From a virus: a stretch of DNA of 64,000 bases. Made by a program: the position numbers and the translations under genes. The DNA is taken from the IMG/VR virus record IMGVR_UViG_3300046787_000675, positions 1 to 64,000 of that record. One strand, written 5' to 3'. Positions 1-64,000 of this stretch are shown here, piece after piece. Each line of letters begins with the position of its first letter. The stretch's first letter is position 1. Under the pieces are notes generated by a model, which searched no databases, was not told where the DNA came from, and saw nothing but the letters and a program-made list of their open reading frames with translations.

Positions 1-999
1 CTCCTGTACCAAGCGAAGAGATATAGAAGAGAAAGATGCCATAAGTTGTGGTTTACTTTTTCCGTTAGATATAGATATACTTCCGTCAGAATCAAACAGT
101 CCAGATAACAGCCCTATTTTAAACTCTCTAGGGGAACATAACCAAAAGGATGGTAAGTGTTTTTTATCTGCACCTTTACCCATTAATTTGAACAGTAGTC
201 TACTTGTATCTGTATTGCTATATACATAAGTATAAGAATCACCGTATGAGTCTGCTGTTTTTTTGCGGTGCAGATGTGCGGCTTTACCATCCTTACGTAT
301 TTTATTTAAGTCTTCCTGTATAGACTGTTCAACATTTCCATACGAAGTACTAAAACATAATTGACCTTTTACTTTACCGTTGCAAAAAGAGACCCATCCA
401 TCTCCGATTAAGAATCCAATTAAATGACCAAAGGATTTATTTAAAGGTATCTGATCTAATAAAGATGATCCTTCTCCTGGTATAGTCGTAATGCTTGCCT
501 CGTAATCCAACGCAATATTTTCTAAGTGTCTACCAGACGGGACTAACATACCTACAGAATCTTTTGGAGTTCTTCGGACTAATTCCAATGTTCCAGGAAG
601 ACACCCGTATACAGCTCGTTCATCATCATCTGTTATTATCTGATTTCTATTATGGAGATTAACCAGCCATATTTCTTTATCTCTGTGAATAGACCAGCCG
701 TGTACATCTGCTAATACTATCTTTTTAGTTTTTTCGCAATACGCAGGCACTTTTAAAAATTTCTCTGCTTCATAGAAATCAACTCCATCTTTGGATCCGA
801 GTAAACGATCTTTTCTGTAAGGGAAATCTTCTAGGTTAATACAATAATAGTTGCTACCTTTAACATAAGGTAAGTGTGTTGTAAAGCGTGCTGCCATAAG
901 TCGTGTTCTCCAATATTCTTTATTATATATATCAGATACACTATAATACTCTTCAAGATATTTACAAGGCAGATTTACAATAACATTCCCTATTTGCTT
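1..999 (-). mobile_element. Intein 2 (partial, LAGLIDADG) inserted immediately after the catalytic DFDGD; atypical N-terminus
   Basis: RNAP similarity stops at DFDGD. The downstream in-frame sequence contains LIGFLIGDGW and LLSGLFDSDGSI plus KKHLPSFWL, typical of intein endonucleases. C-terminal junction is outside the window. Confidence 0.8.
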
Positions 1000-3900
1000 G
1001 TCCCCGTCAAAGTCAGCCCCTAAAGGCTTAACAAGTGCCGGAGGAATCTGTAGAGAATGACCTTTTGTAATAACTGGCCACATTGCAATCATACTGTATT
1101 TATGCAGGGTAGGTGCGCGATTAACAATAACAGGTCTTGTTTTTATAACATCTCTTAACCCGCTCTGGGCAGCTTCTGTTTTATTAGCGACTGCTTTGGC
1201 TGCTTCTGTAGCAGGCATTCCAGCCTGGACTAAGCTTCTAACTATAAACGGCTCATACAGATCCCATGCTTTCTCCTCCGGTATTCCTACCTGATTAAGT
1301 TTAAGCGACGGGTTAAGAGATATAACAGCAAGACCGGAAGCATCGATATTAGTACCTATTACGCGTTTTTGGACAAAGCCTAATTTAGGAGATCCTTTAC
1401 CGAGAATATTGGTAAGTATACCTCCCACCTGTTTAGTCTGAAGTTCTGCCTGTACGGGGTCAGTTAATCCTACCAGAGCTCTATAATTCTTCTGTATATT
1501 TTCGCGAGCTTCATTCTTTACATCGTCCGGGAGATTAGCTGCGTCCTTATAATCCTCAATAGCCTCCATGGTAGCTTTATACATGTAGTTAGCATCATTT
1601 ACCATATTCATCCCGTTACTTTGTGTAATCGGTCTGTATTTAGGAGGTAATACAGGTATTCTGTCCATAAGGTAATCGCGAGGTGCTACACCTTGATCCT
1701 GCATAGCTTTTAGATAGCGGAACTTTTTAATAGCCAAAGGACGCGATGTTTTATTACCGTTCTTAATTAGTTCGATAGATTTAGTTATTTCATGTTCAAC
1801 ATCGATTTTATTTATCTTATCGTTAATAGCCCCATTACGAACTTCTTCATCAAATTGTTTTCTAGTCATCCCCAGTATATTTCTAATAGGATCTTCCATT
1901 ACAGGATTTACCATTGGCTCTGGCAAAGCAATATATCCCCAGCGTTTACCGTTGCCGAGAGAATCTGTAGCTACGGGGTCGAATAATCCGCCTTCTATAG
2001 GTTTAAAGTTACTCTGTGCAAATGTCGCGTTTTTAACTATCTGTCTATCGCCGGTTAGCTCCTGCGCACCTTTATTAGTTAAAGCTTGAATATTGTCGTT
2101 GTCCTTACCTTCATGAAAGTTTACTCCGGCAGCAGTAAGCATTGCCTTAAACTTATTATACACTTCAGGTGTATCCGGGACTTTAGGGGAATAGCCTAAT
2201 TTTAATTGCTTCCAGAACTCGTCGTTGCGTTGTCCTTTTATCAATTTCATATCTCTTAATACTTTTGTAGCATTGTGACCTAAGAGACCCTGCTCCTCCA
2301 TTACTCCTAAGTGCTTACTATTTGATACTAAGACGTTACCAGCAGTGTACTTATGTGTGTGATCTACAGTGAAGTCATAAACATTAATATATTCTACATC
2401 AGTTCTATGTTTATATTGTTTAATACTCCTAATAGTAGCTGGGACTTTACCAATCCTGCATATGTTATCTACCGGAACAGGTTTAATAGTTTTCTGTATT
2501 TCTTTTATAGTTTTGCGTAACCATATCTTACTACGAGGAACAGCTGTATAAGGGATATATTGTGCTATAAGCTCTACTAATTTAGAACACAGTTTAGCAG
2601 ATATATATAAAGAGTATTGTTCTGGGCGTTTATATATCTTACTTACGCACTTATCTCCGAATCTTCTTTCAAAGAACGCGATTATAAGATCTAATTCAGT
2701 CTCAGAGAACCCATGTGTAGATAATTCTCCTTGCAAGGCTATCTTTCCTTTCTTCTTAGCATGGTTTCCTATATACCCATCATCTAAAATCCAAGCACAT
2801 AGTCCTATATCGCCTATATAGTTAAGCCATTCTTCTGTAACCGTCTTCTTATCCTCTTTATAACACAGCTGTTTAAGTTCTTTTATAACCGCTTTATCGC
2901 ACATAGTCATTAGAGTACGTTTGTGTGATTTACCTTGAGGGTCTATTCCTTCGGATTTTATTTGAGACCATGTTCCATATAACCCCGCTACTACTTTTTG
3001 TTTAAAACTTATATACTCAGATTGCTTTATAGAATGCATTACCTGATATTGCTGCGATGTAAGATATGCGTCTCCAAGTAAAGACCCAGCTAAAAACTTT
3101 TTCTGATAATCTGTGGCAATTGGACCCCAACTGATAAGTTCGTCCCCCACCTTAAGCTCTCCAGCTGTTACTTTTTTACCGTTGTATAGATATACTTCAT
3201 GGTTGATTGTAGGAGTAAGAACAGATGTATGTTTAAATCTTTTACCCCCACACACTGATGCTGTTCCTTCTACTTCTATGTTAAGAATATCTGACACGCG
3301 TGCTCGATAAGTAAACCAATCCGTTATCGGTCTATAACACCAAGACTCAGTTTCCCCATCATATGTCCATACGTGTTCTGACTGCTGTTTCTCGACTATT
3401 CTACCTATCTCCCTCTCTCCATGAAGGGTTAATATTTTCTGTGTTGATGGGAAACATCCGGTCTTCCCTCCTTTCGCCGGTAAACCTTCTTCTGTGTATT
3501 TACCGGTCGAGCGCGCTTTTCCTTTGCCCTCTGCGGTATGTTGTAGTTTATAGAAGAAGCTTTTGCCTGTAAAAATTCCTGGTATTGTTTTACCTGTCCG
3601 CGGATCATATATATCTTCAACATCCTTTAAACCGTTTTTAGTTAATTCTTTCTCGGCAAACTCTACCATATCCTCGTCCAGAAATCCGGGGAGTGTGTAC
3701 GGTTTACCTGTTTTCTCTGCAATTTTTCCTAACTGCGCTTCTACTAATTGCGAGCTGTTTGTACGGGAGATAACTCCGAGAGGAGAAATTATAACGTCAA
3801 TAGGTCTTCCAGAAGAATCCCGCGGCATTTTATCGTCAGGAATAATATCGGAAATAACACCTTTACCTCCGAATCTATTAGACAGTTTATCGGCAATCAT

Positions 3901-6303
3901 CATAGGTACATTTGCCCGCGCTGCTACAGCAAAACCATTTTTAGTTTCAGTTGCATCGGTAACAACACCGGGAAACTTATGTGTCCATGTCTGGGTTATA
4001 TCAGTGCGCAGTCTTCTACCCAGGGTATTGCTTCCCTGTGTTTCATTAAAGGCGACTACCATAGGATCGCCGTAATTAAGTATACTGCCAGGCTTTACTA
4101 CGCCGTTCTCGTCGAGTTTATTTAATTGATCTTTGTTAAATTTAGATGGGAATACAGCCAGGAACTTTTTAAGTCCAGTCTGTGTATCTTCATTCTTCTC
4201 AAACTCCTCGTTATACATATGCTCTGAGGTTAATTTACTTCTAGCTGCGCTCTCCGAAATAAGTATAGAGTCTTCAAATACTTTTCCGTCGTAATTCATA
4301 TAGGCAACACGTAAATTTGTACCGAGAGCAGTTACACCTTTATCGTCTGTATAATTACTGCTTGCAAGTAGCTGTTGTTTACCTACCTTATCTCCTACTT
4401 TTACTGCAGGAATATTACGTATATAAGTCTTACGGGAAAAAGGAAATTTATTGTAGAGTTCGTGTGTTACGGATTTACCGTCGGCATATTTAACTGTTAC
4501 ACTATCGTCATCTAAAGCTGTAACAACGCCGTCGTTATCTGCTCTAAGAGCGCCCATATGTGTCCCTAGTTCCTCTTCCACGGACGACTCTCCGGATACC
4601 GTCCTTACAAGAGGAGCTTCCCGGGAAACTAGAGGGAGAGCCTGCACGGCAAATTTTGAACCCATTAAAAGGCGCATACCTTTAACTCCGCTTTTTAAAG
4701 GTACTGTATTGGCTCCATTAGAAAAGATATCGTCTCCTGTAGGAACTACAAAATCAAGATCTTTACGCGGTATAAGTTGTACGCCTTTCTCGGTTACAGC
4801 AGGGACGAATTCGTTTTTATCGTTAAGGTATTCTGATGTCGCGACGTTTTTATAGGCTGCTGTTTTGGAATCTACCCATTCTCTTTCCCCCGTACGGGCA
4901 TTAATAAATTGCGTATATAACTTATTATCTTTTCCTTTCCGTACATTCCGGGCAAGGCGCATATCGACACCTATTTTTAAGGATTCCGGACTGCGAATAA
5001 CATCAACAAAGTTCAAGTAAGAAGGCTGTACATCCCGCGCAGAAGAAGGTACACTATCGATATCTTCTAAGGCACCTTCGCCGAGACGCGTAATACGTTG
5101 GTTCTGATCGTAGTAATCTAACGGATTTATCTCTTCAATACCTTGGCTAACTCCCGAATTATTAAATAGATATGTGACATGGTCGTCTAAATGTGCCGGG
5201 GGAATAACTTCTGCGTTAGGTCCTTTGGAGCTAAGTCTCCAAAGTAATTTTTTAGAGACATTATGTTGGTCGCGACGAATTTTCTCTGTTAGGAAATCGG
5301 AGAAATCAAATACGCGTTGAAACGCCAGGGAATCCCTATTGTCATTACCTTCCTGTCCGCGAGATATACGTAACAATTTAGATGTTGCATCTGCCAACAA
5401 TTGGGGTTGGACTCTCTCGTAAGGTTTACCTAAAGTGCTTGTTGTTCCCTCTACATCCAAGTCCCCTTTAGAAAACGTGTCAATAAGATTTTGCCTTATG
5501 CGTTCTGTGTCATCTGCAGCTTCTTTATCCAGGGTAGGATCTTCCTGCTCTTTTATAAATTCTTCTTTAGGAGCTCTTCCTCCGGGATGTACAAAAGATT
5601 TAATAAAGCGGGTAGCATGCGATGTATTGCGCATTGTTTCGTTTACAGTATATATTTCTTTACCCCATCTACTCTTTAAATCCTGTGTATCATAGCCCAT
5701 TGCCTCCATAACAGGGAGAAGAGGTACTTTCTTATTAGCATATTTTAAATAAAATACCGCTGTAGATGGATCCATAAAAATACGGAAATTAGATCCTGTA
5801 CCCGGTTTAACATTTATTTGTGCCTCTACTTGCTGGTCATCTGTACGTTGGCTATAAACGCCGGGATTCAAACGGAATTGTTTATTTACAGTATATTCTG
5901 TGCCGTTTCGAATAAATGTACCTCTATCCGTCAGGAAAGGTACGTTCATAACAGTACGGGGGTTAGACTTAGACAAGATATTACCTTGTAGATCGTGTAC
6001 TTCCCATGAACCTTTAAGTTTTCTAACAAGGGATTTTCCTTTAAGAATAGCTTCTCGCTGTTCGCGAAGGTTATACCGTTCTTTAGGTTCATATTGTACG
6101 TCGGACAGTACAAGTTTATATTTATCGTTCGCAATAGGATAGGCATTAGATACAGCATCTTTAATGTTATTGTAGATAACTCCACGGAAGGAATTATAAT
6201 CGCTGTAGTCTATTAATTCATCGGGATTTACTTTTGGTAGTTCAAACAGACTATCTGCACTACCTGTAGCAGTACCTGTAGGTGCCGGGAGTATATTTGA
6301 CAT
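1..6303 (-). CDS. rpoBC: Fused beta-beta' multisubunit-type DNA-directed RNA polymerase (partial, >=2101 aa, 3' end beyond window), containing two inteins
   Basis: Hand translation from ATG at 6303; frame checked at 5160, 3456, 2340 and 1020. Beta motifs: VPFLTDRGTFIRNGTEY, SQGIEEINPL..RITRLGEG, RSPESLKIG, RLLMGSKFAVQALPL, ALGTNLRVAYMNYDGKVFEDSILISE, DKLSNRFGGKGVIS, KLQHTAEGK, KHLGVMEE. Beta' motifs: KPIEGGLFDP, IPVLPPKYRP, NRAPTLHK, GADFDGD (1020-1000). Confidence 0.95.
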   Translation of the reverse strand, partial: MSNILPAPTGTATGSADSLFELPKVNPDELIDYSDYNSFRGVIYNNIKDAVSNAYPIANDKYKLVLSDVQYEPKERYNLREQREAILKGKSLVRKLKGSWEVHDLQGNILSKSNPRTVMNVPFLTDRGTFIRNGTEYTVNKQFRLNPGVYSQRTDDQQVEAQINVKPGTGSNFRIFMDPSTAVFYLKYANKKVPLLPVMEAMGYDTQDLKSRWGKEIYTVNETMRNTSHATRFIKSFVHPGGRAPKEEFIKEQEDPTLDKEAADDTERIRQNLIDTFSKGDLDVEGTTSTLGKPYERVQPQLLADATSKLLRISRGQEGNDNRDSLAFQRVFDFSDFLTEKIRRDQHNVSKKLLWRLSSKGPNAEVIPPAHLDDHVTYLFNNSGVSQGIEEINPLDYYDQNQRITRLGEGALEDIDSVPSSARDVQPSYLNFVDVIRSPESLKIGVDMRLARNVRKGKDNKLYTQFINARTGEREWVDSKTAAYKNVATSEYLNDKNEFVPAVTEKGVQLIPRKDLDFVVPTGDDIFSNGANTVPLKSGVKGMRLLMGSKFAVQALPLVSREAPLVRTVSGESSVEEELGTHMGALRADNDGVVTALDDDSVTVKYADGKSVTHELYNKFPFSRKTYIRNIPAVKVGDKVGKQQLLASSNYTDDKGVTALGTNLRVAYMNYDGKVFEDSILISESAARSKLTSEHMYNEEFEKNEDTQTGLKKFLAVFPSKFNKDQLNKLDENGVVKPGSILNYGDPMVVAFNETQGSNTLGRRLRTDITQTWTHKFPGVVTDATETKNGFAVAARANVPMMIADKLSNRFGGKGVISDIIPDDKMPRDSSGRPIDVIISPLGVISRTNSSQLVEAQLGKIAEKTGKPYTLPGFLDEDMVEFAEKELTKNGLKDVEDIYDPRTGKTIPGIFTGKSFFYKLQHTAEGKGKARSTGKYTEEGLPAKGGKTGCFPSTQKILTLHGEREIGRIVEKQQSEHVWTYDGETESWCYRPITDWFTYRARVSDILNIEVEGTASVCGGKRFKHTSVLTPTINHEVYLYNGKKVTAGELKVGDELISWGPIATDYQKKFLAGSLLGDAYLTSQQYQVMHSIKQSEYISFKQKVVAGLYGTWSQIKSEGIDPQGKSHKRTLMTMCDKAVIKELKQLCYKEDKKTVTEEWLNYIGDIGLCAWILDDGYIGNHAKKKGKIALQGELSTHGFSETELDLIIAFFERRFGDKCVSKIYKRPEQYSLYISAKLCSKLVELIAQYIPYTAVPRSKIWLRKTIKEIQKTIKPVPVDNICRIGKVPATIRSIKQYKHRTDVEYINVYDFTVDHTHKYTAGNVLVSNSKHLGVMEEQGLLGHNATKVLRDMKLIKGQRNDEFWKQLKLGYSPKVPDTPEVYNKFKAMLTAAGVNFHEGKDNDNIQALTNKGAQELTGDRQIVKNATFAQSNFKPIEGGLFDPVATDSLGNGKRWGYIALPEPMVNPVMEDPIRNILGMTRKQFDEEVRNGAINDKINKIDVEHEITKSIELIKNGNKTSRPLAIKKFRYLKAMQDQGVAPRDYLMDRIPVLPPKYRPITQSNGMNMVNDANYMYKATMEAIEDYKDAANLPDDVKNEARENIQKNYRALVGLTDPVQAELQTKQVGGILTNILGKGSPKLGFVQKRVIGTNIDASGLAVISLNPSLKLNQVGIPEEKAWDLYEPFIVRSLVQAGMPATEAAKAVANKTEAAQSGLRDVIKTRPVIVNRAPTLHKYSMIAMWPVITKGHSLQIPPALVKPLGADFDGDKQIGNVIVNLPCKYLEEYYSVSDIYNKEYWRTRLMAARFTTHLPYVKGSNYYCINLEDFPYRKDRLLGSKDGVDFYEAEKFLKVPAYCEKTKKIVLADVHGWSIHRDKEIWLVNLHNRNQIITDDDERAVYGCLPGTLELVRRTPKDSVGMLVPSGRHLENIALDYEASITTIPGEGSSLLDQIPLNKSFGHLIGFLIGDGWVSFCNGKVKGQLCFSTSYGNVEQSIQEDLNKIRKDGKAAHLHRKKTADSYGDSYTYVYSNTDTSRLLFKLMGKGADKKHLPSFWLCSPREFKIGLLSGLFDSDGSISISNGKSKPQLMASFSSISLRLVQE
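2320..3456 (-). mobile_element. Intein 1 (379 aa, LAGLIDADG homing endonuclease) in the beta C-terminal region
   Basis: Starts CFPSTQKILT after ..KGGKTG. Block B TPTINHEV; LAGLIDADG motifs LAGSLLGDAY and AWILDDGY; ends VYDFTVDHTHKYTAGNVLVSN followed by +1 Ser. Removal restores GGKTG-SKHLGVME (cf. GGQRFGEME). Confidence 0.92.
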
Positions 6304-6306
6304 ATT

Positions 6307-7287
6307 CTACCCTTGTGCAAGTAATTTAGCGTAAGGATCTGTATCGTCGACAAGCGGCGCAGGAATCTTTTTTGCTTCTTCTCTTCTACCTAAAGGTACT
6401 ACAGATTGTTTTTTCTTTTTATCTTTTTCCAGTTCTTCGTCTATGTAACTCAGATCTGTAAATTTAGGTACGCCTTTTACCCGGGTAATATCCTGCATAA
6501 TAGTATTAAGTTCTTTAAGTCTTTGTCTATTCGGGTCTTTATTATCCATATACCCTTTAGCCGATTTATAGCTAAGTCCAGCAATACCTAATGCAGCAAG
6601 AATGTATAAAGATAAGGAGGCACGACCTATGTTAGAAGGATTAATGTAATCACCTAAACTATTCATTTCTGTTCTAGGAACATTTCCCGGTAAATAGCCG
6701 GAAATACTGTGTATAGCTTCTGCCGCTGTTTTATTGAGGCCACGTGTTCGTTTATACTCTTCATATAAAAGTTTATCGATTGTATTTTCTGTATCGGAAA
6801 TGCTATTGTTAAGCTCGTCTTTCTTATTATCATTGATAATACTGTCTGTAAGTTTCCATCCCCCGTATGTACCCGCCAGTAAAGCTGCAAGAGCTACTGC
6901 CGGATGGAAACGACTTGTTGTTTTGTCCGATAAAGTATCCCAGGCTTCTGTTGCCTGTTTCATTATAAGATCGGATGTTTCCTCTGCCCCTAATTCTTTA
7001 AGTTTTTCTTCCTTCTTAACGTCTCGTGTAGAGGCATCTAAACTAAGAATAGGGTTACGGGCATTTATATAGTTCTTCATTTCTTCTGTAGTTTTCGCTT
7101 CTACAGCCTGCTGACGAAGATGCGAAATATATTTTGCAAGAGCACCTAGGGTACCATAGCCAATAGCTAATCCTGCGCCGTGTTTTAATGCTTTAGATGT
7201 AGTTGTATCTCCAGACGATAAAGGAATATTTCCTGCAGCGAAAGGGTTGAAGAATAAATTAAAGTATTTTTGTGTGTTACTTGACAT
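6307..7287 (-). CDS. Putative virion (head-internal/ejection) protein with Gly/Ala-rich hydrophobic helices and internal KQA/KTA motifs
   Basis: 326 aa; GAGLAIGYGTLGALA, AVALAALLAGTYGGW; MKQAT, NKTAA; structural gene context. Confidence 0.55.
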   Translation of the reverse strand: MSSNTQKYFNLFFNPFAAGNIPLSSGDTTTSKALKHGAGLAIGYGTLGALAKYISHLRQQAVEAKTTEEMKNYINARNPILSLDASTRDVKKEEKLKELGAEETSDLIMKQATEAWDTLSDKTTSRFHPAVALAALLAGTYGGWKLTDSIINDNKKDELNNSISDTENTIDKLLYEEYKRTRGLNKTAAEAIHSISGYLPGNVPRTEMNSLGDYINPSNIGRASLSLYILAALGIAGLSYKSAKGYMDNKDPNRQRLKELNTIMQDITRVKGVPKFTDLSYIDEELEKDKKKKQSVVPLGRREEAKKIPAPLVDDTDPYAKLLAQG

Positions 7288-7630
7288 TTTTAGCAGTCTC
7301 CGGATCAGTATAATAAGTTTCGTACCATTCTAAATAAATACTAAAAGGAACTCTGTTCGTAAACAGCTCTTTGATTGAGACATTAATTTGTTTATGTATG
7401 GCTTTAGACATTAGCTCTTCATACTCTTTAGTGTCTTTCTCGTCTTCCATGTTAAATACTTTAGCCCGGGGAGAAGTCAAAACAAGTTTAGGTTGTTTGG
7501 ATTTTGGGTCTGATTTTTTAATGCTCATGTGACTACCTTTATATGGTCGTCCATTCCATTGTCCTTGAACAACGTCTGCAGAGTTAATAGAAAAAGGTTT
7601 ACCGTTCATAGGTATTTCGTAAGTAATCAT
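7277..7630 (-). CDS. Hypothetical protein
   Basis: 117 aa; overlaps neighbouring start/stop codons. Confidence 0.7.
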   Translation of the reverse strand: MITYEIPMNGKPFSINSADVVQGQWNGRPYKGSHMSIKKSDPKSKQPKLVLTSPRAKVFNMEDEKDTKEYEELMSKAIHKQINVSIKELFTNRVPFSIYLEWYETYYTDPETAKNVK

Positions 7631-7908
7631 AATCTTATCTCCCGCTCTTGTTTTACGGGTGCTTTAGTCTGTATTTCGGCTACTTTCTTTCTTCTCTCTA
7701 ATTCTGATTTAAATTCGGATAATTCCAAGTTATACAATTTGTCCTGTATAATTTTTTTATCTGCGACAGATGGGCTGGTTATTTTTGAGGCTACTACCCC
7801 AGCACCAATACCCAGTGTAGCCGGTGCCAGTATAGATAAAGCTAATAATGTATTAGAATCCAGGGCTGCTTCTTTCTGTAAGAATTGTTTAATTGCTTCT
7901 TTATCCAT
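7627..7908 (-). CDS. Small putative virion membrane-helix protein (KEA motif)
   Basis: QFLQKEAAL then hydrophobic LLALSILAPATLGIGAGVVA. Confidence 0.6.
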   Translation of the reverse strand: MDKEAIKQFLQKEAALDSNTLLALSILAPATLGIGAGVVASKITSPSVADKKIIQDKLYNLELSEFKSELERRKKVAEIQTKAPVKQEREIRL

Positions 7909-7910
7909 TT

Positions 7911-8888
7911 TTAAAATCCTTTACTCAAAATTCCAGTATTATATAATGCACCTGCTACAGCACCGATATCGCTTAAGCGCTCTGTCTGTGCTTTAGGTAA
8001 TGAGAATAATTTACCCATAGTAGAGCCAAATGCAATTCCCGCCCCCATACCAATACCTGCTTTTATCGCGGTTCCTGCTAAATCCATTCCACTAACGTGT
8101 CCGGAAGAGCCTTCGCTAGTTGACCCGAGAAGAGACTTTACCCGGGATTTATCCCCTAAAGTTAGAAATTCGTCGCGATCTATTAAATTACTGCTCTGGT
8201 GTACAGGAATAACTGGATGTGTGAAAGAGGATACTGTATTGCTAATTTCGTTGTTACCAAGGAACGCTTCTTTATTATGTCCATGGATATTTAATAGTAA
8301 ACAAAGCTCATTCCGTAGTTTGTCGCTGGGTACTTTATTTTCTGTTGCTTCTTTTTCCATTTCTATAAGTAATTTATTAAGTCCGCTCTTATCGTTAAGT
8401 CTATTGAAAATAACACTCCAGGCTTTCACTGCACCTTCTTTGTTTAATCTACCGGAATCGAACGGATTACCTGTAACATACTGAACTGCTCTAGGAGGAT
8501 TATGTAGTGCATCCATAATTTCCTGGTGCTGTACTTCGGGGTTATTCTTATAGAACTCTTGTTTATTGATAAATTTAGAGAGGTTATCTCCTGTAGATAT
8601 TTTTGAATTATAATTCTTTAATGCAGGATATGCAGCACCTACGCTGGCACCTGCCAGTGTCATTAGATTCTGTAAAGATTTAAAAGAGTCTCCTCTTTTC
8701 ATCTCTTCATACGCGAGTTCTTTTTCTTCACTGGATTTACCTATAAGAGATAATCCCAGTGCAAGGCGAGCAGCGGCCTTGGTACCGTATCTACCTATCA
8801 AGGCACCTGCGGTACCTAAGACAGCAGATTCAAGAACCGGTCTATTTTCTAATTTACCGTATGCTTTAGTTATTCCCGTAAAGCTCAT
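7911..8888 (-). CDS. Putative virion protein with glycine-zipper-like helices
   Basis: 325 aa; GIGMGAGIAFG, GAVAGAL; KEA motifs. Confidence 0.55.
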   Translation of the reverse strand: MSFTGITKAYGKLENRPVLESAVLGTAGALIGRYGTKAAARLALGLSLIGKSSEEKELAYEEMKRGDSFKSLQNLMTLAGASVGAAYPALKNYNSKISTGDNLSKFINKQEFYKNNPEVQHQEIMDALHNPPRAVQYVTGNPFDSGRLNKEGAVKAWSVIFNRLNDKSGLNKLLIEMEKEATENKVPSDKLRNELCLLLNIHGHNKEAFLGNNEISNTVSSFTHPVIPVHQSSNLIDRDEFLTLGDKSRVKSLLGSTSEGSSGHVSGMDLAGTAIKAGIGMGAGIAFGSTMGKLFSLPKAQTERLSDIGAVAGALYNTGILSKGF

Positions 8889-9333
8889 CTTCTTTCCTCG
8901 TTGTACTTAATCTCCATGCAGGTTTATCTGTATAATTGCCTGGATCTACTCTATTTTGTTTTAGAGCTTTCATAAGCTCATTATGTCTTTGTTGATTAGC
9001 TTGTTCATTTAGGAAGTTTGTACCCATGTACATTGCACCTGCTCCGAGAGCATAATTCTTAAATTCTTTTTTTGTATCATCTACCATTTTAGGGATATTG
9101 GAGAATGTATTAAATGCTCCGACTAAATTATTTATTGGGGCTCCTGTATTGTACTTCCGTTTTAAACCGTAATAACCTTGTTTAACATCTTCCTTAACGT
9201 TTTTAGCCGCGTTGTATGCCCGGACAGGTGAGCTTAATGCGTCGCTTGCCAAGTCTGTGTATTTATTCCAAGCATCTCCTGCCCATCCTGCCTGCTTATA
9301 TAAGTAACCGTCTAAAAATGCATCTTTGTTCAT
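8866..9333 (-). CDS. Putative virion protein with N-terminal AFLDGYLYKQA signal
   Basis: Shared N-terminal motif; GAGAMYMG helix. Confidence 0.6.
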   Translation of the reverse strand: MNKDAFLDGYLYKQAGWAGDAWNKYTDLASDALSSPVRAYNAAKNVKEDVKQGYYGLKRKYNTGAPINNLVGAFNTFSNIPKMVDDTKKEFKNYALGAGAMYMGTNFLNEQANQQRHNELMKALKQNRVDPGNYTDKPAWRLSTTRKEDELYGNN

Positions 9334-9389
9334 TGTAAGTAATCCGTTTTATTATTCTATACTATAATAGGTTTTTATTTTTTAGTCTT

Positions 9390-12092
9390 CTATACTTTTA
9401 GTCTATTTCGATGTTTTTTAGCTTGTTCGAAAATAGAAATTATATCCTCGCTACCGTTCTTCTGTAAACCGCCTACAGGAGTTACGGCTGTTTTAACCGG
9501 CGCAGGTACAGTTACAGGAGGTTTAGACTGTGCATCTAATATTTCCTGGAATGATTTATATTTGGTTTTGTGTGTTCCTGCGAGAGGTATTTTTGTATTA
9601 GTATGCGAACGGAAGAATTCCTGGCCCGGAGATTTCTTATTAGTAAGTTTTTCGTACTGGATCATTTGCCCAAGATTCTGCGGAAGTACAGCATAGTTAC
9701 CGTCGGATCCTTCCAACGCATCCATATACATAGGGGCGTATGTACCTACTTTAGATTTAAGAAACGCATCAAGGTTCTGTCTATGTGCATTCCGTTCTTG
9801 CGGTGTTTTAGCGGAATTCATTGCCTCGTATAAACTTTGTACATTCCCGCCTATCATTAACGGCTTGTTAATTATTTCAGGATTAGTCTCCAGCATATTC
9901 TGCATATGTTGTTTTGTAGCTGTTGTATAATAATTAGCAAAGCTATCGGAATCCGGACTAGGATATTTTTTCTGTTCTTGTACTAGTAAATTATATTGTT
10001 GCGGATCCAGTTTTTTAAGTTGCTGCATACGCATAGGATTAAATATCTGATTATAAAGCGCGTGTCTATCTTTTTTATACAAATTAAACAAACCTTGCGT
10101 TGCCTGTTTATTTGTATCTATAGCATCGGATTCGGCCTGCTCAATATGTTCTGGCGGTCTACTGCTTACCTGCCTTCCCCAAGGAGAGTCATAAAGTCCT
10201 TGACCTGCTTCGTCTACATATTTTTGAGATATATCGTCGAATTGTTCTTTGCTGATATTTCCTTCGAGGTAATCTGCAACATTATTAATTCCGCTTTTAA
10301 AGTCATCTTTAATATCGACTCCTGTTGTGACAATATTCTCCAGTCCTCTACCTGTAAAGGAATCTAAGGCCATGGTTCCTAATCCTGAGTCCAGCATTCT
10401 ATCCCGGGCAGCGTCCCTGTATTTCTCGTTTGTTGCAGCTAATAACCCGCGAGTTCCAGTTTCTGCTACTTGTAATACAGGTAATGCTTTTGTTGCCATA
10501 GAAGTGCCCTTTACCAACATCGACAAAGGAGACAATACCTTAGATACTACACCTGGTTTTTTAAAAGGCTCTAAAAACACATTGGATGCAGCAGCTTTGA
10601 TCGCGGACGGATTAGTTATCGCAGAGACTGCTTTTGCATAATCTGCAGGTCTACTTACTACATGTGCTAGACTGGTAATAGGCGATTTAACTGTGTTCGT
10701 TACGCCCTTTAATAAGTCAACACCTTTTATGGCGTTTATTGTAGGGGCAATATTATTAAATGTCTGTATAGGTTTCGCGATAGCTTTCGCAGTATTTATA
10801 ACAGGAGATACTATTTTAGACGCTGCCATTGCTTGACCAGGCTGTGTTGATTCATCTACTGGTAATAGAAACGAAGATACCATTCCTGCTCCTGTACCTA
10901 GGTCGACGCTTTGTTTCGGTTTAACTCCAGATTTATTGGCAAGATAAGTAAATATATCGGAAAGTTTTTTTGTTACAGCATCCGAATAGTAGGCGGAATC
11001 GCTCGCTTTTATTTTATCTCCATGTACGTAATTCATTGCTTTAGAGGCATTCTCCTGCATTCCCTGCGGTATATTATTTGCTAATGCAAAAGGCAAGCTC
11101 ACAAGATTTTCCGTCATAGTAGGTATACGTCCGGACGCATTAGGATCTATCAGAGGTGTTTGACTTATAACTGTTACAGGTTGACCGGTAACTGGGTTTA
11201 TTTGTTTTGCTAATACAGGTTTCGATAAATCGGCAACTTCATCCTGTGTCAGGATATTGGCCGGTTGTGTTCCTGCTCCCGGTGTATAATATCTGTTATC
11301 GGAGGCGAGTGTGTATAGCATTTCTCTGTAATTAGGGTTAGGGGGAAGTTTTTTAAAATAGTCTTGTGCTGCAACGCTCTGGAAGCGGGGATCTTTTTTA
11401 AGTTCTTCTACTTTCTGTTTGTTCAGTCCTATCTGTGCATTGTTATAATTTGCAACTTCCGGACTGTTATCTACTATCTCTTCTCCCTTATTAAATTTAA
11501 ATGTTTCCGGAAAGGCATGATATTCCGGGGAGTTTGCTAACTCTTTATTTAAATTTTCCGCTGTCAGATTTCCTGATGTTTTTCCTTCTGCCAGAGTTAC
11601 AGCAAAATCCTCTACTGCCTTTTCGGAATAACGCGGGTCGAGTAAAACATTTTTTATATCCTTGGGAACATTATCTAAGTTAGCAGCAGTTATAATTTTG
11701 TTCTTATTATCTAGGTTAGTTTTTTCTTGGGTAGCTCTGCTTAAAGCTTTCTCTTGCTCCGGAGTTAATTTACCCTCCTCTTTTTTCCCTTTCACAGCCG
11801 CTTGTACATTTTGTTCTGCTGTACCTTCTTTTTCCCATTCGCTATATTTCTTAAAAGCACTTTCAATATTACCGTCAAAGAAATTACTCGCGAGCCAACC
11901 GATAAGATAACCTAAAGCAGTACCGACTAACGATTGCAATCCGCTACCACCAGATGCGAGGGTTAGTCCTCCACCTAGTGTCGCGCCGATACCTCCCATA
12001 GCCATTGACCTGTTTCCCTGGTTATGTTGACCAAGTAAATGTTTATCTACGAAAGGTTCTTCTGCCTCTTTAAATATATTGTCGGTAGGCAT
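9390..12092 (-). CDS. Large (900 aa) putative ejection/head-internal protein
   Basis: NIFKEA start; glycine zipper GGIGATLGGGL..LVGTALGYLIGWLASNFFDG, paralogous to the N-terminal region of 12102-12860. Confidence 0.6.
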   Translation of the reverse strand: MPTDNIFKEAEEPFVDKHLLGQHNQGNRSMAMGGIGATLGGGLTLASGGSGLQSLVGTALGYLIGWLASNFFDGNIESAFKKYSEWEKEGTAEQNVQAAVKGKKEEGKLTPEQEKALSRATQEKTNLDNKNKIITAANLDNVPKDIKNVLLDPRYSEKAVEDFAVTLAEGKTSGNLTAENLNKELANSPEYHAFPETFKFNKGEEIVDNSPEVANYNNAQIGLNKQKVEELKKDPRFQSVAAQDYFKKLPPNPNYREMLYTLASDNRYYTPGAGTQPANILTQDEVADLSKPVLAKQINPVTGQPVTVISQTPLIDPNASGRIPTMTENLVSLPFALANNIPQGMQENASKAMNYVHGDKIKASDSAYYSDAVTKKLSDIFTYLANKSGVKPKQSVDLGTGAGMVSSFLLPVDESTQPGQAMAASKIVSPVINTAKAIAKPIQTFNNIAPTINAIKGVDLLKGVTNTVKSPITSLAHVVSRPADYAKAVSAITNPSAIKAAASNVFLEPFKKPGVVSKVLSPLSMLVKGTSMATKALPVLQVAETGTRGLLAATNEKYRDAARDRMLDSGLGTMALDSFTGRGLENIVTTGVDIKDDFKSGINNVADYLEGNISKEQFDDISQKYVDEAGQGLYDSPWGRQVSSRPPEHIEQAESDAIDTNKQATQGLFNLYKKDRHALYNQIFNPMRMQQLKKLDPQQYNLLVQEQKKYPSPDSDSFANYYTTATKQHMQNMLETNPEIINKPLMIGGNVQSLYEAMNSAKTPQERNAHRQNLDAFLKSKVGTYAPMYMDALEGSDGNYAVLPQNLGQMIQYEKLTNKKSPGQEFFRSHTNTKIPLAGTHKTKYKSFQEILDAQSKPPVTVPAPVKTAVTPVGGLQKNGSEDIISIFEQAKKHRNRLKV

Positions 12093-12101
12093 AAGTAATA
12101 A

Positions 12102-12860
12102 CTATGCATATGCTTTAGGCATAGAAACGTTATAAGGGTTCGTTGGCTGTTTGATTAATGGAGGGGTGGTATTTACAGCCGGAATTATTGCAGATGTATT
12201 ACTGACTGCAGGAGTTTGACCTTGTGTTTGACCTTGTGTTTGACCTTGTGTTTGACCTTGTGTTTGACCTTGTGTTTGACCTTGTGTTTGACCTTGAGGC
12301 TGGTTGGTAATTACTTTATCAGATTCATGTTTTACCTCTTGCTCATTAACTTTTGCTTTAGCTGCTGCTATTTTTGCTGCCTCTGCTTGTTGTTGTGCCT
12401 CCAGTGTAGCTCTACCTCTATCCTCTTGTATTTTTTGGATAGCTTTAGTTGTGTCTCCGCCGAAGTAATTAGTGGCAAGCCATCCTACTAAGGCACCGAA
12501 ACCACTACCTAATAGCGCGCTTGTAGCATTTCCGCCCATCATATACCCTAAACCTGCGCCGGCAGTAGCGCCTAATCCGGCACCGGCTATTTGTTGGTTT
12601 CTAGCTGCGTTGGGTCCTTGTGTGAAATTGTTGGCAAAGGAATAAGCTTTATCTCCTGCCAGGATTTTCTCTGCAGCGCCCGACCCATTAGCTTTATTAT
12701 ATGCTGCAATCATTTCCTGTAAAGGAACAGCTTCGTTTGCCTGCTTATGCATATATCCTTTTAGGAAAGCGTCTCTGTTAATAGATTTTTTATCCGTTTC
12801 GGATTTGTTTGATTTAAGCATGTAACCTTGCATGAAGGCTTCTTTAATGACAGTGTTCAT
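12102..12860 (-). CDS. Putative virion glycine-zipper protein with two copies of the N-terminal signal and a QGQT repeat
   Basis: AFMQGYMLK and AFLKGYMHKQA; GAGLGATAGAGLGYMMGG; LLGSGFGALVGWLATNYFGG. Confidence 0.65.
   Translation of the reverse strand: MNTVIKEAFMQGYMLKSNKSETDKKSINRDAFLKGYMHKQANEAVPLQEMIAAYNKANGSGAAEKILAGDKAYSFANNFTQGPNAARNQQIAGAGLGATAGAGLGYMMGGNATSALLGSGFGALVGWLATNYFGGDTTKAIQKIQEDRGRATLEAQQQAEAAKIAAAKAKVNEQEVKHESDKVITNQPQGQTQGQTQGQTQGQTQGQTQGQTQGQTPAVSNTSAIIPAVNTTPPLIKQPTNPYNVSMPKAYA
12213..12297 (-). repeat. 12-bp tandem repeat x7 encoding (QGQT)7
   Basis: GTTTGACCTTGT unit read directly. Confidence 0.95.
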
Positions 12861-12935
12861 ATTTTCTATTTCCTCTTATTTAACATTTCTTTTACTATAC
12901 AAATATCTAGCTAAATTACGAACGCGTATTCGTTT

Positions 12936-14771
12936 TTATTGTACAGGCATTTGTCCTTGACGCATAGCAAGTTTACCTTGCATCGAAGCATTTTGCTCGT
13001 AATCGGCAATAATGGATTTGACCTGCGCATGTAATGTTACATTACTGTGTTTAAGGTTAATTAATGCTTCTCTTCTTTGCGGCGGAGGCATCGCAATAAT
13101 TTCCTGTGCACGTTTATCCGCTTCCATCATTAAGCTTTCAAGAGAAACATCTCCTCCTTCTGCTGATCCTGTAGGCATCGGCGGCGGAGACATAGGCGCT
13201 CCTCCCGGTGCCGGCGCAGCTGCTGCCTGTTCCTCTTGCGATAAGATCATTGCACTCGCAGGCGGTTGTTGCAGGAATTGTTTATTAGCAGATTTTGTAT
13301 CTTGTTCCTTAGCACGTTTCTCGAGGAACTCGTTCATATCATCTTCTTCTTCTGCTATTTTTTCTCTTTCTGCTTTAACATCGATACCTATACCGCGATA
13401 AGCTGTTTCTCTTGATATCTCATTTGAAGCGGCTAAAGATAGTTTAATTTCGCGTATAGCAGGATCAGCATAAAGAGACGGAGGTACAAGTTCTACTTCT
13501 ACGCTTTCCCAGTTAAGTATCTCGCCGTGCCGTTTAGCTACCCAGGTCAAAAACTCGTTAAAGGATGTCGTTAGGTGTTTCCAGGACTGCTCAAACATTT
13601 TAAACGATAAAATAGGTCCTGCAGCAGATTGTACTGTACCTTTATAAAACTCCGGAGGTACTGCCATGGAATAAAGTAGGCGCTGTTCATGGAATTCTTG
13701 GATATCTACAGGAACAATGTTTTTAGCCTCTCCCCCCAATACTTGGTATTCTAGAGGAACAGGTAACCAGTTCCAATCTGTAGGGTTCTGTCTATGCCGT
13801 TCGATTAATTCCATTATATGTTGTCCGAACTCCGCCATATCCATGACAAGCATGGCATCGACGCGACTTCCTGCAGCGGATTGCGGCGGGGCTAATACCC
13901 GGAAAGGGATAAGGTAATCTGCAAGTATACCTTCAGTATATTTATCTAGTAACGCGACAAGCATAGCTGTCTCGAACTCTGCCATAAACTTAGGTAAACC
14001 CCAGCCTTTCAATACCGGTGTCAGGGACGTTACAGGTATATCCTTCAAATGCAGTACTTGTCCTGGTGCAAACTTAAACATCTTATTTTCCAGAACAGCT
14101 TCTACTATTTCCCAGGGAGTCTGCTCAAGGAACAACAAATGTCCTTGTATAATCCCGTCGCGTAGATGATCGTATCTGCCTACATCCAGAAAGTATTCTG
14201 CTTCCCGGGACATAGGATGCTCAATGAGCTCCATGTACTGAGGCGGCCAGTAAGTTATAGACGGTTTAATAGAAGAACGCGGGAGAGGTTTATCTTCACG
14301 TATATAATTAACGGTTAAATGGCATTTAGGACATTTACCGGTAAATTTTTTATTCATCCATTTAAAGTAAGGTTCCATTTTACGGATAGGAGCACGGAAA
14401 TAACATTTAGGGCAAATTAACTGACGCGAGAACGGAACATGTATAGAGGTAAAAACATTTCCGTAGGCGATAAGATTATCCCCTACTGTCTCGAGTTCGC
14501 TATGTAGCTTATATGTCTTATACAGTGCTTTCTTATATTTATCCCGGGTACTGGAATTTAAATCGTCTCCGGTTATCTGTGCCTCTGTTATAAAGTAGCG
14601 AACTGCTTTCTTTATAGCCTGCGAGTAGATACCATGGTGCATCCATAGTTCTTCTGCCCAATCCAGTGCCTGCTTTACTGTTTTAGGGTATAGCCTGCGC
14701 GACAAGCTTTCGAAAGGAGAACTAACACCTTTATCCCAGCTGGAAAGGGTAGAAGAATTTGAAGATGACAT
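12936..14771 (-). CDS. Probable portal protein with a Zn-ribbon insertion
   Basis: 611 aa. Portal-like features: N-terminal 'IYSQAIKK', 'NLIAYGNVF', 'VLHLK..GWGLP', 'LLYSMAVPPEF', 'ISRETAYRGIGID..E', Pro/Gly/Gln-rich tail. CPKC..CPKC insert. Lies near the terminase. Confidence 0.7.
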   Translation of the reverse strand: MSSSNSSTLSSWDKGVSSPFESLSRRLYPKTVKQALDWAEELWMHHGIYSQAIKKAVRYFITEAQITGDDLNSSTRDKYKKALYKTYKLHSELETVGDNLIAYGNVFTSIHVPFSRQLICPKCYFRAPIRKMEPYFKWMNKKFTGKCPKCHLTVNYIREDKPLPRSSIKPSITYWPPQYMELIEHPMSREAEYFLDVGRYDHLRDGIIQGHLLFLEQTPWEIVEAVLENKMFKFAPGQVLHLKDIPVTSLTPVLKGWGLPKFMAEFETAMLVALLDKYTEGILADYLIPFRVLAPPQSAAGSRVDAMLVMDMAEFGQHIMELIERHRQNPTDWNWLPVPLEYQVLGGEAKNIVPVDIQEFHEQRLLYSMAVPPEFYKGTVQSAAGPILSFKMFEQSWKHLTTSFNEFLTWVAKRHGEILNWESVEVELVPPSLYADPAIREIKLSLAASNEISRETAYRGIGIDVKAEREKIAEEEDDMNEFLEKRAKEQDTKSANKQFLQQPPASAMILSQEEQAAAAPAPGGAPMSPPPMPTGSAEGGDVSLESLMMEADKRAQEIIAMPPPQRREALINLKHSNVTLHAQVKSIIADYEQNASMQGKLAMRQGQMPVQ

Positions 14772-14774
14772 CGG

Positions 14775-15605
14775 TTATTCCTTATGTTTAAAATATACTT
14801 GCATAGATAAATTATCTGTCTCTAAATCTATATCCATGCCCAGGTAATACACCTTAGTTTTTTTACCTTGATATTCCAATTCTATTGGAGCACTACCAGG
14901 GGCATTGGATGCAGGTTCGAACATAGCATCTTTTTTACTATATATAACAATAACAGATGTTTCACTATCTGCAATATGTACACATCTTCCTTTGAATTTC
15001 CCAAACGGTGTTTTTATAACAATACTGTGTCTTGTTTTGTTATATATACTCAGAGTCGATACAGGACGAGCAGCCTGTACTACAGGGGCACGTGTTTCCG
15101 GTATAGGTTTACCTTTAATAATGTTTTCGAGAAGTTCTTCATTATCTTTAATAACTTGACCTAGATCCTCTTCGACTACCTCCTCCTCTTCTTCCGTAGA
15201 TTCTGCAGGGTCAGCTACCTGCTGAATAACGCTCTCTTTTTTACGGACTGCTGCAACAGGTGCTGCTTTCTCTACAGTTTCGTCCTCATCGTTATACTCT
15301 TCTTCCTCTGTCGGGAGGGAACTTGAATCTACTTTATTGTCTATCCCTGCTACAGATTTACGATTAGGTACCATATGTTTCAGTCTCCCTCTATCGCGTG
15401 TTCCTTTATAAGTCTTACCTATAATTATTTTACCGTAAGGATTATCGCTACCGTCTATTCCTCCGAACATAGTTTGTCGCGGTATTATTGTTGTACCGCA
15501 GTCTACGGAACCTTCTACTTCATCAGTAACTGTATACGGTTCCGTATCCAGAATTACTTTGATACCTGTAGAATGGACTTTTTTCTTTGTTTTCTTTGTT
15601 ATCAT
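14775..15605 (-). CDS. Hypothetical protein (acidic linker, C-terminal beta domain), directly upstream of portal
   Basis: 276 aa ORF. Confidence 0.7.
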   Translation of the reverse strand: MITKKTKKKVHSTGIKVILDTEPYTVTDEVEGSVDCGTTIIPRQTMFGGIDGSDNPYGKIIIGKTYKGTRDRGRLKHMVPNRKSVAGIDNKVDSSSLPTEEEEYNDEDETVEKAAPVAAVRKKESVIQQVADPAESTEEEEEVVEEDLGQVIKDNEELLENIIKGKPIPETRAPVVQAARPVSTLSIYNKTRHSIVIKTPFGKFKGRCVHIADSETSVIVIYSKKDAMFEPASNAPGSAPIELEYQGKKTKVYYLGMDIDLETDNLSMQVYFKHKE

Positions 15606-15628
15606 CTTTTTACTCTCGGCTGTTTTGT

Positions 15629-16855
15629 TTATAGTAACGACGGTTTAAGACTCACCTCGGTATTAGTCTCGAAATATATTCCTTTCCACACACCTCCTAG
15701 ATATTGTAATCTACACGACGGTTTGTTTTTTGATGCACCTAAAAACAAGTAAACCACTTTATCTTGGTGCTCTACCCACCATACTAATTCTGTTGCGGTA
15801 GGGTTTTCGGTTATAGCTCCGCCTGGCGCAAGGAGAATAGGTCTGTGTTTTCTTATTCCTTTAATAAATAGATATCTTTTACCTGCGATAGATTTTAAAA
15901 CATCGCGCATTTCAGATATATGTGGATGTACGGCAGTGGCTCTTGCAGGTTTTTTATTATAGACAGCTGCTCCTGTCCAAAGCTCGCGAAGTTTATCCAA
16001 AAACGAAAGACACTCGGTATGGTAAAGGAAACCAGGTATATGCAGGTTATCTTCAAATAACTGCCATTTAGCTAGGTTCCTGTGTTGGAATATACGTACT
16101 CCTTGCATATTGTGCTGACACATTGTTTTAGGAAGTCTATCGATTCCTCTCGAAGGCATTGCATATTCTTTTTTTAGCATTCTCCATGCCATGTGAAATG
16201 TATCTTTATCGCCATGTATGTGCTTATAATAGAAATCAGAATACTCGTTTAAATGCATTGTAAGATTTAATTCTTTCCAGCATGTTTGTTTATCTACAAT
16301 AATCTGTCCAGTCTCAAACTCCGGTTCGTCTCTATAAGCTACTTCACATATTTCCCAAATCTTTCGCGTAGGTTGTAAACGACCGAAATCCGGCCAGAAG
16401 ATAGATCCTTTGGCAAGGTAGTCCGGATCGTAGAGAAGATATTCCGGATTAGCTACTGGAACATTATCTGCATCTAGGAATATAATTTCGCGAAATTTAC
16501 TATGTATAATACTGTAGGGTTTGAGTTCCCATCCACCTAATACCCTTGCCGGATTTTTTGCTCTTACCTTATAGGCATCAACTACAGTAACACCTAAAGG
16601 CGAGATTATATCTTTCATTTGTTGAGACATCTCTTTATCGCCTAGATACCATAACTCTATCTCTAAATAACAACCTAATTTTCTAAGCATGTTAATACAT
16701 ACCCAGGCACATGTAAAATACTTAAATCCCCCGCCGCATATTACAATGCCTTTCCCGAAGAACTTGTCGTCTCCCGGATATTCCGGTATATCTTTTATAT
16801 ACTGCTTATACAGTTTTTTATGTTGCTCTATAACTTCAGGGCTGTTTACATCCAT
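15629..16855 (-). CDS. GT71 / Mnn2-like alpha-mannosyltransferase family glycosyltransferase
   Basis: GIVICGG, IELWY, LKPYSIIHSKF.EIIFLDADN, SIFWPDF, EFETGQIIVDK, HGDKDTFHMAW. Confidence 0.85.
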   Translation of the reverse strand: MDVNSPEVIEQHKKLYKQYIKDIPEYPGDDKFFGKGIVICGGGFKYFTCAWVCINMLRKLGCYLEIELWYLGDKEMSQQMKDIISPLGVTVVDAYKVRAKNPARVLGGWELKPYSIIHSKFREIIFLDADNVPVANPEYLLYDPDYLAKGSIFWPDFGRLQPTRKIWEICEVAYRDEPEFETGQIIVDKQTCWKELNLTMHLNEYSDFYYKHIHGDKDTFHMAWRMLKKEYAMPSRGIDRLPKTMCQHNMQGVRIFQHRNLAKWQLFEDNLHIPGFLYHTECLSFLDKLRELWTGAAVYNKKPARATAVHPHISEMRDVLKSIAGKRYLFIKGIRKHRPILLAPGGAITENPTATELVWWVEHQDKVVYLFLGASKNKPSCRLQYLGGVWKGIYFETNTEVSLKPSLL

Positions 16856-16856
16856 A

Positions 16857-17234
16857 TTACTTCTCTGTTCTTTTTTTAAATAGTGATTTTACTTTATTAA
16901 CAATTTTATTAAATGTATCTCTATGTTTAGATTTATGCATACATCTAGCCTTTAACAATGCGGCTTCGCAGCGTTCCTGAAAAGAGGACATGTCTTTTTT
17001 TACCTGCTCTACACTACATACAAGATCTGCTTCTGTATTCGAATAGAATTCTGCTTCTGTTTTTTTAACCCATCGCTCCGGTATACCTGTGTATAATTTA
17101 CCGTTAGACATCCTTAACGTATAGTATATGAATGTGGTTCCTAAACATTCATCTGTGTTTATATCTTCTACTACCGCCGGTTTTTGTGCGAAATAAACCT
17201 TTTCGCCTTGTTTATATTTACTATTGTGTTTCAT
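16857..17234 (-). CDS. Hypothetical protein (likely start at MKHNSK), SH3-like N-terminus
   Basis: AGAGGA RBS before ATG at 17234; the longer ORF overlaps the upstream gene. Confidence 0.55.
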   Translation of the reverse strand: MKHNSKYKQGEKVYFAQKPAVVEDINTDECLGTTFIYYTLRMSNGKLYTGIPERWVKKTEAEFYSNTEADLVCSVEQVKKDMSSFQERCEAALLKARCMHKSKHRDTFNKIVNKVKSLFKKRTEK

Positions 17235-17248
17235 AATATGTCCTCTTC

Positions 17249-18472
17249 TTATATAAAGGGATTTATATTTGTATGATATTGTTTCATTAAATCTATTACA
17301 TGTTTCGCAGAAATCATATCCATACACTTAGCTATTTTTTGTCCTGAAGCCGTAATTACTGGACTTACACATAGACTGCTGTTCTTTTTATCGTCTTTGT
17401 CGTTTAAAGGCTCTATACGGGATTTCCAACAACCGCCGGCACCGCTACAAGGAAGTACAGCACAGTTATGTAGATAGCTGTGGGTGCTATAAGCTTCCCA
17501 TTGCGCCGGCTCTCTGGCACCGGCAATAACTATCGTAGGGCGGTTAGGTACTTTATATCGCGTATGCATCGGTATTGCTGCAGACAAATGCATAGGGAAA
17601 CTAACCGGAGTAATACATCCGTAGGCATTATACATTAACCTGCAGAACTGACGTATGGATGTTTTTCCTACTTCGTTTATGACATTGTCTCCTTTTAAAG
17701 GGGGATGGTAATGGTTAATACCGACAGCTCCTACCTGTACAAATAACATCTCCGGGAAAGAATCGACAATATCCTGAAATCTCTGCACTTCCCAGAGTTT
17801 TAAAGTGTAGTCATTCTTTCTACCGGCATCTATTACCCAGTAAGGTTTCTCTTCGTTATATATTTCCCAAATTCTACTTGGCCAGGATTTCTCCTGTTCG
17901 CTTAAATAGACTTCCGGATATCCTTTAGATAAAGGTAAAGTCAAACCGGTTACCTCTTCAAAATTTTTATGGAAGGCACCTATAAAGTGACCGATTGCAC
18001 TATTAGACCGGTTTATCTGTGTCGTGTAATTAGCTGACCATATAAATACTTCCGGGTCATCTATATCCAGAGGAGTAATGTACGGGCTGTTTTCGAATAG
18101 TTCAGCACATCGGCCGTGTAATCCTCCGTTAGGTAAGTTAACGTCCGTTATAAACATATGAGGGTATGTCTTATGTATATCGCGAATAGTTGCTGTTAAC
18201 ATCAGTATATCCCCTGGAGCTTGGTGCTGGTGGATCATAAGTTTAAGTGGTTTATCAACCGTTATATTATATTCTTCCAGTACGTTCTTTGAACCTTTAG
18301 GTCTGTTGCTAAGTACAAGCCTGTTTGTTTTCCCGGAAATACTTTTATCTGACCGAACCATATAAGAACCCTTTAAGGTTTCGCTCTTGGATGGAGATAT
18401 AATAGACGGAACATTAAATGACCGCTTATTAATATTAACCATACGACTAGATAACACATCTATTCCGCGCAT
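17249..18472 (-). CDS. GT9-like (heptosyltransferase-fold) glycosyltransferase
   Basis: APGDILMLTATIRDIH, ELFENSPYI, NEVGKTSIRQF..YNAYGCITPVSFPMHLSAA, C-terminal Cys cluster. Confidence 0.8.
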   Translation of the reverse strand: MRGIDVLSSRMVNINKRSFNVPSIISPSKSETLKGSYMVRSDKSISGKTNRLVLSNRPKGSKNVLEEYNITVDKPLKLMIHQHQAPGDILMLTATIRDIHKTYPHMFITDVNLPNGGLHGRCAELFENSPYITPLDIDDPEVFIWSANYTTQINRSNSAIGHFIGAFHKNFEEVTGLTLPLSKGYPEVYLSEQEKSWPSRIWEIYNEEKPYWVIDAGRKNDYTLKLWEVQRFQDIVDSFPEMLFVQVGAVGINHYHPPLKGDNVINEVGKTSIRQFCRLMYNAYGCITPVSFPMHLSAAIPMHTRYKVPNRPTIVIAGAREPAQWEAYSTHSYLHNCAVLPCSGAGGCWKSRIEPLNDKDDKKNSSLCVSPVITASGQKIAKCMDMISAKHVIDLMKQYHTNINPFI

Positions 18473-18477
18473 ATAAC

Positions 18478-19119
18478 TTATTTACCTTTAAGTTGTCTCT
18501 CTTGTTCGTCGCATATAATTTTCGAAAAAGGAAGTGTGCTTCTCTTGAGGTATTCGTAGGAGCTGCCTTCCGGTATATAACCTGCTTCCTTTAATTCTGC
18601 TATAACTGTTCTGCGGGTATCATCTTTTAACGAACCGAGAATATTATTTGTATGGAGCAATTCTACTGCTTCTAGACCTAGACCGCGACTGATACCCAGA
18701 CCCATACAATTAGTTGTGTAGATATACACAAAGCAAGCTTGTATGAAAGCAGCGGTGTAATAAGCATATATTTCGCGGGCACGCGGTGTATCTAGATAAG
18801 TATACAAATCTGTAAACCCTGCCATTGCCTGCTTTCTATCTTGGATAGCAGCTTCGCGATATGCCAGGAAGAACTTACTAATGTAGTCAAGTATCTGCAT
18901 ATCTTTTTCCTGCCTCGTTTCAACAGGTATAACTTCTGTGTAGTATTGCTGTGTACGAAGACATGCTTCGTTTAATACCAGAGGGCTAAAATGTGAGAAG
19001 TTCATTTCCCACATTGTAAAAGGATCATTACTTCCTTTAGCTCTTACTGCTTGTCCTCCGCCTCGCAAAGACATTTTCTCGAGTACATTTTCCATCGGTG
19101 TTTTCATCGGCATTTGCAT
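18478..19119 (-). CDS. Hypothetical protein
   Basis: 213 aa ORF tightly packed in operon. Confidence 0.7.
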   Translation of the reverse strand: MQMPMKTPMENVLEKMSLRGGGQAVRAKGSNDPFTMWEMNFSHFSPLVLNEACLRTQQYYTEVIPVETRQEKDMQILDYISKFFLAYREAAIQDRKQAMAGFTDLYTYLDTPRAREIYAYYTAAFIQACFVYIYTTNCMGLGISRGLGLEAVELLHTNNILGSLKDDTRRTVIAELKEAGYIPEGSSYEYLKRSTLPFSKIICDEQERQLKGK

Positions 19120-19121
19120 TT

Positions 19122-20453
19122 CTATTTTCCTTTTAAGTTATTGTATTCTTCTGCTATTTTATCTTCCCACGGCGGAAACATAAGTTCGGAACCGATCGCA
19201 TAACATCTTTTATCTATGTTCTGCTTCCAGAACTCCAGCAACTTATCTCTATGTGCGGGAGTAGATAAACCGGTTATAAACGTTCTAAGAGTATATCCCA
19301 TTAGCTTATTTGCAGAACAACTGCTACAAGATCCTTTTTTAGCTATCTCTTCATTAAATTCCTTTGTATTGTTACGTATAAGATCTGTATCGAATAACTC
19401 TGGAATAAGCTTAATTAATGCGGAGGAATGGTGTCCTATAGATAAGGTATCCAGTTTAGTCTGCTCCATTATTTTTACTATATCATCCAGTCTTGTTTTC
19501 TCGGTATAACTTAACAGTAATCTTTGCCGGGTGTTTCCCGGTGCCGAAAGTTCTACTTGACGGGCAAGAGAAGTAAGCATCAATTCTATAGGGATATAAG
19601 GTATATACCTAAAAGGAGAATTTACCTCTGTTGTATATATACGCATGTAGTATTTCCGTAGCATATAGGAACACAACCGGTTATTGAAATCCGCTATTAT
19701 ATCCTTGTACGGTTTTTCTTTCGACGCGATAAAATTAGACAGGGAGCTCATTGTTATTGCAGGGGAGTACCATTTACCCGGATCTTCTAATGATGCCCCT
19801 AACGGGATACCGTTTAAAACAACATCACTTATTCCGAGACGCGAAGCAAGATATAAACCTTTATAGAAAGAATTTATAGGTAAGTCGCCGTATATGTCTT
19901 TACCTTTTTTATTCATTACTTCGAATACACCAGGATACTTATTTACAGTCTCTCCGCGAAATCTATTTACCTGTGCTGAGAAGAACCGGTGCTGCATATG
20001 CTCTGTATCGACAAACTTTATACAGTTGTCCCGGCGAAAAAGTGCACCGGAGTAGTTAACCGGTGATTCGCTCCCTATCCAGTAAGAAGCATAAGGATTA
20101 TCGAGCAGCCCGCTTCCTATAGCAATAATAACATGCCCTTTAAGGAAGGCTTGCTCTGTTAATGTCTTGTTATATGTATGTCCGGCCCCACAAAGTATTG
20201 CACATGCTCCGGCATGTATACCTACGAAAGGTTCGCGACTCTGTGCAATATTATCGAGGTGTACTTTTTTTCTGCTTAAAAACTCTTCATCGTAATTTAA
20301 CGAGTTGTCTCTTTTATCCAGGCGTATAAGTGTATCGGCAGATAATGCAGCTGTAAAGATAGCTTCGTTATTTTTATCTTTATAGACATCTTGAGCCATG
20401 GACACACGTAAATCGCGAGAAGAAAGAAAACTCTTCTTAAAACCGTATGTCAT
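19122..20453 (-). CDS. Divergent DUF115/Maf-like (sialyltransferase-like Rossmann) protein
   Basis: CAILCGAGHT, NSFYKGLYLASRLGISDVVLNG resemble the 'IxGxGPS' and 'AxxLGxxxIxLxG' motifs. Confidence 0.45.
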   Translation of the reverse strand: MTYGFKKSFLSSRDLRVSMAQDVYKDKNNEAIFTAALSADTLIRLDKRDNSLNYDEEFLSRKKVHLDNIAQSREPFVGIHAGACAILCGAGHTYNKTLTEQAFLKGHVIIAIGSGLLDNPYASYWIGSESPVNYSGALFRRDNCIKFVDTEHMQHRFFSAQVNRFRGETVNKYPGVFEVMNKKGKDIYGDLPINSFYKGLYLASRLGISDVVLNGIPLGASLEDPGKWYSPAITMSSLSNFIASKEKPYKDIIADFNNRLCSYMLRKYYMRIYTTEVNSPFRYIPYIPIELMLTSLARQVELSAPGNTRQRLLLSYTEKTRLDDIVKIMEQTKLDTLSIGHHSSALIKLIPELFDTDLIRNNTKEFNEEIAKKGSCSSCSANKLMGYTLRTFITGLSTPAHRDKLLEFWKQNIDKRCYAIGSELMFPPWEDKIAEEYNNLKGK

Positions 20454-20603
20454 TTATTTCTCCTTCTTAGAGGGCGTTTCCTGTGTCTGGAACTTATATG
20501 AACATACGTTACATCGCCTTTCCCGGACGATGCTGCTCGTGCCTGCTATCCTTATTGTGCGTAGTACACTACTATTATCTTTAGTACATTTGGGGCATTG
20601 CAT
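20454..20603 (-). CDS. 49-aa NrdR-N-terminus-like zinc ribbon protein (not in ORF track)
   Basis: MQCPKC..SSVLRT..IVRERRCNVCSYKFQTQE; abuts both neighbours. Confidence 0.75.
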   Translation of the reverse strand: MQCPKCTKDNSSVLRTIRIAGTSSIVRERRCNVCSYKFQTQETPSKKEK

Positions 20604-20810
20604 TTATAGCGTCCTTTCTTTATTAAACGGAATATCTAACGGATTTTTGCATATTTGTTTGTTCTGGCTTTTATCGCGAAGGGATACTTCGTTACCTTGT
20701 TCGTCTTTTATTACGAGCTCGTCTTTCTTTCCCCAGATCTTTTCGTACCCTCTCCCGTATGCATCGGGGTCGGACTCCGGGCGACGGGCATCGCCTTTAC
20801 CTGCTGACAT
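20604..20810 (-). CDS. Small conserved-looking phage protein
   Basis: MSAGKGDARRP..YGRGYEKIWGK; GAGGAG RBS. Confidence 0.65.
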   Translation of the reverse strand: MSAGKGDARRPESDPDAYGRGYEKIWGKKDELVIKDEQGNEVSLRDKSQNKQICKNPLDIPFNKERTL

Positions 20811-20981
20811 AAATTTCTCCTCGGTTTAATTAATATAGCTATTGAAATGTCCTTTTATGCTATATATGGTATAGATATACACTATTTATTTATTTGTGCA
20901 ATTCATAAATAGCTAAAAAAAAGAACCCCCGAGATGTAGAAAGGAACGAAACATCTCGAGGGTCCCAGCCGAGGGGAGTGT

Positions 20982-21227
20982 TTATCCTGTAGACTTCCGG
21001 TAATTATCTAACATTTTAGATATCGGAGGTCTAGCAGGATGTCTTAACATATCTGCCTGTATATCTGTCTCGAAGTTACTATGCTTCGACTTAAATACAG
21101 ATCTAGGTAAGTTTACGGACCTTAAATTTTTGGCTGTTGAACCGTTCATAAAGTTTTTAGTCGCGTTCCCTACTGATGCAGAAAACGCTGCGGTACTTCC
21201 AGCCGAAGCTTCTTTGTCTATACTCAT
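20982..21227 (-). CDS. Small putative virion protein (KEA motif)
   Basis: MSIDKEAS; AAGGA RBS. Confidence 0.55.
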   Translation of the reverse strand: MSIDKEASAGSTAAFSASVGNATKNFMNGSTAKNLRSVNLPRSVFKSKHSNFETDIQADMLRHPARPPISKMLDNYRKSTG

Positions 21228-21278
21228 TACATATATCCTTTCTTAAATATATCTTCCCTTTTCATTACAGCAATATAT

Positions 21279-22028
21279 TTAACGGGAAGAAATGTTTAAA
21301 TATTGCTGTGCTTGTCGCTTAAGTTCTTCATTATACTTATTCTGAAGGTAAGAATCGTAAACCTCGTAATAGCGCGGATCTTGTTCTCGCGTCATGCCTC
21401 TGTGTTTCTGTAGATATTTATTCCAGTCCCCTTTATATTCTACAGCTGTCCTATGTTGCATCATTTTTATCGCGAGTTTCTTGTACAGCTCTTGTTGTTC
21501 CGGAGTATTTCCCATGTCCCCTATGCCCGTTCCTCCTCTGTTAATATAATCGAAGTTCTTATCGTAGCCACGCAGATTTCTATTGTTACCGTGCAACGCG
21601 AATTTATCCGCCTGCGTTATTAATCCCTTCAGGTAGGTACTTAATTCCGGTTCATTACTTAGAATCTTTTCGTAGCGTCCTCCGGGAGCGTAGTCCTGGA
21701 GATAACCTTTATTTAGTTGCACCGGGCCGTATGCCGTTGTTCCTGGGTTTTGGTTGTAATTGGCACGAATAAACCGCGATCCTTTAGTAGCGGTATGTTC
21801 TGCCTCCGATACAGCATCGTAATGTAATTCCGGTGAAGCTTTCTTTAACCAGTCCTGATAAGAAGGTCTAACCAGAGGGGCTCTCTTTGGTTTTACCAGA
21901 GGGATATTCGCCCCGGCAGCAGCTTTAGCTCCGGCAGCAGCCGGGCTTGTATCTGCAGCTACTTTAAATATTATTGTCTCAGGTTTATATAAATAACCTT
22001 CGATATATGCTGCTGTATTTATATCCAT
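21279..22028 (-). CDS. Putative virion-associated lysozyme-like/transglycosylase protein with N-terminal signal
   Basis: AYIEGYLYK signal; 'AVSEAEH...TTAYGPVQLN' resembles the catalytic Glu + AxGxxQ motif; C-terminal 'RYYEVY'. Confidence 0.5.
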   Translation of the reverse strand: MDINTAAYIEGYLYKPETIIFKVAADTSPAAAGAKAAAGANIPLVKPKRAPLVRPSYQDWLKKASPELHYDAVSEAEHTATKGSRFIRANYNQNPGTTAYGPVQLNKGYLQDYAPGGRYEKILSNEPELSTYLKGLITQADKFALHGNNRNLRGYDKNFDYINRGGTGIGDMGNTPEQQELYKKLAIKMMQHRTAVEYKGDWNKYLQKHRGMTREQDPRYYEVYDSYLQNKYNEELKRQAQQYLNISSR

Positions 22029-22100
22029 CTGTCGTATCTCTCTTTTGCTTTATTATAAAAATAAACCCTATATCTTAAAAAACGAACACATATTCGTTTT

Positions 22101-22523
22101 CTAGGAAATGTTATCGTATATATCACTATAGAGAAAACCTTCGAAGGAAGGCGCGCTCTCCGATATTTGCAGGGCGTTTGTCAAGAAACCGCAGGTTACA
22201 TCTATTAACTCGCTTATAACTTCCGGTGGTGTAGTTGTTACATCGTACATTATTCTCTCTGTAAGATCTCCGTGGACCGGTTTGTTAATATTGTCTGCCT
22301 GTTCCTTTAGCGACAGTTCTATTGCATCTAGCATTTTAGTTAGATGATCCGACATCTCTTTCGTTGTCGACACCAGACACACTACACCGTTCTTCTTAGT
22401 GTAGTTATCCGGATTCTTTAAAAATGTTTCGAACTTCCTTTTATATTCTTTGTATTCTCCGTACTTTCTTACGAAGTTAAACAACCTTCTCTCGATATCG
22501 ATTTCCTGTTCTCGGCTAAACAT
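22101..22523 (-). CDS. Hypothetical protein
   Basis: 140 aa, AAGGAG RBS. Confidence 0.7.
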   Translation of the reverse strand: MFSREQEIDIERRLFNFVRKYGEYKEYKRKFETFLKNPDNYTKKNGVVCLVSTTKEMSDHLTKMLDAIELSLKEQADNINKPVHGDLTERIMYDVTTTPPEVISELIDVTCGFLTNALQISESAPSFEGFLYSDIYDNIS

Positions 22524-22684
22524 AGTTACTCCTTCATTTTTTTAGGTATTCGTCAACGTTAACCGTCGGTTTGTATTTCTCTGTCCAGCGTTCCGGCAGG
22601 ACTATCTTCTGTTTACAATCTTTGCAATATGCATTGTTCTTAGATAAATGTAAAATTCGAATATGTGCACACATATATAAATTC

Positions 22685-24493
22685 CTATTTTGTTGTTAAG
22701 TTCTGTACGAGTTTATTTAGTTCGCCGCGCTTATACCAGAGATAACCGCAACCGAAAGTAAGAGAGTGCGATGCGTCGTCGGATTTACCCGAACGTTTTA
22801 AAATACGCAGACGCTCTATACCGGTGTCACCGGATCGAGTATCGCGATACAAGGCGAGAAAATCGTTGGTAATGGACTGCGAGGATTTGTACTCTGGTAA
22901 TAATACTTTTCCTCTCCCCAGCATAGTAAAAAAGATAATAAGCATACGCGACCGGGCTACTTGCAACCCGCGACGCATACCTTCGTCTGTAGGTTCGATT
23001 AAAGAAGCTGTAGCATCTCCGCCGTGATACATCATAGGAACTATTTTTTCTGGGGGAATGACATTTGCTTTGACAATAAGGAACTCTTGATTGAATCCCG
23101 CGCCGCCGGCATCGTGTACAAAGGCAGTAGGGTTAAAAGATTTCCATCTCTCGCCTAATACATTTACCTGTTCGAGAGGTGTCATGGATTTAGGCAGTCT
23201 TTCCATGTATAACACATCAAAAGGATCTGCGGGTACATCTGTCTCTCCTATTATAGACAATAAGGTATAGGAAGTAGCATTCTCGTTTCCGTAACCCGAC
23301 CAGTCCACGGACATAACAATCCGGCGGTATTTTTTCCGGCGCTGTAAAGCTACTGTTAGGTCGTTTAAATATGCGTCGAGAGAAACATGTTTAATTTCGT
23401 CGGGACGGATAAGCATTTCCTCGGAGTCCATAGGTATGCCTAAAATCTCGTTAACAAAGGTAGTTCGCGGGAGAGGATCTATATCCAATTCTGCGCTTCC
23501 TTTGTAAAATGCCCGGAGTACATCCCATTTACGTTTTGAGCTCCAGTGCGCGTAATGTATTACCTGCGGGACGTGTATTCCCTCGGCATAGGCAAGTCTA
23601 TCGGGGTACCGGTGTACATATTGTCCGTTTAGCGGTGCTTCGCCTAGAGGTCTATGACAATGTAAACATATTGGACCGTTTTCTCCTATCATTAACTCTA
23701 CATTATATAATCCGGATACAGAGTCAATGTCGTCGGAGGCAATACTCCATTTATTACAATGCGGACAGCGCGTCGCCCAGTATCCCTGGGAAGTTGCCCG
23801 GAATTTAACATCCAGTGTACCTGTTGTTCCTTTAGGTGTACCGGAGAAAAGTTTATCGTAATAGAGTTGCGAACCGGACATGCACTGGTCAATAATATCT
23901 GTGTAGGCAAGAACAATGTCTTGTGTCTCGTCGTAGTTTATCCCGTTTACAGAATATCCCCTTGCAGCATCCGGTCCCTTAAAGCAATGTGTGTACTGTA
24001 CTTTATTACCGTTTACAAGTTCCCTTTCCATAGCACGCTGTACACATTTCTTATCTGTAAATACACCGGGTACTGCATCTCTTAACAGCGGGGCTGCTTT
24101 ATCGACAGACAGGCGTCGGCTTTGTTCGTATCGCGGACACACCATTAAAGTATTGTACATAGTCCGCAACCTTCCCCGGAGGTAACTCGACGAGGTAAGG
24201 TTCTCAGATTTACCTACCTGGCGGGCACATCGCATTACTTTGACAGGCGCGCCGTTTAGATTGAAAAGAGGTTTAAATTGAGGGTAATATTGCAGGGAGT
24301 AAGGAGCTTTACCTAACTTACACCATGCAGCAAGCAACACATCTGTCTGTCCTGTTTGTTTAATGTATGTTGCTAATGTTTCGTAGAGGGCATTTGTTTG
24401 TTTCTTATTTATCTTGTCTCCCGAATTACTGTCTACGATATTGAATTCGGCATGTACTGTTGTAGGGGTTTCTTCGATCCTCGGCAAAAACAT
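22685..24493 (-). CDS. terL: Terminase large subunit (GpA-like, with Zn finger)
   Basis: Walker A CARQVGKS, Walker B INYDETQD, SGTPK, CPHC..CLHC, nuclease MSVDWSG, HDAGG, DDASHS. Confidence 0.9.
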   Translation of the reverse strand: MFLPRIEETPTTVHAEFNIVDSNSGDKINKKQTNALYETLATYIKQTGQTDVLLAAWCKLGKAPYSLQYYPQFKPLFNLNGAPVKVMRCARQVGKSENLTSSSYLRGRLRTMYNTLMVCPRYEQSRRLSVDKAAPLLRDAVPGVFTDKKCVQRAMERELVNGNKVQYTHCFKGPDAARGYSVNGINYDETQDIVLAYTDIIDQCMSGSQLYYDKLFSGTPKGTTGTLDVKFRATSQGYWATRCPHCNKWSIASDDIDSVSGLYNVELMIGENGPICLHCHRPLGEAPLNGQYVHRYPDRLAYAEGIHVPQVIHYAHWSSKRKWDVLRAFYKGSAELDIDPLPRTTFVNEILGIPMDSEEMLIRPDEIKHVSLDAYLNDLTVALQRRKKYRRIVMSVDWSGYGNENATSYTLLSIIGETDVPADPFDVLYMERLPKSMTPLEQVNVLGERWKSFNPTAFVHDAGGAGFNQEFLIVKANVIPPEKIVPMMYHGGDATASLIEPTDEGMRRGLQVARSRMLIIFFTMLGRGKVLLPEYKSSQSITNDFLALYRDTRSGDTGIERLRILKRSGKSDDASHSLTFGCGYLWYKRGELNKLVQNLTTK

Positions 24494-24684
24494 CTAGGTT
24501 CCCTTTAGTTTAAAGCACATTCTATTTAATAACGGGTCTCGTGTAGTTATATAGTCGTCCGGTGTATACGGGACATCTGTATAAATAAAGACCTGACAAA
24601 GCTGCAATTGTGCATATTGCATCTGCTCTTCGTCCGACTTGTTTTTTACTGCAGCTAAACTGCAGCTGTAGGTTTCTAATCTTT

Positions 24685-25395
24685 TCATTGAAATAAATTC
24701 TTATATCTTTCTCGTATTTTAATACTTTCACTACTTCCTTTACTATTAGGACGTGTAGATATACCGTTAGGATTATTAAAATATGTCCCTACGGTAGTCT
24801 CTATTCTTTTAAATTTAATACCGTTAGCTACGCACCTTAACCAGAACTCGTAGTCGGCGGCAGATTCGTACTGTTCATCGAATTTCCCTATTTTATCGTG
24901 TATACTTTTTCTCCACATAGGATGATTGTGCGGAGGATTTCCTCCTCTAAAATTAATAACTGTTGGTTCTAAGCCCTGTATGTATTTTATATTTATCCCT
25001 TTTGTGTTAGTGACGTTCGGTTTATTTGTTACTATGACCTGTCCGTATACAACATCTATGTGGTCGCGAACATTATCGAAGGCTGCTATCTGTAGAGCAA
25101 GACTGTGTTCAAATCTCCCGTCGTCAACATTCCAGTTACAGACTAAAGGAGATTCGGCAAGATCCAGTCCCTTATTCCATGTCTCATATATAGTGTATTT
25201 TTTATCCAGACGTATATAGGATATATTCGGGTGTGTTAGCTTCCGACATATATTTTCTGTATTATCTGTAGAAGCGGCATCGAGCAGTAATACTTGTATA
25301 TCTTTAATGCACGACTGTTTTAATACATTATTTATAAATGCGGGTAAAAATTTATCGGCATTATACAATGAGGAGATAACAGTACATTTATACAT
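24685..25395 (-). CDS. GT2 family glycosyltransferase
   Basis: VISSLYN, LLDAASTDNT, WNKGL, WNVDD, FDEQYESAADYEFWLR. Confidence 0.92.
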   Translation of the reverse strand: MYKCTVISSLYNADKFLPAFINNVLKQSCIKDIQVLLLDAASTDNTENICRKLTHPNISYIRLDKKYTIYETWNKGLDLAESPLVCNWNVDDGRFEHSLALQIAAFDNVRDHIDVVYGQVIVTNKPNVTNTKGINIKYIQGLEPTVINFRGGNPPHNHPMWRKSIHDKIGKFDEQYESAADYEFWLRCVANGIKFKRIETTVGTYFNNPNGISTRPNSKGSSESIKIRERYKNLFQ

Positions 25396-25506
25396 CTTTT
25401 TGTTCCTTTAAAAAGACCCCTGTTTCTGTCTGTTATTGGAGTCGGGAGTTTGGGTAGGGGAGTCATAGCAGGACGCTATATAAAAAGAGCAGAAACAGGG
25501 GTAAAA

Positions 25507-26406
25507 TTATGCCGGGGCATTCTCTCTATATAATTTATACTTATCTTTTTCTTTTTTAATAAGCATATTTAAGTATTCTTCTTTTTCTTTTGCTTCGCGA
25601 GCTTTTCTATAATAATTATAGATCATTGCCAAGGTCAATGCACCTGTACCGATTGTAAGGGGTACTTTATATTTGTTAGTAAATTTCATTAAAGGATCCA
25701 GGCTCCCGGATATTGCTTTACCGTATTCGCTGAATTCGTTTATCTTTTCATTGGCACGTTCGCCTACGCTACCTACTGTTTCCGTAGCTTTCTCTACTAA
25801 ATTATTTATCTTATCTACCGTGCCTTTCTTCTCTGCCGATTGCAGGACTTTACCTAGAGGGTCTACAACATTGGTTATAGAATTAGCTGTATTAGCTAAG
25901 TTAGACACAAGGTTCTGTGTACCTTCGGCGTTTAAACCTTTAGATATACCTCTTAATGTGTCTAGTGCTTTTATCCCGCCGATAATAGATCCTCCTTGGA
26001 GACCTCCCATTACTCTGTTTTTCATATTAGCGTTTGTTAACATAGCATCTTTGACTTTTGCTAATTGTTCCGGTGTGTAATCTGCATATTTCTTAGAGGA
26101 TAGATCGTTTAATATATTATGCTCTGCTTTAGCAAGGGCTGCTTTGCGGCGTCCTCTGCTGCCTAAGAAACCGGCTAAACCTGCAAGACTGTATTTTGCA
26201 TAAGGGTTATCTATATTAGGCGTAGCATAGTAGGCAGTTGTTCCTGCTGCAGCTAATCCTGTATAGCCGAGCGGTCCGGGAAGATTATATAATTTCTGCC
26301 CTACATTTTTCATTGTACTGCCGGAGATTTCTCCGAGTACGCTCTTGGTACCGTCTGCCTCTTTATACAGGTAACCGTCTACATATGCTGCTTTATCCAT
26401 ATACAC
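25507..26406 (-). CDS. Putative virion protein with AYVDGYLYKEA signal and C-terminal hydrophobic helix
   Basis: Shared N-terminal motif; LTIGTGALTLAMIY. Confidence 0.6.
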   Translation of the reverse strand: MYMDKAAYVDGYLYKEADGTKSVLGEISGSTMKNVGQKLYNLPGPLGYTGLAAAGTTAYYATPNIDNPYAKYSLAGLAGFLGSRGRRKAALAKAEHNILNDLSSKKYADYTPEQLAKVKDAMLTNANMKNRVMGGLQGGSIIGGIKALDTLRGISKGLNAEGTQNLVSNLANTANSITNVVDPLGKVLQSAEKKGTVDKINNLVEKATETVGSVGERANEKINEFSEYGKAISGSLDPLMKFTNKYKVPLTIGTGALTLAMIYNYYRKAREAKEKEEYLNMLIKKEKDKYKLYRENAPA

Positions 26407-26412
26407 TTGTCC

Positions 26413-26958
26413 TTATACGGTCGCGAGTTGTTGGGCTGCGGCTTCTTCCTCTTCTTTTTTCTTTTTGTACAGTACATAGGCTGCAATTAATCCTGCTGTT
26501 CCTATACCTGCACCGACACCGTAGGCGAGTTTATTATCTTTAACATGCTGTAACGCGGAACCGACTATACCTTTGTCGTTTGTTTTAGTGTTCTCGGGCA
26601 AAGATACTTTCTTAACTTGTTTGTCTTTTTTAGCGATGTTATCTGCACGTTCTTGGTTGAGTACTTCGCGTTTAGCATCCAGTTTGCTGTTCTTTAAATT
26701 TGTAGCATTAGTCTTGTCATATGCATCTAGCATCAGTGCACCGCCTACAGATGTCGGAGGTATAGCTAATCCGGTAGTTATTGCTGTTGTTTTTGCTAGG
26801 TTACCGGCTGTTGGTTTTTTCAAGAAACTTGTATCTATTTTAACATTTAAAGGCGGATTCGCGAGTTTCTTTGCCTGATCGGATATACTTTCCGCTACTT
26901 TACCTGTGCCGTCTGCTGTCTTATATAAGTAACCTTCGATGTACGCTTTGTTATGCAT
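26413..26958 (-). CDS. Putative virion protein with AYIEGYLYKTA signal and C-terminal TM helix
   Basis: Shared motif; YGVGAGIGTAGLIAAYVLYKKKK. Confidence 0.6.
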   Translation of the reverse strand: MHNKAYIEGYLYKTADGTGKVAESISDQAKKLANPPLNVKIDTSFLKKPTAGNLAKTTAITTGLAIPPTSVGGALMLDAYDKTNATNLKNSKLDAKREVLNQERADNIAKKDKQVKKVSLPENTKTNDKGIVGSALQHVKDNKLAYGVGAGIGTAGLIAAYVLYKKKKEEEEAAAQQLATV

Positions 26959-27250
26959 TGTTTATTTCCTTGTTAAATTTCTCTACAATATACCTGTTCT
27001 TTATAAAAATCTAGGAGCTAATATCTTTATCGCATGACCTAATTATGATTGTACCGTTGTGTAGTACCTGGATATCGTTTATATCGTAAAGGAGATCTCC
27101 TATCCGGATAAATACCGGCGGGGAATATGTAGGCTCTCCTTTAACATATTGCATCGGTACGTCCTTTGTCTGTCGACATACCTCTTCTGTAAACTTCCGC
27201 AGTGTCATTTCGTGTCTCTCGTTTATTAAAATATAAACGATTAATGCAAA

Positions 27251-27562
27251 TTAAACAGTATGCCTTTTCTTTTTTCGAGGTATGTCAATAATAAGTTCTG
27301 TAACCAGATCATCGTCGTCTACTATCTCCGCTTCCTGTATACCGTTTTTCCTGCGATCAATATACTTCTCCAGGGATTCTATTGCCCTAACCAGTCCGTT
27401 CGTCCTCTCGGGGCCGAAACCTATTTCGTTTGCTTCGGAAAGGTATTCTTTTCGCATTTCCAAAACTCTCTGCATCTCCTCCAAAGTCAATTCTGTACCA
27501 TCTTGTAAGGTACAATAAGCATATATCTCCTGTTCTCGCGAGTTTAAAAAATCTTTGGACAT
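27251..27562 (-). CDS. Hypothetical protein
   Basis: 103 aa, AAGGAACAGG RBS. Confidence 0.6.
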   Translation of the reverse strand: MSKDFLNSREQEIYAYCTLQDGTELTLEEMQRVLEMRKEYLSEANEIGFGPERTNGLVRAIESLEKYIDRRKNGIQEAEIVDDDDLVTELIIDIPRKKKRHTV

Positions 27563-28181
27563 GTTCCTGTTCCTTCATTTTATCAAAAGAATAACCGTAC
27601 AGGTGTTTCTCTTCAAGGTCTTCTCTTCTTATTTTATATTTCTGTATAACACCTTTAATGTGTTTTCTCCGGGATTCCTGGAGAACTACATCCCACCGGT
27701 TTAAGCTCCGCAGCTTTAATTGTCTGTTATGTAACTCTACACCGAATAGATATTCGGCAAAGGCCTGTACCGGTAACCAGTATTTATCGAGTTCCGGATG
27801 TACAGGTCTCATAGACGGAATTATAGTCCGCAAATCAAAAGCATACTCTACGAACTTTATATCTGTGTACGCCTGTCGCGATATCCAGAATATCGTATCC
27901 CCTTTCTTGTGTTTATGCTTACCTATTATTGCTACCCGGGCGTACATCCCGCCTTTTGTATCGCGGACATAAGGACACACTACTCTATATGCGAAGTTAT
28001 CTATGTCTACGATAAACTCATCCTCCGGTCTATCGCGGTGTACTATCTCTTTAACGATTCTTATCATGTCCTTGTATCTATCGAGTTTCGGAACTTTACC
28101 GAGAACCGCGAAAACATACTGCTCCAGTCCCTCTGTTACAGGGAGACCGAAAGGATCAAGCAGTTCGTCGAAGACTTCCAT
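27387..28181 (-). CDS. Hypothetical protein
   Basis: 264 aa; 3' end overlaps next gene by 176 nt. Confidence 0.65.
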   Translation of the reverse strand: MEVFDELLDPFGLPVTEGLEQYVFAVLGKVPKLDRYKDMIRIVKEIVHRDRPEDEFIVDIDNFAYRVVCPYVRDTKGGMYARVAIIGKHKHKKGDTIFWISRQAYTDIKFVEYAFDLRTIIPSMRPVHPELDKYWLPVQAFAEYLFGVELHNRQLKLRSLNRWDVVLQESRRKHIKGVIQKYKIRREDLEEKHLYGYSFDKMKEQEHVQRFFKLARTGDICLLYLTRWYRIDFGGDAESFGNAKRIPFRSKRNRFRPREDERTG

Positions 28182-28196
28182 ACAACAGATACTTCC

Positions 28197-29063
28197 TTAA
28201 TGTAAGCCGGCAAAGACACGGACATTTACATTATATACACCGGCGTTATGTTCTATAAGTAATTTTAACCCGGAGGCAGACCAATTAACAGGAAATTCTG
28301 CGACGAGAGCTGTTATCTGTCCGTGTATTATATTAAGCACTTCTTTGCAATTAATACTGTTGTCATCTTCTTGCAAAGGCACAATTGCAGTTTGTATCTG
28401 GGAAACTGCTTTAAAGGTTTTTTCTTCCTCTGCTGTACAGATATGGATTCCTTTACTTGCTTCTTTTACTGCGTCTTTAAACCAGGCAGGTAATTGTTTA
28501 TCTGCCTCTTCAAGGATCTCTATTATAGTTTTTTGTTTAATACTCTTTCTGTGTTCCGAGGAAAGTAACCCGCTTTTGTCCTGGTCGCGCATACGCTGCC
28601 GGAATTCCTCTAACAAAACAGCATCCTGTTCTTTTTTTAGCTGTCTCTTTGTTTTTTTCTTTACAGGAGTTTCCTCTGCCTTTACCGAATCTTCCTCTGC
28701 CTCTACCAGATTAATTATATTTAATTGCTTATCTTTTAAATCTGTCGTGTAGGCTTCGAATCTACGTATAATATTGTCCTGTTGTGTTTCACGTGTAATA
28801 ATAGTTTTTGTTAATCTATACAGAATTGTATTTACTAAAGACATAGCGGTAAAAATATCAACTTCTTTATCTGCTATCTTTACTTTACCTACAACAAGAT
28901 TCTCAGTAGAGTTACTTGGTTGACTGTTAACCGGCATATTTACAGATAAAAGAAACTGCAATGCCACAGGATCTGTTTCGAGGAATTGATTAAGTACATC
29001 CTTAGCAGTTTTTATTAGTTGTTTCTTGGATATGTGTTCTTCTGTTTTTGTATTGTTGTTCAT
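28197..29063 (-). CDS. Hypothetical protein
   Basis: 288 aa, AAGGAAC RBS. Confidence 0.7.
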   Translation of the reverse strand: MNNNTKTEEHISKKQLIKTAKDVLNQFLETDPVALQFLLSVNMPVNSQPSNSTENLVVGKVKIADKEVDIFTAMSLVNTILYRLTKTIITRETQQDNIIRRFEAYTTDLKDKQLNIINLVEAEEDSVKAEETPVKKKTKRQLKKEQDAVLLEEFRQRMRDQDKSGLLSSEHRKSIKQKTIIEILEEADKQLPAWFKDAVKEASKGIHICTAEEEKTFKAVSQIQTAIVPLQEDDNSINCKEVLNIIHGQITALVAEFPVNWSASGLKLLIEHNAGVYNVNVRVFAGLH

Positions 29064-29256
29064 GTATCTTGTTCCTTTATTATTTATTCTTTCCTTAAAA
29101 GCAGCATTAACAAAACTACCGGCCAGAGAACGGCTACGATAAATGCATTACCTATACCTTTGAGATTAAAGCCATCGTGCTCTATTAAAAGATTTATAAG
29201 TAGCACCATCATTATAATCATTCCTATTAAGTAAAATGTAAGCATTGTCTGTTCCT

Positions 29257-30252
29257 TTATTTTCTCCGGAAGGCTTTTATTTCCTCGGCATCGTCCGGTA
29301 GCATATTTTGTTGTAGAGAGGCTTCTATTGCATCCATTACAGCCTCGGTGTGTGTCTTTACAGGATTGCTTAACGAGTTCTTTGCTGCGATAGACCCTGT
29401 ATCGAGTATTCGCTTGTTCTCCAGTGCATTTGTAAAGTCTATTAATCGCGAGGATATATTCGGATTAGTTATATCTGTTTCAGGATTTCCTAAAGAAGTA
29501 CCTGTTCCTGCTCCTATACCGGCGTTCTTTGCTATCTGGTGTGCTATCAGTTTGTGTCGCTGCATCGCGACTTCTATCGATAGGGCTTTTAACGTGTCAT
29601 AGCTTATTAACTGTTCCAGGAGCAGTTTCTTTAGATTTATCTCTTCGAGGCTCTCTCGTATATTGTCTACATTTATTATTTCCTGCATATTTCCTATGTA
29701 TAGATTCCATAGATTAAGGCCGAATTGCGCAGAAATAACCTTGGCATTCCGATCCTCTTTTATATCGCTGCAGTATTGCTCGGCGTAGGAAGTTATTTTA
29801 GAGGGCGTCCAATTAGATACATCGAAGAAAACTATAGAATAAGTATTAAGGACTGTCAAGTCAAGACCTGTTAATCTCTTTATCTCTTCGAGACGGGTTT
29901 TAGAACAGAGCATTGCTTCTATTGTCCATTTAAGGGAGTGTCTTTCTTTGTTAAGGTAAATCTTATATGTGTCGAGGAGAATACGTGTGTCTTGCCGCAG
30001 TCTGTGTTTATCCGGAAAGAAGTTATGCTTCACCCATTCCGCAAGGCGTATTACCGCTTCTTCGAAATTACCTACATAAGGTCTGTTAGCCCGGGGAAGA
30101 CATGCTTTTATCATGCAGCTCTTCCAGTAATCGTCGGGATGCTCTGCTCCTTTTGTACTGTCTGTATATTGTATTGTTTCAAGATATTTGTTCTGTTGTC
30201 TCTTAAGCATATTATACTCAAGATCCAGTTGCTTGCTGTACTGCATATACAC
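29257..30252 (-). CDS. Hypothetical protein (possible HTH; terminase small subunit not excluded)
   Basis: 331 aa; 'LEEIKRLTGLDLTVLNTYSIVFFDV'. Confidence 0.6.
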   Translation of the reverse strand: MYMQYSKQLDLEYNMLKRQQNKYLETIQYTDSTKGAEHPDDYWKSCMIKACLPRANRPYVGNFEEAVIRLAEWVKHNFFPDKHRLRQDTRILLDTYKIYLNKERHSLKWTIEAMLCSKTRLEEIKRLTGLDLTVLNTYSIVFFDVSNWTPSKITSYAEQYCSDIKEDRNAKVISAQFGLNLWNLYIGNMQEIINVDNIRESLEEINLKKLLLEQLISYDTLKALSIEVAMQRHKLIAHQIAKNAGIGAGTGTSLGNPETDITNPNISSRLIDFTNALENKRILDTGSIAAKNSLSNPVKTHTEAVMDAIEASLQQNMLPDDAEEIKAFRRK

Positions 30253-30519
30253 TGCGATATTATTTTGTTTCTCTAACTCTTTCCTCGGCCTGCTGCTGTA
30301 TATAGGTTAGAGGTGTTATCTATACAGCGCAAGGTTATTATATAGTCTGTTATTGTATCTGCAATGTATCTGTATATAAAAAAACCCTTCTTATATACTT
30401 TGTTTATTTAACTAATCAAGGATTAAGGGATATATAAGAAAGGGCGGATTATTATTTAATTATGCCTGTTAGCCGGTAACAGTCTTTCGATCTCTTTAAC
30501 AGTGTGTACATCCATGTTT

Positions 30520-31326
30520 TTATAAAAACGAATACGTGTTCGTTTTTTTAAGTACTTCATTTAAAGGTACTCTCGGAAAAAGCTCTAACGAACCTCCTAC
30601 AGTACTGTTAATAATTTCTACATTTCTTCTACTATATACTGTCTTTGCAATTTTGTACACATCCAGCATCTTATTTGCATTGATTGTAGACCTGTATCTT
30701 AATCCCCTTGCACAGTCTTTATCGAAGTGCGCAGGATCATCTCCCTTGTCATATGTATGCTTGTTACCTTTTACCTGTGCGTAGGTATTATCCACACCTA
30801 TTAAAATCACCTGCTTGTATCCCATTGCCAGGGCAAGCTGCATATTTACGAATGTTACTGTCTCTACGACATGTATTTTTTTAACGGCGTCCTCGGAGAA
30901 ATTATGCGACAAATCTATATTAAAATACCGGACATTAGGGTCCGGGAGAATACAATAGGAAAAAACAAGAGGAACTATCTTTACAGCGTGCTTTATACTG
31001 TTTATCTGCCGGCTGTATATTTCCGCGAATTGTGTATCGACTGTTGTGTAATACGTCAACAGCGGGAAAATATCCTTATGCAGCATAATGTTATTGGAAC
31101 CTATTACATCTTCCCCTGCCAACAGACTCGGATCTATATGTTGCAGACTCGGGCCGTTACCTACGATAATTACCCTGTCGCTTTTCTTCTGCCGGATTAA
31201 GGCAGCAAACATTTCCAGCTGCTCAGCTTTCCATTGCTTATTTATCCCCCATGTCTTATTATACATTTTTACCTTCTCGTACCCAGGAGGCAGATTGTCC
31301 GAGAAAGCAGGTATTATTCTGTTCAT
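30520..31326 (-). CDS. DUF115/Maf-like (sialyltransferase-like) protein
   Basis: VIIVGNGPSL, VIGSN, TVTFVNMQLALAMGYKQVILIGVD, IINSTVGGSLELFPRV. Confidence 0.85.
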   Translation of the reverse strand: MNRIIPAFSDNLPPGYEKVKMYNKTWGINKQWKAEQLEMFAALIRQKKSDRVIIVGNGPSLQHIDPSLLAGEDVIGSNNIMLHKDIFPLLTYYTTVDTQFAEIYSRQINSIKHAVKIVPLVFSYCILPDPNVRYFNIDLSHNFSEDAVKKIHVVETVTFVNMQLALAMGYKQVILIGVDNTYAQVKGNKHTYDKGDDPAHFDKDCARGLRYRSTINANKMLDVYKIAKTVYSRRNVEIINSTVGGSLELFPRVPLNEVLKKTNTYSFL

Positions 31327-31371
31327 TTTCTACTCTACTTCATCGATAGCTAAAAAAAAGAGCGGAAGACT

Positions 31372-31405
31372 TTCTCCGGTACACTTTTTAGGGTGTACCG
31401 GAGAA
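31372..31405. terminator. Perfect 13-bp hairpin ending the ribozyme-containing cassette (probable terminator)
   Basis: TTCTCCGGTACAC / GTGTACCGGAGAA; U-run about 12 nt further downstream on minus strand. Confidence 0.55.
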
Positions 31406-31414
31406 CAATATATC

Positions 31415-31642
31415 TTAAAGAGCTTGCGGTTTTAACGCCTCAATCACAAGGTTATTAAGATATATCGGGGGGACGGTTAGCGATATTAACCCATTGAGCT
31501 CGGGGGCAATCAATCCTTTATCGTCTATCCTATAAAGTATATTTCCTGTTTTCAGGAAATCACTTTTTATAAATATTTTACCGTCTTTTCTGTGCAATGA
31601 AAAGGGTTCAGTACCCTTTTTTGTTTCTAGTAAGATAAGCAT
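31415..31642 (-). CDS. Hypothetical protein
   Basis: 75 aa with repeated leader and AAGGAG RBS. Confidence 0.65.
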   Translation of the reverse strand: MLILLETKKGTEPFSLHRKDGKIFIKSDFLKTGNILYRIDDKGLIAPELNGLISLTVPPIYLNNLVIEALKPQAL

Positions 31643-31683
31643 AATTTGTTCTCCTTTTAAAAGACGGGCTTATGTCTGCCCTT

Positions 31684-31760
31684 ACTGAATTAAAACTTCT
31701 ATTTAACAACTGCATTAAATAGAAGGGGCTGTTGGTTCAGTGTCTACCAACAGCCCTATT
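31684..31760 (-). ncRNA. Structured RNA motif C, copy 1 (two hairpins + pseudoknot), unassigned
   Basis: GGGCUGUUGG/CCAACAGCCC and CUUCUAUUUAA/UUAAAUAGAAG stems; loop ACUGAA complementary to downstream UUCAGU; covaries with 35398-35476. Confidence 0.75.
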
Positions 31761-31900
31761 TAGTAGCTTTTTTAACATAGGGAGCTACACTAACCCTATC
31801 CCGTATAAAGTAGTCTATGTAACGCCAAGACTCCTGCGCCTGACTTTATAAAGGTCAGGTACTTGCTGTAGCCTTTTAGTGTCTTGCTTAGGACAAGTTT

Positions 31901-32719
31901 TTAGTTAGAGGCGAGCCATTCTTTTATGGCTTTCGAAAGCTCTTCAGGACTGGGTATTGCACCCGTCGGGGCGAACGGGCTTCCACCTATGGTATCGGCG
32001 CCTCCCCAATTTCCTATTTGAAACTGCTCACTCAAGAACGGCCAAAGGGATTTAAGAGAAGGGACTTTACTAAAGGGCAACTTACCTATGGTGATCTTAT
32101 CACCTAACAAAAAGCCGAACCCAGCAGACTTGTAAATGTCTGCGAAATTGTTCTCCCCATCACGAGAGAATACAATTTCTCCTTTCGGGGAGAGGCCAAT
32201 TGCTGTTCCTTTGAACTTGTGGAGTTTGTCTCTCCGATAGAGAGTACCCTCGGTATATTCCTTACCGACTCTCTCCACTAGGGAGAGTAAAATCTCGGTC
32301 GATGGAACGACCCCGCGTTCGGGGCGAGCCCATCCAAAGATGGAAAGACCCTCTACGTTATCGGCTGCTGACGCGCCGTTCGCGTCTATCTGACTAACTT
32401 CGCGAACGAAGTTAGCAAATTGCGGGTCGTCCGCCGCAGCGGGGTTTAAAACCAGCCACGTACTCAATATAGAGTCCGCATCGATCGAGCTAACCCGCAT
32501 TTCCTCAATGTCCGGGAGGAATTGTCTCAGCCCAAGCCTCAGGGCATTCAACACCTGCAAGCAGGTTGCCGACAGAGGGAATCGTTCCCCTTCGCCATGA
32601 TGGTCGAAGGAGAAACTATTTGTCTCTGGTTTCGCGGCATAGCCTCGGTAGGCACCATCAATGTATATGGTGTTGTTTTCCATTTCATTTACGGGATCAG
32701 TTAGTAGTTGGATATTCAT
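31901..32719 (-). CDS. DHH-phosphoesterase-fold-like protein
   Basis: IYIDG, SFDHH, IDADSILS, WGGADTIGGSP. Confidence 0.55.
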   Translation of the reverse strand: MNIQLLTDPVNEMENNTIYIDGAYRGYAAKPETNSFSFDHHGEGERFPLSATCLQVLNALRLGLRQFLPDIEEMRVSSIDADSILSTWLVLNPAAADDPQFANFVREVSQIDANGASAADNVEGLSIFGWARPERGVVPSTEILLSLVERVGKEYTEGTLYRRDKLHKFKGTAIGLSPKGEIVFSRDGENNFADIYKSAGFGFLLGDKITIGKLPFSKVPSLKSLWPFLSEQFQIGNWGGADTIGGSPFAPTGAIPSPEELSKAIKEWLASN

Positions 32720-32798
32720 AATTTTCTCCTTATAAGACGGGCTATGACTGCCCTTATTTTTTCAAAACAACCCGCCTTGCATACACAAGCCAGAGTTT

Positions 32799-32861
32799 AT
32801 TACCCCCTGTAGTACAGGGACGCACTAAGCTTAAAATCTATTTATAGTCGCTTAGTCGACT
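32799..32861 (-). ncRNA. Pistol ribozyme, copy 1 (predicted cut between 32803/32802)
   Basis: AGUCG-ACUAAG-CGACU-AUAAAUAG-AUU-UUAAG-CUUAGU-GCG-UCCCUGU-ACU-ACAGGGG-G^U-AAU: P1, pseudoknot, P2, P3 and conserved AAAUAG/UAAG/GCG/GU of pistol. Confidence 0.9.
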
Positions 32862-33307
32862 TCCTCCTCATCCTCATCCAGAGCAGGGGCATTCTCCCAC
32901 CACTCGTAGATCAACGATCTTAAATCCGACAGTCTGTCGGACTGTTCTCGTTGGAGATGAAGACGAGGATCTTCCTCGTCTAGGATCGGGAGACCTACAC
33001 GACTTTTTAAATCGTCAGGTAATTCTTCAAATCCTAGGTAGTTGCAATAGCTTACAGTCAGGACATCCTTTACATCCTGCTCTGTTACTTCCCCAACTAC
33101 GGGGAAGGTTTTAAATATATCTTTCGGGATGTCGAGGAATACCCCCGAAAGAGTTAAGTTGTTACTTACAGCCACTTCTTGGGAGGAACATGGCGGTCTT
33201 GTAGTTATTACAGGAGCGACGAGATAGGTCTCGTCGTTATCCCGTACAGCGCAAAGGAGGGCTTCGCGCCATTTAACTACCTTCAATCGAGGAGTTCCCA
33301 TAACCAT
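32852..33307 (-). CDS. Hypothetical protein; stop codon lies inside pistol copy 1
   Basis: 151 aa; ends GUC GAC UAA within P1/loop. Confidence 0.7.
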   Translation of the reverse strand: MVMGTPRLKVVKWREALLCAVRDNDETYLVAPVITTRPPCSSQEVAVSNNLTLSGVFLDIPKDIFKTFPVVGEVTEQDVKDVLTVSYCNYLGFEELPDDLKSRVGLPILDEEDPRLHLQREQSDRLSDLRSLIYEWWENAPALDEDEEEVD

Positions 33308-33696
33308 TCCTCGTTGAATTCCTCAAAATCCTCTCTGAAGAATCTATTCGGAGTGGGCCCACCCCCTATGATTAGCCCTGAGGCGAGCATAAATATGCTA
33401 CCAAGTCCTTTCCCTAGAGAGCGGGAGGAGCCTCCCTCCTTCCAGAATTTCTCTGGAATATAGAGGGCTTCTTCATCGCCCTCTATATTCTCTCCTGGTA
33501 GACATGTGTAATGCTCCAGCTCATTTTGAGCATCCTCCTCTTCCCCTACGGCAGTAGGGTCATAGGTATACCCCTTTTTACGGGGTGTTTTCAATTTTAA
33601 CCCCGCAGGGGTTATAATTATAGATCCACCCTCTGGGGTGGGCAGTACGGAACCGCCCGCGGCGTAAAACTTATAATTTAGGTTTCTTTTATTCAT
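33283..33696 (-). CDS. Hypothetical protein
   Basis: 137 aa, repeated leader and AAGGAG RBS. Confidence 0.65.
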   Translation of the reverse strand: MNKRNLNYKFYAAGGSVLPTPEGGSIIITPAGLKLKTPRKKGYTYDPTAVGEEEDAQNELEHYTCLPGENIEGDEEALYIPEKFWKEGGSSRSLGKGLGSIFMLASGLIIGGGPTPNRFFREDFEEFNEEWLWELLD

Positions 33697-33773
33697 AATT
33701 TTTCTCCTTATAAGACGGGCTTATGAAACCCTTATTTTAAAACAACTCGCCTTACCTACGTAAGCCCAAGTTT

Positions 33774-33836
33774 ATTACCCCCTACAGCGTAGGGACGCAC
33801 TAGGCTTAAAATCTCTTTATAGTCGCCTAGTCGACT
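33774..33836 (-). ncRNA. Pistol ribozyme, copy 2 (predicted cut between 33778/33777)
   Basis: AGUCG-ACUAGG-CGACU-AUAAAGAG-AUU-UUAAG-CCUAGU-GCG-UCCCUAC-GCU-GUAGGGG-G^U-AAU; compensatory changes versus copy 1 in pseudoknot and P3. Confidence 0.9.
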
Positions 33837-33871
33837 GCTACGTTTTACGCCCAGCTCGGCGCGGACGGTTT

Positions 33872-34150
33872 TTACATCAAGTCTTCCTTAGATGCGATTC
33901 CGTCTGCTATTTTAATAGCAGTGTGTCGGAACCATCCGAGAAGACTGTCCACGTCTTGGCTATTTTGCCAGTGGTATTCCTGGCAGGTTAGCCCTCTGGC
34001 GGGACAGCCCTTAATGTAGAACCTATACCCTTTGTACAGGATATAGATTCCATCCGCCTCTACTCTAAGATCGTAGTCCTTTTCAGGTAATACATTAGAG
34101 TAGAAGGCGATTTCTTGGATTAGATCCAAGGTATCTTTGTTATTTAACAT
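33872..34150 (-). CDS. Hypothetical protein
   Basis: 92 aa, AAGGAG RBS. Confidence 0.65.
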   Translation of the reverse strand: MLNNKDTLDLIQEIAFYSNVLPEKDYDLRVEADGIYILYKGYRFYIKGCPARGLTCQEYHWQNSQDVDSLLGWFRHTAIKIADGIASKEDLM

Positions 34151-34184
34151 GGATACTCCTTGTAGGCTGGTCAGGCCTGTTAAA

Positions 34185-34649
34185 TTATTTTTTTAAGAGC
34201 ATAACGCGACCTACGTTAAACACTTTGACATGGTAATTTAGAGCCCTCGTTTCAGCCTCATCGGCTTCTGCTAAGTACTCCGGTGTGACCCATACTCCTT
34301 TGTTCAAAACCCTTTCAAGTTTTTGCACATAAGGTGCGGAGTCATGTCCATGTCCACCGAAAAATATTACAGCCTCGGTGTGGCTGTTGGCTTGTTGCCA
34401 TGCCGCACATCCGCTGTGGCTACGCCGTTTAACTTGAACCGGGTAAACGATACCGGTGCTCTTGTTTGCAAGAGCTACGTCCACTCCCTGATGATCCAGG
34501 TCATGAGTGATGAACGCCTCCCAGCCTCTAATCTGGTCGATTACCCTTACGAGGATTTCCTCGTTTAGATAACCAACCTCTTGAGCACGGCTGGCGTTCA
34601 CTGGGATACGTGCTTTTTTATCCCAATCATACGACTTAAAAACTTTCAT
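34185..34649 (-). CDS. Putative PD-(D/E)XK nuclease-fold protein
   Basis: LDHQGVDVAL...YPVQVKRR. Confidence 0.6.
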   Translation of the reverse strand: MKVFKSYDWDKKARIPVNASRAQEVGYLNEEILVRVIDQIRGWEAFITHDLDHQGVDVALANKSTGIVYPVQVKRRSHSGCAAWQQANSHTEAVIFFGGHGHDSAPYVQKLERVLNKGVWVTPEYLAEADEAETRALNYHVKVFNVGRVMLLKK

Positions 34650-34666
34650 AAAAAAATCCTTATAAT

Positions 34667-34729
34667 ATTACCCCCTACAGCGTAGGGACGCACTAAGCTT
34701 AAAATCTATTTATAGTCGCCTAGTCGACT
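34667..34729 (-). ncRNA. Pistol ribozyme, copy 3 (predicted cut between 34671/34670)
   Basis: Same layout; ACUAGG/CUUAGU pseudoknot has a G-U pair that works only on the minus strand. Confidence 0.9.
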
Positions 34730-34737
34730 GTTAAGAA

Positions 34738-35070
34738 CTACCAGGGGTAGCGGTAGTTCTTTGTTCCGGACCATTTAAACCTAGGGTTCCTAGGCACCCC
34801 CCGTAGGTCCATATACGGGAGGTGAAAAGATATTTGATGCCCTTTCCAACATACGTATAGTATGTCAGAAAAGGCATCTCCACCAATTACTACCTTAGGT
34901 AGATCGGGGAGATTTTTATCTCTTTTTATTTTCCATTCTTTTATGAACAGATCAAGGTATTTCTCCTTGTGTTCATAAAAGAATGTAGAGTCTTCCTTGG
35001 CTCGTATATTGGCCAAGAAAGCTCTTTTTAGTAAATAATTCAGGAATTTATCCATCCATAGATACTCCAT
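34738..35070 (-). CDS. Hypothetical protein
   Basis: 110 aa; QISFHLP...KWSG motif. Confidence 0.65.
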   Translation of the reverse strand: MEYLWMDKFLNYLLKRAFLANIRAKEDSTFFYEHKEKYLDLFIKEWKIKRDKNLPDLPKVVIGGDAFSDILYVCWKGHQISFHLPYMDLRGVPRNPRFKWSGTKNYRYPW

Positions 35071-35397
35071 TAAGGTTGTTACATAGTAGAGATAGCATCC
35101 GCGCTATTTCTACCGACATGTACTCACCTTGTTAAGTACACAGCTAAGGTTTTTTATGGGTCATATAGAGGATACCTGTAAAACCCCTACTAGAAAGTCT
35201 TTCGCGCCTTCTTTCGCGCCCCCTTGGGGGAACTGTGGTACACATGAGCCTGTACCAAGCCCCGGGGAAACTAGTGATCCTTCACTAGAGACTGATGTCC
35301 CGGAATTTTTCATTTGTATCCCGCCCCGCTTTGCGGTCGGCGGATAATTACTGTTTCATAATTTCGCTCCTTATTAAAGACGGGCTTATGAAACCCT

Positions 35398-35476
35398 ACT
35401 GAATTTATATACTTCTACTCACCCACTGTAGTAAATAGAAGGGGCTACAAGTTCAGTTACTACTTGTAGCCCTATT
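35398..35476 (-). ncRNA. Structured RNA motif C, copy 2
   Basis: GGGCUACAAG/CUUGUAGCCC (compensated stem), CUUCUAUUUAC/GUGAGUAGAAG, loop ACUGAA + downstream UUCAGU. Confidence 0.75.
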
Positions 35477-35547
35477 CAAAGATAACTATGCGCTATCTCA
35501 TTATATTATGACCGTTTTTACCTAAAAATTAAGGCTATATAATCCTG

Positions 35548-35814
35548 TTACTTTAGGAGTATTATAGCCCCTAGTAAGCAGGTTAGAAAAAACGATAAAA
35601 CACAAAATAACTGATAGTTATCGAGTTTTTTATTTAGAGATGCAATATCGTTTTTATTGACTTCATAATTAGTTTTAATATCTGTCAACCGATAATCTAT
35701 ATCGTTTCTATGATCTATATTTAACCGAAGGTCTCTTTGGATGCCTTCAGAAACTGTCTTGATTTTATCTATATTTTTATGAAGCTTCTTTAAATTTTTT
35801 TTCTTATTTTTCAT
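35548..35814 (-). CDS. Coiled-coil protein with C-terminal TM helix
   Basis: LFCVLSFFLTCLLGAIILL. Confidence 0.6.
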   Translation of the reverse strand: MKNKKKNLKKLHKNIDKIKTVSEGIQRDLRLNIDHRNDIDYRLTDIKTNYEVNKNDIASLNKKLDNYQLFCVLSFFLTCLLGAIILLK

Positions 35815-36274
35815 CGTCTACCTCTACGGCATTATACAATAGAGAAACTGTATTTTCAAACGCTGTTCGAAGAAGCGTGTCGCTTATTACGAAAGGATAT
35901 ACCACTCCTGTACGTGCTTTGCCAGCCATAACACCGTCCACAATAAAATCCAGTATATCAATAAGATGTATATCTTCCGGTATACCATCCTCTGCTGTTA
36001 AATGGTGCCTGTTTACTTTCCTATGGTTATCCCACCAGGTAGTGTTCTTAAAGCCCCCGACGAAATCTCTATGGAAACCGTCGATGTCCGAGAACTTGTC
36101 ATGATCATGGTGTTTAACCTGTTCATCAATCAGCTCTTTAAAGAAGTCAAACCCTTTACGGATATCCCCTACATGCTGCTCAGAGCTTTTTAACAGTTGT
36201 TCTTTCGTTACCTTTGTGTAATCGCAGCTTCGTGTGTCAGCTGTCTCGCTTTTGCGAATTGTTATTTTTTTCAT
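35804..36274 (-). CDS. HD-like (DUF5662-like) protein
   Basis: HVG..HDHDKFS..HRKVNRHH..LIDILDFIVD. Confidence 0.6.
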   Translation of the reverse strand: MKKITIRKSETADTRSCDYTKVTKEQLLKSSEQHVGDIRKGFDFFKELIDEQVKHHDHDKFSDIDGFHRDFVGGFKNTTWWDNHRKVNRHHLTAEDGIPEDIHLIDILDFIVDGVMAGKARTGVVYPFVISDTLLRTAFENTVSLLYNAVEVDDEK

Positions 36275-37218
36275 ATTTTACCTTTTTTGAAATATTCCCA
36301 CAATGGCTGAGGAAATTTAACATTACTTTTTATAAGCTTTGCCACTTCATCGTTGCCATTAACTAATGACTGGGCTATTATATTTTCTGCCAGCTTTTTA
36401 GAGGCTTTACAGTTTACTGTTGAATCACAAATAGGTGTATACCAGAACAGGTATGAATCTCCTAACTTTATGAAATTTATACATCTTATTACACTTTTTG
36501 GATTTTCTAAACGAACAAATGCTACACAGCCCGAATAACTACAAGATACCTTGGTATTATACTGGGCAAAAGGATTTAGCTCTTCTACTATACTTTTTGC
36601 AATATCACCTGATTTTGTTCCTATTTCCAGTTTTTGAAGCTCTGTATCTTCTTTCTTCTTAACTACTGACTCATATATTTCTTTTAAGCTCATACTTTTA
36701 TCTTTTCCTTATTCTTTAAACCATTTATGGAAACCGCATAGTTCCCAATTAACCGGTTCTATCTCTTTTGCGAATTTTATTACTCGAATCTTATTAACGG
36801 ATCTAACTATAGACTGCCAAATAGTTTCATTATCGTAGTCGTATACTACCTGCAAGGCAATACATATACCAGAGTAGAAAGATATTTCCGATGGTGCATA
36901 AGGTAGTTCTTTATCTTGCTCATTCATATCCTCGTCTGACATGCCTATTAGACTGTATTTATCATCTTCAGCCATAATCTACTCCTTTTTCTTTTTTGTC
37001 AGTATTTTCATTTTATTTCCTTTTCCTGTTGTTTAATACCATCCTGTTAGTAGCAATGGCATCCCTCGCATGTTCCAGAGTAGAGATCAGACACTTATCT
37101 TCGGGAGATAAGTCGCCGGCTTTCTGCAGCTTCTCTATTTCCTCTGTGTAGTAGTATATCTGCCTGTTCATCTGCTCCAGCTCCTTTGCATGCTGTTCGC
37201 GTGTCAGAGCATTGTTGC

Positions 37219-37638
37219 TCATTGCTTATCTTCCTTTGCTTTCAGGTTGTTTATCAGTTTAAACCACTCTGCGTCATCCCCTCTTCTCAGTCCTTGTTTA
37301 TCGATACCGTTATACATATCGTTATACAGACGGGTAAGCCCTGTAACCGGTCCGTTTAATCTCTGTACGAGTACGTATATAATTCTTACGTTGTCTGCAC
37401 GTATGGCGTCTATAAGCTCAAGCTTATTACACCATTCAGTGCCCATGTCGCGAGGGTACAGGTGCTTAGATATATCACAGTTCAGGGTCTTTGCCATAAT
37501 AGATCCTGCTATACATACATGACACTTGTCTCCTTCAACTATATGGAATGCGTCCGGGTCGAAGATATATCTACTGTCCTGCTTCACGAGCATCATATCT
37601 CTATAGGCTGTCTCCAGGAGTTCAATTAATTCTTTCAT
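37219..37638 (-). CDS. Hypothetical protein, paralogue of 38416-38826
   Basis: LIELLETA.RDM..VK.D..YIFD..AFH...KCHVC.AG.IMAKTL in both. Confidence 0.8.
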   Translation of the reverse strand: MKELIELLETAYRDMMLVKQDSRYIFDPDAFHIVEGDKCHVCIAGSIMAKTLNCDISKHLYPRDMGTEWCNKLELIDAIRADNVRIIYVLVQRLNGPVTGLTRLYNDMYNGIDKQGLRRGDDAEWFKLINNLKAKEDKQ

Positions 37639-37667
37639 TTTATAAACACCTTTAGTTGTTATTACTT

Positions 37668-38267
37668 TTATACACAGTAGAGCAGCGTAGGGTTGTTTTT
37701 ATGTATTCCTACATCCTTCCACTCCGGTTTTAGGGCGGTAAAAGAGGCTAGGTTAAAAGGAGTTGTAAGTATATGGCAACCGTTCTTTGTCGGAATAGTC
37801 GTCAAGATCTTATTCTTCTCTAGAGGCTCTATCTTGGATAGAATATCTCTTAACTCTACGATATTTATATCGTACCATTCAGGGTCATCGATATCCAGTA
37901 TCCATACTTTAGATGCGTCGGGTGCGTTTACCGACCCGGACGCAGAGTCAAATAAATGATCATTCCGTAGTTGCCCGCACGAAATTCCTTTAGCCAGTTC
38001 TGTTAACATAAACATCGTAGACTTGTAGAATGACTTTTTATTAAGGTTCAGATACGCCCGACCTTTAATAGCTTTGCAGATATTTACAATGTCGTCTTTC
38101 ATCTTCCATAGCTTCTCTACACTTGTTATTGTGAAAGAGCACACCTTATGTGTACTCTGCGTCATTTCCGGATTATCTTTCCGTCGCTTTATGATTTGTA
38201 TAAAATAGTAGTCGTCTGGAGACTTAAAATCCAGGAGAGGAGCTATTCTTTCAAAATTATCTATCAT
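37668..38267 (-). CDS. Conserved phage protein, possible primase-polymerase (AEP)-like fold
   Basis: WILDIDD and TKNGCHIL resemble AEP motifs I/II. Confidence 0.5.
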   Translation of the reverse strand: MIDNFERIAPLLDFKSPDDYYFIQIIKRRKDNPEMTQSTHKVCSFTITSVEKLWKMKDDIVNICKAIKGRAYLNLNKKSFYKSTMFMLTELAKGISCGQLRNDHLFDSASGSVNAPDASKVWILDIDDPEWYDINIVELRDILSKIEPLEKNKILTTIPTKNGCHILTTPFNLASFTALKPEWKDVGIHKNNPTLLYCV

Positions 38268-38415
38268 ACCTTATTCCTTTTTGTCTTGTTTAATTTCTTC
38301 CGGCTTTTAAGTATTTCTACATCGTAGAAAAGACTGCCGTCAGTATGTCTCTTATCCGTATGTATGTTCAGCACATAACGGGCCTTTCCAATATTCTGAT
38401 GTACGTAAAAATGTT

Positions 38416-38826
38416 TCATTTATTTAATCCTTTTAGATTGTCTATTATATGGAACCAAGCATCGTCGTCTCCGTTTTTTATATCTTGGAGGTCTATACCT
38501 GCGTACATGACTTCTAAATCAGGTATTTCCCAGTATAGCCTTCGCAAGGTATCTCGTATACTGCAGCGATTGTCGAGCCTTATCTCATCTATAAGACATA
38601 ATTTTAAATCCCATTCCCTACCCAGCTGCCAGGGATACTTTGTATCGCGTCTATAACAATGTAAAGTCTTTGCCATAATAGCACCTGCCACACATACATG
38701 ACATTTATTCCCTACTGCAGTATGAAACGCATTTACATCGAAAATGTATTTAGTATCTTTCTTCACTAGTTTCATATCGCGATGAGCTGTCTCCAAAAGC
38801 TCTATTAGCCCTTTCATAAACAACAC
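38416..38826 (-). CDS. Hypothetical protein, paralogue of 37219-37638
   Basis: See paralogue. Confidence 0.8.
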   Translation of the reverse strand: MLFMKGLIELLETAHRDMKLVKKDTKYIFDVNAFHTAVGNKCHVCVAGAIMAKTLHCYRRDTKYPWQLGREWDLKLCLIDEIRLDNRCSIRDTLRRLYWEIPDLEVMYAGIDLQDIKNGDDDAWFHIIDNLKGLNK

Positions 38827-39032
38827 CTCTTATATTTCTTTCCACTGCCACATAGGCAAGGGTCGTTTCTACCGAGTTTATTAGGGGCGTAGTACTGCTC
38901 TACTCTACAGGTGAGGACTCTATTAAAGTTCTCAATTTCAGAGTTATATTGTCGCCTAGTCGCACACTTTATACATAGTTCTTCGCTTTCTATTCTAGGA
39001 GGGTAATACCCGCACTCAGCACACACTTCCAT
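38814..39032 (-). CDS. SEC-C motif Zn-binding protein
   Basis: KLGRNDPCLCGSGKKYKRCC. Confidence 0.85.
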   Translation of the reverse strand: MEVCAECGYYPPRIESEELCIKCATRRQYNSEIENFNRVLTCRVEQYYAPNKLGRNDPCLCGSGKKYKRCCL

Positions 39033-39243
39033 AATGTTCCTTTAAATTATTTGTTTCTTCGGAAGATACATACCTGCTATTCCAATCTGTTATTACCGAC
39101 CTCTTAGTAGACCGCTTCATACTGCAGCACCATGTCATGCAAGTTATCGTCCATGTAGGTCTTTTACCTGTACGTGATGTCTTCTCCGGGTCGAAAGCAT
39201 TCGAACCGCAGAAAGGGCATTTTTTTAATTTATAGTTACACAT
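39016..39243 (-). CDS. Lar-like (restriction alleviation) Zn-ribbon protein
   Basis: LKKCPFCGS...ITC..C...WNSR. Confidence 0.65.
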   Translation of the reverse strand: MCNYKLKKCPFCGSNAFDPEKTSRTGKRPTWTITCMTWCCSMKRSTKRSVITDWNSRYVSSEETNNLKEHYGSVC

Positions 39244-39384
39244 ACTTCTTCACCTATATACCATTGAAACAGTTCTGTGTGCAAAGGGTACAACAGTTAC
39301 ATAAGGTCTTATCACTGTGTATATTATCCTGATTTATTTTTTATATCAGGTTCTTTTATACCGAACCATTGTCAATCTCCTGCT

Positions 39385-39939
39385 TTATTTTTCCTTTTGT
39401 TGTTTGTTAGGTGACATATCCGCAAGTGCTTGCACACCTGTTTTAAACTCGCCGTTAATAACGACACCGGAGGGTGCCCATCCAGCACCGTAAACGAAGG
39501 CCTCAGCTTCTTTACGAGTCCAGGGGTCACAAGGCATCTGAAATAAGCCTGTCCCTCTTTTTCTTCTGGCTTGGTCACAAAAGTCCACGTTTCCCACAAG
39601 GTACTCTACGAGCTCTTCTTTTGTCGCAAAAGGAGGCGTTACAGGAGTTCCTTCCGAAACAGTTTCGTATACTTGGTACCAAGTCATTTCTTCAGGCTTC
39701 CAGTCCGGGCGGTAATACTTGACGCTAGGGGGCTCTCCTGCCCACTCGGCGTAATAGCGATATTCTGAACGGTTATCTGTTTTCTGGTCTGGATGTTCTC
39801 CACGCTCCCATTGGAGGTGCTCCGATATCCATTCAGCTATATCCTCTGTGTAGGGTCGGTCGCACAACGGTTGGTAGTTTCCGTCTTCTTTTTTAGGGTG
39901 CTCCCAATCAGGGGGCACTCGTCTGATTTCTCTTCCCAT
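39385..39939 (-). CDS. Conserved-looking phage hypothetical protein
   Basis: MGREIRRVPPDWEHP...YQVYETVSEGTPVTPPF. Confidence 0.75.
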   Translation of the reverse strand: MGREIRRVPPDWEHPKKEDGNYQPLCDRPYTEDIAEWISEHLQWERGEHPDQKTDNRSEYRYYAEWAGEPPSVKYYRPDWKPEEMTWYQVYETVSEGTPVTPPFATKEELVEYLVGNVDFCDQARRKRGTGLFQMPCDPWTRKEAEAFVYGAGWAPSGVVINGEFKTGVQALADMSPNKQQKEK

Positions 39940-39969
39940 GTTTTTTATTCCTTACTGTGTTGTTTTGTA

Positions 39970-42900
39970 TTAATCCACGTCACCGGTGGTAGTAAATGAA
40001 AAATCTTCGTATCGAGGGTCATCCCACTCAACATCCGATGTCTTAATTTCCCCAGAATCTATCTGACGCTGTACTAGTTCTATTGCCTGTTCTTCCGTAT
40101 CACATTCCACTGTAACTGATCCAGTTGAACGTGTTACTTTTTCCACACTAACTATGTATTTCATTTATTTGTCCTTATTTATTTATTTATTTATTTAGTT
40201 AACCGAGCCCGTCCTGTAATAGTGTAGAGATACATCGTCTTATACGTTCCTCTCCGAAGAACGGGATTAGCTTAGTTTTCATTTCGGTTGCTGTTATTTG
40301 GTTGGTTCCACCCGAACACCCTCCCATAGCCCCTAGTGAAAGGATCTTAGTACACAACTCATCTAACGGGTCCCCAACTTCAGCGGGAACAGGAGGTACG
40401 TACTCCGCTATTATAATCCAAGGGTCTCCTGGGTTTTCTCCATGCACCCTCTCTTTGGCGTCTCGACAATCCTTGGCATTGTGTTGCCAAACAATTTTGT
40501 CGTCTAACTCTAAAGGATGACACCAGCATATTTTCTGTGCGGAGTGTATGTGGGTATCACCTAAAGGGAGCACGTGTAACCTACGTGTATAAGACTTCTC
40601 TAGACACCCGGGATCTTCAGATGTTATATCATCCATAACACTGTACAACCTTGTTGTTTCGTCTTCTCGATTAGTTTTACCAATCCCTTGCAAGGAGGGG
40701 TAGAGGACTCTTCAATGTCTTGGATGCAGACTGCTACGTCTGTATCTGTAGACGTCAGACAGTTGTAATGTTCTATTACAAAGTCCCTGACACTATCAGG
40801 GGATTTTTCCATATAGGCTTGTATTACCATTCTTTCACCTTATACCTTTTTGAGTTGTTGATGTTCTCTAAACATTTGCTATACAGATCTTGTAATAGCT
40901 CGTCTAAACAGTAGCAATCGTCTAAGGTTACCTTAGCGGATTTTATTTCCTTAGTTGGGCTATAAGCTACGAACTTTCTGAAGGCTCGTTGCAAGATAAA
41001 CACCGTTAAAGAGTGTTTGTTTTCAGTGTCTGTAATCGGAATGTTTAAAGATACAGCTCTGCTTATGTAGCTGTCGCATTCCTCTTGCAGTCCTTTAATG
41101 TTCTGATGTATCATCTTCGTCACCTAATATATCCGCATGAAGTTCTATAATCTCTTCATTGCTGAAGTTATCATAACCAGTGCAGCCCTCTCGCATGATG
41201 TCGTACAAGGAGCCTTCATCTAGGGTGTCTACATCGTGCATTGCCAGCTCGTGGCGCATTTTTTCTATTTCTTGTTCTGTAGGTTTATTCATTTTATTTT
41301 TTCCACTTAGTTTAGATTAATTTATTACCCGTCATGAACGCATTCTTCCCATGTTGTCATATTCTATTCCTTATATTAACCATAGCATTGAACAACCGCT
41401 TTCGCGGGCTAATTCTATTAGTTTTGTTATTTCTGGGTGTGGTTTTACTGGAGGTATCTCCTGTATATCTTGGAGGTCAAGGATATAATCACCATCATCG
41501 CAGCTTTTATATTTGTAGTTACCTTCCAGAGCATCTTTTGTATTGGCAGACACTTTTATCATGAAGACCTTAACAGTGTTTATAGCACTGTCTTCTCTTA
41601 TAGACAGTTCATCTATTACCTCATCGTAATAGAGATGACCTTTTTTATAAGGATATTCAAGTACCTGGAGTTCTCTTCACGATAACAGCTCAGGAGTACC
41701 CACTGGATAACTGCTACTACTGTTAAACCACATATTATTGTTATTAACATTGTTATTTCCTTATGTTTATCTTGTTAAGAATTTACCTATATACGGAGGA
41801 ACCTCTGCCCTATATTTCATAGCCAGCTTTTCCAGCTCGTATACTGCATTTTTATCTAAACCTCCTTCTTCTATCAGACAAGTGTCGTGCCAATATTGTA
41901 GATCTTCTAACAAATCTAAAAAATCATAAAATCGTTTAATACCCGTAGTCTCTAACATAGTTCTTACAGGATCATGATTACAGTTATACTCATCCATTAC
42001 CCTGCATAGTTCTTTCTGTGTTAATAAAACACCTACTCCGCATTTATCTCCATTAGGAGAGCGATACATACACCGGTTGTTTTCTTTCGATTTCGAGACT
42101 CTAAAGTTTTGTTTGGCTAGTCCTTTTAAGGACTTATAAAATAATACTTGTTCAGTCATATTTTGTTTCCTTATTGTAATAGCTTCTCGTACATTGTAGC
42201 TACTTCGTTGTCAAATAGAAATTCTAAACGCTCGCGCATCTGTACAGGAAAGTTGTCTTCATTTGTCACGCCATTTACCGCTACATGGTGGTTCCACAGT
42301 AAAGCGTCATCCGCCATTGCATCTATGTAAGGGTTTGTAAGGAAAAAGACGCATAGTGTGTAACAAGGGGAGACTTTGAATAGATCACTTGTCCATACAT
42401 GCTTACCTTGTCTTGTAGTTTGTACACTATCTACAGATATATCCACGCCGTGTTTGTCTAAGGTAATAGTTCTTATCTTGTTGTTTATATCATTTACTTT
42501 TTGCGTAAAAGTCTCTACAACATCAAACCCTAACGCCACAGCACATTTAAATTCATTCTCCACGTATCGACCCCGATACTCCGAACCTAGCTTTTCTCCT
42601 GTCAAAGCATAGAATAGACAGAATTTACCGTATTTATTTAGGTACTCTGTCTTATCCCCGTCCGGTTGTATTGTAGGTATGGTTTGTGCTTTTTTATACG
42701 TTAACCATCCTTTACCGTACACAAATAGCTCTTTTCTGCGTCTCGATGTTTCACAAGGATACAGTACATCATCTATCAGCGCTGCTTTAAAAGGACTAGT
42801 CACCTTTGTTTCTTTATCTAAGTAATACATCTACTTCCTGCTTGTTGTTATTTTGTCTAGTCTGCTTTGTAGTCGCTCAGCAATAGCATCTAGATAAGGT

Positions 42901-44623
42901 TTATTATCTTCACATTCCATTCCAATGGAAGCCTCAGCTACATCTTCTTTATCTAACCATCCACCGGCCTCCTTACAGAGGACAGTGCCGTCTTCATAGT
43001 AGAAAAGATGGTCACCTACAAGGAAAGTACCGTCGTCACTTTCCTTGGTTACTATTTTTGCTGCTGTTAGCATACATTTACTAGTTCTTTATGTATTTTT
43101 TTGCACAAGGTTGTCGTCTTACGTATCTCTTCCTTAAGTGATTTACCCTTATCTTGTAAATTCTTCTTAAGACACTTCAGCATCTTCCTGCGGATGCTTC
43201 CTGTGCCTATACTCTGATTTAAAGTAAAGAAGTACACAGTCTGTGTTGTAGCCGATACGCTTGTTTTATCGACCTCATTTATTTTTATAATAGGGCAGCC
43301 ATTATATGCGGAAGTAAAGAAAGATCCCTCTTCGTAGACCTCTATTATGTCCATTGACAATTTAAGATCTATGTCTAGTTTAAATCTATGTAATGCTTTT
43401 TTCATTTTGATTTCCTTGTAATTAACTCTTGTATCTTTTCGGACACGTCTTTGTGCATACCTTGTTTAAGCTCTAAAGCAAGTATTCGCAGAGCACAGTT
43501 ATGAAGTTTTTTCTCGAGTTTTTTAATTCGGCTCTTGGTTTTCATTGTCTTACTTTTTGTATATTCTGTGGATCGTATACTCGTATCCTTGACAGTCGGT
43601 TATCATATAAGGTGTTTTAATTTTACCTTCAAATAACCCTTCCTGTTCTAAGGCTTCTGCAAGGGCAAAGTCCGAGATAGACATATCCTCGCCTACTAGG
43701 TCATCGGCATAATTTCTTGTATATCGGACTCCGTAGGATTCAATATCTAACATTATATCGAAGTAACGTATCCCCAGTTTACGGGTGTCCGGGGGATTGC
43801 TATTGCGTATCTTCTCAAGTATTCTCGCGTCTAATTGTCTATTGAGTATGAAAAGCCTAATTGTAAATACTACAAATATAAGGACGCTCATTATCGATAC
43901 GGTAAGGGATATTAATGTGAGTGTAGTCATTTTATTCCTTTGTGCTGTCTGCACGTTTTAGTTTTGCTAGTTCTTCGAAGGTAGCTCTTCGAGATCTTTA
44001 GCGCGTTTTTCTTATAGTATTCGCGCTTACGTTTTCTCGCCTCCTCGTTATGAATACGGTAGTGTTCGCGCCGTTTTGTATTCCGCTCTATACGGCGCTC
44101 TTCAGGAGTTTTTTTATCCATATAAATTATTTATCGGTTATTTTGTTTCTGTAGGGAAGTCTATATAATGTTCGGAGTCTTCTTGAGCACATCCTTCAAC
44201 ACCGCATATACCGCTTCCGATATATTCAGATATAGTCGCTTCTTCTAATTGTTCCTCGTGTTTAGTTAAACATTTATCACATATCTGACTCCGAGTACCT
44301 TCGTCACCTACGGTAACATCATCAAATGTAACACCGTTAAACGCGTATACAGCTTTGTGTTCGACTCTCCTTCTCCTTTCCTGCTCGCGGATTTCACTTA
44401 GTGTTTCCTTCGCGATGTCTCCCTCTAGTATCATTTTATATAACATAAACCATTCCTTATTGTTTAAGGACTCCGGCTTATCTCTGAGAAGTCTGCTTTC
44501 GTCATTATCGTATACATCCTCCCCGTCGATAAGTCTTTGTAGTATATCGATATCTGTTATTGTAGAGCATGAATAATACTTTGTATAATTTTTCTCTATT
44601 GTGTTATTTATTTCTGTGTCCAT
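39970..44623 (-). CDS. Run of ~13 small hypothetical phage genes (e.g. 40199-40693, 40624-40830, 40824-41123, 41095-41292, 41371-41562, 41767-42159, 42171-42830, 42831-43073, 43067-43405, 43550-43954, 43927-44121, 44138-44623)
   Basis: Co-oriented, tightly packed or overlapping ORFs, many with AAGGA-type RBS. Confidence 0.65.
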
Positions 44624-44640
44624 AGTCTCTCCTTATGGTT

Positions 44641-44886
44641 TTATTTTCTAATTTGTTGTTTATAATATTGCCATTTCTGGGCTTCCCGGATTTTAAGTTC
44701 TCTCCTGCTGTCTACTTTTTCACTTCCAGGCAGTTCCGGGGCTTTCTTTACGATATTCATCTTCAGGTAGGACTTATGGGCGTGTATAGGGTATTTAAAC
44801 TCTATAAGCCCTGCATGATCCGGGATATCTCCCAGAGATACTAATCCCTCTGGAACACAGAAATAGAAATGCTTTAGTTTAGACTT
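44641..44886 (-). pseudogene. 3' part of an IS607-interrupted gene (resembles C-terminal half of MmcB-like nucleases)
   Basis: KSKLKHFYFCVPEGLV..IPDHAGLI..; joins MSRRKR (46666-46649) in frame if the IS is removed at GG, giving 87 aa. Confidence 0.65.
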
Positions 44887-44900
44887 CCGATCACTTTTTA

Positions 44901-46493
44901 TTAATTGTTATTAACAATGCATGCTCGCATTTCTGCGAACAAGGGCTGATCTGCCAACGCACGTAGGAAAATCCCACGCGCTCCATTTATATCTCGGCAC
45001 ATACTCTGTCCGAGACTCTTGATGGTCTTACGACCACCTAGATTTTGGATAACTTCTCCTGTCCAACTAGCGGTTTTACTTGTGTATGCTTCGCATTGTC
45101 TTATTATTATTTTTCCTGCCTCGTTAGCTTTACTTAAAAGCTTTTGAGAGAACTTGTAGTGGGATAAGGTAAGCATTTGACGTACTGACTTTTTGCGTAG
45201 CTTACGAGCAGCTTTACAAACCATATTACTTACTTCGAAAGGAGGTAGGATTATAACATCAAAGTTATTAACAAGCATAGCTACAGCTTTGTTGTGTAGT
45301 TCGGCTATTAAGTCTTTGATTTTCCAACGCATCCTATCTGCAGCTTTCTTAAGCCTATATCGTTGCTTAGCTGTACATTTAGTTTGTCGACTTATCAAGT
45401 CGTCTAAATAAATACACAATCTTGTTATTCTGCTCATAGCGCCTGAACCTATTTTAAAAACACCTGCAGGAGAGTAGCCTGTTAAGAATGTTCGTACACC
45501 TGGATCAAGAGCTACAATCCTACCTTGGTTTTCGGCAGGTACTGTAGTTACTTGTTCCGGTATACAGACAAACCATCTACCTTGTTGGTAAATAAGTCTG
45601 CTGTCCATAGGGGAATTTGGAATAGCTTCAGAATAGCGCAATACGCCTGACAATCTTTGATAAATACCTTTATCGCTTATCGCGCTCTTAGGGATGTAAC
45701 AAGAGTGTACAGGCTCTTTCTTACTTTTAAATTTAGGTACTTGGGGTACCCCTGTCTGCTTAGTAGTCATACGGCATTTAACAAGGCAAGAGTGCGCTTC
45801 TTTTACAGCTATAGACTTTATTTGATATGGTATTTCTTTCGACCATACAGGAGCGTCTTTGAAAAGAATATTTCTAAGATCCATCCAAGACACTCTTTCT
45901 GCAGGGTTTTTGTTTAACCAATCTAAAGCTAAGTTGTAGAAGAAACGGAAAGAACCTAGCCATTTCTTAAAGGCTATTTTCGTCTCTTTCAACGGATAGA
46001 TTCGTATCTTTCTCGATTTTGTTAGCGTACTTCCCAAATCGTGCGAAGCTGCTGGAGAAGTATTGTGATAATTCATTAACGTTTGTTGTGAGTTCTTCTT
46101 TGGAGCTAAAGCGGTGGTCATTGAGAACCACGATTTCTCCGCCGTTCTTCCTAACCATGGACTCAATGAGGTCAAATCCAAGTCTAACAAGTCGGTCTTT
46201 ACTGGTAACCACAAGCGTGAGCTTATCTCCCTGCATAAGTCGTTCCAGTAAGGCTTGAAGTCCTTTTCTTTTGAAGTTAAGAGCACTTCCGGTGTCTTCG
46301 ATGACTTCAGCGTTTGGGTACAGCTGTCTAAGTTGCGCGGTTTGTCGGACGAGGTCGTCCTTTTGTTCCGGCGAGTGGACTCTGCAGTAAAGGACGATAG
46401 AACTGTCTGCTTGTCCTCGAATGTACGATTTGACATCGTACAATCGCTGACCTGCTTCATTTTTGACTGTTCTAATCTTTCCTTCATCTGCAT
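44901..46493 (-). CDS. tnpB: TnpB, catalytically rearranged (Fanzor2-like/pro-Fanzor type); true start uncertain
   Basis: KIRIYP, ALDPGVRTF, VIILPPF (no canonical Glu), QCEAYTSKT, RDINGARGI. Confidence 0.88.
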   Translation of the reverse strand: MQMKERLEQSKMKQVSDCTMSNRTFEDKQTVLSSFTAESTRRNKRTTSSDKPRNLDSCTQTLKSSKTPEVLLTSKEKDFKPYWNDLCREISSRLWLPVKTDLLDLDLTSLSPWLGRTAEKSWFSMTTALAPKKNSQQTLMNYHNTSPAASHDLGSTLTKSRKIRIYPLKETKIAFKKWLGSFRFFYNLALDWLNKNPAERVSWMDLRNILFKDAPVWSKEIPYQIKSIAVKEAHSCLVKCRMTTKQTGVPQVPKFKSKKEPVHSCYIPKSAISDKGIYQRLSGVLRYSEAIPNSPMDSRLIYQQGRWFVCIPEQVTTVPAENQGRIVALDPGVRTFLTGYSPAGVFKIGSGAMSRITRLCIYLDDLISRQTKCTAKQRYRLKKAADRMRWKIKDLIAELHNKAVAMLVNNFDVIILPPFEVSNMVCKAARKLRKKSVRQMLTLSHYKFSQKLLSKANEAGKIIIRQCEAYTSKTASWTGEVIQNLGGRKTIKSLGQSMCRDINGARGIFLRALADQPLFAEMRACIVNNN

Positions 46494-46557
46494 ACTTCCT
46501 TAATGTGTTAGGATGCATTCCTAATTCTTTACTCGCCTTTCTACTTGGTAGTAACAT
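45967..46557 (-). CDS. tnpA: IS607 serine recombinase TnpA
   Basis: N-terminal HTH (LGMHPNTLRKY), YCRVHS, QKDDLVRQ, EDTGSALNFKRKGL, KDRLVRLG. Confidence 0.93.
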   Translation of the reverse strand: MLLPSRKASKELGMHPNTLRKYADEGKIRTVKNEAGQRLYDVKSYIRGQADSSIVLYCRVHSPEQKDDLVRQTAQLRQLYPNAEVIEDTGSALNFKRKGLQALLERLMQGDKLTLVVTSKDRLVRLGFDLIESMVRKNGGEIVVLNDHRFSSKEELTTNVNELSQYFSSSFARFGKYANKIEKDTNLSVERDENSL

Positions 46558-46637
46558 TATTACCTCCTTTCAATAGGTTACTTAATAGTAACATAGTAAA
46601 TGTTAATTTCAAGTAGTATTTGTTAATAAAAAATCAT

Positions 46638-47300
46638 TTAGTTAAAATCCTCTTCCTGCGGGACATACTTTTTCTTATCGCTGTCGTAGCACATGGTAAA
46701 AGTTATATCGAGAGCTACAGGTATTTTTAGTATAGACACGACTTTGTCTATTACATCATCGTCCAATACAACACATCCCTGATCTTCATAATAGGTCTGG
46801 TGTTTTATAAACATATCCCATTCCGCTCTAGGTACCTTAGGGATAGGGTGGTTTCTATTCCCATAAACACTTTCGTACTCATAAGAGGTCATAAGTCTTG
46901 TATTTAATTTATGCAATCTGCGAATCTCCGGATATGCGCCTACATCTGTATCTAGTGTTAAGATCATACCTTCAGACTTCCAGGTTATACCTATGCGATG
47001 TTTATTTTTTTCCTTACTTCTATTTTTATAGAATACGCTTATTTGATATACGAACTTTTTACCGGATTGGTTTATCTGAGTAGTACCGTCAGTAGGAAAT
47101 ACCTCAAGGGCTTTTGCCAGCTGCTCCCTTGTAGCAGATGCTATATAGGTATTATGTCCGTACCCTCCTGTAGACTCAATACCGGTCTTATCGTAGATAA
47201 GTTTCTCCTCCGTGGCTACGCGTATATCTTCTTTATACTTCTTTTCCAAACGTACCAAGGCTTCTGCGTGTTCCTCGTGTACCTGTTGTATTGTTTTCAT
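46638..47300 (-). CDS. Hypothetical protein; last codons supplied by the IS left end
   Basis: 220 aa; ends EEDFN* now, EEEV* in the reconstructed empty site. Confidence 0.7.
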   Translation of the reverse strand: MKTIQQVHEEHAEALVRLEKKYKEDIRVATEEKLIYDKTGIESTGGYGHNTYIASATREQLAKALEVFPTDGTTQINQSGKKFVYQISVFYKNRSKEKNKHRIGITWKSEGMILTLDTDVGAYPEIRRLHKLNTRLMTSYEYESVYGNRNHPIPKVPRAEWDMFIKHQTYYEDQGCVVLDDDVIDKVVSILKIPVALDITFTMCYDSDKKKYVPQEEDFN

Positions 47301-48036
47301 AATTTTCCTTTGTTATTCTTATTATTTAGAACTACGGCCTGTACATGGGAATTTATACTGACATCATTTATACTATCTCTTACGTTGTCCAGTGCTGCTA
47401 TAGATACACCTACAGGTAAATTTGCTGAATTAAGATATAATGTTAAATGTTCAACAGCTTTATCTACTGTTAGGTCTACGCTTCTCATATTTTTCCTTTT
47501 TTGTTATATTTGTTTACTTATTATTGCGACTAAGGAGGATTTGTATACGGGGGATGTTTTACATAAATCTCCCGCTGCTTTAGCTAGAGATTGTTCCAGA
47601 CTTAAGACCTTAGCTTCTTTAATATTTGTTATACAGAATGAGTCGTTTCCCTTATATCCTCCAATATCATAGATCTTGAAGGACGGAATACTTTGGTGTA
47701 AATAGATGAGCCTATTTTCTTATTTATTATACACATATAGAAGTACTATGCACGATATTAACCCGACTATCTATCACAGGTGCCTTGACTTTTTCGCTAA
47801 CAGAATACCATGGTTTATCAGTCACTTTGTGATATACTAACTCGCTCGATAGTTTTCTTACATTAAAACCCCCAGACTCTTCTATTCTCTCTGATATGTT
47901 ATTCATGTATGACCTCTTCTGCTTCAGACGATGTATCTTTGCATATTTTAGAGAGGGTCGTTAAAAGTTAAAATATCAGTTGACATTTGTTGATTCCTAT
48001 TTATATTCGTTGTATGGTTAAAACAACGAGGTTTAT

Positions 48037-48609
48037 ATGTTTTTAAAAAAGTGGGCTAAACAGCAACAAATAAGCTACTGGACAGCCCTTAGGTGGTTTC
48101 ATTCTGGTAAGTTACCTGTTAAAGCTATCCAAACTGAAACAGGGTCTATTTTAGTAATTGAAGAGTCTTCTGCACCGTTATCTAATTGTGTAGGAGTACA
48201 CCTGTACGCTAGGGTAAGTAGTCACGACCAAAAACAAGATCTCAATAGACAGCTACAGAGGTTGCGTGACTACTGCGCTTCTAGAGGTTTTAATATACTT
48301 AGTGAAACAGCTGAAATTGGTTCAGGGTTAAACTCTGAACGCAAAGGTCTGGCTAAGATTCTTAAAAAAGAAGCTGGGGATATTGTCGTCGAACATAGAG
48401 ATAGACTTGCACGCTTCGGTGTCCCTTACATAGAAGAGGCGCTGTCTGCTAGACATAGAAAACTTGTAGTTATCAATGAGACTGAAAGTTCTCAAGAACT
48501 TGTACAAGACTTTATTGATATTGTCACATGTATGTGTGCTCGAATCTATGGAAAACGATCTGCCTCTAATAAAGCTAAAAAAGCTTTAGCAGCCACTCAA
48601 CAGGATTAA
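48037..48609 (+). CDS. tnpA: IS607 serine recombinase TnpA
   Basis: WAKQQQISYWTALRWF, YARVSSHDQKQDL, EIGSGLN, EHRDRLARFG, CARIYGKR. Confidence 0.95.
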   Translation: MFLKKWAKQQQISYWTALRWFHSGKLPVKAIQTETGSILVIEESSAPLSNCVGVHLYARVSSHDQKQDLNRQLQRLRDYCASRGFNILSETAEIGSGLNSERKGLAKILKKEAGDIVVEHRDRLARFGVPYIEEALSARHRKLVVINETESSQELVQDFIDIVTCMCARIYGKRSASNKAKKALAATQQD

Positions 48610-48610
48610 T

Positions 48611-49684
48611 ATGAAAAGGTCTAGTAAATGCTCTATTAAGTTTACTACTAAGAGTAAACAACACAAGCTTTCTCTTATTTTAGACGAATATGCCCGTGTA
48701 GTAAATTCATTTATAGACCTCTTTTGGACATCCTGCCCAAGTAAGGCTGCCCTTTTAAAACCTGTTGTAGACTCTGTTAATTCTTATTTTTCCGCACGTC
48801 TTAGAAAAGTAGCTGCTCGCGAAGCTATAGATATGGTAGTAGCCATGAAGCAACGAGGCGGGAATAAACCTGTACATACAGGTAAACGTATGTGCCTTTC
48901 CGAAACAATTGCAAACTACAAACCTTCGAAAGCAAAGCATTTCGAAGGTTGGATAGAGTTGCGGTGTATAGGTGCTAAAATAGCTATTGACCTTCCTATA
49001 AAGCTGCACAAACACTTTAATAAGTTACATGCTTCGATGGATTTATGTAAATCCATCGTACTTACGCCTACCTACGCGATGTTCTCTTTTTCTAAAGAAA
49101 TAGAGTACCCTGCGGTTGTGTCTGCACCTCTAGCTATAGACTCCGGAATAAAAGCTCTTGCTTCGTGTTCGGACAACACCCAACTAGGTGCCGATATAGA
49201 AACATACATTAAAAGAGTTAGACGTTGTAAACAGAACTCTAGAGGGCAGCAAACTGCTCGAAGAGCCTTAAAACAACGAATAGACGAAGTAGCTAAACAA
49301 GTTTTACAGAAGGGCGCTGATGTTGTCATCGTAGAAAACTTAAAGAACATAACAAAAAACACTAAAGTCAAACGACGCTTGACTAAAAATATGCGTTGCG
49401 TTCTCGGTACTTGGAACCTGAGATATTGGTTAAGCAGATTAGAACAGCGCTGCGAATCGAACCGTGTTCGATTCGTTAGCGTTCCTGCTTACTACACATC
49501 TCAGAAATGTTCTAAGTGCGGTCACACCGAGAAGAGAAACAGGCAACAAGAAATATTCCGATGCTGTGTCTGTGATTACACAGCTAACGCTGACGTGCAA
49601 GCGTCTATGAATATTTTAGGTCTGTTTCTTGCCGGCACCTACGGTTCCGGCTGCAAAGACAAGTTTGCTATAAAAGTAAACTGA
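48611..49684 (+). CDS. tnpB: TnpB RNA-guided nuclease (compact, 357 aa, intact D-E-D and Zn finger)
   Basis: AIDSG, IVENL, YTSQKCSKC..CCVC..NADVQASMNI. Confidence 0.93.
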   Translation: MKRSSKCSIKFTTKSKQHKLSLILDEYARVVNSFIDLFWTSCPSKAALLKPVVDSVNSYFSARLRKVAAREAIDMVVAMKQRGGNKPVHTGKRMCLSETIANYKPSKAKHFEGWIELRCIGAKIAIDLPIKLHKHFNKLHASMDLCKSIVLTPTYAMFSFSKEIEYPAVVSAPLAIDSGIKALASCSDNTQLGADIETYIKRVRRCKQNSRGQQTARRALKQRIDEVAKQVLQKGADVVIVENLKNITKNTKVKRRLTKNMRCVLGTWNLRYWLSRLEQRCESNRVRFVSVPAYYTSQKCSKCGHTEKRNRQQEIFRCCVCDYTANADVQASMNILGLFLAGTYGSGCKDKFAIKVN

Positions 49685-52600
49685 TTGTCAACGGTTAACC
49701 TTATCTGTTACACCCTTCGTAACTATATCCTCTACACTCTGGGGTATTTTTTCTAAAAAACGACACCACTTGTTCTCCTTCTCTAAAATACGGTTCCACA
49801 CTATTTCATTGACGTTGCGCATATTTATTACCTCGTTTTGTTTATTATGTATGTTTCAGTACTTTATATTTCTTTAAGATTGAAAAAAGAGTTGTCTGGT
49901 TTTATAAAGTATGTCGAGAGACCTCACACATACTTCTCGATATACTAACATGTGTGTACTTGTATGAACTTCCTGGGATACTACCTTAGATTTTTCTGTG
50001 CTTAAAGGTGTACGCAATCCTTCCCAGATTTCCGTAGCTATCTTTTCATTAATATTATCCATTAGCTTTCTCTATTATCGTTTAAATTCATTACGACATC
50101 TGTAATCTGTAGATGTATGGTGTTTATAGGTATTTCCGTGAAATGGTTACGACCTACCAGATATAATGTATTCTGGTGTATCTGTTCCTCGAATATTTTA
50201 TCTATAGGCTTTCGTATATAATCCCTCACTGTGTTAAAGGGAATAACATCTATGTTTTGCAAGTAGTATTACCTCATGGATGTAGGGTGTTATGATCTTT
50301 GTAGTATGATTTTTGACGGTACATATGTTATGTATTACTTCTCGCATCATCGGATGCTTCTCTATTGATCTTCTTATGTCGACTACAGTTGTTACAACCT
50401 TGGATGAAACGTTAGTCATACTTTCGCTACCTCTTCCATAAACCCTCCGCTGTTGCTGTAGCGATATCATCTATTCCTCCTATCTCGGTGTCGCGTAAAC
50501 CGTGTCTGACATACAGATTTACATCTATATTGACGGATTCCCTTACTTGAGGATATAATTTAAATTCCATTATATCCTCTATTGTAGTTGTCACTTTTTT
50601 ATCGACTTTTCTCATAGGTTATAGTTTATCCTAGCTACCAATCCTTCATCCTCACCGTCTATTACACTCCACGTATTGTCCATTGTAAAAAAGTATACAT
50701 AGTCACTTACATCTTCTTTTAGACTTATTATTTCCTCAAATCTTTTTGTCATTACTTTACCTATAATTTTTGTTACGTTTTTCATAGTTTATCCTTCTGT
50801 ATCCCCTCGCGAGTGTCCATAACCACCCTGCTCTTAAGACCGTGTGTCACCGCCAGGTACTCGGTAAAGATATATACCGGTAATATTTTAGGTATAGTGT
50901 GTTTTAATTCATTGAGGGGTACTTGCGGGCTTTCTTTTATTAGCTTTTGTATATTTTTCATATTCAGATATTTTTTTCAATGTTAAGGGCATTACCCACA
51001 AACCTGTCTACCTTGTTTTTTTTGGCTAAATAGTTCGGTATATGTTTTCATAGGGACAGTAACCGTGCTTGTAATTGAACCTCTAAGGTCGTAACAACTT
51101 ACGGTACATATCTGTTCATGAGTCCTCCTGCGCATAATACCCTCATATTTGTATGTTTCGAAGTCTTCCCGGTCATTTCTGTTTACCAGATTTAAGGGAT
51201 CTAGAGGAGCCGTCTCTATAGATAGTCTCGTTAGGTACCTTAATCTATTTTTAATATTACCGTTTACATTAATCATAAACCATCTCACCTAATGTCTGTA
51301 GATAGGATCTTATTATCGCGTGTTCTTTATTGGAAGTAACTGTGTTTTTTACGATAAATACTACGTTAGCAATATCCAAACTCGTAGACACTTTCTCATT
51401 GCCGAGGCTTATAATACAATACTGCGTATTGCGGTATATAGGTTCGCAAGGTGGGTAAGGTTTATATATATTTAAATCATAACCATTGCCGGAACCGTCA
51501 TTAAATTCTACAGATATTTTAAATCGCTTATGTATTTCGTTTTGTACGGTGTTTTTTATGTTTTTCATAGCATTGTCCTTTCTAAACGGAGTCTATATCC
51601 TATAGATATCTTTATTATCTCTTGTAGTATAGAGTTCTGTACTTTGTTTCTAATGTCCGATACTTTTATAACATCATCCATATACATCATTACATTCTGC
51701 TCACCTTGAGGTGTATAAAAAACGTAGATTTCTCTATCTATTTCTTGTTTTCCGCTTCTGTACGATGGTGATGTTAGATCAATCACCGTTGTCAATACGA
51801 AACACTTTTGTAGTTTTTCTAATACTTTATCGCTTGTGTTTTTCAAGATATATTCCTTATACAGGAGGTTTCTTAGTATATATGTTTTCCGATAAGCTGA
51901 ATTTGTAGCTGTCTACAGTATCCCATATAGCGTCGCTCACGGTAGACCTTGTCTTTTCTGATACAGAGTTCTCCAAGTCTATCTTGACCTGTTTAAGGAG
52001 TCCTTTAAATATTGTATTGAATACTATTCTGTTGTTGTTTTTCATATGTCCTTACCTAAAAAAAAGGGAACTTTCTTCTTTTTATAAAAAGAGAATTCGG
52101 TGTTTGGTAGTCAGTGTGGGGAGGTAGCTTCAAACATGTATCTACCCTGTGTGCGATGTTTATTCGGAGGTTTATCTCTATCTCTTTAGATAAAGAGTTT
52201 ATGACCCCACATATGATTTTATGATGATAGAGTTTGTAAGCTACGATATCATGTACAGTTCGCATATTTATCATTCCTTTATTATTACTTCTTTTAGATC
52301 TCCTTTATTACTACGTTGGATATGCTTGTAGCCTTATTGTATTTGTTGACTTTATCCCTAACATCCCAGTGTATACTGTGCCATGCTGTACTCAGCGACA
52401 CTTTCTCATCGCCGCAGCTTATAATACAATACTGAGTATTTAACTGCTCATTAAAGTCTACAGATATTTTAAATCGCTTATGTATTTCGTAGTGTACAGT
52501 GTTTTTTATGTTTTTCATATCATTGTCCTTTCTATACCTTTAGATGTTCCTATAGGTAAAGTTCTAGGTGTTTTTTCGTGTACGGCTGTCTGTACCTCGC

Positions 52601-53225
52601 TCCATATACCATTAGAGTCACATACGGTGTTAAGTTTATTTGTTAGTGAGGCATCTAATGCTATTAACCTGTTGGTAATTTTATGCTCTACGTTGTTCAT
52701 AATCACATATCCTTTAAATTATTAGAACCTAGAATAGTTCTTCTAAACTCTTCTGCATTTACCGGCATAGGAGGGGCGATCAACCGGAAAGGTCTATATG
52801 TTATGGCATCGTCTGTTTTTGCAATAATGTCTATAACAGTTATTTTATCGTCTATTTCGATCCACATATGTTTAGTAATAGCCTCAGATACGTCAATAGC
52901 ATTTTCAAATACCAAAAATCTGACTTTTAAACGGATACTTGCGCTTACGTTTCTCATTATATCTCTTCTTTTTCTATGACATGTAGTCTTATTATTTGAT
53001 GTCGTGCAAGTTCACGATCCACCGGTACCCTAACCTTTCTATACACAGCGTTAGAAACACCCATTGTCATTAGATTAGCTGTATCCGGATATATCTTTTT
53101 ACTTAGCTCCTTTAATACATGAATACTTCCCACATTAATCATTGCTTACCTCTGTACATATGGGTTTTATATCTATTTCTGTTCTGTTTTCCGGTCCTAT
53201 GTTGTACATACGGATCCTCTCTGTT

Positions 53226-53260
53226 AAAAAAAAGCCCTGTTTTTAGGCAGGGCTTTTTTT
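53226..53260. terminator. Bidirectional intrinsic terminator
   Basis: A8-GCCCTG..CAGGGC-T7. Confidence 0.85.
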
Positions 53261-53278
53261 GTTTATATAATATGGAGA

Positions 53279-53635
53279 TTAGTCTTTAACTAGCTCCTTA
53301 GACATTTTGAAGTAGTCAAACTGCTTGGCTACTTTCTTCTTATAGATTCCGGGATTAATGATCATATCATCATGTCTACCTGTTATAACGCAGCCGGCGA
53401 TTACCGGTTCTTTTACTTTCATGTATAACTGTCCGTCTTTCTCGTAGAACTCGATTTTACTCGGATCTGTTTCGACTACATGATGGTTTCCGGTTGTCTC
53501 GGATTTACCTACGATCAGTTTATCTCCTACCATCTCCTCTTTCGCAGGGATGTAAGATATTACATCTCTAGGTAGTTCGTTTACTTGATAAAAGATTACT
53601 TCCCCATGGAAGCTTGTTTTTAGTTTGCTTTGCAT
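53279..53635 (-). CDS. Small His-motif (cupin-like) protein of the type usually adjacent to DUF6745 genes
   Basis: FHGEV, ETTGNHHVV, RHDDMIINPGIY. Confidence 0.65.
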   Translation of the reverse strand: MQSKLKTSFHGEVIFYQVNELPRDVISYIPAKEEMVGDKLIVGKSETTGNHHVVETDPSKIEFYEKDGQLYMKVKEPVIAGCVITGRHDDMIINPGIYKKKVAKQFDYFKMSKELVKD

Positions 53636-53701
53636 CTTTTTGTTCCTTGTTTTTTGGGTAATTAGTATACCTGTGCCTTCTGTTTAGTAAATAAGAAGAC
53701 T

Positions 53702-54640
53702 TTATTTGATGTCTTCAATAACATGTCCTGTCATATCCTCTTCCGCACGGTCTTCTAGAGCCTGGGGGATAGTGCGTACATTTGGCGATACGCCTTCTAT
53801 GGCATAAATACCCATGGTCTGGTGTTTCATAAACAGGTGTGGAGCATATTGTACTTTATCGAATAGTCTGGCCATATCATAGAGTCTATACTCAGATTTC
53901 GCGTACCACTCATTTCCGGGATAGTTTTTATAGGTGTCGATCAATTTCCCTAGTTCTACCATCCTGTCGATACCATATTTCCGCACAAACTCCATTTTAA
54001 TGTCCGAAGATTGGATCTTATGATAATCCGACAGCTTTAGTTGAGCGGTCGGTGTCATAACAAGCCATTCTGGGACATGTATCCCGTTTAACCAATACTG
54101 ACAATATCCGTCGCGCCATACGACAGCAGGGCCCATATCTTTATGGAGAACATCTCTTTGCAAGGTGTGTGTCACTACAGGAGACTCACATACTACCCAG
54201 GCTCCGTCGAGCTGTATGGTATCCCATATACCGGTTTCCAGAGATTCTTTATATCTTTCGAACTCCTCGTGTTTTAAAACACTTATTTCGCGAAAATAAT
54301 CATAGAACGCAAGCCATCCGAAATCCTTAACGCCCCCGTAGGAACCAAAACTCGTACGGGCATTCGGATCCGGAGTAGCCTTACGCAAGTCTTCCAGACT
54401 CATTTCATCCAGGATATCCTGCCGGATTAACGGCAGATCGGCAATTAGGTAGTTACCTAGATATTGGGCGGCCATAGGAGATTTAACGAAAAATACCGGG
54501 GCTTTCTTTAAACCCGATAGCTGCATTATGTATTGGCAGTATACTGTCGCCAATTCTCTATTTAGGGGTTTTATTGTGGACCATTTATCTACGATCGGCG
54601 CAAAGAGTGCTTTTTGCTCTTTTGTTAGTTCTGTAATCAT
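53702..54640 (-). CDS. DUF6745-like protein
   Basis: MITELTKEQ, VKSPMAA, GWLAFYDYF, VCESP, LHKDMGPAVVWRDG..YWLNGIHVP. Confidence 0.7.
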   Translation of the reverse strand: MITELTKEQKALFAPIVDKWSTIKPLNRELATVYCQYIMQLSGLKKAPVFFVKSPMAAQYLGNYLIADLPLIRQDILDEMSLEDLRKATPDPNARTSFGSYGGVKDFGWLAFYDYFREISVLKHEEFERYKESLETGIWDTIQLDGAWVVCESPVVTHTLQRDVLHKDMGPAVVWRDGYCQYWLNGIHVPEWLVMTPTAQLKLSDYHKIQSSDIKMEFVRKYGIDRMVELGKLIDTYKNYPGNEWYAKSEYRLYDMARLFDKVQYAPHLFMKHQTMGIYAIEGVSPNVRTIPQALEDRAEEDMTGHVIEDIK

Positions 54641-55778
54641 CGGTTGTTCCTTTTGTTGTTTTGCATGTAGGTTTTTATGAATGTCTCGATATTAGGGTCC
54701 TCGAGATCTAATTTAAAATAGGCAAAGCCTGCGTCCTCCGACGGTTCGTCGGCGGTGTAATGCAGAAACTTAGCGCCTTCTTTTGTGTATGCCAGGTAGT
54801 ATATCTGGACAGGTCCATCCGAGGGGATTGTTGTGTAGAGGTGTAGTCCTTCGACTTTTACGCCGTTAAAATACACGCTCTGCACACCTGTCTTTCTATT
54901 TACAGGCTTTGTATCTCCGTATGTTATGATAGGCATACTCAACCCTCGTTAGGTTTAAACGGAAAGCTCGCGACAATATAGGTCTCGTCGTCGTACTTCC
55001 AATGCAGCTGAAACTTATATCGGTTAACCATGGCGTAGGTTAAAGAAGCTTTTACAGGAAGATTAAGCTCTTCATCCATTATACTTGCTTCTACAGAAGG
55101 TAGGTTAGTGATACCTATCTCTCCTGGAGCTTCCGATGCCTGTATATAAGGAGATAGTATCTCCGCCATGTGTTTTATGTCTTTTTCTTTCACATGGAGG
55201 GTAACATGCCCTATACAAGGACCTTCCGTATTGTAACCTTTATACAGAATATACGGACGATCTATCTTCAGAAACTTTTCTGCTCTTTCTTTATCTACGA
55301 TATCTAATATCGCCTCTATCTCACGATGTAGATGCTCCTTGGTTATAGAAGTATTATCTATATCGCGAATTAAAACAAAGAGTGCCTCTAGATCTTTAAC
55401 TGCCGCTGTGCGTAGAAAATTCTCTATACATTTACTCTCTGTTATAGTTTTATACAGGTACCGGTGTACATCTTGTTTGTGTACAGAATCGTACTCTATT
55501 CTATCCAGCTCCTCTTTCGATAAGCGCCGTACATGTATAGAAGATGCAGAACTATCCAGCTCTATTTCTATTCCGTGTGCATGTATACCGGAGCCTATGT
55601 TATGGATATCATAGATACTTTTCATAGGATCATACAACTCCAGGAAGTGCGTGTTTCTCGGAGATATATCCGGGATAACCATACGTAGCTCCCGGATAGG
55701 CACATCCCGCCATTCAGCCGGCATTTCGTCGAATGCCTTTCTCAGGTCTGCCTGTAGCTGATCTAAGTCTTTTTGCAT
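54637..55778 (-). CDS. Two hypothetical proteins (54637-54942, 54939-55778)
   Basis: ATGA-overlapped ORFs. Confidence 0.7.
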
Positions 55779-55780
55779 AT

Positions 55781-56347
55781 CTACTCCTTTGTTTGTTCTA
55801 CGACAACAGACGAACGATCTTCAATAACCCATTTACCCTCGTGTATATAAGCACGCGTTGTCTGTTCGTATTCTATTTGGGCTTTGTCTAAGTCGGCGAG
55901 AAGCTCTGTATAGACCTTCGAGCCTTCTTCCTCGGCATACAGATCTTCTCTTTTCTCTATTACATTTACTAGAGCGGGCGGCGCTCCTTTTAGATATCCG
56001 CATTTCGAAGAGAAGAAATGATTCTCTCTAAGGGAGGTATATTGGGAGAGCATGCTTTCGGATAGACTATAGGCACATATACCCGGTTTTTTATCCTGCA
56101 ACATACATACATTATCTCCTTCCAGAAAAGGACAGGTAAATACGATGCGTTTAGCCTCTACAGCCATTTCCGCCGCCTGTTTCCATTTTTCCATAAAATC
56201 CGGAGTATAATTACCTCTATCCCTATCCCGCTTGTCCATTTCCTGCATTTTCTGTACGTACTCCAGGGTATTGGTTGCTACAAGGTTTTTGCAGCAACCT
56301 CCTGTTCGCATACAGCGAGGAGTGTTTTCAGATATGTCTTTACTCAT
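55781..56347 (-). CDS. YkgJ/CxxCxxCC-family cysteine-cluster protein
   Basis: CMRTGGCC, CPFL..NVC..KPGIC. Confidence 0.7.
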   Translation of the reverse strand: MSKDISENTPRCMRTGGCCKNLVATNTLEYVQKMQEMDKRDRDRGNYTPDFMEKWKQAAEMAVEAKRIVFTCPFLEGDNVCMLQDKKPGICAYSLSESMLSQYTSLRENHFFSSKCGYLKGAPPALVNVIEKREDLYAEEEGSKVYTELLADLDKAQIEYEQTTRAYIHEGKWVIEDRSSVVVEQTKE

Positions 56348-56808
56348 TTAAAACGCACTCCGTCTGAATTAAAGAACACATCGTTTAGAATAAGTTTATC
56401 TCCTTCGCGCATTATATTACGCCGGGATATCTCAAACGATAAGCTATTACATTCTATGTAGTCACATACTCTGTCTAAAAGCTCGAATATCGCGTCCTTT
56501 AATTCCTCGAAAGGTATTTTATCGAATTTTTCGTATATTCTGGGGTATGTATGTATGCAGGGAGTACGCATTAAATATCTGTAATACATATAATCCTGTT
56601 TACATAATTCTCTGCGCGGGGACTTTACTTTATCATATTTCTTACCGAATATATGGAATTCTTTATCTCTCCATAGTTTAGGCAATAACCTATGTTCTAT
56701 GTCCATCTCCGCCAGACAGTATTTTACAGGGTCTATTGTTGTTATCTTGACTGTATTCTCGTCTGCTAGATATACCCTGGAAAAGGCTCCTTTACCTATT
56801 AACGGCAT
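56344..56808 (-). CDS. Minimal protein-kinase-like protein
   Basis: LIGKGAFSRVY, TVK, FEISRRNI, LILND. Confidence 0.65.
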   Translation of the reverse strand: MPLIGKGAFSRVYLADENTVKITTIDPVKYCLAEMDIEHRLLPKLWRDKEFHIFGKKYDKVKSPRRELCKQDYMYYRYLMRTPCIHTYPRIYEKFDKIPFEELKDAIFELLDRVCDYIECNSLSFEISRRNIMREGDKLILNDVFFNSDGVRFK

Positions 56809-57616
56809 GTTCTTTCCTCAGTTTATTCCAGATAGACAGTTCCTTACGGGTACTGTTATCCGGTGTTTTTATCTCTGTACCGTCCTTATTCCAATAGGTT
56901 GTATAGTTATAAGGAGTACAGTAGTTCCGCTCTACACGTGTAATGCTTTTAGCAAAACCGTCGGTATACACATATATTTTAGTATTGTAGTTACAAATAA
57001 AAGGTGTCTGCCTTTTATGTCGATATCCGTAGGATGTAGGCACGGCTACCGAAGAGTAGTGACCTTTCTCACAGAAGTCTTCAGCAGCATCTACCCGGAA
57101 CTTTTCTCTCCATGTCTCAGCCATCTTTAGATAACTCCTTGTTTAGTCTTTCTAGCTCATCTAAAAAGAAAGTAGCTTTCTCTCCTTTAACGAGACTTTT
57201 TTCAGGTTCTTTCTTCTCCGGTTCAACCATTATAATATCCTGCGGGTTTTTACGGTACAAAGCCTCTGTCAGGAGGGCAATTTTAGCTACATTGCCTAAC
57301 CCTACAATACCCAGGACTTTATTCTTCATTTTTAGACAGATCCTCTTCCTGTATATGTATTTCCTTATCGAGGTTAGGTATAACTTCCGTCAGATTCATT
57401 TTTATTAGTTCTGTACTCAACATGTCTCCGTATGAATCTACTAAAGCCAAACAAGATAGAGTATATATAATTGTCTTATTATACTCCGTAGATACTCTCC
57501 CCCAAATCTCCCCTGTATTTACTTTAGCAATCAAATCTTCTCTATTAAGACTTAAAAGGTCTGTTACAAATGCTTTTAGTTTATTTAACAACTCTATTTG
57601 TTGTTCTATTCTTTGT

Positions 57617-58216
57617 TTAGTAGTTTTCATTTTCTTGTTCCTTATTGTTTGTTATTTTGTAAATGTATAGTCTATCATGTAGTCCGTACCAAGTAGGTAT
57701 ATCAATGCAGGTTATAATCTTTTTATTCTTAAATAGAAAAAAGGAATCTGCTGCTGTACAACCTCCTCGGCTTTCTCCTATATAATATAGAAGTCTGCCG
57801 GGCTTCATACGCTTTACCGCTCTTGTAAACCACTCGCCTTTGTAACTAGGCCAGGAGCAGAATACATCACTGTCGGGATTAGCTGACACGGCTGTCTCCG
57901 CGCCCATTTCTGTAACAGCTTCCCGGTGTTTAAACCCGTACTGACCTGTTTTATCGTCATAAGCAGGTATACTCAACATTTCCTCCCAATAACCGGTACC
58001 AGATCCTATTCCTATAAGATTTTCGGATTGTTTTATTCTGTCGAAAGCTTCCTTACAAGGGATAGAAAATCCAAACTTTTCTCTAAAAGCGTCTCGGTCA
58101 CGATGTTGATCATACAGAGATATGTTATTTAATAACTTCTGTATTTCAGCACGAGGCATTGTTATAAGATTTTCAAAAGACAAATCTCTAAACTCTACTT
58201 GTTTTTCGTCGTCCAT
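57617..58216 (-). CDS. SAM-dependent methyltransferase-like protein
   Basis: IGIGSGTGYW, AYD, FCSWP, YIGE..GGCTA. Confidence 0.7.
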   Translation of the reverse strand: MDDEKQVEFRDLSFENLITMPRAEIQKLLNNISLYDQHRDRDAFREKFGFSIPCKEAFDRIKQSENLIGIGSGTGYWEEMLSIPAYDDKTGQYGFKHREAVTEMGAETAVSANPDSDVFCSWPSYKGEWFTRAVKRMKPGRLLYYIGESRGGCTAADSFFLFKNKKIITCIDIPTWYGLHDRLYIYKITNNKEQENENY

Positions 58217-58415
58217 ATTTAATCCTTTGGGTTGTCTTCCCCGTCCTGTAGGTGTTGAGGAAGTTGTTCATTGTTTTTAGACCAGATATATATCTCAAAC
58301 TCTTGGTCACCCGTACACTCACACAACCAGCCAGATATCCATCCGGATAAGTCCTCTAGCTGTATGCGTGCTTTAACCATACTCGACTTACAATCAGGGC
58401 ATTCCATATAGAAAT

Positions 58416-59326
58416 TTACCCTAATCTATGAGAAACGGAATGTAAGAGTATTATTACGTCATTTATAACCTTCGTATTTTGAATAAGTTGCAATCCAGAC
58501 ACAATATGTCTCAGCGACCTCTTTACAATAACGTCGTCAGTGTCTACCTCTAACGCTTTTTTACAGAGTTTCGACGTATCCGGACACCGCAATATTTTAT
58601 TTCGCTGTTCCTGACTAGTTGCTTTTAAAGCTGCCTCTGCTGCGATAAGTAAAGAAGATACTATCTCTTTTACAGATATAGAATCAGGTACATTTTTAGC
58701 TTCTCCTAAACTCATTCTGTATTCGAGGGATTGTTTGATAACTTCATCTATGACATGATCGGCAGCAGTTGTAAGTGCGCTGTGTAAACCAGTAACCGAC
58801 GATCCTGCTACATCCGACCCTATTAATATATTCATCGATGCCCCTACCGCTTTACTATTATTGTCTAAAGCTACGAGAACAAATGTTGTTTCAGGGAATT
58901 TGTCTTTTAGACACTTGTCCATTTCATGGAGTACATGGTTATCCATATATTTTTCCTTTATTTATTTTTCTCTATTGTGTCTATAAGAAGGATTATCGCT
59001 TCCATAGCTGCATCCGACCTATGGTTTAATAAACCTTCGACGATATGATCCAGAGACTCTTGCAGGAACGCGTCGCCGTCGGTATGATTGGATGCTAAGT
59101 CGCATACAGTCATTGTTTCCTCACTGTCGAGTATCTTCTTTTTAACCTCTTCCGGTGCTTCCAAAACAGAACGGGCTGTCTCTTTAAGAGTTTGCAGGAG
59201 TATATCTGTAGGGATATCATTTCTCTGTGTTGTTCTAACTACCTCTACAATGTCCTTGAGTCTATGCTGTGCTAGTACTCTCTTTAAGTTATCCTTCATT
59301 TTATGTGCTATGTGCTCTTCGCTCAT
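58416..59326 (-). CDS. Tandem paralogue pair (58416-58946, 58958-59326)
   Basis: Shared 'L.A..E...KIL...T...C..A....D.....SL.HIV.GL......IILL'. Confidence 0.75.
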
Positions 59327-59506
59327 ATCTATACCTTGTGTTTAATTTGCTTTATACGGACATAGTTTTTTACGTCCTGCTCGAATAAGTACTTAGCATG
59401 TCCTTTAGAGTTTGCTGTACATACATATTCCTGCCTTTTACCTGTGCTATCCTGATAATGGATAACCCAAGCACGGGCTAATTCTTCCGACATATTTTTT
59501 CCTTTT

Positions 59507-60830
59507 TTAGCTATTACTTGATTCTTTCATGCGTCGGCATATCTCGTCGAACGCCTCGAACACAACCCGTAGTTGAGGGTGTGTATCGAACTCTTCCGGA
59601 AGCTCCATACATAAGTGATCCGGTCTATTCTTCATACAGGCCATGTAAACTAAATGACCTTCGTTAAGAGTCTCTTTAGCGTCTATAAGCCACTCTAAGG
59701 CTTCTAGTATGTCCTCCGGACAATCCGGCACCACATCCTGTACCTTATGTGAACTACAGGTCTCCAATCTACTCAGCACAGTTACATCTGGAGCCCCTAT
59801 ACTGTACGCGTCCCATACATCTTCCCGTAAAATTTCGAGAAGTCTTTTCCGGGTTCTCTCTATGTTGAAGACCAGTGGGTTTTGGGTAGAATTGTTTTGT
59901 AACTTTTCTATCCAATAAGCCTCGCTTACCTTTTCACCGGCTTCCGGATGAAACTCTCTGCAGAACGTCCATCGACCGTAATACCCTGTTACCAGCAGTG
60001 TTCCAGCCACATTTATAAAATGTACGGCATACATATTTCTGTCAGGTATGCGGAGACTTACGCAAGAGAACCCAGGAGAGCTTTCTTCTTCTACTACATG
60101 TTTTGACCAATCCATAAAGTGTTCCTTATTATTTTTCTTTTTGCATTCTTTGACATATCTCGTCAAAAGCATCAAATACGGCAAGCAGTTGAAAGTGTAT
60201 TCCAAACTTCTCGACTATGCTTTCGGAGTCTAAAGACCCTGGTAGTTCATCGGCAGCATATGTTATATATGATCTGTGACTACCTACGTTTAATTCATCT
60301 AAACATCCTTTCAGATACTCAATTTCTTTAATTAGGGGTGTATGGTAGCCTTTGAGCAATTCTTCTAAGTCGTAAGTAGAACAATCCTCGATTTCCCCTA
60401 TATTATTAGGGATACTCTCTCCATAACACTCCCATATCTCTTCTCTCAGCATCTCTAAGAGTTTTTTTCTTGTAGCTTCTTCACTAAAGACAACCGGATC
60501 CTGTATAGAATTGTCTTCTAGTTTCTGTATCCAGTATCCGTCGTCGACGCACCCTTCTACACTAGGTTGGAATTCTTGGGAGAATATCCAGTTACCGTAA
60601 GCCCCTGTAACTACTAACACGCCTGATGTGTTAATAAAGTTTACAGAGTTCTCCTCTTCTCTGTCCGGTATAGTAAGACTTGTTTTTAGAAAGTTTTCCG
60701 ATTGTATTGTCTTTACGATATGCTTGCTCCAATCAATTTTCGGATTTCTTTTTTTATTCATCTTTTTGTTCCTTATTATTTTACGAAGTGAAAAATAATT
60801 CACCCGGTTTGTATATTTTACTCGGAACAT
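59507..60830 (-). CDS. Tandem paralogue pair (59507-60205, 60129-60830; real starts probably at MDWSKH / MNKKRN)
   Basis: DWSKH..L.IPDR..V.FIN..G.L.VTG.YG.W.F..EF.P..YWI.KL..AFDEIC.RM in both. Confidence 0.8.
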
Positions 60831-62339
60831 CCCCCTGGATTCCTATCATTATCATTGTACCGTTGCGAAGACCGGTAGCGTATTTGTTTTCTCCTGCTTT
60901 TGCATAAGCCTCTGCATAAAGCTCATTCAGGTCAGATCTATTTTGAACATTATGCATAGGTTGGTTGGTTAAGTCTATTCTTAAGGAGCCTTGGCTTATG
61001 GGTTTTGCGAGGTCGGCCGGCAACTTATCTAATACTTCCGGCAATCTATATTCTCCTGCCATATTTTTTTCCTTATTATCTTCTTTGTTCATATAAAGGA
61101 GTCTGTAGAAAATCTTCATCTACTATTCGGGTATAAGTATGTATATCCAGCTCCTGTAGCAGCTTGTCTACAATTTCGATTAATTCCTCATCCCCTAGAT
61201 CTGTTTCCATTACAATGGACCCGGAGTACTCATACATAATGCGACAGCCTTCTTGCGACAGTCTATGACATATACGAGCCATTACAGCCGGGACTTTATC
61301 CGACCATACTCCTCGGATGAACTTGGCGAATCTATGAGAAGTGGTTACCTCACTGTATAGGGTATGTTGAATTAGATACTTTTTCATTAGAACTGCCTGA
61401 AGGCAATCATCTTGTTCCATACCGTCCAGTCTATCTCCTTCTAACATCGACAGAAGAGCTCTTTTAGCTTGCTCCCTTGTTATTCTCGGTACTTGCGTAC
61501 CTGCTTTTACATTAAACCAATCTGCAAGTACCTTCCAGAAATCTTTCTTGTTAGAATCTGTTAGTAATTTATCCAGGGCAGGGTTTAGAAGGTAGTTTAA
61601 TTCTCGAGCTATTACAGCTATCTCGTTTAATACTATTTCTATTGCTTTTGTTTTCATATGTTTTCCTTATTGTTAGTAACAGTATTTATCACACAGGTTA
61701 GCGATAAAATGCTTAGCTGCTCTCTCTGTGTTAAACTTCTCGTACCATGTGCAGTATCCTCCTACATTCCCTTGTAAGGAATAATCCATTTTTCTATTGG
61801 AATAAGATACGACGAAGAAAGGAACGTCCAGTTCTACTTCTTCATAGTCTGATACTAGATCGTCGTCTTCATTCCACTCCCCTCCTTCTCTATCTAAATC
61901 CTCAGGGTTGTAGATATTATCGTCGATAATACCTTCCGAGTGTTTTCCGCGATATTGTATGTCACGGAGCCTGCCGCACAGGGAAGGCTCTATAGATTGT
62001 AAATTAGGCGGATCCTGCCACCATTGTCCATTGTACAGATAGCAACCGCTATCCTTATGCCGGGCTATAGTTACTGATTTTTTCATATTGTGTTCCTTAT
62101 TGTTAAGTTGTTCTTTTGCCGAAGACTTCTTCTTCGGTTTTATAGCCGCTATATACGGCTGCGTCCTGCAGAGCGTCTATAAGGTGTACAACACCCTGTA
62201 TCTTCTCTACAACAGATACATCCTGCACATTCAGACTATGAAGTATCAAGGTATCTTTCTGTACCCGTAGCTGTTCCCAGTCTATGGGTAAATCACTAAA
62301 TAAGACTGGAGATAATTCCTCTTCTGTTATTTGATCCAT
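60781..62339 (-). CDS. Four hypothetical proteins (60781-61119, 61076-61657, 61673-62086, 62103-62339)
   Basis: Co-oriented ORFs with AAGGA RBS. Confidence 0.65.
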
Positions 62340-62418
62340 AATAGGTCCTTTTATTTAATTGAATAGGTCGACAAAAGATATGTCGGCTTATATATTATAA
62401 AAAATTAAAGTATAAAAA

Positions 62419-63876
62419 ATGAGCATCGACAATAAACAATTATTAAGCTTCCTATTTAAACAGGCGGACAATAATAATCTCCTAACTACTTTGCAGTACC
62501 AGCAACAGAGAGTAGTGGATAAGATGAATGAGCCCGCTAGAACGGGACTTGTTGTTGCTCATGGGTTGGGGTCAGGTAAAACACTGACAAGTATTGCAGC
62601 TATTAATTCTCTTAATTTACCTGCAGATGTTGTGGTTCCTGCGGCTTTAAAAGATAACTATCTTAAAGAACTTAAAAAACATCTAAAAAAAGAACTAGAT
62701 ATATCCCTCCATAGTTTACAAAATACAGCATTAAATAAAGGAGAACACTTAAATAAACAGTTATTAGTAGTTGACGAGGCACATAGACTTAGAAATCCGG
62801 GCAAAGCATCAACAGCTTTAAAGACACATACACCGTCTAAGATTATGGCATTGACCGCCTCTCCTTTCTATAATCATCCGGCGGATATAGCAAGCCCTAT
62901 AAATCTGGTTGCGGGGGAAAATATTTTACCGGAGAATGTTAAAGATTTCGAAGAAAAATACATAACATCTGTCCGTATTCCTCCTAGTTTTCTAGAACGT
63001 CTTCAAGGTATTAAAGGTTATACTGCACAAACTATAAAAGAATCCAACAAAGAAAAACTTCGTAAAATTCTAAATAAGTATGTCGATTATTATCCTGGCT
63101 CGGCCGAAGGTTTTCCGACACGAACAGATGAAACTATAAAAGTCGAAATGTCGCCGGATCAAGTCGAAACATACGATAAAGTAATGAAGGATATACCCCC
63201 AGAACTACTTTATAAAATAAGACAGAATATGCCGGCTAATGCACGCGAGACAGCAAATTTAAATGCCTTTCTTACTGCGGCCAGGCAAGTGTCAAATACT
63301 ACGGCTAAATACACGTCTGCAATAGAGCAACCCAAAATAGATACTGCTGTGTCTTATCTGATGGATCACTTGAAAGAAAATAATAAAAATAAAGCTATAG
63401 TCTATTCTAATTTCCTAGATTCCGGGATTAATCCTTACAAACAAATGCTGGATAAGAATAAAATACCTTATGGGGAATTCACCGGTGAAATGCCGCATGC
63501 TGTACGCGACCAATTAATCAGGGATTACAATAAAGATAAAATAAAAGCTCTTTTATTATCTAGTGCTGGTGGGGAAGGGTTAGATCTTAAGGGTACCAGT
63601 TTAATTCAAATACTCGAACCTCACTGGAATGATGAGAAGATAAAACAGGTAATAGGAAGAGGTATTCGCTATAAAAGTCACGAACACCTCTCCCCAGAAG
63701 AACGGAAAATAAAGATTCAAAAATTTATTTCTACCTTACCTCGTAGCGGCTTGTTACAAAAACTAAGGCTTAAGGATCCGGACACATCTACGGATGAATA
63801 TCTCCAAGAAATGTCGGATAGGAAAGAAAGATTATTGAATCAATTTAGAGAACTTCTTAGCGAGAAAATCTCTTAA
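62419..63876 (+). CDS. SF2 (SNF2-like) helicase with N-terminal KQA motif
   Basis: HGLGSGKT, VVDEAH, LTASP, GGEGLDLKG, QVIGRGIRYKSH. Confidence 0.9.
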   Translation: MSIDNKQLLSFLFKQADNNNLLTTLQYQQQRVVDKMNEPARTGLVVAHGLGSGKTLTSIAAINSLNLPADVVVPAALKDNYLKELKKHLKKELDISLHSLQNTALNKGEHLNKQLLVVDEAHRLRNPGKASTALKTHTPSKIMALTASPFYNHPADIASPINLVAGENILPENVKDFEEKYITSVRIPPSFLERLQGIKGYTAQTIKESNKEKLRKILNKYVDYYPGSAEGFPTRTDETIKVEMSPDQVETYDKVMKDIPPELLYKIRQNMPANARETANLNAFLTAARQVSNTTAKYTSAIEQPKIDTAVSYLMDHLKENNKNKAIVYSNFLDSGINPYKQMLDKNKIPYGEFTGEMPHAVRDQLIRDYNKDKIKALLLSSAGGEGLDLKGTSLIQILEPHWNDEKIKQVIGRGIRYKSHEHLSPEERKIKIQKFISTLPRSGLLQKLRLKDPDTSTDEYLQEMSDRKERLLNQFRELLSEKIS

Positions 63877-64000
63877 TTACCTGAGGATCTGTTTCTTCCT
63901 GCAAATCCTCTTCCTTTGGTCCAGAATAACTGTAAAATACGTGTTCGTATTTATATTTTGCGATTGTTATCGCTATATTACGGAACATTCTTTGTGTGGT

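Follow-up and report, generated by a model that had tools for sequence, protein, structure and literature searches.

A phage-borne pro-Fanzor IS607 element whose tnpA lies nested within tnpB, and the probable overprinting origin of its Fanzor2-like N-terminal arm

The analyses described below establish that the window (the whole stretch of 64,000 nucleotides that was analysed, positions 1 to 64,000 of IMG/VR virus record IMGVR_UViG_3300046787_000675) carries a phage-borne pro-Fanzor IS607 element. Our overall reading, to which we would give a probability of roughly 0.8, is that in this element of an uncultured phage tnpA is nested within a pro-Fanzor tnpB, that selection acts on both frames, that a TnpB arm encoded in the overlap corresponds to the N-terminal domain (NTD) of Fanzor2, and that the arm originated by overprinting.

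The IS607-family element, of about 1.76 kb, occupies positions 44887..46650 on the minus strand (as do all features of the element given below), with boundaries that agree with those of multi-copy relatives, whose elements measure 1.73–1.78 kb, begin 45–75 nt 5′ of tnpA and end 24–51 nt beyond the tnpB stop, closing ...ATCGG. GG at 46649-46650 forms the left junction and the right end closes ...GATCGG at 44887; the right-end sequence in the window (TAAAAAGTGATCGG) matches the family consensus, and across 26 non-redundant loci this end lies 9–51 nt beyond the tnpB stop, with conserved AAAAAGTATCGG. A second AGAGG (44847-44851) was considered as the right end and dropped, because the family consensus puts the end at 44887. 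As expected of IS607 junctions, there are no terminal inverted repeats and no target duplication, and the junctions are GG. The record (160.7 kb, with a completeness estimate of 84%) also carries genes for a large terminase subunit and a helicase, the context of a tailed phage, and a search of it found the insertion as a single copy. The element sits at the extreme 3′ end of a phage gene, and once the element is excised in silico the upstream gene regains a C-terminus that reads QEEEV-stop (hand translation); when an empty insertion site was sought in related phages, no relative of the flanking gene was found.

The right end may also provide the guide RNA. A presumed omega-RNA scaffold (44887..45116), comprising the tnpB 3′ end and the conserved right end, would be followed by a presumed guide from the right flank, AAGTCTAAACTAAAGCATTT (44867..44886), placed by the right-end consensus; the earlier note had the guide running from 44886 downward, a position with which the family consensus agrees. 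The 16-mer of the guide is unique within the 160.7-kb record. From a plain MAFFT alignment of 26 loci RNAalifold recovered 12 pairs, 7/12 with compensatory changes, and the element has no credible counterpart in Rfam (a single match, at chance level, lies elsewhere in the stretch, with 18.4 bits vs a gathering score of 86).

According to the ORF list, Pfam, and sequence and fold matches, tnpB (44901..46493) encodes a predicted pro-Fanzor-type RNA-guided nuclease of 530 aa, with Pfam domains (Cas12f1-like_TNB and HTH_OrfB_IS605) that start only at residue 158. RuvC-I contains DPG (D330-P331-G332 in ALDPGVRTF, 45498..45506), of which D330 and G332 do not vary among 134 relatives. The alignment places a Leu at the canonical RuvC-II Glu, in VIILPPF (45237..45257), and the alternative catalytic Glu, E468 (45090..45092, in QCEAYTSKT at 45072..45098), is invariant in 134 sequences and aligns with the Glu of NEYLTTKT in ApmFz2. 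RuvC-III supplies the invariant D501 (44991..44993, in RDINGARG, with RD at 44991-44996). The D-E-D triad D330/E468/D501 is complete and invariant across the family, and all 14 columns that are invariant in the 134 relatives are intact in the phage TnpB. Six residues separate E468 from the first zinc-finger Cys position, where a remnant, ASWTG...SLGQSMC (44997..45071), replaces the CxxC...CxxC of basal relatives; the finger positions themselves read ASWT...SLGQSM, with none of the Cys ligands left and one unrelated Cys remaining. The replaced RuvC-II Glu, the alternative Glu and the lost finger cysteines, all noticed earlier, were thus confirmed by coordinate. All four Cys of the C4 finger are absent in 121/134 aligned relatives and kept in 10: the loss of the finger is a trait of the whole clade and not of the phage copy. 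The combination of finger loss and nested tnpA reported in the earlier note is real, but as a property common to a large clade and not one peculiar to this phage.

Fanzors and pro-Fanzors are defined in the literature by a DPG in RuvC-I combined with an alternative Glu (PMC10711439), in agreement with the earlier note, by which a rearranged Glu is common to Fanzors and their closest IS607 TnpB relatives. The pro-Fanzors were described as cyanobacterial IS607 TnpBs (Yoon et al., NAR 2023, PMC10711439), and their lineages are also named TnpB2 or RIIr (PMC13565253). Like them, the phage TnpB has the DPG, a moved Glu ahead of the zinc-finger position with a non-acidic residue at the canonical site, and an IS607 serine recombinase as partner; its full-length identity to the pro-Fanzor proteins of Moorena, Geitlerinema, Nostoc, Microcoleus and similar organisms is 45–50%. 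Unlike the cyanobacterial pro-Fanzors (PMC10711439), the carrier here is a tailed phage. Since this context is neither that of a eukaryote nor that of a eukaryotic virus, the phage TnpB is no Fanzor2 by definition, yet it is related to Fanzor2 and predicted to work in a Fanzor2-like manner.

The partner gene tnpA (45967..46557; ORF list and Pfam) has a strong Shine–Dalgarno sequence, GAAAGGAGG, ahead of its ATG and encodes a serine recombinase of 196 aa, with a MerR-type HTH at residues 7-40 and a Resolvase domain at residues 54-185. Family comparison places His61 (46375..46377, in YCRVHS) at the position of the nucleophile Ser: Y[CAS]RVS[STR] is present in 93/94 intact family TnpAs, and RVHS occurs in the phage copy only. 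Given this change of the catalytic Ser, the phage element is probably non-autonomous, immobile on its own, while its nuclease triad is intact. That substitution, unique among the 94 family TnpAs, the absence of all four zinc ligands and the presence of a single copy in the record would suit a decaying insertion without function, its transposase inactive and its nuclease crippled by loss of the finger. We nevertheless consider such a relic improbable, because both ORFs are full length and stop-free, the catalytic triad and all 14 invariant columns have been kept, and the right end still agrees with the family consensus. Moreover, finger loss is common to the 45-row crown clade (SH-aLRT 98), which has many multi-copy members, and is accordingly compatible with spread; a large natural clade appears to work, or at least to spread, without the zinc finger.

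Central to our reading is the dual-coding overlap of 527 nt (45967..46493), in which tnpB codons 1-176 and tnpA codons 22-196, the latter comprising the whole catalytic part of the transposase, are read from the same DNA, the tnpB frame being +1 relative to tnpA (one base downstream). The earlier observation that the tnpB frame stays open 527 nt into tnpA is borne out in full. In the window the +1 frame of tnpA has 0 stops vs a mean of 5.6 expected, and 0/5,000 synonymous-codon shuffles were free of stops. Across loci, which share descent and so are not independent trials, 3.8 stops are expected per locus and 2% of shuffles are stop-free, with 10.8 stops in the +2 frame. The +1 frame is stop-free in 65/65 tested genome loci with intact tnpA, a figure biased toward intact long ORFs since these loci were retrieved by the finger-less-clade pattern and then ranked by full-length similarity; the viral set was unranked, and in it the TnpB ORF measures ≥476 aa and contains the arm wherever tnpA is intact (approximately 24 loci, without exception). 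In 23/26 non-redundant loci the tnpB frame is open to ≤110 nt from the tnpA start (null 0.31). Third-position identity is 0.45–0.60 for tnpA in the overlap vs 0.36–0.38 for tnpB outside it, constrained tnpA positions reaching 0.58–0.60 over a background of 0.37. Conversely, where the tnpA frame has decayed (score 47–73, with 3–9 stops) the arm retains a score of 104–134, and the arm with its SW[FY] is kept in 32/32 loci with broken tnpA and in 6/9 without tnpA. The dual-frame conservation test that had been proposed thus gave both a stop-free +1 frame and constrained tnpA third positions. Judged from these sequence comparisons, the overlap is genuine dual coding, with selection acting on both frames throughout a very large family.

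The candidate tnpB starts in the window are M1 (46491-46493) and M3 (46485-46487), which lie inside the sequence encoding LRKYADEG of the TnpA HTH. The likely start, AGGAAG then ATGCAGATG (46485..46500), has a context, AGGA[AG]-ATG(CAGATG), that is repeated in most of the 26 non-redundant loci, and we infer that TnpB initiates at this AGGAAG-ATG of its own within the HTH-coding part of tnpA. Translation might instead begin at the tnpA ATG and shift by +1 to yield a fusion of the TnpA HTH to TnpB, the open head of the tnpB frame serving the shift. It could be argued for such a fusion that the frame is open to about 70 nt from the tnpA start although the stretch it encodes is predicted to be disordered, and that one protein (P0142, 432 aa) joins TnpA 2-57, the MerR HTH, to TnpB 28-311 in a single frame. 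P0142 may, however, be a simple indel mutant, and the conserved AGGA[AG]-ATG at the head of the tnpB frame, together with lineages that lack a tnpA start codon and keep the arm behind an ATG of their own, makes a frameshifted product very unlikely.

The part of TnpB encoded in the overlap includes two segments. The head (residues 1-76, 46266..46493) is S/T/K-rich and predicted to be disordered, with a mean pLDDT of 32–45 per 10-residue block across residues 1-80; the tnpA third-position constraint is weaker here (0.45), and several lineages have no head, their ORF beginning just ahead of the arm. The arm (residues 77-155, 46029..46265), which the model and structural alignment suggest to be a counterpart of the RuvC-R and thumb of the Fanzor2 NTD, consists of PYWN, a helix (85-93), LWLP, SWFS and a strand (124-129), followed by a linker. 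It is modelled with pLDDT 86–92 at residues 81-100 and 88 at 121-130, and with low confidence at 105-110 and 135-153, the latter being the thumb equivalent. PYWN, RLWLP and KSWFS, described earlier as encoded in the overlap, are indeed located within 46029-46265.

The similarity to Fanzor2 is found at every level of comparison. The best solved relative by sequence is the mimivirus Fanzor2 (phmmer E 6e-19; next match 0.03); a profile search of the PDB gives 2.7e-38 for ApmFz2 and 1e-6 to 1e-4 for canonical TnpBs; and the fold also matches ApmFz2 (Foldseek E 5e-20). VIA-align to 9B0L yields Z 25–27 over 414 residues, model 79..518 on chain 53..518 (the aligner reports first and last aligned residues only), whereas for all other TnpB and Cas12f chains the VIA-align alignment begins near model residue 155. 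In the profile alignment, which enters the NTD at SWF/SWY, EKSWFS lies opposite TNSWYE within the RuvC-R subdomain of ApmFz2. The description of this protein as a rearranged, Fanzor2-like TnpB is accordingly upheld, by the DPG and alternative Glu and by ApmFz2 as best match by sequence, profile and fold. Of the 'W.P...SW[FY]' segment that the earlier note ascribed to Fanzor2 proteins, SW[FY] is found in ApmFz2 RuvC-R, and W.P was seen in a giant-virus Fanzor2 locus, L139 (LLWPTETD). On the basis of the structural model, what corresponds to the Fanzor2 NTD is the ordered stretch of the overlap-encoded segment, residues ~79-155. PYWND, WLPVKTD and EKSWFS overlie the TnpA motifs QALLER, VVTSKDRL and GEIVVL, and part of their conservation is consequently imposed by tnpA.

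The exact coincidence of arm motifs with conserved TnpA motifs, the TTG and ATG codons available at residues 125-168 and the onset of Pfam domains only at residue 158 could be taken to mean, as the earlier note itself had allowed, that tnpA codon choice keeps the +1 frame open by chance and that real TnpB translation begins where the overlap ends or further downstream, but this view is scarcely credible and is largely refuted by the stop-free frame of every intact locus, against 3.8–5.6 stops expected from the shuffles, by the constrained third positions, by the survival of the arm where tnpA is broken or missing, by phage lineages whose ORF begins just ahead of the arm, and by the confidently modelled arm with its solved counterpart in ApmFz2.

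The nested layout is widespread. About 130 loci show it, and they come from six bacterial phyla, from many phages and from one giant-virus bin. Of 130 loci, 88 have an intact tnpA, 32 a degraded one and 9 none (truly tnpA-free copies are L113, L115, L116, L118, L120, L121 and L131), and pairing with a serine recombinase is seen in 120. In the first locus set the frame one base upstream of tnpB shows homology to TnpA in 88/88. An arm-only profile retrieved 1,454 protein cluster representatives, and 10/10 of those inspected were of TnpB type. Phages are carriers of such elements, as had been proposed, with 46 IMG/VR loci outside giant-virus bins and further copies in 20 Vibrio phage records and a Microcoleus phage. 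The range of pro-Fanzors, described from cyanobacteria, hereby grows by at least five bacterial phyla and by many phages. In a 59-row tree the phage TnpB falls inside the family with DPG and alternative Glu, with a Thioploca MAG and viral contigs as nearest neighbours; the crown clade (45/59 rows) is finger-less throughout. The giant-virus locus L139 has the same nesting and encodes a Fanzor2 with a zinc finger and one in-frame stop; its flanks gave no match to Pfam, and its giant-virus label derives from the IMG/VR bin name.

Considering how the arm arose, the analysis points to a tnpB that was extended upstream and came to use the +1 frame of tnpA: since the arm is confined to the clade, whereas tnpA belongs to the ordinary recombinase genes of ancient origin, overprinting of tnpA by the extended tnpB, before Fanzor2 branched off, is the most likely source of the arm. 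Dual-frame selection and the restriction of the arm to the clade support the earlier suggestion that the segment came from an overprinted transposase frame. The zinc-finger-bearing lineages nearest to the giant-virus Fanzor2 are all phage-borne (in a limited sample), and phages may for this reason have carried such elements toward eukaryotic viruses. We favour, at somewhat better than even odds, the wider proposal that the Fanzor2 NTD was born de novo by +1 overprinting of the partner transposase in a prokaryotic or phage IS607, that the nesting is ancestral and persists in at least one giant-virus element, and that phages are possible carriers to eukaryotic viruses. We found no description of the nested tnpA or of an overprinting origin of the Fanzor2 NTD in the TnpB, Fanzor and IS607 literature searched; IS607 is described generally as 'two overlapping ORFs' (PMC3673617; PMC9956272), and neither the nested tnpA nor the N-terminal arm nor the finger-less clade is mentioned in PMC10711439 or its supplements.

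As to function, the arm may pack against the RuvC lobe and against an RNA pseudoknot or target DNA, in the manner of the RuvC-R and thumb of ApmFz2. RNA from the tnpB 3′ end and the right end would load the nuclease, its guide copied from the flank (44886 downward), and the nuclease might then cut insertion-free phage genomes beside the G-rich motif of the left junction, which would allow the element to be restored or spread by recombination during co-infection.

ApmFz2 (L79; PDB 9B0L; PMC11832414) shares with the phage TnpB the rearranged active site, the SW[FY] and a disordered head before a structured NTD, at about 20% identity, and among solved chains it alone aligns across the arm. It differs in several respects: ApmFz2 retains its C4 zinc finger (PMC11832414); its head is a nuclear localisation signal, while the phage head is S/T/K-rich and a phage protein would not need such a signal; the ApmFz2 thumb is strongly basic and residues 135-153 of the phage protein weakly so; and its host is a virus of eukaryotes, not a tailed phage. 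A second, canonical IS607 element in the window (tnpA 48037-48609, tnpB 48611-49684), ISXfa1 and ISFba1 (PDB 8IAZ) offer a comparison from the other side. In common with the nested element they have an HTH serine recombinase 5′ of a same-strand tnpB, no terminal inverted repeats, G-rich junctions and an expected right-end guide RNA. In contrast, canonical IS607 tnpB (357–384 aa) begins at the tnpA end or overlaps it slightly, and its product has the canonical Glu, a CxxC...CxxC finger and no arm, the alignment of 8IAZ starting at model residue 157.

When genes of viruses and mobile elements are overprinted, a young frame lies over an older, conserved gene, its product tends to be disordered and S/T/K-rich, and the old gene shows constraint at its synonymous sites; the present element resembles them in these respects. 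It departs from the usual case in that the new frame would add a domain to an existing RNA-guided nuclease instead of encoding an accessory protein of its own, and in that the gene overprinted would be the transposase that partners the nuclease. For a functional domain of a eukaryotic RNA-guided nuclease it suggests a definite origin that can be put to the test, and it would be a rare instance of domain birth by overprinting. Nearly every change in the TnpA catalytic domain alters the TnpB arm, which may help to explain why TnpA is conserved together with TnpB or Fanzor2. Genome-editing constructs may need both the arm and the correct start codon to be active. There is also a consequence for annotation: in the Vibrio and Microcoleus phage records gene callers retain the 525-aa ORF and omit the nested tnpA, so that the elements are misread as stand-alone TnpBs. 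The annotation of these phage homologues as stand-alone genes was overturned, as tblastn finds tnpA, or remnants of it, in the frame that overlaps tnpB.

We show that the tnpB frame inside its overlap with tnpA is truly coding in this IS607-family element (44887..46650), a conclusion that rests on four lines of evidence. In the ORF list, tnpB (44901-46493, minus strand, 530 aa) and tnpA (45967-46557, minus strand, 196 aa) share 527 nt, over which the tnpB frame, one base downstream of that of tnpA, stays open as the earlier note had described; the motifs quoted there were all recovered in a coordinate check, with PYWN, RLWLP and KSWFS located within the overlap. Pfam identifies a MerR HTH and a Resolvase domain in TnpA, and HTH_OrfB_IS605 and Cas12f1-like TNB domains in TnpB from residue 158 on. 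Since the record (a 160.7 kb IMG/VR virus contig, estimated 84% complete) encodes a large terminase subunit and a helicase, the host is a large tailed phage. In tblastn searches with the window TnpA and TnpB, the first ~175 tnpB codons of 88 of 88 first-set loci, which take in phage records annotated with one gene, are overlain by TnpA homology in the frame one base upstream. The whole element spans 1.73–1.78 kb, barely longer than the tnpB ORF (copy-to-copy alignments and collapsed repeat contigs of 1,689–1,750 bp). Among 130 loci, 88 have an intact tnpA and 32 a degraded one, and in nine no tnpA could be detected. That the Vibrio and Microcoleus phage homologues are stand-alone genes was ruled out by the tnpA homology in the overlapping frame. 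Vibrio phages F100 and 184E37.1 (loci L001/L003) have one annotated gene ('transposase' or 'hypothetical protein') and a broken tnpA in the overlapping frame; Microcoleus phage My-WqHQDG (L002), likewise annotated with one gene, has an apparently intact unannotated tnpA of about 179 aa.

The possibility that the N-terminal arm (TnpB residues 77–155) is a mere by-product of tnpA codons is countered by the stop-free frame, by third-position constraint and by the arm outlasting tnpA. In 5,000 synonymous shuffles of the window tnpA, the +1 frame held a mean of 5.6 stops and was never open; across the overlap of 65 loci with intact tnpA, which are related by descent, it holds zero stops, their synonymous shuffles holding 3.8 (2% stop-free) and their +2 frame 10.8. 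The tnpB frame is open to <110 nt from the tnpA start in 23 of 26 non-redundant loci (null probability 0.31). At the third positions of tnpA codons (second positions in tnpB), pairwise identity in these 26 loci is 0.45 over TnpB residues 1–60, 0.59–0.60 over residues 61–130 and 0.58 over residues 131–176, the reference (tnpB third positions beyond the overlap) being 0.36–0.38. Decay of tnpA leaves a long tnpB ORF (median 523 aa), with SW[FY] found in all 32 such loci; in loci without tnpA, ORFs of 449–513 aa start just ahead of the arm. In these decayed or lost-tnpA loci the arm alignment scores 104–134, versus 47–73, with 3–9 stops, for the former tnpA frame. Ranking of the genome loci used similarity to the long query; in the viral set, which was not ranked in this way, no arm-less TnpB was found among ~24 intact-tnpA loci. 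The three arm motifs coincide with the three most conserved TnpA motifs, and their conservation is therefore partly imposed by tnpA.

Considering the protein itself, AlphaFold2 (134-sequence alignment; mean pLDDT 79.7, pTM 0.76) predicts disorder for residues 1–76 (mean pLDDT 32–38 per 10-residue block over 1–70) and order for residues 81–100 (pLDDT 86–92, helix 85–93) and 121–130 (pLDDT 88, strand 124–129), residues 105–110 and 135–153 being uncertain in the model. Structural alignment to the mimivirus Fanzor2 protein ApmFz2 (PDB 9B0L) starts at model residue 79 and chain residue 53 and covers 414 residues, whereas with all other TnpB/Cas12f chains it starts only at model residues 151–157. 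In the family profile EKSWFS aligns to TNSWYE (ApmFz2 residues 81–86), inside the RuvC-R subdomain (65–91), which completes the RuvC fold and contacts the guide RNA, while the thumb (109–130) grips target DNA (PMC11832414). Of the 'W.P...SW[FY]' Fanzor2 segment given in the earlier note, SW[FY] is thus matched in ApmFz2; W.P was seen in the giant-virus Fanzor2 of locus L139. A profile of the arm alone matched 1,454 cluster representatives with an E cut-off of 0.001 and 852 with a cut-off of 1e-10, with the arm near the N-terminus in every match and ten of ten sampled matches of TnpB type.

Fanzors are marked by DPG in RuvC-I and a Glu six residues ahead of the zinc finger, and prokaryotic IS607 TnpBs bearing this fingerprint are named pro-Fanzors (Yoon et al., PMC10711439). 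The window TnpB has both DPG (45498-45506, minus strand) and the alternative Glu (E468, in QCEAYTSKT); the canonical RuvC-II Glu is indeed replaced, by Leu in VIILPPF, RD lies at 44991-44996 (minus strand), and D330, E468 and D501 are all kept. Its nearest solved relative is 9B0L, by sequence (E 6e-19 vs 0.03 for the next match), family profile (E 2.7e-38) and fold (Foldseek E 5e-20; VIA-align Z 25.0 and 27.2 for two models). A database search gave 1,691 matches, the best 120 of which are mostly of 500–548 aa, with 45–50% identity and 90–100% query coverage, and include few named sources (Moorena and Geitlerinema). Scanning one genome per species yielded >564 family loci, the majority cyanobacterial and others in Latescibacteria, Poribacteria, Chromatiaceae, Thioploca/Marithrix, Competibacteraceae and Chloroflexota. 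Phages carry such copies, as the earlier note had anticipated, and do so often: GenBank has 20 Vibrio phage records and one Microcoleus phage, and IMG/VR has 46 family loci outside giant-virus bins.

The nested layout extends beyond prokaryotes and phages, since L139, from an IMG/VR giant-virus bin (GVMAG-S-1017244-26), has an intact tnpA whose +1 frame encodes the N-terminus of a Fanzor2 (PFW, LLWPTETD, SWF), and further along this protein come a linker rich in lysine, DPG, the alternative Glu and a C4 finger; its reading frame (L139:2294-4150) is interrupted once by a stop codon, in REC. Its flanking ORFs had no Pfam match, and the giant-virus label rests on the bin name. The L139 TnpA ends in a long tail rich in Lys and Glu. 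Canonical IS607 TnpBs, in contrast, lack the arm, as in ISFba1 (8IAZ) and in a second, unrelated IS607 of the window (48037-49684, plus strand), 1.5 kb away in opposite orientation, with a 190-aa TnpA (YARVSS) and a canonical 357-aa TnpB that keeps CxxC...CxxC and starts two bases past the tnpA stop. Considering further that tnpA is an ordinary, widespread recombinase gene whose catalytic domain aligns with non-overlapped TnpAs, and that the arm has no relatives beyond this clade, the simplest history suggested by these comparisons is that tnpB was extended at its 5' end through the +1 frame of tnpA. In the papers searched we found no description of such overprinting or of a nested tnpA, and for IS607 at most 'two overlapping ORFs'.

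The zinc-finger cysteines are absent, as claimed (ASWT...SLGQSM at the relatives' CxxC...CxxC). The window TnpB falls within a 45-row crown clade (SH-aLRT 98 in a 59-row tree with one distant outgroup and several long branches), all members of which lack all four Cys, usually reading SKTVSWTGE. Since basal lineages keep CxxC...CxxC, the finger was lost once and long ago in a thriving, multi-copy clade, and not through decay of the window copy. The basal lineages are all viral in the 59-row sample, two giant-virus Fanzor2 proteins among them, which is only a lead because the genome scan pattern is specific to the finger-less form and biases sampling.

The family right end, AAAAAGTATCGG, lies 9–51 nt past the stop codon and is matched in the window by TAAAAAGTGATCGG (last base 44887); this would place the start of the guide at 44886, in agreement with the earlier proposal, and the presumed-guide 16-mer is unique in the record. 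A guide RNA structure is weakly supported. At the left junction GG (46649-46650) precedes ATTTTAAC, like the family GGTTAGC and GGCTAAC, and with the element removed in silico the upstream gene ends QEEEV-stop instead of QEEDFN-stop (hand translation). The likely tnpB start, AGGAAG then ATGCAGATG, lies inside the TnpA HTH sequence LRKYADEG, and most relatives share this AGGAAG-ATG-type context. By analogy with IS605/IS607 TnpBs, TnpB and its RNA may cut genomes lacking the insertion, whereupon the element would be copied back through recombination. A search of related phages gave no empty site. TnpA codon 61 (46375-46377) encodes His for the catalytic Ser (YCRVHS; RVS[STR] in 93 of 94 intact family TnpAs), and recombinase activity has probably been lost. 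The tnpB frame, which overlaps here, still encodes Ser despite the change.

AGAGG occurs at the left junction (46649-46653) and at 44847-44851, 36 nt past the right end; the second copy is probably coincidental, since the family consensus sets the right end at 44887. Just beyond the window lies a degenerate TnpB-like locus (L005, G000:C1:65474-66727, minus strand; 22% identity to the query, eight in-frame stops). The database protein P0142 (432 aa, representative library) joins TnpA 2–57 (MerR HTH) in frame to TnpB 28–311, switching frame just ahead of the TnpA catalytic motif, and reflects either an indel mutation or natural transframe expression. In another, P0056 (543 aa), a cytidine/dCMP deaminase fragment (PF00383, PF14437) continues in frame into the TnpB arm (...KPFWNESC), probably through insertion into a deaminase gene with loss of the element's 5' half.

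Follow-up and report, generated by a model that had tools for sequence, protein, structure and literature searches.

The window, a 64,000-nucleotide stretch of DNA from a large uncultured phage, carries a conserved pair of genes, a DUF6745-like core and an all-beta partner, and after it about 20 paralogous mini-genes in an operon-like chain. On sequence grounds the encoded mini-proteins (minis) are supported as one family that shares a cap at the N-terminus and a hydrophobic register of four residues. The minis are probably equivalent to, or descended from, the central tract of DUF6745 proteins, and we give even chances to the reading in which a phage DUF6745 system is present here in split form. 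The features of the locus, in the direction of transcription of the minus strand, are:

53702..54640, minus strand: DUF6745-like core, 312 aa, without central tetrad tract; Pfam PF20530 at 25.2 bits; phrog_31813
53279..53635, minus strand: partner, 118 aa, all-beta model with conserved His/Glu/Cys
53227..53260, no strand: bidirectional terminator-like hairpin, 15-pair stem between an A-run and a T-run, parting the pair from the array
53135..53209, minus strand: m01, 24 aa, MYNI..., truncated member
52957..53142, minus strand: m02, 61 aa, MINV...
52703..52957, minus strand: m03, 84 aa, MRNV...
52515..52700, minus strand: m04, 61 aa, MNNV...
52294..52518, minus strand: m05, 74 aa, MKNIKNTV..., paralogue of m09
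52056..52274, minus strand: m06, 72 aa, MINM...
51857..52045, minus strand: m07, 62 aa, most tract-like member, contains ..SVSDAIWDTVDS..; P4 5.05
51565..51846, minus strand: m08, 93 aa, TTG start, MKNT...
51269..51568, minus strand: m09, 99 aa, MKNIKNTV...
50992..51276, minus strand: m10, 94 aa, MINV...
50782..50961, minus strand: m11, 59 aa, MKNI...
50612..50785, minus strand: m12, 57 aa, MKNV...
50427..50615, minus strand: m13, 62 aa, MRKV...; P4 6.17
50234..50419, minus strand: m14, 61 aa, MTNV...
50062..50262, minus strand: m15, 66 aa, TTG start, MQNI...
49874..50062, minus strand: m16, 62 aa, MDNI..., periodicity across ~50 residues; P4 6.17
49688..49822, minus strand: m17 N-terminal part, 43 codons, MRNV..., interrupted by IS607
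47957..49694, plus strand: IS607-family insertion in m17, Resolvase and Cas12f1-like_TNB domains; ends approximate
47899..47956, minus strand: m17 C-terminal remnant, 18 codons and stop; overlaps m18 start
47727..47906, minus strand: m18, 59 aa, MNNI...; P4 7.46
47629..47736, minus strand: m19, 35 aa, short member; P4 6.01
47297..47488, minus strand: m20, 63 aa, MRSV..., final member

The core and its partner

The core matched PF20530 over residues 103-229 with 25.2 bits (E=1.1e-5), under the gathering threshold of 27 bits; its homologues lie near this threshold on both sides (P0002, 27.4 bits; P0003, 26.0 bits). Comparison with P0002, P0003 and P0005, all annotated as PF20530, gave E-values from 2e-49 to 1e-40. 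An exhaustive search with the core yielded 2945 representatives at E<=1e-3 and 1048 at E<=1e-10, and the 160.7-kb record contains a single copy. The structure model of the homologue P0005, drawn from alignment A4, which contains the window core, matched an ESM Atlas cluster with TM 0.70/0.80 over 283 residues; PF20530 is present in 92% of the members of this cluster. The literature searched makes no mention of DUF6745.

The partner gene was found at 42 viral loci, and lies directly downstream of the core also in L008, L009, L012, L013 and L057. Alignment A3 revealed nearly invariant residues (H10 G11 E12, S45 E46 T47, G49 N50 H51 H52, C82, R87 H88), and the structure model is all-beta with a pLDDT of 90. 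The original prediction had called this protein cupin-like, a description for which we found no support. At E<=0.1 Pfam gave nothing for the partner or its 30 homologues save scattered chance matches. The model had no Foldseek match at E<=0.001; its best VIA match (Z 4.0) was the Yippee domain of Mis18, with no cupin among the 50 matches listed. Cupins have a double-stranded beta-helix (jelly-roll) fold. The cupin motifs are G-x5-H-x-H-x3,4-E-x6-G and G-x5-P-x-G-x2-H-x3-N, and the conserved GNHHV.E of the partner differs from the H-x-H motif. The terminator predicted between the pair and the array was found as the hairpin at 53227-53260; the relative L057 has a hairpin and T-run at the equivalent place.

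Layout, cap and periodicity of the mini-gene array

The array begins 70 nt past the stop of the partner gene and comprises 20 consecutive ORFs of 24-99 aa between 53209 and 47297 on the minus strand; at m20 the stop overlaps with the start of the next gene, which is unrelated and encodes 220 aa. According to the ORF coordinates neighbouring mini-genes overlap at 11 of the 19 junctions, and nearly all 20 are preceded by a GAGG/AGGA-type RBS. Coding density is 96.3% from 49688 to 53209, a stretch of 3.5 kb with a GC content of 35-39%. The annotated frame had the top codon-usage score of the six frames in 17/20 minis vs 41/68 other small ORFs. With this coding density, the RBSs and the best frame, the predicted chain of about 20 mostly coupled mini-genes is real. 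As to a host-defence role, PADLOC, Pfam, NCBIfam and PDB gave no match.

The N-terminus is the best-conserved stretch of the mini family. It had been predicted that most members begin with M-x-N-[VI], and 14 of the 20 do; N3 followed by [VI]4 occurs in only 1 of 220 other genes. Genome-wide, 80 ORFs of at least 20 aa start with M-x-N-[VILM], 17 of them inside the array block. N3 is present in 17 of the 20 minis (codon AAC in 12, AAT in five). Since the V/I residues at positions 4 and 8 are spelled by six different codons, the cap is conserved at the protein level.

The three V/I/L series quoted in the original prediction (51857-52045, 49874-50062 and 52957-53142) match the sequence exactly. 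V/I/L power at period 4 averaged 2.99 in the 20 minis vs 1.29 in 76 other small ORFs (Mann-Whitney U, p=1.7e-4) and 1.23 across 644 control segments of 62 aa; the maximum in 2000 shuffles was 1.96, none attaining the observed mean. The minis showed no signal at periods 3.5 and 3.6. P4 of individual minis ranged from 0.4 to 7.5, and only four reached period-4 status under the strict survey criterion. The periodicity extends up to ~50 residues in m16, m07 and m13; m08-m10 have long tails without periodicity.

Relation of the minis to the tetrad tract of DUF6745 proteins

The original prediction placed a 4-periodic repeat after the SP motif of many DUF6745 proteins, and it exists: 51 of 154 homologues have a [Q/S/N/E][V/L/I]xx tract after an SP..QY motif, and 94 are without a tract (median length 314 aa). 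The tract lies between the N-terminal and C-terminal domains, and in the P0005 model it is a helical segment of low confidence, inserted between two domains that are modelled with confidence. Exactly where P0002 and P0005 have tracts the window core has ~25 non-repeat residues (alignment A1), which agrees with the short non-repetitive segment predicted there. Tract-bearing proteins (PF20530; phrog_31813; P0002, 500 aa, SVxx; P0005, 343 aa, QVxx) have their N- and C-terminal domains in common with the window core (33-45% identity, E down to 1e-50), fall into one fold class with it in the ESM Atlas (TM 0.70), and are followed by the same ~117-aa partner gene. Their tract has the 4-residue hydrophobic register of the minis, whereas in the window the register is found in about 20 separate genes and the core is without it. 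In a cyanobacterial Atlas cluster DUF6745 is fused to LRRs, another variable binding repeat.

An HMM built from the first 32 aa of the minis was searched against 2190 sequences and gave 64 matches at E<=1, 52 of which were tetrad-positive vs 10% of the database (Fisher p=1.4e-43); single E-values were marginal, the best being 1.8e-4. The profile thus preferentially finds DUF6745 tracts, including those of the cores P0118, P0002 and P0058, and tetrad mini-genes of other phages. Of ten HMMs with shuffled content each matched 0-7 sequences, and the mini HMM matched none of 221 controls from the same genome.

As judged from the sequences, the likeness of the minis to canonical tracts is mainly one of the hydrophobic column. 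With the PSSM of this (b) column 11 of 20 minis exceeded the 95th percentile of the controls (p=3.6e-9), whereas by columns a, c and d taken alone the minis were no closer to the tract (p=0.5), their polar and variable tetrad positions departing from the tract consensus. That consensus has a polar Q/S/N/E ahead of the hydrophobic residue and R/G/W/E followed by D/S/A/N behind it. Inside b-defined segments the a, c and d columns were slightly tract-like (-2.38 vs -3.54 bits per tetrad, p=0.002). A few clear tetrad units persist, SVSDAIWDTVDS in m07, which had the top tetrad-PSSM score among the 20 minis, and EIWEGL in m16.

Related loci contain bridging forms (MKNIKDEVYWKV...). In L011, minis with an MKNIK start continue into canonical EVxx/KVxx tetrads, and the adjoining tract-less core is 45% identical to that of the window. 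L012 has a mini with the bridging sequence MNEISNRVCNQVWDQV; its core breaks at the position of the tract, giving an ORF for the N-domain (120 aa) and a C part of 311 aa. The canonical tetrad arrays (L011, L015, L017, L023, L032, L046 and L060), which adjoin tract-less cores in other uncultured phages, have the same layout as the window locus, with core, partner and chains of coupled mini-genes, there 45-90 aa long. Within each array the minis have a conserved N-cap particular to that array, and the cap in L011 (MKNIK) is also that of m05 and m09. Their tetrads are near-perfect SVxx/QVxx/EVxx (P4 10-21), whereas the window minis have P4 0.4-7.5 and often non-periodic tails.

The pentapeptide-repeat proteins (A[D/N]LXX) also have a very short unit with one fixed hydrophobic residue, a preceding polar residue (N/D vs Q/S/N) and two free positions. 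The tract has a period of 4, not 5, and is helical at low confidence in the AlphaFold model; neither the minis nor the P0002 and P0005 tracts had a match to the Pfam pentapeptide family.

Arrays and tracts across phage lineages

Arrays adjoin tract-less cores in L010-12, L015, L017, L023, L032-35, L040-41, L046, L048 and L049, and no tract-bearing core surveyed had one. After clustering at 60% identity arrays were present in 6/11 tract-less vs 0/9 tract-bearing lineages (p=0.012), in a small sample anchored on the core-partner pair. Pooled period-4 small ORFs numbered 45/181 for tract-less and 2/65 for tract-bearing cores. At L060, found by the mini search, a core is surrounded by more than 20 minis. 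Core tract and adjoining array are thus complementary across lineages. The remaining five tract-less lineages (L013, L022, L029, L036, L050) had no array within 7 kb. The proposal that the repeat module has been externalised is partly supported, by the profile matches, the bridging forms and the complementarity; against it, the minis barely resemble tracts beyond the hydrophobic column, and 5/11 lineages are array-less.

It is possible, if rather doubtful, that the minis are stand-alone effectors, short amphipathic proteins that would act on targets in the host (takeover or anti-defence) without binding the core, the link to the tract being one of ancestry or mere linkage. With similarly limited probability, the array would then be a hyperplastic accessory region adjoining the pair. 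The terminator-like hairpin sets the array apart as a separate unit, there is next to no similarity outside the hydrophobic column, and some tract-less cores are without an array. The lengths and tails of the minis vary greatly, and relatives with 75-77% identity in the pair have minis that have diverged past recognition, as is typical of arms-race genes. However, stand-alone effectors leave unexplained why arrays occur only beside tract-less cores, why cap and register are retained at the protein level amid synonymous codon variety, and why the L012 core is split exactly at the tract position.

If the locus is a split DUF6745 system, each mini would be translated as a short, probably helical protein of its own from a transcript with translational coupling, and erosion in this phage may have left little more of the minis than the hydrophobic stripe and the cap. 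Tentatively, we propose that they physically dock, via cap and stripe, on the core or the core-partner complex; in the original prediction they would be exchangeable partners or decoys. One conserved machine could in this way be dressed with many alternative variable surfaces, which plausibly recognise varying host targets early in infection. More speculatively, the minis might form a protein-level repertoire, in which any one of some 20 rapidly diversifying members could complete, in trans, the core and the metal-binding-looking partner. Were this true, the minis would stand in for the variable repeat that related phages have built in and provide many alternative specificities on one scaffold, and members would arise, decay and disappear within short times.

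The cap as a possible leader

T-even internal-protein loci are polymorphic, consisting of hypervariable small genes with a common N-terminal capsid-targeting leader. In the array, too, small phage genes are clustered and quickly replaced but have a short N-terminus in common, the best-conserved part of the family, and M-x-N-[VI]-x3-[VI] could by analogy be a targeting or processing signal on unrelated cargo proteins. We regard this as improbable, since the periodicity extends far past the first 10 residues (to ~50 in m16, m07 and m13), and the arrays of other phages keep the tetrads but have different caps. Unlike the internal proteins, the minis are periodic throughout and linked to a conserved non-structural pair, in a region of non-structural genes; no sequence relation was detected. 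The T4-type leader ends in the prohead-protease site L/I-x-E. The minis' cap is conserved, yet no L/I-x-E stands at a fixed position after it, nor does any other consistent protease-site motif, which speaks against a T4-type capsid-targeting leader.

Turnover of array members

The truncated (24 and 35 aa) and IS-disrupted members of the original prediction were confirmed. The insertion in m17 encodes TnpA (48037-48609) and TnpB (48611-49684); the GG core allows the ends of the element to be placed only approximately. When the halves of m17 were rejoined at the GG core, they formed an ORF of 61 aa, and the stop of this ORF overlaps with the start of m18. These members, together with the strong degeneration relative to canonical arrays, could suggest functionless debris of a decaying repeat gene or array with ORFs open by chance or translational coupling, but this is very improbable given the 96% coding density over 3.5 kb at 35-39% GC, an RBS before nearly every ORF, the correct frame being the best of six in 17/20, and the protein-level conservation of N3, [VI]4 and [VI]8.

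In L057, the sole closer relative, the core is 77% and the partner 75% identical to those of the window, and the first mini has no detectable similarity, which indicates that turnover is fast. A DNA tandem repeat was sought in the window array and none was found. The paralogues m05 and m09 are 45% identical (E=1.6e-17) and share a junction repeat of 90 nt that is 93% identical.

An array of small paralogous genes adjoins the DUF6745-like gene

Twenty small genes (minis, m01 to m20) lie 3′ of the genes encoding the 312-aa DUF6745-like protein (core) and its 118-aa partner, and form a real, fast-evolving paralogous family. The features of the region are:

53702-54640, minus strand, core gene
53279-53635, minus strand, partner gene
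53227-53260, 15-bp bidirectional terminator-like hairpin between the core-partner pair and m01
53209-47297, minus strand, m01 to m20, 20 consecutive ORFs of 24-99 aa, downstream of the core and partner genes
47957-49694, plus strand, IS607-family element (serine recombinase TnpA and TnpB), interrupting m17
44901-46557, minus strand, IS607-family element (serine recombinase TnpA and TnpB), near the array tail

Because nearly all minis are preceded by a GAGG/AGGA-type RBS, 11 of the 19 junctions overlap, the coding density between 49688 and 53209 is 96.3%, and the annotated frame had the best codon-usage score of the six frames in 17 of the 20 ORFs, the minis are real genes, as the original prediction of about 20 consecutive mini-genes had it. 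The N-terminal cap M-x-N-[VI], which had been ascribed to most of them, is present in 14. Asn3 occurs in 17 minis, with AAC and AAT codons both in use, and V/I at positions 4 and 8 is specified by six different codons. Outside the array the combination N3+[VI]4 was found in one of 220 other phage genes, and 17 of the 80 cap-type ORFs of the genome (M-x-N-[VILM], at least 20 aa) lie inside the array block.

The three series of hydrophobic residues with 4-residue spacing quoted in the original prediction read as claimed. Mean V/I/L power at period 4 was 2.99 for the minis, compared with 1.29 for other small ORFs and 1.23 for 62-aa pieces of large proteins, and none of 2000 shuffles reached the value of the minis (maximum 1.96). 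Excess power at 3.5-3.6, the usual period of amphipathic helices, was absent from the minis. The shuffles, together with the controls from the genome, reject chance or composition as the source of the periodicity. Pairwise similarity between minis is otherwise near nil, the exception being m05 and m09 (45% identity). The MAFFT alignment of the minis was unreliable past the first residues and was left out of the inference. No 12-nt DNA tandem repeat underlies the array in the window, and a protein atlas search with m16 matched unnamed viral clusters only.

Turnover within the array

The truncated and IS-disrupted members reported earlier were confirmed: the array includes ORFs of 24 and 35 aa, and joining the flanks of m17 at the GG core of the insertion restores a 61-aa frame, whose end overlaps m18 at ATGAATAA. 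The two IS607-family elements are dissimilar and lie within 3.4 kb of each other at the array tail. A 90-nt direct repeat (93% identity; 51498-51587 at the m08/m09 junction, 52448-52537 at the m04/m05 junction) covers the end of the preceding gene (m08 or m04, ..ERTM[LI]) together with the RBS and 22 initial codons of the gene that follows (m09 or m05). The repeat indicates that a gene junction recently underwent segmental duplication or unequal crossover.

The terminator said to separate the pair from the array corresponds to the 15-bp hairpin. In locus L057, the sole closer relative (core 77% and partner 75% identical), a terminator-like hairpin occupies the same place, after the partner gene and before the first mini (L057:1340-1385). 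BLAST found no similarity between the first mini of L057 and m02; the two loci have the hairpin position in common, and their arrays are unrelated in sequence.

The core lacks the DUF6745 repeat tract

With the Pfam DUF6745 profile (PF20530) the core scored 25.2 bits, just below the threshold of 27. An exhaustive search from the core returned 2945 representatives at E<=1e-3 (50%-identity clusters), which makes DUF6745 a large, mostly viral family; it has no solved structure. Despite the sub-threshold Pfam score, the core is clearly homologous to its members. The model of a core homologue, P0005, matched DUF6745 clusters in the ESM Atlas with a TM of 0.70.

The 4-periodic repeat that the original prediction placed after the SP motif of many DUF6745 proteins does exist. 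Among 154 core homologues a tract of [Q/S/N/E][V/L/I]xx units (tetrads) was found in 51 and none in 94 (median length 314 aa). In a core alignment the tracts of the homologues P0002 (about 190 residues, SVxx) and P0005 (about 45 residues, QVxx) directly follow the conserved SP..QY motif, at which position the window core has a non-repeat stretch of about 25 residues. The AlphaFold model of P0005 presents the tract as a helical, low-confidence insert (pLDDT about 50) separating two confident domains.

Foldseek and VIA-wide comparisons of the partner and P0005 with the PDB gave nothing above Z 4.2, PDB profile searches with the core (A5) and partner (A3) alignments gave no match, and NCBIfam and PADLOC returned nothing for the core, the partner, their neighbours or two minis. 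With the P0002 tract, the NCBIfam/PADLOC searches gave low-complexity-type matches only (GvpQ, SdrD and similar). Residues 236-278 of P0002 (L008:5179-6681) scored 35.9 bits against gas-vesicle GvpQ NF041670 (cutoff 100), and the SVxx tract resembled the Pfam GvpQ-like family faintly; repeats or low complexity probably account for the similarity. An ESM Atlas cluster of 72 cyanobacterial members has DUF6745 fused to leucine-rich repeats (LRR_4/LRR_8), which are another variable binding repeat on the DUF6745 core. A search of the literature on DUF6745, its Pfam entry PF20530 and tract peptides turned up nothing relevant, and the family is barely described in the public record.

Sequence relationship between minis and tract

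A tetrad PSSM was built from 42 tracts and scored on the window minis. In the hydrophobic column the minis resemble the tracts (p=3.6e-9). The other three positions alone were not tract-like (p=0.5); within hydrophobically defined segments they were mildly so (p=0.002). A profile of the first 32 residues of the minis, ungapped, was searched against 2190 sequences (the 154 homologues, every ORF of the fetched loci and, as controls, 221 ORFs from the genome that holds the window). As the original prediction required of a profile built from the minis, it matched DUF6745 repeats: of the 64 matches at E<=1, which included the tracts of three cores, 52 were tetrad-positive, compared with a share of 10% in the database. 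None of the 221 control ORFs was matched, and ten shuffled profiles gave 0-7 matches each.

The minis of L011, which adjoin a tract-less core 45% identical to that of the window, start with MKNIK like m05 and m09 and continue in perfect EVxx/KVxx tetrads. A mini of L012 reads MNEISNRVCNQVWDQV. These minis of L011 and L012 are bridging forms between the window minis and the tract.

Tracts and arrays are distributed complementarily

A locus search baited with the partner yielded 42 viral loci; baited with a single core it found distant high-GC tract-bearing loci only. Canonical SVxx/QVxx/EVxx mini-gene arrays adjoin tract-less cores in many lineages and were never seen beside tract-bearing cores in the fetched loci. 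With lineages defined by clustering cores at 60% identity and arrays as at least two period-4 small ORFs within 7 kb, arrays were present in 6/11 tract-less and 0/9 tract-bearing lineages (Fisher p=0.012). Pooled period-4 small ORFs numbered 45/181 and 2/65, respectively. In the remaining five tract-less lineages no array is adjacent, so that the array is either not obligatory or located elsewhere in those genomes.

In L012 (8977-10936; NCBI GCA_029979865.1, a 129-kb contig) the core gene is broken at the tract position: a 120-aa ORF encodes the N domain, a 311-aa ORF the C part, and 2-3 small ORFs intervene. At its N-terminus the C part resembles a degenerate mini over roughly 90 residues. 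The split core has arrays on either side, with a TnpB gene adjoining an array. Searches from a mini led to L060, where a core is surrounded by more than 20 minis, and to L059, interrupted by a contig end.

The window array has the register of the DUF6745 tract, resembles that tract weakly by profile and adjoins a core devoid of it; it is an unusually degenerate instance of detached tetrad minis beside a repeat-less DUF6745 gene. These features speak for the externalised repeat module of the original prediction, the result for the other three tetrad positions alone against it, and descent of the minis from the tract module, or equivalence to it, is probable. The minis would then be detached, here strongly eroded counterparts of that module, acting together with the core, perhaps by docking onto it, a step we put forward tentatively. 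The main alternative, that the minis act alone and independently of the core, draws on the hairpin between pair and array, the degeneracy of the window minis and the tract-less lineages without an array, but has to contend with the strict complementarity of tract and array and with the core split at the tract position. A cap serving as leader peptide, or an array of junk, fits poorly.

The complementary distribution suggests a scaffold whose specificity module can come in trans from separate genes and diversify one gene at a time, and offers a concrete, cheaply testable hypothesis: the repeat is carried within the protein or as an adjoining mini-gene library. The window would represent the eroded end of the spectrum, retaining N-cap and hydrophobic stripe while nearly all else drifts. 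Should docking prove wrong, the arrays would remain an exceptionally clear example of phage micro-proteins evolving by birth and death.

About 4.5 kb upstream of the tract-bearing core of L008, two small ORFs starting MNNIKVW.. and MNNTRVY.. (L008:410-961) could be stray minis that carry the cap, or coincidental. Antisense ORFs reading DRITDRIP../HLIPHLI.. (L017:5431-7030 and L023:11215-11499, both minus strand, and several in L060) are reverse-complement readings of tetrad mini-genes and would be easy false gene calls in such arrays.

Phage context and the partner protein

The IMG/VR virus record totals 160.7 kb; the window covers its first 64 kb and has nearly all genes on the minus strand. 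The phage is only remotely related to cultured ones; its large terminase shares ~24% identity with the terminases of Salmonella phage Arash and of Herelleviridae-like phages. Megablast of the array region against GenBank phages gave no match, nor did tblastn of the core against 50,697 GenBank phage records (E<=1e-5); consequently no cultured model phage was found. The genome contains one core, one partner and no other tetrad protein.

The partner gene lies directly 3′ of the core gene in many phages, and its product is 28-44% identical across homologues. The description of the partner as cupin-like found no support: 31 family members had no Pfam match, Foldseek found no match to its model (all-beta, confident, pLDDT 90), and the best VIA match was a Yippee domain at Z 4.0. 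Near-invariant residues are H10-G-E12, S45-E-T-x-G-N-H-H52, C82 and R87-H88, of which H10, E12, H51, H52, C82 and H88 could plausibly form a metal site.
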